Notes: generated from the sequence alone by a model not told the origin. Shown: positions 1 to 24,890, numbered from the stretch's first letter. The stretch is DNA of 24,890 bases from Tolypothrix carrinoi HA7290-LM1 (GCA_019358935.1 JAHHIK010000120.1:1-24890); one strand, 5' to 3'. A program made the numbers and translations.

Positions 1-47
1 GCGGCTGGCTCCTTACTGCTGTGGAAACCCGTCCACCGCAGTGGCTC
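1..47 (-). repeat. partial ~45-nt structured dispersed repeat(s), apparently nested
   Basis: Reverse complement reads GAGCCACTGCGGTGGACGGGTTTCCACAGCAGTAAG followed by GAGCCAGCCGC; these are the same starts as copies at 14927 and 15107. Confidence 0.6.
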
Positions 48-444
48 CCCCACACCCTTGTTGTTGACGCTCTAATTGCGCCCCAACAAAATCAGCGTGT
101 TGAGGCGCAACCTTCCTTTGATGAGTCCCCGTACAAAAGTGTTGGGGCGCAAGTTATTAGTGATACTAAAAAAAGTGCGCCCCAACACGATACGAAACGC
201 GTGCGACCGCCATACTGAGGAAAGACCTACTCATTGGGTAGAAAAGTATTGGGTTGAAAGAGTTGGTAACAAGTATTGGTACTATCGTTACTGCTGGATG
301 GAGGGAAGGAAGAAAAACCGAATTTACATTGGGGCAGTGCGATCGCCAAAAGCCAATTTGAAAAAGCAGGCAGTAGAAGAAGCAATTCTTGACGGGCAAT
401 CTTTTCAGGAGATAAAGCAGCTAATCCGAGCGTTTAATAATTAG
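21..444 (+). pseudogene. 3' part of a cyanobacterial phage/plasmid-type hypothetical gene, frameshifted
   Basis: The frame of 21..218 (…SVGAQVISDTKKSAPQHD) joins the frame of 76..444 (THWVEKYWVERVGNKYWYYRYCWMEGRK…) if 37 bp bounded by a TAC duplication (191-193/228-230) are removed; the 5' end lies outside the window. Confidence 0.5.
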
Positions 445-486
445 GAGTTGGGAGTTGGGAGTTGGGAGTTGGGAGTTGGGAGTTGG
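445..486 (+). repeat. STRR heptamer array (GGAGTTG)x6
   Basis: Direct reading; followed by a pyrimidine-rich tract (~496-540). Confidence 0.9.
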
Positions 487-661
487 CAGACGTGTTTTCC
501 CTTTTCCCTTTTCCCTTTTCCCCCCCTGTCCCCTCCCCCTATCAATAAAATTACTTTTGTACAATTGTGCCAAAGCACTAAAGCTATAAAAAAAGGCTCC
601 AGCCCGTGTGCAAAGCTTTCGCCTTCATAAGTTATCACAATTTTCGACTACTACTATAGCC

Positions 662-823
662 TCACCCCTCGACCCGAATCGAAGGTTGATACAGTTGGTC
701 AACTTCCTCCCAAGCCGCATCCGTCAGATTTTGCAGCATTGCCGCAATTTTCATCGGTTCATCGAATTCACCCTGTTGTAGAGCGAAGTAAAAGTCCTCT
801 ATGCTTAAAAACAATTTATTCAT
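662..823 (-). CDS. 53-aa acidic hypothetical protein, translationally coupled to the integrase
   Basis: MNKLFLSIEDFYFALQQGEFDEPMKIAAMLQNLTDAAWEEVDQLYQPSIRVEG*; its ATG overlaps the reconstructed integrase stop (ATGA); shorter than any ORF in the track. Confidence 0.65.
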   Translation of the reverse strand: MNKLFLSIEDFYFALQQGEFDEPMKIAAMLQNLTDAAWEEVDQLYQPSIRVEG

Positions 824-1596
824 AAAGCGGCGATCGCTCCCTTAACTCGGTCACCTTTATAGGCAGAGGGGAAGGGGGCTCAAAGCAGCTCTTGAGCAAG
901 CCCAACCCCAACGAAGTGGAGCGAAGCGGAACATGGGTATGAAGCCCCGTCCTTCTTTGTCCGCTTGGCTGGGGCGGAGTACCACGGGACGTCGAGCGCC
1001 TCTCCCCCCCCCCCTGCTCCCTGCTCCCTGCTCCCCTGCCTCTTTTGACTATCAATTTCTACGTAACGCTCCAAAGCCTTAAAATCCTTGTGCCCGGTAA
1101 TTTTTTTGATGGTGTAAAGGTCAGTCCCGTTGCGGTGCAGCTTAGTGATAAAACTCCTTAGGGTGCTGTGAGTGCTGATGCCCTTAGCGGCAAGACCGGC
1201 TTTCTCGACGGCAGATCGGAGAATCATGTCAGCCCACCTGAGGGATATTGGTTTGTCGCCAGTGCGATCGGCAAACATCCTTTCTTGAATTTGACTCTGG
1301 CTTGTAGTTAGAGAGCGATTCTCTTAAAACCGCATGGACAAATACTTGACGGGTTTGACGTTTCCCGTCCGGGCTAGCTTTACGAGTCCGAGCGCGAAAA
1401 TTGATATAATCTCTAGGACTCTTATCCGGGTTGTAACAATCTTCAACCCGCAACTGTACCAGCGCCCCCCATCTTTCGCCGGTTCCTGTGCTAAATCTAA
1501 AAGCAGCTTATATTTTTTAGATTTAATTTGTTTACGGATTTTAGAGTAGTCAGAATCGGACAGGGTGGAAGCCTGTCCTTCTCGATCAATTTTCAT
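820..1596 (-). pseudogene. tyrosine recombinase/phage integrase, two frameshifts plus a 193-bp insertion
   Basis: Three frames give MKIDREGQA…LLLDLA / TGERWGALVQLRVEDCY… / …ISTHSTLRSF…ITGHKDFKALERYVEIDS, and the true C-terminus DRVKGAIAAL* lies at 820-852; catalytic R, H and Y motifs are recognisable, but HxxR reads HSTL. Confidence 0.9.
855..1047. mobile_element. 193-bp MITE-like composite insertion in the integrase 3' end
   Basis: Flanked by a 2-bp AC duplication (853-854, 1048-1049); near-terminal AGGCAG…CTGCCT inverted ends; contains CCCTGCT heptamer repeats; removal restores EIDSDRVKGAIAAL*. Confidence 0.7.
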
Positions 1597-1615
1597 ATTT
1601 TTATTTTTTTGAGAC

Positions 1616-1650
1616 TTCCGGTTTAACCATTGACAGTGGTTAAACCGGAA
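1616..1650. promoter_or_regulatory. perfect 14-7-14 palindrome upstream of the integrase (operator or recombinase site)
   Basis: TTCCGGTTTAACCA-TTGACAG-TGGTTAAACCGGAA, 20 bp from the integrase ATG; the spacer contains TTGACA. Confidence 0.65.
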
Positions 1651-1860
1651 TATTTTTGTATTTAGCTATTAGCTAAACTAGGGCGTCGGTCAAGTAATAG
1701 TGATTGACAAAAAAGAGATAATGTGGATTAGGAAAAACTAGTAAGAAAAGGATGCGATCGTTAACGCTCGTGCCGGTCAAGTAATTATGGTTGACAAACT
1801 AGATGTAATATGAATAGGGATTTACGAAAATCAATTGGGCATTATTTAGAGGTATAAATT

Positions 1861-3495
1861 ATGCGTCCCCCTTACTGGAATCCTCCCATTGAATTGTCAG
1901 AGGCAGAACAAGCTATCATTTCTCGGATTAAGAGGGCCAAACTATTTATATTTCTACGCCACAATCGTCACGACCTCTTTGATGAGGAGTTTCAAGCAAC
2001 TAAGCGCCACTATGTTCAAGGACAGTACAGTGGGTCAGTGTCCAGTTCCTCCAGCGCTGCTAGCACTGGCATTAATTTTACAAGCATATACCGGAGTTTC
2101 AGATGATGAAGTGATTGAGGCATTGGTAATGGATAGACGTTGGCAGCTGGTACTCGACTGTCACGATTGCCAAAAACCTCCATTCAGCAAAGGGACTTTG
2201 GTAAATTTTAGACAAGCGATGATAGACTTTGAAGTTGATCAGAGATTAATTGAGCGCACGGTAGAAATAGCTTTGCAGCAAGGTGGGTTTGGTTCAAGTA
2301 ACTTGAGGGCGGCACTCGACTCCTCGCCTTTATGGGGGGCGGCGAAAGTAGAAGATACATATAATCTCTTAGGTCATGCGCTGCGTAAAGCTGTAAGGTT
2401 AATGGCGCAGGCTTCGGAACAGTCAAGGGAGCAAGTAGCAATCATAAACACAACTAGATGCTCTAGTCACAGGCACTTCCCTCAAAGCCGCGTTAGATTT
2501 GAACTGGGATGATCCAACTGAGCGTTCAATAGCGTTAGAAAGCATTCTCAACGCTTTAGATCGGCTTGAGTCGGAGTTACAAAAAAAAACTGAAGATTCG
2601 GCGCTAACTGACGCTCAAGAAGTACTGGAAGTGGCGCGACAAATTCAATCCCAAAATGTAACTATTGATGAAATTGGGCAACCAATACTGAGTAAAGGTG
2701 TAGCTAAAGACCGCCGTATTTCCATTGAAGACCCAGATATGCGTCATGGGCGTAGCGCGGTACTAACGTTTTGATGGCTATAAGCGTCATGTACTTAGAG
2801 ATCTGGAGATTGGGGTAGTGCGCTCCGTTGGTTTGACAAGTGAAGACCGTTCCAGAGGCTCAAGTTACTGAGGCGATGGATGCAGATTTGAAAGCTCAGA
2901 ATGTGTTGCTGGTAGAGTTGCATATTGACCGCGCCTACCTGACGAGTCATTGGGTGCAACAACGTTCCCAGGACTTAACTATTTTCTGTAAAGCTTGGAC
3001 TGTACGTAATGGCGATCGCTTTATCAAGACAGACTTTGTATTGGACTGGGAGCAAGGTCTAATTCGTTGTCCTAATCATGTCAGTATCCCCTTTGAACCC
3101 GGAAAAACGGTTCACTTTCCCACGTCTTTTGTGTAGTGTGTGTCCTTTACGCGAACGTTGTACTACTTCTGTTAGAGGTCGCAATGTCTCAATTCATGAG
3201 GCAGTGCGTTGCGCGGGTTCCCCGCGTTGTAGCAACTGCCGTCCCGATGAAGCTTTTATGCAGGAATTACGTCAGCGCCAGGACACTGAATCCGGAAGAG
3301 CTAAACTCCGAGAACGTTCGCGCCTTAGTGCATACCTTGGCTCATGTAGGTCAATGGCAAGGCGACCGTGCCCGTTATACTGGCTTGCGTAAGAACTTAT
3401 TTGACTTACGGCGTGTAGCCGTTGTGCATAATCTCCACGTAATTGCACGGTTGTCATCTGGCGCTTCAAACCAACACGCCTTTTCAACCCCCTAG
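1861..3495 (+). pseudogene. IS1182-family DDE transposase, multiply frameshifted
   Basis: Fragments across several frames: DUF772-like LQAYTGVSDDEVIEALVMDRRWQ, ALDSSPLWGA, LHIDRAYL, Cys-rich CPNH…CSVCPLRERCT, and C-terminal HTLAHVGQWQGDRARY…HNLHV. Confidence 0.85.
3198..3242 (+). repeat. 45-nt structured dispersed repeat inserted in-frame in the transposase
   Basis: GAGGCAGTGCGTTGCGCGGGTTCCCCGCGTTGTAGCAACTGCCGT adds EAVRCAGSPRCSNCR between SIH and PDEAF; no target duplication. Confidence 0.8.
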
Positions 3496-3626
3496 TTAAC
3501 GATCGCATCCTTTTTTTCCTGGTTTTTCTCACTTCACATTATTTCTTTTTTGTCAATCACTATTACTTGACCGACGCCCTAGGCTCTAATGTAATCCCAG
3601 CAACAATCACAACGCCTCAGTAATTG

Positions 3627-3655
3627 TTCTGGATTTACATAAAACCGGAATATTT
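3627..3655. promoter_or_regulatory. second operator-like imperfect palindrome
   Basis: TTCTGGATTTA-CA-TAAAACCGGAA; AAACCGGAATATTT is identical at 1642-1655 and 3642-3655. Confidence 0.5.
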
Positions 3656-3714
3656 ACACTCTTAAAGACACCGATTAGAACGGATTAGTTACTTTAACTA
3701 CTCCATCTAAATTT

Positions 3715-4044
3715 ATGGCTGAATTAACCCTTCAACAAATTTTCGGTGCTAACGCCACGCAGACAGCCACAGAACTAGTTATTAAAAAGTCAGACTTACA
3801 AACAGTCGGCTTAACCGTTGCGGCTGACAATAGAGGAGAGCAACTGTTTGTAGCAATATTTGCCAAAGCTAAACAGGTTTTAAACAAAACCGCACAAGAA
3901 ACCAACCCAGATTTGCAAATTACAATCGAAACTGGTTATACAGCCATTGTCTTTCGCAACGATCAAGAGTACAAGCAAGTTAACTTTACCGTTGGATTAG
4001 AGAAGCTAGAAACCGCTTCTGGCATCGATCCGGATGACTATTAA
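3715..4044 (+). CDS. hypothetical prophage-like protein (109 aa), putative virion protein
   Basis: Clean ORF, first gene of a tightly packed co-oriented block; paralogous to the next gene. Confidence 0.75.
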   Translation: MAELTLQQIFGANATQTATELVIKKSDLQTVGLTVAADNRGEQLFVAIFAKAKQVLNKTAQETNPDLQITIETGYTAIVFRNDQEYKQVNFTVGLEKLETASGIDPDDY

Positions 4045-4411
4045 TTTAACGCTTGCACAGTGCTTTGGTAAAGGTGCAAGTCAAAATAGTGAAACTTTAA
4101 CAATACGTAAATCTGACTTGCCTGGATTAACTCCTGATGCTGAAAACCGGGCATAACAATTACTAGCAGCTTTATTTCTTAAGTTATTGGAAGAATTTTC
4201 AGGAAGCCTTAATGACCCTCAAGGAGAAAAAATTACCGACTCTCAAGGGCAAATAGTTACTTATGACAATTCGTCATTGTACGAAAGATTAAAATTGTTT
4301 TCTTGGCGAATTAATTTCATAACTCGCAATTCTTCTGTATACCGTCAACAAACAATAATCTGTCAGTTTTTTTTATTGAGAAACACAGAGTTCAATCCTG
4401 ATAACTTTTAA
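4034..4411 (+). pseudogene. paralog of the 3715..4044 gene with a premature TAA at 4154-4156
   Basis: MTINLTLAQCFGKGASQNSETLTIRKSDLPGLTPDAENRA*QLLAALFLK…FNPDNF aligns with MAELTLQQIFGANATQTATELVIKKSDLQTVGLTVAADNRGEQLFVAIFAK…IDPDDY; the stop sits where the paralog has Glu (GAA>TAA). Confidence 0.8.
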
Positions 4412-4418
4412 ATGTGCT

Positions 4419-5999
4419 ATGAAAATTTCCGGCTTTCCAGCAATTGCAACCGCAAATAATAATGATAAATTTCTGCTTGAGTCAGCCTCAAGCGGCGCAT
4501 TTCAACACATAACGAAAGCCAATTTCTTGTCTGGATTATCAACTGGTAGTTCTGGCGTTAGCTGGGAGAGACGCACAACTGACTTTGGCGTCACTAATGA
4601 CAATAAAGTTTTTCTTGATAATTCATCTGCTCTAACTATTACTTTCCCTGCTACTCCGACAAGTGGAATTGAAATTGAATTAGCTAGAAAAACAAATGTT
4701 AGTAAGGTAGTGTTGACTGGAATTGACAAACTAAACGGTGTTAGTATTGTTACCAACGACGAAATTCGTTTACTTTATTCTGCTAATTCAACTAAATTTA
4801 TTTATCTTGGTTCTGTTGACGGCTGGTATTCAATTCCTCAATCGGGAGTAAGAATTAAAAAACCATTATCTTTACCCACATCAACTTTAGCCCAGAAGTT
4901 TTACGCCCTTGATATTACCGGGCTTGCTAACAACGCAAGTATCGCACAGTGGAACGATACCAGCGGCAACAGTCGGCACGCAATTCAAGGAACAACTAAT
5001 CTTAAACCGATTTACAAAACTGGCATTTTTGACCCAGATTTACCCGCTGTAACTTTCGACGGGTCTAAATATTTAACTTTCGCTTCTACTTACTTATCCG
5101 GGGTTAAATACACAGTTGCTATTGTTGAAGCGCGGGCAAATAACGCTGCTACTAATTATTTATTTGGACAAGATAACGCGAGTGATAATCAAGCCTTGCA
5201 CGTTGGTTACAGGACTGATGGCAGTTTTACTCTTGCTCAATACAGCAATGATTTGGATGTTTCTATTGCTGGATATTCCGGCTTTAGTCCAAATATTTGG
5301 GTTGTTTCAAATAATTCTAGAGGCAAGGAAATTTGGCGAAACGGAAGTTTGATTGCTAGTTCCACAGATACAAATAATCTTACTTCTGGAACAAATGGTC
5401 GGATAGGTCGAGCGCTAAATAGTAACTTTAATGGGCATATTGGGCTATTAGCAACTTGGACGGGGGATAAATCCACTTCTGAAACAATTATTGGCGAGTA
5501 CGAGGAACTATTTAAGGCAAACTCAGAACTGTGTTTAGCCAAAAATAAAGAAATAGAAGCTTATATTTCCGTTCCGGATTATTGGCAAACTCGAAGTTTC
5601 CAAAAACCCCAATTATTAATTCAATTTGCTGAAAACTTAGGTGATGGTAAAATCGGACGCGGTAGGTGGTCGTTAGTAATTCCCCATTATCGATACGGTA
5701 AAAATCACAAACCAAATTTTCCTGACTTTGAAAAAGGTGATGTTAGAGGCATTCAAGTGTTAAACGATAACTCGCAAATTATTGTTTGGTGCAAGAGTGA
5801 AGCTGAATGCATAAGGGTTATAAACGCTTTTAAACAATATGTAGATCCCGACTACTTAAAAGGTATTTTACCAATTGAAACAGCTAAATATAACAGAAAA
5901 CTTAGAAATGTTTCAGTAACTCCTACTTTGTGTCAATTCTTTCCATTAGGGCAGAAAGATACGGTTCCAGAATGGAGTAGAAAGCTAAGAGACAAATGA
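4419..5999 (+). CDS. putative fibre/receptor-binding protein with LamG/ConA-like beta domain; probable deletion fusion to an unrelated C-terminus
   Basis: Ser/Thr/Asn/Gly-rich; IAQWNDTSGNSRHAIQ…PAVTFDG…IWRNG…IGRALNSNFNGHIG pattern; abrupt switch to charged/aromatic composition at about nt 5484. Confidence 0.6.
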   Translation: MKISGFPAIATANNNDKFLLESASSGAFQHITKANFLSGLSTGSSGVSWERRTTDFGVTNDNKVFLDNSSALTITFPATPTSGIEIELARKTNVSKVVLTGIDKLNGVSIVTNDEIRLLYSANSTKFIYLGSVDGWYSIPQSGVRIKKPLSLPTSTLAQKFYALDITGLANNASIAQWNDTSGNSRHAIQGTTNLKPIYKTGIFDPDLPAVTFDGSKYLTFASTYLSGVKYTVAIVEARANNAATNYLFGQDNASDNQALHVGYRTDGSFTLAQYSNDLDVSIAGYSGFSPNIWVVSNNSRGKEIWRNGSLIASSTDTNNLTSGTNGRIGRALNSNFNGHIGLLATWTGDKSTSETIIGEYEELFKANSELCLAKNKEIEAYISVPDYWQTRSFQKPQLLIQFAENLGDGKIGRGRWSLVIPHYRYGKNHKPNFPDFEKGDVRGIQVLNDNSQIIVWCKSEAECIRVINAFKQYVDPDYLKGILPIETAKYNRKLRNVSVTPTLCQFFPLGQKDTVPEWSRKLRDK

Positions 6000-6508
6000 G
6001 GGTTTTAGAACTTGATACAATCTTTGTTGTTAACGGACGGTTAGCTATCAAATTAAGTACTTTTGCTAAGTTACTACATTATTCCGATGTTTATTTATTA
6101 AAACTTATTAAAAAATTACTTAAACAGAAAATTAGAATAGGTTTTAAATACAAAAGAAATTGGTATATTTTTCTTCCTAAAAAACCAATTAGTTTGATTA
6201 TTGGAGAGAAAAATAAAAATCCTGCTGATAATCTTGCTACCACTTCATCTGGGGAAGATATCAACGTTGATTGGGCGGCAGCTGTTGAAGAATTTCCACC
6301 TGCTGTAAGTGATGCATTAGGTAATGCAAATTTTAATACCGTTATAGTCAACAACAAACTTGTGATGCCCACATCAACAACAACAAGTTTGGTTTCTTCG
6401 ACCCTAGTACCAAAGAATCAAACTTCGTTCATTCCTCTTAATTTGGGGACTTTTCCGGCTACAACGGATTACAAATACGGATATTACATTTTTTACCGAG
6501 AGGACAGA
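5996..6508 (+). CDS. hypothetical, basic N-terminus (possible DNA-binding); probably chimeric and read through into the 6509 gene
   Basis: ATGA overlap with the previous gene; Lys-rich first ~64 aa, then Ser/Thr-rich sequence; no stop before the internal start at 6509. Confidence 0.45.
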
Positions 6509-7018
6509 ATGAGTACGTTTGATCCCGGAACTAGCGGAACCCTTAAATCAACTCAAATTCCAGCGGCTTTTTTTGAAGTATGCCGCGCACTAGACGCAGC
6601 AGAAAATTTAAGAAATGGTGCTAACCCAGGTCTACCCCCACGCCGAAACCTTTCGACCACCGTTAGCTTTGACACAGGCACTATTGCTGTAGCTGCCACT
6701 ATTCCGGTTACTACTAGCATTCAAGCAAATGGTTCAATTGATATAGCTGCTAGCGATTATCTAGGAGCTACTTATTCGGTTTTTGCAAATGGCGGCGGCG
6801 ATCTTAACTCAGATACTCTCCCAGAAGCATTATTAGAACTGGCTAGTATTTTGGCTGCTGCTGAAAAAGCTGTAACCCCAGCTGAGAATCAACCAAACAA
6901 TGTTCAAATCCAATTTGACTTAGAAACTGGAAACGCTACAATAAGTGCCAACTTGCCTTTTAATACCGCGGCGGCTGCTAATGGCGATGTAACGATTCAC
7001 GCAATTGATTATCTCTAA
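6509..7018 (+). CDS. 169-aa tandem-duplicated-domain protein, putative virion structural protein
   Basis: Shine-Dalgarno GAGAGGA 4 nt before ATG 6509; two ~85-aa repeats, both ending in DYL. Confidence 0.65.
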   Translation: MSTFDPGTSGTLKSTQIPAAFFEVCRALDAAENLRNGANPGLPPRRNLSTTVSFDTGTIAVAATIPVTTSIQANGSIDIAASDYLGATYSVFANGGGDLNSDTLPEALLELASILAAAEKAVTPAENQPNNVQIQFDLETGNATISANLPFNTAAAANGDVTIHAIDYL

Positions 7019-7050
7019 CTTTTAGCAATTCACGGAGATAATTAAATACT

Positions 7051-7566
7051 ATGGCGACTCAAAGTAAAAAACGAGGTCCGCGTGCCACGGTTCTTTTTAA
7101 ATCAGGGACTGGGCAAGGTGCGGGAGCAAAATCGCAATATGTCTATATGCTTAAATCTGTGGCTGAAAAGCTGGGATTTAAAACTGTACCTGATGCAACA
7201 GTACCCCGCAAAGCAGGTAAAGGTGGCAAAGCGGGAACAGTTTCTGTTCGTGGTTCAGTTGGTGCAAAGCATATTAAAGTTCCCTTGGGTGGCAGTCGAA
7301 CAACTGCAAACGCAACTACAAAAAATGGCAATGCAGGAACGACAACACGTTACGTATCTGTACCAGTTCCTTCCGGCGCTAATATTAGCGACATTAAAAA
7401 GTTTTTAGGAACTGCTCAGAAAAATCCAACAATCGGATTGCTGCAAATGAACGAACGCTTCGGTATGCATATGGCTGCTTATGCCGAGCGCTTTGAGCAA
7501 ATTGATTATTTAATACACGCCCTTCAAGAGGAAATTGACCACAAGGCGGCAGCGGCTTTTGGGTGA
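7051..7566 (+). CDS. Lys/Gly/Thr-rich basic protein, probably fused at ~7432 to a coiled-coil remnant
   Basis: GGAG RBS upstream; highly basic N-terminal ~127 aa, then helical acidic tail LLQMNERF…ALQEEIDHK. Confidence 0.6.
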   Translation: MATQSKKRGPRATVLFKSGTGQGAGAKSQYVYMLKSVAEKLGFKTVPDATVPRKAGKGGKAGTVSVRGSVGAKHIKVPLGGSRTTANATTKNGNAGTTTRYVSVPVPSGANISDIKKFLGTAQKNPTIGLLQMNERFGMHMAAYAERFEQIDYLIHALQEEIDHKAAAAFG

Positions 7567-7622
7567 AATTAAAGAACTCAAAGGAGAGCTAAAGTCAAAG
7601 CAAAAATCGGATGAGGGTTAAG

Positions 7623-7804
7623 ATGCTATCAAAATTAACTGTTAGATCCGTAAGGAGTAATTATCCTGGTGATTGGGGCTTTTGTGTTGGCGATCGCCGA
7701 CCATAACTTCCGCCCAACTTTTGGAGATTTGGCGCTCAGTCGGTGTCGGTGGGTATTTAGGTCAACTACTGCCTGAGGCGAACAAGCGTCTTGGGGATTC
7801 ATAA
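7623..7804 (+). pseudogene. small membrane protein remnant (holin-like), frameshifted
   Basis: Pieces MLSKLTV / IILVIGAFVLAIADHNFRPTFGDLA / GVGGYLGQLLPEANKRLGDS* in different frames. Confidence 0.45.
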
Positions 7805-7864
7805 GTCCGTATTATAGTTAAGGCAGCCGCTTTCAAGCGATCGCCTTATCATTCATGTGGGGAT

Positions 7865-8434
7865 TCTGACTACTCAGTAGACTATCGCAAGCTGGACTAT
7901 GGCGACAACGACAACCTTGATATGCGAAAGCAAGTCTTGGAGTATCTTCAGCTCATGGGTTTGGAGTATACTTTAATTCTCAATGGGGCTTTTATGGATA
8001 ATGTTGGCACTCCCTACATGCCTCAGTTCGATTTTGATAATAATACGTTTCAATACTGGGGCGATGGTGAAACGCCTTTAGATTTCACCACAACCGACGA
8101 TACGGCTAAATATGTAGCAAAAGCGGTTACTGACCCAGATTTGGCAAATACAGCTTTGGAAGTCGCGGGTGATGTGCTGACGGCAAAACAGCTTAAAGCC
8201 GCTTACGAAGAAGCTACGGGCAACAAACTAAAGGAAAAGCCATTAGGCAGCGTGGCAGAGTTAAAAGCCTGGATTGCAGCCAAAAAACCGTCAGCTAATT
8301 CACCTGTAGATTATGTTCCTCAGCAGTACGAGTATACGATGGTATCTGGTAAAGGCAAACTCGACAACATTCAAAGCGATCGCTATCCCCATATCAAACC
8401 TCTAACAGTGCGGGAGTATCTCCAACAAACGTAG
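7865..8434 (+). pseudogene. NmrA/isoflavone-reductase-like SDR, N-terminally truncated
   Basis: SDYSVDYRKLDYGDNDNLDMRKQV…YTLILNGAFMD…YWGDGETPLDFTTTDDTAKYVA; Rossmann GxxGxxG half is absent; in-frame stop at 7802. Confidence 0.75.
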
Positions 8435-8512
8435 GCAGATAAACAAAGCTGCTGGAGAGTAGCTAAATGTCTTCGTATGCGATCGCCTTTTTAATTCAGG
8501 CATTTATTACAG

Positions 8513-8579
8513 TTCTTGTGGGGTAGGCATCCTGCATGTCCTAATCAGAGGACAAGCTAGAGAGCTTATCCCACAAGAA
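8513..8579. repeat. REP-like palindromic element
   Basis: TTCTTGTGGG…CCCACAAGAA terminal inverted repeat with internal TGTCCT/AGGACA stem. Confidence 0.6.
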
Positions 8580-8719
8580 AAATTTTGTATTGCATTGCCC
8601 AATCGCAATGAAAGCTTCTCACCAAAGATAGTAAGAACGTACAAAAAATCGGACGAATCTACAAGACATAAGTCAGTGCGATCGCCATACTAATAAATAA
8701 AAGTAAATTTTTAACTTTT

Positions 8720-10273
8720 ATGAATGCGATTATCAATTTAAGTGCTACCGAAATCGCTCAAGCGATCGCCAAAAATGAACTCTCCGCAAGCGAGGTTGTT
8801 GAAGCGCACATTCAACGCATCGAAGCGGTAAACCCGCAATTAAATGCTGTAGTCGTCCCTTTATTTGAACAAGCACGCGCTGAGGCTGCTCGTGTAAAGG
8901 CGTTTGATGAAACGTCTCTGCATAAACCCCTGTACGGCGTACCCATCACCATTAAAGAATCTTTTGATGTCGCGGAGACTCCCACCACTGTTGGACTTAC
9001 TGAACTTGCTCACAGCAAAGCTACACATAACGCCGTGATGGTGGAACGCTTGCGACAAGCTGGGGCGATTATTCTCGGTAAAACCAACGTCCCGCATATG
9101 TGTTCGATGAACGAAACCGACAACCCAGTATACGGACGCACCAACAACCCTTGGAACTTAGAACGCGCTCCTGGGGGTAGTAGTGGCGGTGAGGCGGCTA
9201 TCATCGCCGCTGGTGGTTCACCGCTGGGGTTGGGAAGTGACATTGCTGGTAGTGTCCGTTTACCCGCGCAAGCTTGCGGAATTCACGGTTTCAAACCTAC
9301 ATCTAGAAGGCTAACTTTAGTTGGTCATGCGCCATTGTTTGCCGGACAGCAGGCGATAATTGCCCAACCGGGAGTAATGGCGCGTAGCGTTTGTGACCTC
9401 AGCCTAGCCATGAAAATTCTTGCCGCACCCGGTCAAGAAGCTTTTGATACTAATATTCCGCCCGTTCCCTGGTGCGAAGCAGACATACAAATAGAAAAAT
9501 TACGGATTGCTTTTTACACCGACAATGGCATTATTACCCCCTCCCCAGCAATTAGGCGGGTAGTGCGAGAAGCAGCCGAAGCGTTAGAAAAGCGCGGTGC
9601 AATAGTTGAAGAATGGACACCACCAGATTTACTGAAAGCTTCACAATTATACAACCAGTTGCTCACCGCTGATGGCTTTGCCACACTCAAAAGGCAAGTA
9701 GGTAGAAGTAAATGGCATTCGCGAATTAAGCAGTATTATCAACTAGCTGCAACGCCTAAAAAATTACTAAATAGTGTAGCTGCAATTAGTGGATTTTTTG
9801 GGCTGGATGATATGGCAAATAGTCTAGGTGCGGTTGGTGAATTATCTGTGACAGACTACTGGCGAGTAATTCATGAACGCGATCGCTACTGCACTAACTT
9901 TATGAAAGCGATGAATGCCAAGCAATACGACGCCATTATCTGTCCGCCTACAGCTTTACCAGCTTTGACACATAATAGCGGCTTTTTCCTCAGCGATGAT
10001 ACTAATTATACAAATCTCTACAACCTCTTAGGAATGCCTGCCGGTGTAGTTGCGGCTACTCGCGTGCGTAATGGGGAAGAAAGCGACAGAGAACCCCGTA
10101 AAAGCATAATTTCACGTACAGCTTACAAAGTTGAACAGGGGAGTGTCGGTTTACCCGTTGGTGTGCAAATTGCAGCGCGTCACTGGCATGAAGATGTAGT
10201 TTTAGCTGTCATGTCAGCACTAGAAGAACATTTTAAAGCACAACCTGATTATCCTGCTCATCCACCTGTGTGA
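8720..10273 (+). CDS. amidase-signature family enzyme (FAAH/aryl-amidase-like)
   Basis: GVPITIKES, ILGKTN, PGGSSGGEAA, GLGSDIAGSVRLPA (Lys-cisSer-Ser triad), GLPVGVQI. Confidence 0.92.
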   Translation: MNAIINLSATEIAQAIAKNELSASEVVEAHIQRIEAVNPQLNAVVVPLFEQARAEAARVKAFDETSLHKPLYGVPITIKESFDVAETPTTVGLTELAHSKATHNAVMVERLRQAGAIILGKTNVPHMCSMNETDNPVYGRTNNPWNLERAPGGSSGGEAAIIAAGGSPLGLGSDIAGSVRLPAQACGIHGFKPTSRRLTLVGHAPLFAGQQAIIAQPGVMARSVCDLSLAMKILAAPGQEAFDTNIPPVPWCEADIQIEKLRIAFYTDNGIITPSPAIRRVVREAAEALEKRGAIVEEWTPPDLLKASQLYNQLLTADGFATLKRQVGRSKWHSRIKQYYQLAATPKKLLNSVAAISGFFGLDDMANSLGAVGELSVTDYWRVIHERDRYCTNFMKAMNAKQYDAIICPPTALPALTHNSGFFLSDDTNYTNLYNLLGMPAGVVAATRVRNGEESDREPRKSIISRTAYKVEQGSVGLPVGVQIAARHWHEDVVLAVMSALEEHFKAQPDYPAHPPV

Positions 10274-10302
10274 AATCCCAAATCTAAAATCCAAAATCTA
10301 AA

Positions 10303-11247
10303 ATGATATTACCCGGCGCCCCTTGGTTAATTGCTCACAAATCCATGTTGAAAGTAAATAAACCTAAATTATTTACTATTTGTGGTCAAGATTATGTACT
10401 CTGGAAAAACGAAAAAGGTGAAATTTCCGCTTTAGAAAATATCTGCCCTCACATGGGTGCAAAGCTTTCTGATGGTTGGATTTGTTCGGATAATACAATA
10501 GCTTGTCCTTTTCATGCATTAGAATTTGACTCGGAAGGTAAAGCAATTTTACCAAGTGAAAAAACTTCAAAACCTCTCGCCAAACAACTTAAGTTATTTT
10601 TGCAAGGTGATTTTATTTGGACTTACGCGAATCAAGAACCAAAGCTGACCATTCCAGATATTCTGGAAAAGCTATCAACTCAGTTTCGGTTTATCGGTGT
10701 GGCTGGAGATGTAACTATAAAAGCACCTTTTCTTGATGCATTAGAGATTAATCATGATGTAAATCACGCCAAAGGTACTCATAGAGAACTTTTTAGAATC
10801 AAAGAAACAATAGTTAATGACTTTCAAGCTAATAATTATTTTTCTGTCTCTACTATCAAGCACATTAGAGATAAAAATACTCTGAATGAGTACTTACAGA
10901 ATATAGCTTTACTATTTACTCCTAATCCGGTGGAAATAGTTCTAGAAAATTACTTTCCATCTTTTGTGGTTGTTTATAGTGATTCACCGTTGGGGAAACT
11001 TGTGCAAGTGTTCACCATATATCCACAAAACAAAAACACAACGCGCATATTTATCCCACTATTTACTGAAAAATCCTTTGGTATTTTTAACTCAATTCTT
11101 GAACCACCAACTATTAAAGCTATGGAAGAAGTAATTCGGCAAGATGTGACGATGCTGGAAAATCTTTATCCAAGATTTGAACCGAAAATTAGGCTTTCTC
11201 ATGAAGAACCTTTACATTGGGTTCGTCAGCTTTATCACAATTGGTAA
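10303..11247 (+). CDS. Rieske non-heme iron oxygenase alpha subunit
   Basis: CPH…CPFH Rieske ligands; NHDVNHAKGTH mononuclear Fe motif; C-terminal QD acid. Confidence 0.9.
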   Translation: MILPGAPWLIAHKSMLKVNKPKLFTICGQDYVLWKNEKGEISALENICPHMGAKLSDGWICSDNTIACPFHALEFDSEGKAILPSEKTSKPLAKQLKLFLQGDFIWTYANQEPKLTIPDILEKLSTQFRFIGVAGDVTIKAPFLDALEINHDVNHAKGTHRELFRIKETIVNDFQANNYFSVSTIKHIRDKNTLNEYLQNIALLFTPNPVEIVLENYFPSFVVVYSDSPLGKLVQVFTIYPQNKNTTRIFIPLFTEKSFGIFNSILEPPTIKAMEEVIRQDVTMLENLYPRFEPKIRLSHEEPLHWVRQLYHNW

Positions 11248-11283
11248 GCTTTAAGCGCTTAAGCGCTTACTACGAATTTTTAT

Positions 11284-12555
11284 ATGACTCATTTTGGTAT
11301 TGTTTGTCCGAGTGTTCCAGGACATCTTAATCCGATGATGGCGTTGGGTCAAGAACTTCAACAACGGGGACATCGGGTGACTTCGATAAACTTTTTGGAT
11401 GCAGAAGCAGCAGCACAAGCAGCAAAAATTGAATTTCAAGCGTTCGCTCAAAATGAATATCCTCTCGGAAGAACCGCAGAGTTACAAAAAATTGATGGCG
11501 AATTAAGCGGTTTGGATGCTCTCAAATTCACGTTTAAAATATTCAAAGAATTAGGACTTTTAAGGCTGCAATATATTCCTACAGTGATTCAATCAGCTGG
11601 TATCGACGCATTGTTAGTCGATCAAACTTGTTTTGAAGGCGGGGCGATCGCAGACCATCTAAAAATTCCTTTTATCACTATCTGCAATGCTTTAATGGCT
11701 AATGCAGAACCTAATATACCACCTTTGGTAACAAGTTGGCGTTATCAACCTGTTTGGTGGGCAAGATGGCGAAATCAAATCGGTCATAAATTATTTAACT
11801 TGTTTATCTCACCCAGTTTCCAAACAATCCAAACTTATCGCAAACAGTGGAATTTGCCACTCTATTCTCAAATTAGCGATATGTGGTCAACTTTAGCACA
11901 AATTAGTCAACAACCGGATGTATTTGACTTTCCGCGTCAGCAACTTCCCGAATGTTTTCACTATACAGCACCTTTTGTTAACCCAAATGCCCGTAAACCT
12001 GTAAACTTTCCTTGGGAGAAGTTAGACGATCGCCCTTTAATTTACGCTTCAATGGGAACGTTGAAAAATCAGCTTGTGGAAGTTTTTGGTGCGATCGCTT
12101 TTGCTTGTGCAGATTTAGATGCTCAATTGGTGATATCTTTAGGCGGTACTTTAACTGCGGATGCGTTGGGAGAATTACCCGGTTCACCGTTGGTAGTTAG
12201 TTTTGCACCGCAATTAGAGTTACTGCAAAAAGCAAGTCTTTGTATCACCCACGCAGGCTTAAACACTGTGTTGGAATCACTGAATGCAGGTGTGCCAATG
12301 GTTGCTATCCCTATCGGTGACGACCAACCGGGGATTGCTGCCAGATTAAAGTATGTTGGTGCAGGTGAGTTTATTGAGTTGGATAATTTAAATCCCAATC
12401 AGTTAAAAAGCTTGGTGCTTCATGTGTTGACGAATGATTTATATCGCCAAAATGCACGTAGATTGAAAGAAGCGATCGCGCTTGTTAATGGTGTCAAACT
12501 TGCTGCTGATATTATCTCAGAAGCGATCGCCTTCTCTACTCCACAGCTTTTATAA
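11284..12555 (+). CDS. GT1 UDP-glycosyltransferase (MGT/CrtX-like)
   Basis: GHLNPM, YASMGT, APQLELL…ITHAGLNTVLESLNAGVPMVAIPIGDDQ (PSPG-like box). Confidence 0.92.
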   Translation: MTHFGIVCPSVPGHLNPMMALGQELQQRGHRVTSINFLDAEAAAQAAKIEFQAFAQNEYPLGRTAELQKIDGELSGLDALKFTFKIFKELGLLRLQYIPTVIQSAGIDALLVDQTCFEGGAIADHLKIPFITICNALMANAEPNIPPLVTSWRYQPVWWARWRNQIGHKLFNLFISPSFQTIQTYRKQWNLPLYSQISDMWSTLAQISQQPDVFDFPRQQLPECFHYTAPFVNPNARKPVNFPWEKLDDRPLIYASMGTLKNQLVEVFGAIAFACADLDAQLVISLGGTLTADALGELPGSPLVVSFAPQLELLQKASLCITHAGLNTVLESLNAGVPMVAIPIGDDQPGIAARLKYVGAGEFIELDNLNPNQLKSLVLHVLTNDLYRQNARRLKEAIALVNGVKLAADIISEAIAFSTPQLL

Positions 12556-12598
12556 TAAAAAACAATGCCAAATGCCTGTCGGATGGTGCTATTTGTTT

Positions 12599-13366
12599 AT
12601 GATGTCATCCAACCTACGACAAGATTTACCTAGCAGCGAAGAACTTCCCTGTTCCGACGATACACCTGTGGATAACGAAGACCAAAATTTTATCCCCAAC
12701 TTTCTGCTGTTTTTACTAGAAGCGATTTGGAAAACTCAAAAAGATTGGTTTTTCGCTGTCGATATGGGAGTCTACCACACCACCGGAGTGAATCCCAGAG
12801 TCCCGATTGTCCCCGATGGTTTTTTGAGTTTGGGTGTGGAAAGACGCAAACAAGGAAAATCTCGCAGAAGCTATGTTGTGTGGGAAGAAAATGACATACC
12901 ACCGACGCTTGTTTTAGAGGTGGTTTCCTGGACACCAGGAGAGGAGTACGACACCAAAGCCGCCATTTATGCGAATTTGGGAGTATTATACTACGTCATT
13001 TATAATCCTGAATATTGGCAACGCGATCGCCATCAACCATTTGAAGTTTATAAGCTGATTGATGGTTCTTACGAATTGCAAAAAAGAGAACCATTTTGGA
13101 TGCCAGAGATAAATTTAGGTATTGGGCGATCGCCTGACCCTTCTGGAATCATCCAACGCGAAGTTTTATCTTGGTATGATGAGCAAGGAAATCGCTACCC
13201 AACGCCAGAAGAACAAGCTCAACAGGCTCAACAACAAGCTCAACAGGCTCAACAAGCTAGACTTGATGCGATTCCTCGTTTACTGCAAATGGGGTTAGGT
13301 ATTGAGCAGGTAGCGGAGGTGTTGGGACTGTCAATCGATATCGTCCGTGCAGAAGTTCATAAATGA
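12599..13366 (+). CDS. Uma2 (DUF820) PD-(D/E)XK family endonuclease
   Basis: LPCSDDTPVDNEDQN, VPDGFLSLGV, LVLEVVS, YDTKAAIYANLGVLYYVIYNP; likely start ATG 12599/12602 rather than 12482. Confidence 0.88.
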   Translation: MMSSNLRQDLPSSEELPCSDDTPVDNEDQNFIPNFLLFLLEAIWKTQKDWFFAVDMGVYHTTGVNPRVPIVPDGFLSLGVERRKQGKSRRSYVVWEENDIPPTLVLEVVSWTPGEEYDTKAAIYANLGVLYYVIYNPEYWQRDRHQPFEVYKLIDGSYELQKREPFWMPEINLGIGRSPDPSGIIQREVLSWYDEQGNRYPTPEEQAQQAQQQAQQAQQARLDAIPRLLQMGLGIEQVAEVLGLSIDIVRAEVHK

Positions 13367-13503
13367 GGATAGGATTTTCGAGTGTAAAAGCCTCAAATCG
13401 TGAATTTGCGTTTTTTATGACGAATGTTTCTATATTGTTCCAGTCTGTGAAAGCGATCGCTATTTTAATGCAGCTTCTGGTCTAAACTAGCAAAGAAGCT
13501 AAG

Positions 13504-13620
13504 TACTGCTTTGCGTAAAAACGAGCGCGTTTTTAAACGCACCAGGTAGCTAAGGTTAGCGCAGAGTCGTGCAGAGTCTTTCCTTTATTTAATTCGCGCT
13601 CGTATTTGAGAAATCCTGTA
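13504..13620 (+). mobile_element. MITE, 117 bp, CTAAG target duplication
   Basis: CTAAG at 13499-13503 and 13621-13625; ~26-bp imperfect TIR (TACTG…ACGAGCGCG / CGCGCTCGT…CTGTA). Confidence 0.8.
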
Positions 13621-13636
13621 CTAAGTAATGCCCACT

Positions 13637-14083
13637 TTACGGCATCCAGTTGTATTCAACATTGGGTTGCCCGTTAATTTTGTTTGTTGACAGCTTACCA
13701 GCTTTGAAGCCATGCTTCTCGTAAAATACGCAAGCTTTTGTATTTTGTTGCAATGTCTGAAGCGTTAATCCTTGTGGACAAATCTCTTTAGCTTTTTTAA
13801 GTAAGACTGAACCAACACCCCGATTTTGATACATCGAGTCAACAAAAAGCTGGTGTAAGCATTGTTCGTCTTTTATCACCACGACAAAGCCCACAATACT
13901 ATTTTCAACTTCAGCAACCCAAACGTTCCCTCGGACAGCCAAGTCATCACAAAAGCGAGTTTTCCATGCGGGATATGGCTGCGGGTGTTGAATTTCAGGA
14001 AATGTCTGATGCCAAGTTCGATACCAAAGTTGAACAGTGTCTTCTAAATCGTTTAGTTCATAGGGTCGAATTTTCGCCACCAT
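13637..14083 (-). CDS. GNAT family N-acetyltransferase
   Basis: LFVDSMYQNRGVGSVLL acetyl-CoA motif A; NTKACVFYEKHGF. Confidence 0.9.
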   Translation of the reverse strand: MVAKIRPYELNDLEDTVQLWYRTWHQTFPEIQHPQPYPAWKTRFCDDLAVRGNVWVAEVENSIVGFVVVIKDEQCLHQLFVDSMYQNRGVGSVLLKKAKEICPQGLTLQTLQQNTKACVFYEKHGFKAGKLSTNKINGQPNVEYNWMP

Positions 14084-14151
14084 AAGGCACTCGCTTCTAG
14101 TCTAAAGTCCGGTTGTGAGGAAATAATGTTTAAACTCTTAGAGCTTTACTA

Positions 14152-14694
14152 ATGGACTTGATTGCACCTGAAACAACTCTTGAGACTTCACGACTGTTGC
14201 TTGAGCCACTACTCGCATCTCATGCAGCAAATATCTACGAGCAATTGCTCGATGAAAGGCTTTATCAGTTTATCCCACAGGAGCCTCCTACATCTTTGCA
14301 GGTTGTAGAGACTCGATACCGTGCTTTATCTTCAAGGCTTTCGCCAGACGGGAAAGAGGCATGGCTGAACTGGGTGGTGCGTCTTCGCACACAGAACACC
14401 TACGTTGGAACATTGGAAGCAACAGTACATACCAACCGAACCGCGACGATAGCGTACATGATTTTCCCGCCGTTCTGGCGACAGGGTTATGCAAAGGAAG
14501 GATGTGAACGCATACTCAATCACCTTTTTAAGTATTATGGAGTCAGCGTTGTGGCAGCAGAAATAGACACACGTAACATCGCATCTATTGGATTGATTGA
14601 ATCACTCGGATTTCAGCGTGTGTCAGTACAGTCCAACGCGGACTTTTTCAAGGGAGCCGTCAGCGACGAGTATCGATACGAATGTGTGGCGTAA
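14152..14694 (+). CDS. GNAT family acetyltransferase, RimJ/RimL type
   Basis: LETSRLLLEPL, FWRQGYAKE, IDTRNIASIGLIESLGF. Confidence 0.9.
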   Translation: MDLIAPETTLETSRLLLEPLLASHAANIYEQLLDERLYQFIPQEPPTSLQVVETRYRALSSRLSPDGKEAWLNWVVRLRTQNTYVGTLEATVHTNRTATIAYMIFPPFWRQGYAKEGCERILNHLFKYYGVSVVAAEIDTRNIASIGLIESLGFQRVSVQSNADFFKGAVSDEYRYECVA

Positions 14695-14779
14695 TTCCAC
14701 TTACTTAATGGCGCACAGTAACGCTACGAGTTTGGCGAGACTCGCACACAACAGCGCCGCTGTAGTTTCCCTGGCTTAG

Positions 14780-14875
14780 TACCCGATTCCATAAGTCCCT
14801 ACCTCTGCGCGACTCTGCGCTAACCTTAGCTACCTGGTGCGTTTAAAAACGCGCTCGTTTCAATGCAAAGCTGTA
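14780..14875 (-). mobile_element. second copy of the MITE, inverted, CTTAG target duplication
   Basis: CTTAG at 14775-14779 and 14876-14880; 14803-14883 is a near-identical reverse complement of 13496-13576. Confidence 0.75.
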
Positions 14876-14926
14876 CTTAGCTTAGTAACGAGATGCCCCC
14901 TCCTCGTCCACGGGGAGGGGGTTGGG

Positions 14927-15171
14927 GAGCCACTGCGTTGGGGAGGCAGTGCGGTGAGACCAGCCCCCGACGGGCGCGGTCTCCCTGATCGATGGGGGAC
15001 TGGCGAACCCGTTGGGTCTTGGGGTTTCACGCCACTTGCGCGTCTGCCGGGAAACCCGCATATAGCGCAGTGGCTCCCCAAGTGGAGCATCTGCCGTCGG
15101 GTTCCCAAGCCAGCCGCGTGCGGAGGTTCCCTCCGTTGAGCGGACTGGCGTCGCGTTGTAGCAAGTGGCGT
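14927..15171. repeat. five nested ~45-60 nt structured dispersed repeats
   Basis: Removing inner copies reconstitutes outer copies matching those at 3198, 19803 and 20569. Confidence 0.8.
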
Positions 15172-15178
15172 GGTGGGG

Positions 15179-16990
15179 TTACTGCGGATCTAAGCGCAGC
15201 ACAGCCATAAAAGCTTCCTGCGGTACATCCACCGTACCCAAAGACTTCATCCGCTTTTTACCCTTTGCTTGCTTCTGCAAAAGTTTCTTCTTTCGGCTGA
15301 TGTCACCACCGTAACATTTTGCTAACACATCTTTCCGCAAAGCGGGAATATGTTCGCTAGCGATAACCTTACTACCGATACTCGCTTGAATTGGCACTTT
15401 AAATTGGTGTCGCGGAATCAATTCTTTAAGTTTCTCAGCCATCGATCGCCCAACACCGTAAGCTTTATCACGATGGACAATCATCGCCAAAGAATCCACC
15501 GGATCGCCGTTAATCATAATATCCAGCTTCACCAAGGGATTTTCGCGATAACCGATGATGTGATATTCCATACTTGCGTAACCACGCGATCGCGATTTCA
15601 TTTGGTCAAAGAAGTCGGTGACAACTTCCGCCAAAGGTATCTCGTAAGTCAGTGTGGTGCGCCCTTTGGTAAGATACTTCATATCTTTGAAGACACCCCG
15701 CCGATTTTGCGACAACTCCATCAAAGTACCTACATACGTTTCCGGCGTAATCATTTCTACCTGAACGTAAGGTTCTTCAATCATTTCCCGGTCATTGGGC
15801 GCAGGTAAACGGCTGGGGTTATCGATGTACAGCACTTCACCCTTATTTGTCGTCACTCGGTAAACTACTGAGGGCGCTGTAATAATTAAATCTAAATTAT
15901 ACTCGCGTTCCAAGCGTTCCTGGACAATTTCCATGTGCAGCAACCCCAAGAACCCGCAACGGAAACCAAATCCCATTGCGCTAGAGGTTTCTGGTTCGTA
16001 GTGTAGCGCGGCATCGTTGAGTCGCAGCTTTTCTAAAGCTTCTCGCAAGTCTTCAAATTGGTCAGCATCGATGGGGAACATCCCACAAAAGACCATCGGT
16101 TTCGCTTCGGTGTAACCAGGCAAAGGTTCCGGAGCTTTTTTCGCACTGAGGGTAATTGTATCACCAACCCGTGCATCAGCTACAGCTCTAATCGATGCGG
16201 CTAAATAACCAACTTCCCCAGCGTGGAGTTCATCAACTTGCTTTTGAGTGGGAGAAAGTACACCTAACTCATCAATGTCGTATTCTTTACCCGACACCAT
16301 CAAATAAATGCGATCGCCTTTTTTCAGAGTGCCATCCATCACCCGAAAATAAACAATCACTCCCCGGTAGCTATCGTAGTAGCTATCGAAAATCAACGCC
16401 CTTAAAGGTTGATCTATCGTATTCTGTGGCGGTGGTACACGCTCCACAATTGACTCTAAAATTTCATCAATGCCAATTCCCTCTTTAGCAGAAGCCTGAA
16501 TCGCATTACTGCAATCTAGCCCGATAATTTCCTCAATTTCGCTAATTACCCTGTCTGGTTCTGCCCCAGGCAAGTCTATTTTATTCAAAACTGGGATAAT
16601 TTCTAGATTATGCTCTAGTGCTAAATATACATTCGCCAAAGTTTGCGCCTCTACACCTTGGGAAGCGTCAACTACCAAAAGTGCGCCTTCACAAGCCACC
16701 AAACTGCGCGATACTTCATACGAAAAATCCACATGCCCAGGAGTATCAATCAAATTCAGTATATACTCTTGACCATCTTTTGCCTTATAATTCATCCGGG
16801 CAGCTTGCAGCTTAATTGTAATGCCGCGCTCCCGTTCTAAATCCATGTTGTCGAGAAACTGTTCCTTCATCTGCCGCTGTTCCACCGTACCAGTGGTTTG
16901 CAGTAAGCGGTCAGCGAGGGTAGATTTCCCGTGGTCGATATGAGCAATAATACAAAAATTGCGAATGCGAGCTGCGGGAACGTCAGTCAT
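15179..16990 (-). CDS. lepA: elongation factor 4 (LepA)
   Basis: [55 protein letters not shown]. Confidence 0.99.
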
Positions 16991-17061
16991 ATACTTCTTT
17001 AATTAAGCGGCAACCGAGTAAGATGAGCCATTTACTTCATGTATTGTAATGCTTTCTGAAC

Positions 17062-17250
17062 GGGGAATGGGGAATCGGGAATCGGTAATGGGTAATGGGT
17101 AATGGGTAATCGGGAATGGGTAATAATTCTTTTTCCAGTCCAAGCGTCCAAGCGTCCAAGCGTCCAAGCGTCCAAGCATCCCATGCCCCATTCCCAATTC
17201 CCGATTACCCATTACCCATTACCTATTACCCATTACCCATTACCCATTCC
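17062..17250. repeat. STRR cluster: GGGAATC/GGGTAAT array, (GTCCAAGC)x5 at 17138-17177, then inverted ATTACCC array
   Basis: Direct reading. Confidence 0.9.
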
Positions 17251-17583
17251 TGTGAAATATGAAGGTCTATATCTATAGAATCTGGTATTGAACAACCATC
17301 GGCGTACAATAAACATGAAGAAGTGCAAAAAGTACACACTTGATCGGGGCGATCGCACGAGCGTGCGATCGCCCGGAAATTGCTGATTGACTGAGAAAAT
17401 TTCTAGAGCTATTGTTTTGTCAGGATTCTCTGAAAATTGTGAGTTCATTCGACTAAACTGCTACTTTGGCAGTATGGGTCGAAAATCGAACTCCAAGAAA
17501 CGAAGACTTGTCAAATCAACTACTTGTGTGTCAGCCTTCTTCACAAAGCCTTTGACAAGATGAATTTCTCCTTATACAAAGCT

Positions 17584-17820
17584 ATGAATATCAAACAAAA
17601 AGCTACCGATGCGGATAATAGACAAGCCGATAAGGTAGAAATCGCTATCCACCTTGATTCTGAGTTAGTAGAGCAAATTCAGCATTTGACCAACGATCCC
17701 AGTAAAGTGATTGAGGTGGCAATTCGTCAGTGGTTGCGCGGTGAAGTTCCCAGAGATGATGAACTGACGCGTACTCCTTACCGTACACCTGTTCCACCAC
17801 GCGGGGAATGGAATGATTGA
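17584..17820 (+). CDS. small ribbon-helix-helix (CopG/CcdA-like) protein
   Basis: KVEIAIHLDSELVEQIQHL…SKVIEVAIRQWL beta-alpha-alpha pattern; start codon choice uncertain. Confidence 0.7.
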   Translation: MNIKQKATDADNRQADKVEIAIHLDSELVEQIQHLTNDPSKVIEVAIRQWLRGEVPRDDELTRTPYRTPVPPRGEWND

Positions 17821-18006
17821 CTTATCCTTTGATAAGTTATAAACAGAGGATGAATTTATGTAAATTAATGTAAATTTTTTTGTCGAAGATAACAGATAGG
17901 CGAAAAAAACATTGCGAGTCTGGCACAGCTGTAATAATTTATGCCAAACTTTAAGCAGCTTTTGCTAAACTCTTGCGGAGTCTCGTTTGTTTATCTAGCT
18001 CAAGTC

Positions 18007-19758
18007 ATGAGTATTACTGCCAACTCCCAACTTCCGAATCTATTGTCGAAGAATCTGAAATCTATTACCAGTAAAGCTGAGAACTCAGTACCAACTCTGG
18101 GATCGGAGTTGGTGTACACCCAAGACACCACAGGAGATTACCTGACATTTTATTGGAGTGCAGGCGATCGCTTGGGGATAAATTCTGAAGCTATGATAGG
18201 CGATCTAAATCGGGATGAAATTTTCGCCCCGGTGGAAAAGGTTGCCTATTTGCAACGTTTAGGGCGAATTGTGAAAAATTTGGTACCGGAAAGGTGTCAG
18301 TGCTGGTTTAGCTATCGTCAGGAATTATTTGAGTTGGAGTTGGTAATCAGCCCAATTATGCCGACCTTAGGCACAGCCACGACAACAGTTTTAGTAATGG
18401 GACGATTGCTACAAACAAAAAGCAACAAAAAAGCAGTACATCTGCCAGCACCACAACCAACAGAGTTAGAGTTAGCTTTAAGTTCGCATCAATACCAAAA
18501 GCTGATAAGTCAAATTACCAGAAACATCCGGCGGACATTAGATTTAGATATTATTTGGCAACAAACAGTTGACAGTTTAGGAAAAGCACTGCGGTTAGAG
18601 CGCTGTATTATCTGTCCATACCAAAAACAAAGCGCAAAGGTATCGATAATAGCAGAGTATCACAAGCCAGATTTTGACTCAATGCTAGGCTTAGAAATAG
18701 ATTTAGCAACTGAACCTGCATTTGCTCAAGCTTTAGCAACCCTAGAACCAATTGTGGAAAATAAGCCCAAGCATATACTGTTTGGGCAAGAGAAAATTTT
18801 AGTAGTTGCGACTTGCCATCAAGACCAACCGAATGCTTTAATTGCCGTCAGTTTGCGCTCAGAGTGCTACAAGTTGACTTCATTAGAATTAGACTTGGCA
18901 AAAGAAGTAGCAGATCAATTAGGAACAGCGATCGCTCACGCCACATTATATAAAGAATTAGAAGCAGCGCGTCAAAAAGCCGAAGAAGCCTCGCGTCTGA
19001 AAACCGAATTTCTCACCAATGTATCTCACGAAATTCGCACCCCCCTAAATGGGATGATCGGCTTTCAACGGCTGATTTTGGACGGTATGGCAGATGATGT
19101 CGAAGAACAAAACCAATTTTTGCTAGAAGCGCATAAATTATCTCTACACCTACTCGATATCATCCAAGACATCTTAGACTTTGCCAAAATCGAAGCCGGC
19201 AAAATGGATCTCGAACTGCGTTCAGTAAATATGGACGAGTTATTGAGTGATGTGGGAAACTCCATGCACATGCAAGCCGAACAGAAAAACCTCAGCTTCG
19301 ATATGCAAACCCCCGATACCTCCGATGAAATTATTGTCTACGGTGACTATCTACGCCTCAAGCAAGTAATAATGAATCTGGTTGGCAACGCCATAAAATT
19401 CACTCATGAAGGTGGTATAACTCTCAGCGCTGACGTAGTTCGCAAAAAAGTAGTATTTCAAGACCAGCAATTTCCTGGTATGGTCAGAGTGCGTGTAGCA
19501 GACACCGGTATTGGCGTTTCTTTAGATAAACAAGACAAACTCTTCCAATTATTCTCGCAAGTAGATGGTTCTCGTACTCGCCAATATGGTGGCACAGGTT
19601 TAGGATTGGCAATATCTCAGAAGCTAGTAGAAGCAATGGGTGGTGAAGTCAATTTTTACAGCTTAGGCGAAGGACTTGGTTCAACAGTCACATTCACAGT
19701 ACCTTTATATCAACAGCCAGTTATGGTTTTACCGAGTGAAATTGACACCCCAGATTAA
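18007..19758 (+). CDS. GAF-domain sensor histidine kinase (no receiver domain)
   Basis: IRRTLDLDIIWQQTV GAF entry; H-box SHEIRTPLNG; NLVGNAIKFT, DTGIG, GGTGLGLAI; could start at 17941. Confidence 0.93.
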   Translation: MSITANSQLPNLLSKNLKSITSKAENSVPTLGSELVYTQDTTGDYLTFYWSAGDRLGINSEAMIGDLNRDEIFAPVEKVAYLQRLGRIVKNLVPERCQCWFSYRQELFELELVISPIMPTLGTATTTVLVMGRLLQTKSNKKAVHLPAPQPTELELALSSHQYQKLISQITRNIRRTLDLDIIWQQTVDSLGKALRLERCIICPYQKQSAKVSIIAEYHKPDFDSMLGLEIDLATEPAFAQALATLEPIVENKPKHILFGQEKILVVATCHQDQPNALIAVSLRSECYKLTSLELDLAKEVADQLGTAIAHATLYKELEAARQKAEEASRLKTEFLTNVSHEIRTPLNGMIGFQRLILDGMADDVEEQNQFLLEAHKLSLHLLDIIQDILDFAKIEAGKMDLELRSVNMDELLSDVGNSMHMQAEQKNLSFDMQTPDTSDEIIVYGDYLRLKQVIMNLVGNAIKFTHEGGITLSADVVRKKVVFQDQQFPGMVRVRVADTGIGVSLDKQDKLFQLFSQVDGSRTRQYGGTGLGLAISQKLVEAMGGEVNFYSLGEGLGSTVTFTVPLYQQPVMVLPSEIDTPD

Positions 19759-19802
19759 CTAAATGGGCGTAATCAACATAAAATCTACTCTTTCTTCGTA
19801 GT

Positions 19803-19845
19803 GAGCCAGCGCGGTCTTGGGGGTCTCCCCCATGAGCGACTGGCG
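19803..19845 (+). repeat. structured dispersed repeat copy
   Basis: GAGCCAGCGCGGTCTTGGGGGTCTCCCCCATGAGCGACTGGCG. Confidence 0.8.
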
Positions 19846-20060
19846 AGGAGCGGAGGGTGAGCGGTTTACCGCTCATATCTTAGATTTTAAGGCATAGAGC
19901 CGCTCACTACATTGTTTAGCTATTCCAACATTCTGCTTGAACTAGCAAAATTTTAGTCATTTGTCAATAGTTTATCACAAAGGATAACCGACAAACAACG
20001 AAAAGCAATTCAGCAGCAATTGGATCTACGATCAATTTAATAAAGCGAGAAAATAAAATC

Positions 20061-20262
20061 CTGGGGACTGGGGACTGGGGACTGGGTAATGGGTAATGGG
20101 TAATGGGTAATGGTGAGTCCAGCGCTGCGGGAGGGTTTCCCTCCGCAGGCGACTGGCGAACCCGAAGGGGTAATGGGTAATGGGGAAAGAATTATTACCA
20201 ATGCCCTATGCCCAATTACCAATGCCCAATTACCAATTACCAATTACCCATTACCCAATTCC
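20061..20262. repeat. STRR arrays (GGGGACT, GGGTAAT, CCAATTA) with a structured repeat inserted at 20115-20169
   Basis: GAGTCCAGCGCTGCGGGAGGGTTTCCCTCCGCAGGCGACTGGCGAACCCGAAGGG interrupts the GGGTAAT array. Confidence 0.85.
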
Positions 20263-20288
20263 ATCATTTATTTACGAGGTCTAAACTC

Positions 20289-20519
20289 ATGGAACTGACA
20301 ACTGATAACGTAGAAACAGTCTTGGATGAACTACGCCCTTATCTGATTTCTGATGGCGGCAACGTCGAACTCGTAGAACTCGATGGTCCGGTTGTCAAGC
20401 TGCGGCTGCAAGGTGCTTGTGGTTCTTGCCCAAGCTCCACAATGACATTGAGAATGGGTATTGAGCGCCGTCTGCGCGAAATGATTCCCGAAATTGCCGA
20501 AGTGGAACAAGTAATCTAG
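20289..20519 (+). CDS. nfuA: NifU-C domain Fe-S carrier (NfuA/CnfU-like)
   Basis: [15 protein letters not shown]…[15 protein letters not shown] (CxxC); GAGG upstream of ATG 20289. Confidence 0.92.
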
Positions 20520-20568
20520 TGATTGGGGAATTGGTAATCGGTAATCGGACAAGTAAAAAGTAAAAAGT

Positions 20569-20624
20569 GAGCCAGCGCGGTCTTGGGGGTTTCCCCCATG
20601 AGCGACTGGCGAACTCCGAAGGAG
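20569..20624 (+). repeat. structured dispersed repeat copy with extra hairpin
   Basis: GAGCCAGCGCGGTCTTGGGGGTTTCCCCCATGAGCGACTGGCGAACTCCGAAGGAG; one mismatch to the 19803 copy, in the loop. Confidence 0.8.
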
Positions 20625-20716
20625 TAAAAAGAAAGATTTTTTACATGAGTACCTTTTACCTTTTACCTTCTTTCCCCTATTCCCCATTACCTATTCCCTA
20701 TTACCAATCACTTCTT

Positions 20717-22951
20717 ATGTCTCAACCGCTTTACGTCGCCTTTATCTGGCATCAACATCAGCCGCTGTACAAATCTCCTGACAGCGGCGTTTCTGTGAAA
20801 AGTAGTCAGCATTACCGTCTGCCTTGGGTGCGTTTGCACGGCACTAAGGATTATCTCGATCTGGTGCTACTTTTAGAACGGTATCCTAAGTTACACCAAA
20901 CGGTGAATTTAGTTCCATCGCTGATATTGCAATTAGAAGATTACATTGCTGGCACTGCTTTTGACCCTTATTTAGAAGCGAGTCTGACACCCGCTGAACA
21001 ACTGACGACTCAACAGCGGGAATTTATCATCGAACATTTTTTTGATGCCAATCACCACAATTTGATCGATCCGCATCCTCGCTATGCTCAGTTGTATCAG
21101 CAAAGGCAGGAACAAGGACAAGATTGGTGTTTAGCAAATTGGCAATTGCCAGATTACGGCGATTTGCTGGCTTGGCATAACTTGGCGTGGATCGATCCGC
21201 TGTTTTGGGACGATCCGGAAATTGCCACTTGGTTAAAGCAGGGTAAGGATTTTAGTTTAAGCGATCGCCAACGCATTTACTCTAAACAGCGGCAAATCCT
21301 CAGCCAAATCATCCCGCAACACCGCAAAATGCAAGACGCGGGGCAATTGGAAGTAACCACCACGCCTTACACTCACCCGATTTTGCCTCTACTTGCCGAT
21401 ACCAACTCCGGACGGGTTGCAGTGCCAAATATGACATTGCCCCAAACCCGCTTTCAATGGGCAGAAGACATTCCCAGGCACTTGCGGAAATCGTGGGATT
21501 TATATCAAGACCGCTTTGGGCAAGAACCGCGTGGATTGTGGCCCTCAGAACAATCAGTCAGTCCGGCGATTATACCGGATATTATTAAACAAGGATATAA
21601 GTGGATTTGCTCAGATGAAGCTGTCTTAGGGTGGACAATAAAACACTTCTTCCACCGTGATGGGGCGGGGAACGTGTTGCAACCAGAATTACTTTACCGC
21701 CCGTATCGTTTAGAAACGACCGCTGGTGATTTGGCGATCGTCTTTCGCGACCACAGGTTATCAGACTTGATCGGCTTTACCTACGGGGCAATGCAGCCAA
21801 AACAAGCCTCCGCCGACTTAGTGGGACATTTACAGGCGATCGCCAAAATGCAAAAAGACCGCCCAACCGAACAACCTTGGTTAGTTACCATTGCCCTAGA
21901 CGGCGAAAATTGCTGGGAATTTTATCCTCAAGATGGCAAACCTTTCTTAGAAGCCTTATATCAAACTTTAAGTAACGAACCGAATCTGAAACTCGTTACC
22001 GTCTCGGAATTTATCGAACAGTTTCCTCCCACAGCAATTATCCCCCAACAACAACTGCATAGCGGCTCTTGGGTAGATGGTAGCTTCACCACCTGGATTG
22101 GCGATCCCGCCAAAAATCGCGCTTGGGATTACCTCACACATGCTAGACTTACCCTCGCCAATCATCCAGAAGCGACTGAAGAAAACAACCCCGAAGCCTG
22201 GGAAGCTTTATACGCCGCCGAAGGTTCCGACTGGTTTTGGTGGTTTGGTGAGGGACACTCCTCAAATCAAGATGCCATGTTTGACCAGTTGTTCCGCGAA
22301 CACTTGTATGGCATTTACAAAGCGTTAAATGAACCTATACCCTCGTATTTGAAAAAAGAAGTAGAAAACCACACAGCAAAGACAGATCATCGCCCACAAA
22401 GCTTTATTCATCCAGTAATTGACGGCAAAGGCGATGAACAAGACTGGGACAAAGCCGGACGCATAGAAATCGGCGGGGCGCGGGGGACAATGCATAATAG
22501 CAGCCTCATCCAGCGACTTTGGTATGGCGTGGATCACCTGAATTTCTATCTACGGGTGGATTTAAAAAGTGGCGCTGCACCAGGGCGAGATTTGCCAGCA
22601 GAGTTAAATTTGCTTTGGTATTATCCTGATAAAACAATGCACAACAGCCCGATTCCCTTAGCGGATGTGCCGGATGCAGCGCCAGTTAATTATCATTACC
22701 ACCATCATTTAGCAATTAATTTGCTGACGCAATCGATTCAGTTTCGCGAAGCTGGGGAAAATTATCAATGGCTTCCCCGTTTCAGTCGCGCTCAAGTAGC
22801 TTTAGATACTTGTTTAGAAGTGGCGGTACCGTGGGCAGATTTGCAAGTTCCACCAGATTATCCCCTGCGCTTGATTTTGGTGCTTTCAGATGAAGGACGT
22901 TTCAGCAACTATTTGCCGGAAAATGCTTTGATTCCGATTGAAGTACCTTAG
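20717..22951 (+). CDS. glycoside hydrolase family 57 (amylopullulanase-like)
   Basis: WHQHQP, HPILPLL, GLWPSEQ (Glu nucleophile), ALDGENCW (Asp), AEGSDWFWW. Confidence 0.93.
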   Translation: MSQPLYVAFIWHQHQPLYKSPDSGVSVKSSQHYRLPWVRLHGTKDYLDLVLLLERYPKLHQTVNLVPSLILQLEDYIAGTAFDPYLEASLTPAEQLTTQQREFIIEHFFDANHHNLIDPHPRYAQLYQQRQEQGQDWCLANWQLPDYGDLLAWHNLAWIDPLFWDDPEIATWLKQGKDFSLSDRQRIYSKQRQILSQIIPQHRKMQDAGQLEVTTTPYTHPILPLLADTNSGRVAVPNMTLPQTRFQWAEDIPRHLRKSWDLYQDRFGQEPRGLWPSEQSVSPAIIPDIIKQGYKWICSDEAVLGWTIKHFFHRDGAGNVLQPELLYRPYRLETTAGDLAIVFRDHRLSDLIGFTYGAMQPKQASADLVGHLQAIAKMQKDRPTEQPWLVTIALDGENCWEFYPQDGKPFLEALYQTLSNEPNLKLVTVSEFIEQFPPTAIIPQQQLHSGSWVDGSFTTWIGDPAKNRAWDYLTHARLTLANHPEATEENNPEAWEALYAAEGSDWFWWFGEGHSSNQDAMFDQLFREHLYGIYKALNEPIPSYLKKEVENHTAKTDHRPQSFIHPVIDGKGDEQDWDKAGRIEIGGARGTMHNSSLIQRLWYGVDHLNFYLRVDLKSGAAPGRDLPAELNLLWYYPDKTMHNSPIPLADVPDAAPVNYHYHHHLAINLLTQSIQFREAGENYQWLPRFSRAQVALDTCLEVAVPWADLQVPPDYPLRLILVLSDEGRFSNYLPENALIPIEVP

Positions 22952-22956
22952 GGAGT

Positions 22957-23133
22957 GGGGAGACAAGGAGACAAGGAGACAAGGAGACAAGGAGACAAGG
23001 GGGACAAGGGGGACAAGGGGACAAGGGGACAAGGGGGACAAGGGGACAAGGGGGACAAGGAGACAATTCTTTCTCCCCATTCCCCGATCTCCCCCAACCC
23101 CCCCTCTCCCCATCCCCCCCTCTCCCCATCCCC
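22957..23133. repeat. G-rich (GGAGACAA/GGGGACAA) array followed by a C-rich array
   Basis: Direct reading; immediately after the GH57 stop. Confidence 0.9.
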
Positions 23134-23237
23134 CAGAGGATTTTGCAAAGAAACGGTAATGCTATTGGCGTAAAAGAATCTTTATCGTTAAATTAAAGAC
23201 ATTTAGCAGCTTTTCACTCCTCCCCCTTTATAGCCTG

Positions 23238-24323
23238 ATGAATAGCTTTCCTCCGAAAACGTCAAATTTTCATGCGGATATTTTAAAGCAGACTCAGCTT
23301 GGTCAACTGTGCGGTCAAGCGCAGTTATTTCGCGATCGCTATGCAATCTTGAAAATATTGGGCAGAGGTGGTTTTGGCATCACGTTTCTCGCCAAAAACA
23401 TGATGTTACCTGGGAATCCTCTGTGTGTGATTAAACAGCTTTGTCCCAAGGTGAGTAGTCCGAAAAGCTGGGAAAGAGCGTGCGATCGCTTTAAAAAAGA
23501 AGCAAAAACCTTAGGTCAGCTTGGCAGTCATTCTCAGATTCCCATGCTTTTAGATTACTTTCAAGCAAATGGGGAATTTTATTTAGTTCAAGAATACGTG
23601 CACGGTTCTACTTTGGCAGGGGAAATCAAACGCACCGGTCCCAAAAGCGAAACCGCAGTCAAACAGTTTTTGCACGAATTACTGCCAGTATTGCAATACG
23701 TTCATAAACATCATGTAATTCATCGCGATATTAAGCCCCAGAACTTGCTACGCTGTGAAGATGATGGACGGGTAGTTTTAATTGATTTCGGCGCAGTTAA
23801 AGAGAAATTAGTCGAAACTAGTGACAGCGAAGAACATAAAAGCGTCTCGACAAATTTTGTCGGGACTATGGGATTTGCCCCACCAGAACAGTTTTCCCTG
23901 CGTCCAGTTTATGCTAGTGATATTTACGCAGTCGGAGTGACTTGTCTTTATCTGTTAACTGGCAAAGCACCTTTTGAATTTGAGCATGACTCGAATACCG
24001 GTGATATCTGTTGGCAAAAACATGTAGACATCAGTGACCACTTTGCTCAAGTTTTGGGCAAAATGGTGAAGGTGTCGTTATCAGAGCGTTTTCAGACAAC
24101 TAATGATGTCATGTCTTCTTTAGGCTTAGAAAGCTATTTGCCGACTTTGACGAATTGTTTAACTACCCAACCCAAGAAAGGTAAAAGTAGTGGAAACGCA
24201 GAATCCTCTGATTACCTGTCACCTGTAGCACGCACCGCTAGCGCTATTCGCGAATGGAAAGCAAAGCTTAATGCCAAAAATCATCCGAAATTTAGGGGTT
24301 GCTTATCTCAAATCTCAAATTAA
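23238..24323 (+). CDS. Hanks-type Ser/Thr protein kinase
   Basis: LGRGGFG, CVIKQL, HRDIKPQN, LIDFG, GTMGFAPPEQ, SDIYAVG. Confidence 0.95.
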   Translation: MNSFPPKTSNFHADILKQTQLGQLCGQAQLFRDRYAILKILGRGGFGITFLAKNMMLPGNPLCVIKQLCPKVSSPKSWERACDRFKKEAKTLGQLGSHSQIPMLLDYFQANGEFYLVQEYVHGSTLAGEIKRTGPKSETAVKQFLHELLPVLQYVHKHHVIHRDIKPQNLLRCEDDGRVVLIDFGAVKEKLVETSDSEEHKSVSTNFVGTMGFAPPEQFSLRPVYASDIYAVGVTCLYLLTGKAPFEFEHDSNTGDICWQKHVDISDHFAQVLGKMVKVSLSERFQTTNDVMSSLGLESYLPTLTNCLTTQPKKGKSSGNAESSDYLSPVARTASAIREWKAKLNAKNHPKFRGCLSQISN

Positions 24324-24439
24324 AATATGTTTTAAGATCCGTTACCTTAAAGCTGGAGTTTAGACTAAGCAACAAGAAACGACCTAGCAGTGCTGAGTTG
24401 ATAAAACGCAATCTTCAAAGATCAAAATCTTTGAGATTA

Positions 24440-24685
24440 AGCAGATTTTGCTTTCTCTTTACGGGGCTTTGTTGTATTTTTTTTGACTATCGGATAAAGA
24501 ATTCTACGTTGTCGTGGTTGCCCTGGTTTCCAGCCTGGGGACTTTCCGCTCTTGTTTGGGCGAACGTTGTTTCAATGCCCTCAAACGTCTCAATTTTTTC
24601 AGGTGGAGTATTTTTATACATAATTTTGGCGATCGCCTTAATATGGTCTGCTAAAAGTTTTTTGTCATAAGAGTGTCATTGTCAT
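24440..24685 (-). pseudogene. probable ISKra4-like transposase N-terminal remnant
   Basis: Minus strand DKKLLADHIKAIAKIMYKNTPPEKIETFEGIETT resembles, from recall, the N-terminus of cyanobacterial ISKra4-type transposases; frameshifted and degenerate. Confidence 0.5.
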
Positions 24686-24763
24686 AAAGATGCTGTCGCT
24701 CCTACGATCATTTTCGCAGTTATGGCAACATCCGCATAGTCTTTCTTTATTCGCGAGCTACAA

Positions 24764-24890
24764 GACTTTGTTGGCGAATTCTTTGAGGTCAAATTTATGC
24801 GGCTATTGCTGCGAAGCGAGAAATATTCTTGCCAAAGTTATTAGTTTCTGTCCACCACTGCCAAACCCTAACCAAATTCATGGCAGCAGC
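24764..24890 (-). mobile_element. downstream end of a second IS1182-like element (transposase C-terminus plus terminal repeat), continuing beyond the window
   Basis: Minus strand AAAMNLVRVWQWW…SRFAAIAA* (stop 24795-24797), then GAATTCGCCAACAAAGTC. Confidence 0.6.

Follow-up and report, generated by a model that had tools for sequence, protein, structure and literature searches.

Is the compact gene block at positions 3715 to 7804 of a Tolypothrix carrinoi HA7290-LM1 contig the remains of a virus, and to what kind of element did it belong? The window, by which we mean the whole stretch of 24,890 nucleotides analysed (GCA_019358935.1 JAHHIK010000120.1:1-24890), had previously received a sequence-only reading, in which the block was described as the relic of a small temperate virus of atypical architecture, lying beside a tyrosine integrase.

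The gene block and its decay

As first observed, the block is co-oriented, AT-rich and free of HIP1 octamers. HIP1 (GCGATCGC) occurs 28 times in the whole window, against 0.17 expected from shuffles, and is absent between 3020 and 7689, where the density elsewhere in the window would predict ~6.5 sites (Poisson P(0) ~0.002), while GC content is 0.33-0.39 across 3501-6500 against 0.42-0.53 in most other bins. The features discussed below are:

76-444, + strand: C-terminal part of c7, a left-arm gene for a protein with the motif W-x-E-x-Y...YYRYC; 43% identity to the C-terminus of a 257-aa protein of locus L012
662-823, - strand: c14, a small conserved ORF of 53 aa adjoining the recombinase; clusters with ORFs of 53-57 aa
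880-1596, - strand: pseudogene of an Xer-like tyrosine recombinase of ~190 aa, in three frames; PF00589 at E 1.8e-8 in one piece
1679-3581, + strand: IS remnant of 1.9 kb with a frameshifted DUF772-type transposase (PF05598, E 6.3e-12)
3715-4044, + strand: gene A (o1), 109 aa, pI 4.5; 51-94% identity to A of other loci
4034-4411, + strand: gene B (o2), paralog of A with a disabling in-frame TAA at 4154-4156 (translation and A2 alignment)
4419-5999, + strand: o3, fibre-like protein of 526 aa
5996-7018, + strand: gene F (o4), 340 aa, with an ATGA overlap with o3
7051-7566, + strand: o5, fusion ORF of 171 aa, pI 10.2; N-terminal ~130 aa of G type, C-terminal 35 aa of J
7623-7804, + strand: gene K, small signal/TM protein, frameshifted twice; three tblastn pieces with 95-100% identity to K71
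7857-7866, + strand: right end of the element (GTGGGGATTC), the terminal motif found directly after J/K in other loci
7867-8434, + strand: 3' part of an NmrA-like gene, covering PF05368 profile positions 122-269 only

None of the seven block ORFs matches a Pfam family above cut-off, and o3 is the sole ORF with a match in PHROGs (phrog_10356, 'virion structural protein', E 7.5e-9, residues 163-384). The two small paralogs noticed earlier correspond to A and B. The gene A family, for which no match was found in Pfam, PHROGs, NCBIfam or PDB profiles, is so far confined to these elements, and the fold predicted for A is similar to a cluster in which 76% of the proteins are from Uroviricota (TM 0.67/0.71). 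The protein encoded by o3 consists of an N-terminal anchor-like motif, a LamG-like middle and a conserved E-type C-terminal domain (DNA 5448-5996); its designation as a lectin fibre draws on the PHROGs match and on LamG proteins at the equivalent position in relatives (Laminin_G_3 in L031, E 4.6e-19), although o3 itself lacks a Pfam match. For F, the tandem domains that had been proposed appear in the AlphaFold2 model as two helix plus three-strand repeats, which accompany a winged-helix N-domain and a small alpha/beta domain.

Two other descriptions require amendment. The protein singled out as very basic is so, but it is really a fusion of a G-type protein with the C-terminus of the membrane protein J: o5 clusters with the G proteins of cluster c5, its residues 137-171 are 63% identical to J101, and window positions 7431-7801 align with the J/K DNA of L009, gene H and the start of J having been deleted in this copy. 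A small membrane protein gene is likewise present at 7623-7804, but its reading needs three frames. Further left, the IS remnant has the tyrosine recombinase gene on one side and the spacer preceding gene A on the other, an insertion point across which L026 is contiguous (6820 to 6823). Because of the nonsense codon, the deletion-fusion, the frameshifts and this IS insertion, we concur that the block is a relic. The window contig begins inside the element, and homologs of the genes at its left occupy equivalent positions elsewhere (c7 in 15 mapped loci, c14-type ORFs in nine gene calls of other loci).

Intact copies and exchange of modules

An intact paralog of the window element is present on contig C79 of the same genome, and ~25 syntenic loci were found in other cyanobacteria, a set defined by common gene order, with loci drawn from 4 public genome records, 16 related-genome regions and 5 contigs of metagenomes. 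Relatives are patchily distributed, occurring in 28 of 388 further genomes from the same family, and eight delimited copies measure 9,190-12,660 bp. This comparison of syntenic loci, which had been recommended at the outset, supports a small integrative element with defined ends as opposed to a fixed locus.

In intact copies an IS110-family recombinase, preceded by its guide RNA, occupies the extreme left of the element; the left arm also encodes small acidic proteins as well as a cI-like HTH regulator (PF01381, E 1.5e-9) with a divergent partner. Some left arms have, in addition, small membrane proteins and a membrane P-loop ATPase resembling FtsK, the ATPase (cluster c23) being found in the gene calls of only five mapped loci. 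The middle contains the small Xer-like tyrosine recombinase, frequently accompanied by a cell-wall enzyme; a Tlde1-like protein, below the Pfam cut-off, adjoins the recombinase, and its cluster (c17) is represented in five of the mapped loci. The right arm is one operon of A, B, variable lectin/collagen fibres, D, E, F, the basic G, H, sometimes I, and the small membrane proteins J and K.

The A-K/F core is constant among relatives, whereas replication and integration modules vary. Integration is of the IS110 type or, in the variant L039, by a 374-aa tyrosine integrase with a tRNA att site (46-bp tRNA-derived repeat); replication modules include DnaB-like helicases (L031, L039), D5/VapE primase-helicases (L034 and the C15 element) and, by motifs read by eye, a possible prim-pol in L045. 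F and the small recombinase are moreover carried by the 20.8-kb plasmid pMIC7113.08 (NC_019743.1) of a cultured strain, which is typed as non-mobilizable.

Ends, circular forms and insertion site

The element ends read ...YTGGGGATTC at the right and TTC-ACTCTAG... at the left. The right-end motif lies directly 3' of J/K in 14 of 15 loci in a first search, the fifteenth having been found in a later one, and the window holds a second copy at 7793-7800, within the 3' end of K; the left-end motif, TTC-A(C/G)T(C/T)TA, is present in 13 of 15 listed loci and contigs, plus C49. In two metagenome contigs, L038 (examined over 11,986 of 13,189 bp) and L042 (13,710 of 14,437 bp), J/K runs straight into the IS110-type gene through a right-left joint, GGGGATTC-AGTCTA. 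These contigs could in principle be tandem copies instead of circles. In contig L045 the two termini repeat each other exactly over 127 bp, so that a unit of 7,171 bp assembles as a circle, and L046 wraps round sequence common to it; this 7.2-kb circle keeps an E-F-G-H-J core plus its own replicase candidate. In the single run holding the intact C79 copy, contig depth in the unique parts of that copy (~523-546) is level with the depth of the adjoining host sequence (539-593), and hence there is no episomal excess of that copy.

The window copy splits an NmrA-like host gene. The 5' part of this gene (profile positions 2-106) lies at G000:C49:55213-55557, directly beside the left end and the copy's IS110-type recombinase, a three-piece pseudogene. 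The insertion point is TTTATTCCTTC-TGACTACTCA, TTC stands at both junctions, and TTC is the only sequence shared by donor and target. No flanking direct repeats of at least 13 nt matching the element ends were found in the eight loci searched.

These features bear on the tyrosine integrase reported beside the block. The gene exists, but it is broken in three frames and separated from the block by the 1.9-kb IS remnant. Its pieces show 69-95% match to Int193 of an intact copy, and the intact homolog matches XerA, XerC and XerD models, all below their cut-offs. A prophage or island integrated by this enzyme was rejected, given that the recombinase is internal and of only ~190 aa with its Xer matches below cut-off; the ends and insertion sites fit the IS110-type RNA-guided recombinase instead.

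An IS110-type recombinase and its guide RNA

All four relatives tested match the NCBIfam model NF051857, 'IS110 family transposase', at 431-539 bits (cut-off 180); the matches of the L012 recombinase to PF01548 and PF02371 are weak, the former being below cut-off. Upstream of the gene lies an RNA of ~230 nt, the 5' part of which is a putative hammerhead-like ribozyme, as judged from its conserved letters and pairing. The core CUGAnGA ... GAAA ... GUC with three stems has invariant or nearly invariant letters in 12 sequences, the proportion of paired cells is 79.7%, compared with 31-43% in slid controls, and 12 pairs change on both sides, the covariation score being reached by none of 500 shuffles. 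No Rfam hammerhead model was matched at gathering score in seven sources, or at E<=1 in L012 1400-2000, and the guide RNA has no Rfam match.

The guide RNA was assessed by its complementarities to target and donor. Own ncRNA and own attB match over 8-11 nt beyond the core in six loci, and over 14 nt in the window/C49 copy, whereas non-own pairs match over at most 4 nt (42 of 42). In seven of seven loci the segment that matches the donor covaries with the left end: AAAGTGAAT occurs with ACTTT, GAGTGAATC with ACTCT and AGACTGAAT with AGTCT. A mobile circular element with RNA-guided integration is, we conclude, very probable.

A bridge RNA has two loops, and the core of IS621 is CT. The core here is TTC. 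In other respects the system resembles IS621-type IS110 elements, namely in a recombinase with DEDD/RuvC-like and Tnp domains, an upstream ncRNA with separate target- and donor-matching segments, a very short donor-target core and a circular right-left joint. The bridge RNA principle is set out in PMC11208160. IS110 elements growing to ~100 kb, mostly of plasmid-derived DNA and in some cases barely distinguishable from small plasmids, are described in a 2026 preprint (10.64898/2026.08.14.744561), and large cargo is a likeness to the present case. Our element differs in its cargo, a syntenic replicon of 9-13 kb that is conserved across cyanobacterial families and includes a regulator, a resolvase-like recombinase, fibres and genes of lysis type. 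Moreover, a hammerhead-like ribozyme precedes the guide RNA and the hosts are cyanobacterial, whereas 'hammerhead', 'ribozyme' and 'cyanobacteri' are absent from the text of that preprint (10.64898/2026.08.14.744561).

Alternatively, the circle might be a small plasmid or transposition intermediate forming plasmid-like cargo of an IS110 transposon, with A-K encoding cell-surface fibres, adhesins or a bacteriocin-like killing/lysis module. Plasmid-derived DNA in large IS110 elements (10.64898/2026.08.14.744561), the related gene set on non-mobilizable pMIC7113.08, the lack of evidence for episomal excess or a capsid, and the FtsK-like ATPase and small membrane proteins of some left arms would all be consistent with this. 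However, since the A-K/F core is constant while the IS110 module is replaceable (L031, L034, L039, C15 element), accidental cargo fits poorly; relaxase, T4SS, partition and resistance genes are absent from the Pfam scans, and lectin/collagen fibres with phage-fibre homology, together with cell-wall hydrolases, are unusual in plasmids. We consider this plasmid-like reading rather improbable.

Virion hallmarks and the capsid question

The sequence-only reading recognised no terminase, portal, HK97 capsid, tape measure or Zot-type ATPase in the block, and Pfam and PHROGs scans extend this to the intact copies. Terminase large subunit, portal and HK97-fold capsid were missing from all protein queries (198 for Pfam, 96 for PHROGs), intact loci included, and a packaging ATPase was found in no copy by either database. 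Among the 18 loci scanned for Walker A motifs, the core elements of L012, L021 and L028 contained none, and the Zot/pI-type ATPase family of Inoviridae gave no match, L038, L042 and L045 having been scanned in part and with Pfam only. The suggestion that hallmark genes had simply been deleted does not survive, because no intact copy, whether complete at 9-13 kb or circular, carries a terminase, portal or known capsid gene. Intact loci show neither the hallmarks of ordinary prophages nor the character of non-mobile loci without an integrase.

The same evidence contradicts the view that an ordinary tailed prophage lost its head and tail genes and left its tail-fibre and lysis end behind as the block. 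Collagen/PTR fibre matches and holin-like small membrane proteins do recall the distal end of a siphovirus morphogenesis module, and the window copy is visibly decayed, but eight delimited copies, two joined-end contigs and the circular 7.2-kb genome all lack head and tail genes, the sole such match being a weak one to tape-measure phrog_167 (E 8.7e-4) in the distant locus L033. This origin appears highly improbable.

Structure models made here cover F and the E C-terminal domain. Neither of the two has an HK97 fold, a jelly roll as in the PRD1/PM2/P23-77 lineages, or a match in PDB or BFVD, so that the AlphaFold check yielded no capsid fold in these two proteins; for H, a small beta protein, the Atlas model is poor (pLDDT 0.47) with likeness to a CBM-like sandwich (TM ~0.5). 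A search for CRISPR spacers against the element, also proposed earlier, produced no credible match among ~29 spacer units in three candidate arrays of its own genome (longest 19 nt), and IMG/VR held no recognisable relatives of F or A. The element is at most a putative virus.

Several proteins nevertheless resemble virion or lysis components. The o3 and LamG proteins match PHROGs virion and baseplate families; the I fibre combines Pfam PTR with a minor-tail C-terminus (phrog_3285, E 3.8e-11); and E, which has an Ala/Gly-zipper hydrophobic segment, matches tail-fibre families, mostly through collagen repeats. L038 encodes an Amidase_3 (E 4.7e-26), and in the C15 element an endolysin family (phrog_33083, E 6e-12) lies directly 3' of the F, J and K homologs.

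Comparison with small viruses and satellites

Plasmaviridae L2 and Corticoviridae PM2-like prophages are circular, integrating genomes of ~10-12 kb with small membrane proteins and a spike-like large protein and without terminase or portal. Our element shares the circular genome of that size, integration, many small membrane proteins, a large protein of spike-like character and the lack of terminase and portal, but no double jelly-roll capsid, FtsK/HerA-type packaging ATPase, or sequence or fold similarity was detected. The Nf/MDA prophages are inoviruses with an RCR Rep, a small coat protein and a Zot-type ATPase. Neither such an ATPase nor a coat is recognised here, and the fibres are of collagen/lectin type. 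The likeness lies in a small genome with an IS110-family transposase gene at one end, these Neisseria filamentous prophages being ~8 kb long with a terminal IS110 transposase, according to PMC7058167.

Phage satellites such as P4-like elements and PICI have an integrase, repressor and primase/replicase backbone without capsid or terminase genes. The present element could accordingly be a satellite packaged in the virions of a helper tailed cyanophage, for which reason it would lack capsid genes, A-K supplying fibres, adaptors and lysis proteins with which to retarget or exploit the helper. Its size (7-13 kb), its comparable backbone (integration gene, cI-like regulator, and primase-helicase/VapE-type replicases in relatives), fibre domains common to tailed phages, and the Uroviricota-like predicted fold of A point in this direction. 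It differs in its RNA-guided IS110 integration and its large, conserved block, in which the proteins are fibre-like or of unknown type; homologs of small terminase, capsid-size and packaging-redirection genes were not recognised, and even the 7.2-kb circle, which has a replicase candidate of its own, keeps the E-F-G-H-J core. Moreover, there is no candidate helper with common attachment parts, because A, the E C-terminus, F and H have no homologs in 50,697 phage genomes, and we know of no satellite that encodes its own fibres. A satellite is unlikely, albeit the least so of the three alternatives.

A proposed role for the A-K genes

In the explanation that we favour, the IS110-type recombinase integrates the circle at its target, and the ncRNA, as bridge RNAs do, has segments that match the element's own target flanks and end-junction; the window copy entered the NmrA-like gene and decayed afterwards. 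A-K would form the extracellular particle and host-recognition apparatus, in which fibres of the collagen and carbohydrate-binding kinds, which can be exchanged with phage fibre domains, may serve adsorption, G may condense DNA, E is a possible membrane-active spike or ejection protein, and J/K with the amidase, Tlde1-like protein or endolysin may breach the envelope. The capsid, if any, would have an unrecognised fold. That A-K constitute an autonomous virus-like particle module is a tentative proposal, to which we give somewhat less than even credence. We infer that most likely they serve a small temperate virus-like replicon as its module for particle formation and host recognition, and the block as a whole is probably what remains, after decay, of the right arm of a circular, integrative 9-13 kb replicon of filamentous cyanobacteria that carries such a module.

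Decay of the block in the window

The co-oriented, tightly packed genes claimed by the sequence-only reading are present at 3715-7804, all on the plus strand and with short overlaps or gaps between neighbours. Its compositional claims likewise held: GC is 0.33-0.39 over 3501-6500, and HIP1 is absent between 3020 and 7689, where ~6.5 copies would be expected at the density of the rest of the window (P ~0.002, by our own arithmetic; the window as a whole holds 28 vs 0.17 expected from shuffles).

Features of the window copy, with the letters of the corresponding right-arm genes
3715-4044, +, o1 (ORF, gene A)
4034-4411, +, o2 (ORF, gene B)
4419-5999, +, o3 (ORF, fibre-like)
5996-7018, +, o4 (ORF, gene F)
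7051-7566, +, o5 (ORF, fusion of G and J)
7623-7804, +, small membrane-protein gene (ORF, gene K)
880-1596, tyrosine recombinase, broken into three pieces
1679-3581, 1.9-kb IS remnant with a frameshifted DUF772 transposase, inserted precisely where the recombinase gene meets the spacer preceding A
7857-7866, right end of the window copy, followed by the 3' part of an NmrA-like gene (profile positions 122-269)

The block had also been taken for a relic, and its condition bears this out: an in-frame TAA interrupts o2, o5 is a basic G-type protein fused to the last 35 residues of membrane protein J, and K is readable only across three frames, in addition to the broken recombinase and the IS remnant. 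Gene H is absent from this copy, and the start of the contig falls inside the element. No block protein matches a Pfam family above cut-off, NCBIfam returned no match for o1, o3, o4 or o5, and the sole PHROGs match in the block is that of o3 to a 'virion structural protein' family (E 7.5e-9). Short tandem repeats (GGGAGTT units, then CCCTTTT units) occupy 450-540, inside the left part of the element, between the end of a gene of protein cluster c7 and a c14 ORF. The downstream host genes at 8720-12555 seem to serve ordinary metabolism; among them are a Rieske oxygenase, a UDP-glycosyltransferase and an amidase (PF01425, E 1.7e-107).

An intact copy and a conserved gene order

An intact copy of the element exists in the same genome on contig C79, with genes A-K divergent from a 193-aa recombinase.

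Right-arm genes of the intact copy on C79, in order
A, 109 aa
B, 123 aa
fibre following B, with an F5/8 type C lectin domain
D, the next gene after the fibre
E, 668 aa, collagen repeats, its last 181 residues 71% identical to the end of o3
F, 347 aa, 68% identical to o4
G, basic, then H
I, a collagen/PTR fibre
J and K, the last genes of the block

The comparison was widened to metagenome contigs, loci in public genome records and 20 regions fetched from related genomes, and their gene maps, made by BLAST and clustering, reveal a recurring layout. This starts with an IS110-like gene (cluster c6) and small acidic genes, joined in five loci by a membrane P-loop ATPase (c23), and continues with a gene for a basic protein of 100-120 aa, divergent from that of an HTH regulator, one or two more genes, and small ORFs, at times with a Tlde1-like or amidase gene. 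It closes with the small recombinase and, in divergent orientation to it, A-B-(variable fibres)-D-E-F-G-H-(I)-J-K. At E<=1e-20, 28 of the other 388 family genomes have F, with at most three copies per genome; in an order-wide sample it was detected in 21 of 401 genomes at E<=1e-5, the window's own included; order-wide matches outside that genome cover only the C-terminal tandem domain. At 90% identity F forms 89 clusters, every named one a 'hypothetical protein', and at 50% identity 470, whose representatives are mostly stand-alone forms of 160-170 aa.

The spacer between the small recombinase gene and A carries near-perfect palindromes of 13-19 nt with a 1-2 nt centre.

Spacer palindromes in three related loci
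L009:16854-16888
L012:6810-6849
L021:12781-12808

These may be the small recombinase's own (dif-like) site or an operator, and our guess is a resolvase (dif-like) site. The window spacer has lost the good palindrome and keeps only an imperfect one of 10 nt. The idea that the small recombinase flips a promoter was set aside, as no flanking inverted repeats were seen.

Partial copies are also found. In a contig of run X3, from another sample, the I/J boundary is joined directly to the spacer upstream of A (L009 10480 to 16731), this relative having lost the whole A-I block and kept the recombinase and J/K. In the window's own genome, solitary J and/or K remnants (K up to 98% identical) lie on C119, C122, C145, C15, C167, C2, C21, C22, C40, C47, C55 and C59, and recombinase pieces are scattered over C102, C119, C162, C37 and C21; contig depth over J/K and recombinase remnants in run X1 is 2-8 times that of unique DNA. 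Right-end stubs seem to survive deletion or to arise by partial excision.

Element ends, circular forms and insertion site

The right end of all integrated copies is (C/T)TGGGGATTC, which immediately follows J/K in 14 of 15 loci and, by a second search, in the 15th. Of the 15 loci and contigs listed, 13 have the left end TTC|A(C/G)T(C/T)TA(G/A), lying 10-300 bp past the IS110-like gene on its 3' side, and the eight copies delimited by both ends measure 9,190-12,660 bp. In two metagenome contigs, L038 (13,189 bp) and L042 (14,437 bp), J/K runs into the IS110-like gene across GGGGATTC|AGTCTA; judging from the part of each contig examined, both appear to be circular permutations with the length of one unit. 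A third contig, L045 (7,298 bp), repeats 127 bp exactly at its two termini and so closes to a circle of 7,171 bp; its genes encode a replicase candidate, F, G, J and proteins resembling E and H, and contig L046 wraps round the same sequence.

The insertion site of the window copy can be reconstructed from its other end, on C49. There the left-end motif and an IS110-type pseudogene in three pieces immediately adjoin the 5' part of the NmrA-like gene (profile positions 2-106), and joining the two host parts gives F-I-P-S-D-Y-S-V, in frame, with TTC the only sequence common to both junctions. The right-end motif GGGGATTC occurs twice in the window, 66 bp apart: the first copy (7793-7800) lies within the 3' end of K, where K-bearing relatives end, and the second (7859-7866) is the junction with the NmrA-like gene. 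The intervening 66 bp may be the remnant of an earlier or partial insertion.

No long att direct repeats matching the element ends as later defined were found. The right-end/left-end junction of the C79 copy appears in no contig of the sequencing runs, and in the one run that contains this copy intact the contig depth of its unique parts equals that of the host flanks, a depth that counts against activity today.

A 13.5-kb relative, L039, has a 46-bp direct repeat at 1-45 and 13426-13471 and may be a circle; as the repeat is the 3' part of a tRNA, however, L039 could just as well be a unit flanked by att sites. Its IS110 module is replaced by a DnaB-like helicase and a tyrosine integrase of 374 aa, and the same structural block is therefore served by a different integration system.

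Integration guided by RNA

The terminal gene encodes an IS110-family transposase (NF051857, 431-539 bits against a cut-off of 180, in all four tested), and ~230 nt upstream of it, on the same strand, are conserved in 12 loci. Segment 1 of this non-coding RNA is complementary to the target core and right flank of its own copy (e.g. CAATAGAA, TACCGGGAA, TAGATTGAA, TAGTCAGAA), while segment 2, 15-28 nt further on, copies the target left flank and core (GCATTTTC, GCCTTTTC, CCATCTTC, TTTATTCCTTC). Segment 3 is complementary to the joined ends and varies together with the left end, and segment 4 has a GGGUGAUUC motif, like the right end. Scored with the core as anchor, guides match their own targets over 8-11 nt in six loci and over 14 nt for the window/C49 copy, against at most 4 nt in 42 of 42 non-own pairs (the C49 left flank being offset there by one base). 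The NmrA-like gene was thus hit because the guide of the window copy specified it. Segments that match both the copy's own target and the joined ends follow the logic of bridge RNAs, as set out in the available text of PMC11208160.

The conserved RNA starts CCGC-CUGAnGA-stem-GAAAC-stem-GUC|GCGG, which reads as a putative type-I hammerhead layout with pairing between loop II and the 3' tail. In an alignment of 12 sequences (A5: L012, L028, L020 and nine more), 79.7% of cells pair, vs 31-43% with slid partners; within the hammerhead-like part, 12 of 24 pairs change on both sides, and none of 500 shuffles reaches the covariation score. Rfam reported no hammerhead for this RNA.

Hammerhead-like motifs, each immediately 5' of the guide RNA of the IS110-type recombinase, with stems II and III that covary
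L012:1554-1807, - (A5)
L028:3953-4205, - (A5)
L020:4045-4298, - (A5)
C12:2042-2095, C98:24349-24402, C102:5003-5058, C127:17109-17160, four complete copies in the window's own genome

All four contigs of the last entry hold IS110-type gene matches. Cleavage would leave a guide RNA starting at GCGG. The literature searched yielded no precedent for a guide RNA cut out by a ribozyme; one paper, as far as its available text goes, covers bridge RNA, IS110 and hammerhead as separate topics.

Gene content and the nature of the element

The sequence-only reading recognised no terminase, portal or HK97 capsid and allowed that such genes had been deleted; the lack extends to intact copies, since Pfam (198 protein queries) and PHROGs (96) gave no terminase, portal, capsid, tube or sheath. 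The sole tape-measure match is weak (E 8.7e-4) and falls in the distant locus L033. The same scans found fibre domains (collagen, PTR, LamG, F5/8-C and minor-tail C-termini), the HTH regulator and, in L038, an Amidase_3. With hallmark genes missing even where the element is whole, an ordinary prophage remnant is highly improbable.

Searches for viral relatives were likewise negative: IMG/VR, scanned with o3, with F both as one protein and as an alignment, and with an alignment of A, gave no relatives, tblastn found nothing in 50,697 phage genomes that matches F, A, H or the C-terminus of E, and PDB profile searches with H, F and A gave nothing below E 0.1; the ESM Atlas gave leads only. Nothing relevant was found in the literature on a Nostocales prophage with collagen and integrase. 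The check for CRISPR spacers that had been proposed also came to nothing in the own genome, where three plausible arrays among 16 repeat candidates (~29 repeat-spacer units) contained no match above 19 nt.

Replication genes differ among relatives. The distant relatives L031 and L039 have DnaB-N plus AAA_25 helicase, L034 and C15 have DUF3854/D5_N/DUF5906 or VapE primase-helicases, and the 470-aa protein of the L045 circle, which matches no family, may be a primase-polymerase, given DxD and sGxH-like motifs read by eye. A phage satellite, a reading that such replication genes would suit, is rather unlikely.

A second element type of ~19 kb occupies C15:80200-99300 of the same genome (L010, L035). 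It encodes a 369-aa integrase, the DUF3854/VapE primase-helicase and a regulator of LuxR type, as well as membrane proteins, a protein of 604 aa and the tip of a fibre. F is present as a stand-alone protein of 166 aa, together with homologs of J and K, and immediately after these comes a gene of an endolysin family. The element is related to pMIC7113.08 (NC_019743.1), a 20.8-kb plasmid from a cultured strain that has F and the small recombinase along with genes of the C15 type. A plasmid-like element that acts at the surface or in killing, to which such a plasmid might point, is nevertheless unlikely.

We infer that the A-K block is best read as a particle and adsorption module, because its fibres have domains in common with those of phages, it is accompanied by cell-wall enzymes and small membrane proteins, and the A-K/F core persists through exchanges of the integration and replication modules. 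An autonomous virus-like agent is a reasonable possibility, if short of probable. More tentatively, the elements could form a new group of small temperate cyanobacterial viruses or self-sufficient particle-forming agents, with a virion of unknown-fold E, F, G, H and J, lysogeny set by a programmable RNA-guided IS110 recombinase, and a guide RNA freed from a longer transcript by a built-in hammerhead ribozyme.

Implications

RNA-guided IS110 recombinases are of great current interest, and to our knowledge natural examples of one as dedicated integrase of a coherent virus- or plasmid-like replicon have barely been described. Large cargo-bearing IS110 elements are reported in an August 2026 preprint (10.64898/2026.08.14.744561), whose available text mentions neither cyanobacteria nor ribozymes, and Neisseria filamentous prophages carry a terminal IS110 transposase (PMC7058167). 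Compared with these, as far as the available texts describe them, what is new here is a conserved replicon, virus- or plasmid-like, in which the structural module is dark, every copy has its guide reprogrammed and the guide RNA is headed by a putative ribozyme.

A guide RNA apparently cut out by a ribozyme is new to the literature searched, and the copy-by-copy match of guide and target offers a ready-made natural series of reprogrammed guides. The block also marks a sizeable protein family without known fold or function, whose members accompany fibres and lysis-type genes in filamentous cyanobacteria of ecological importance. If it is true that these proteins form particles, they would represent an unrecognised kind of cyanobacterial virus, and virus finders based on hallmark genes might miss such viruses.
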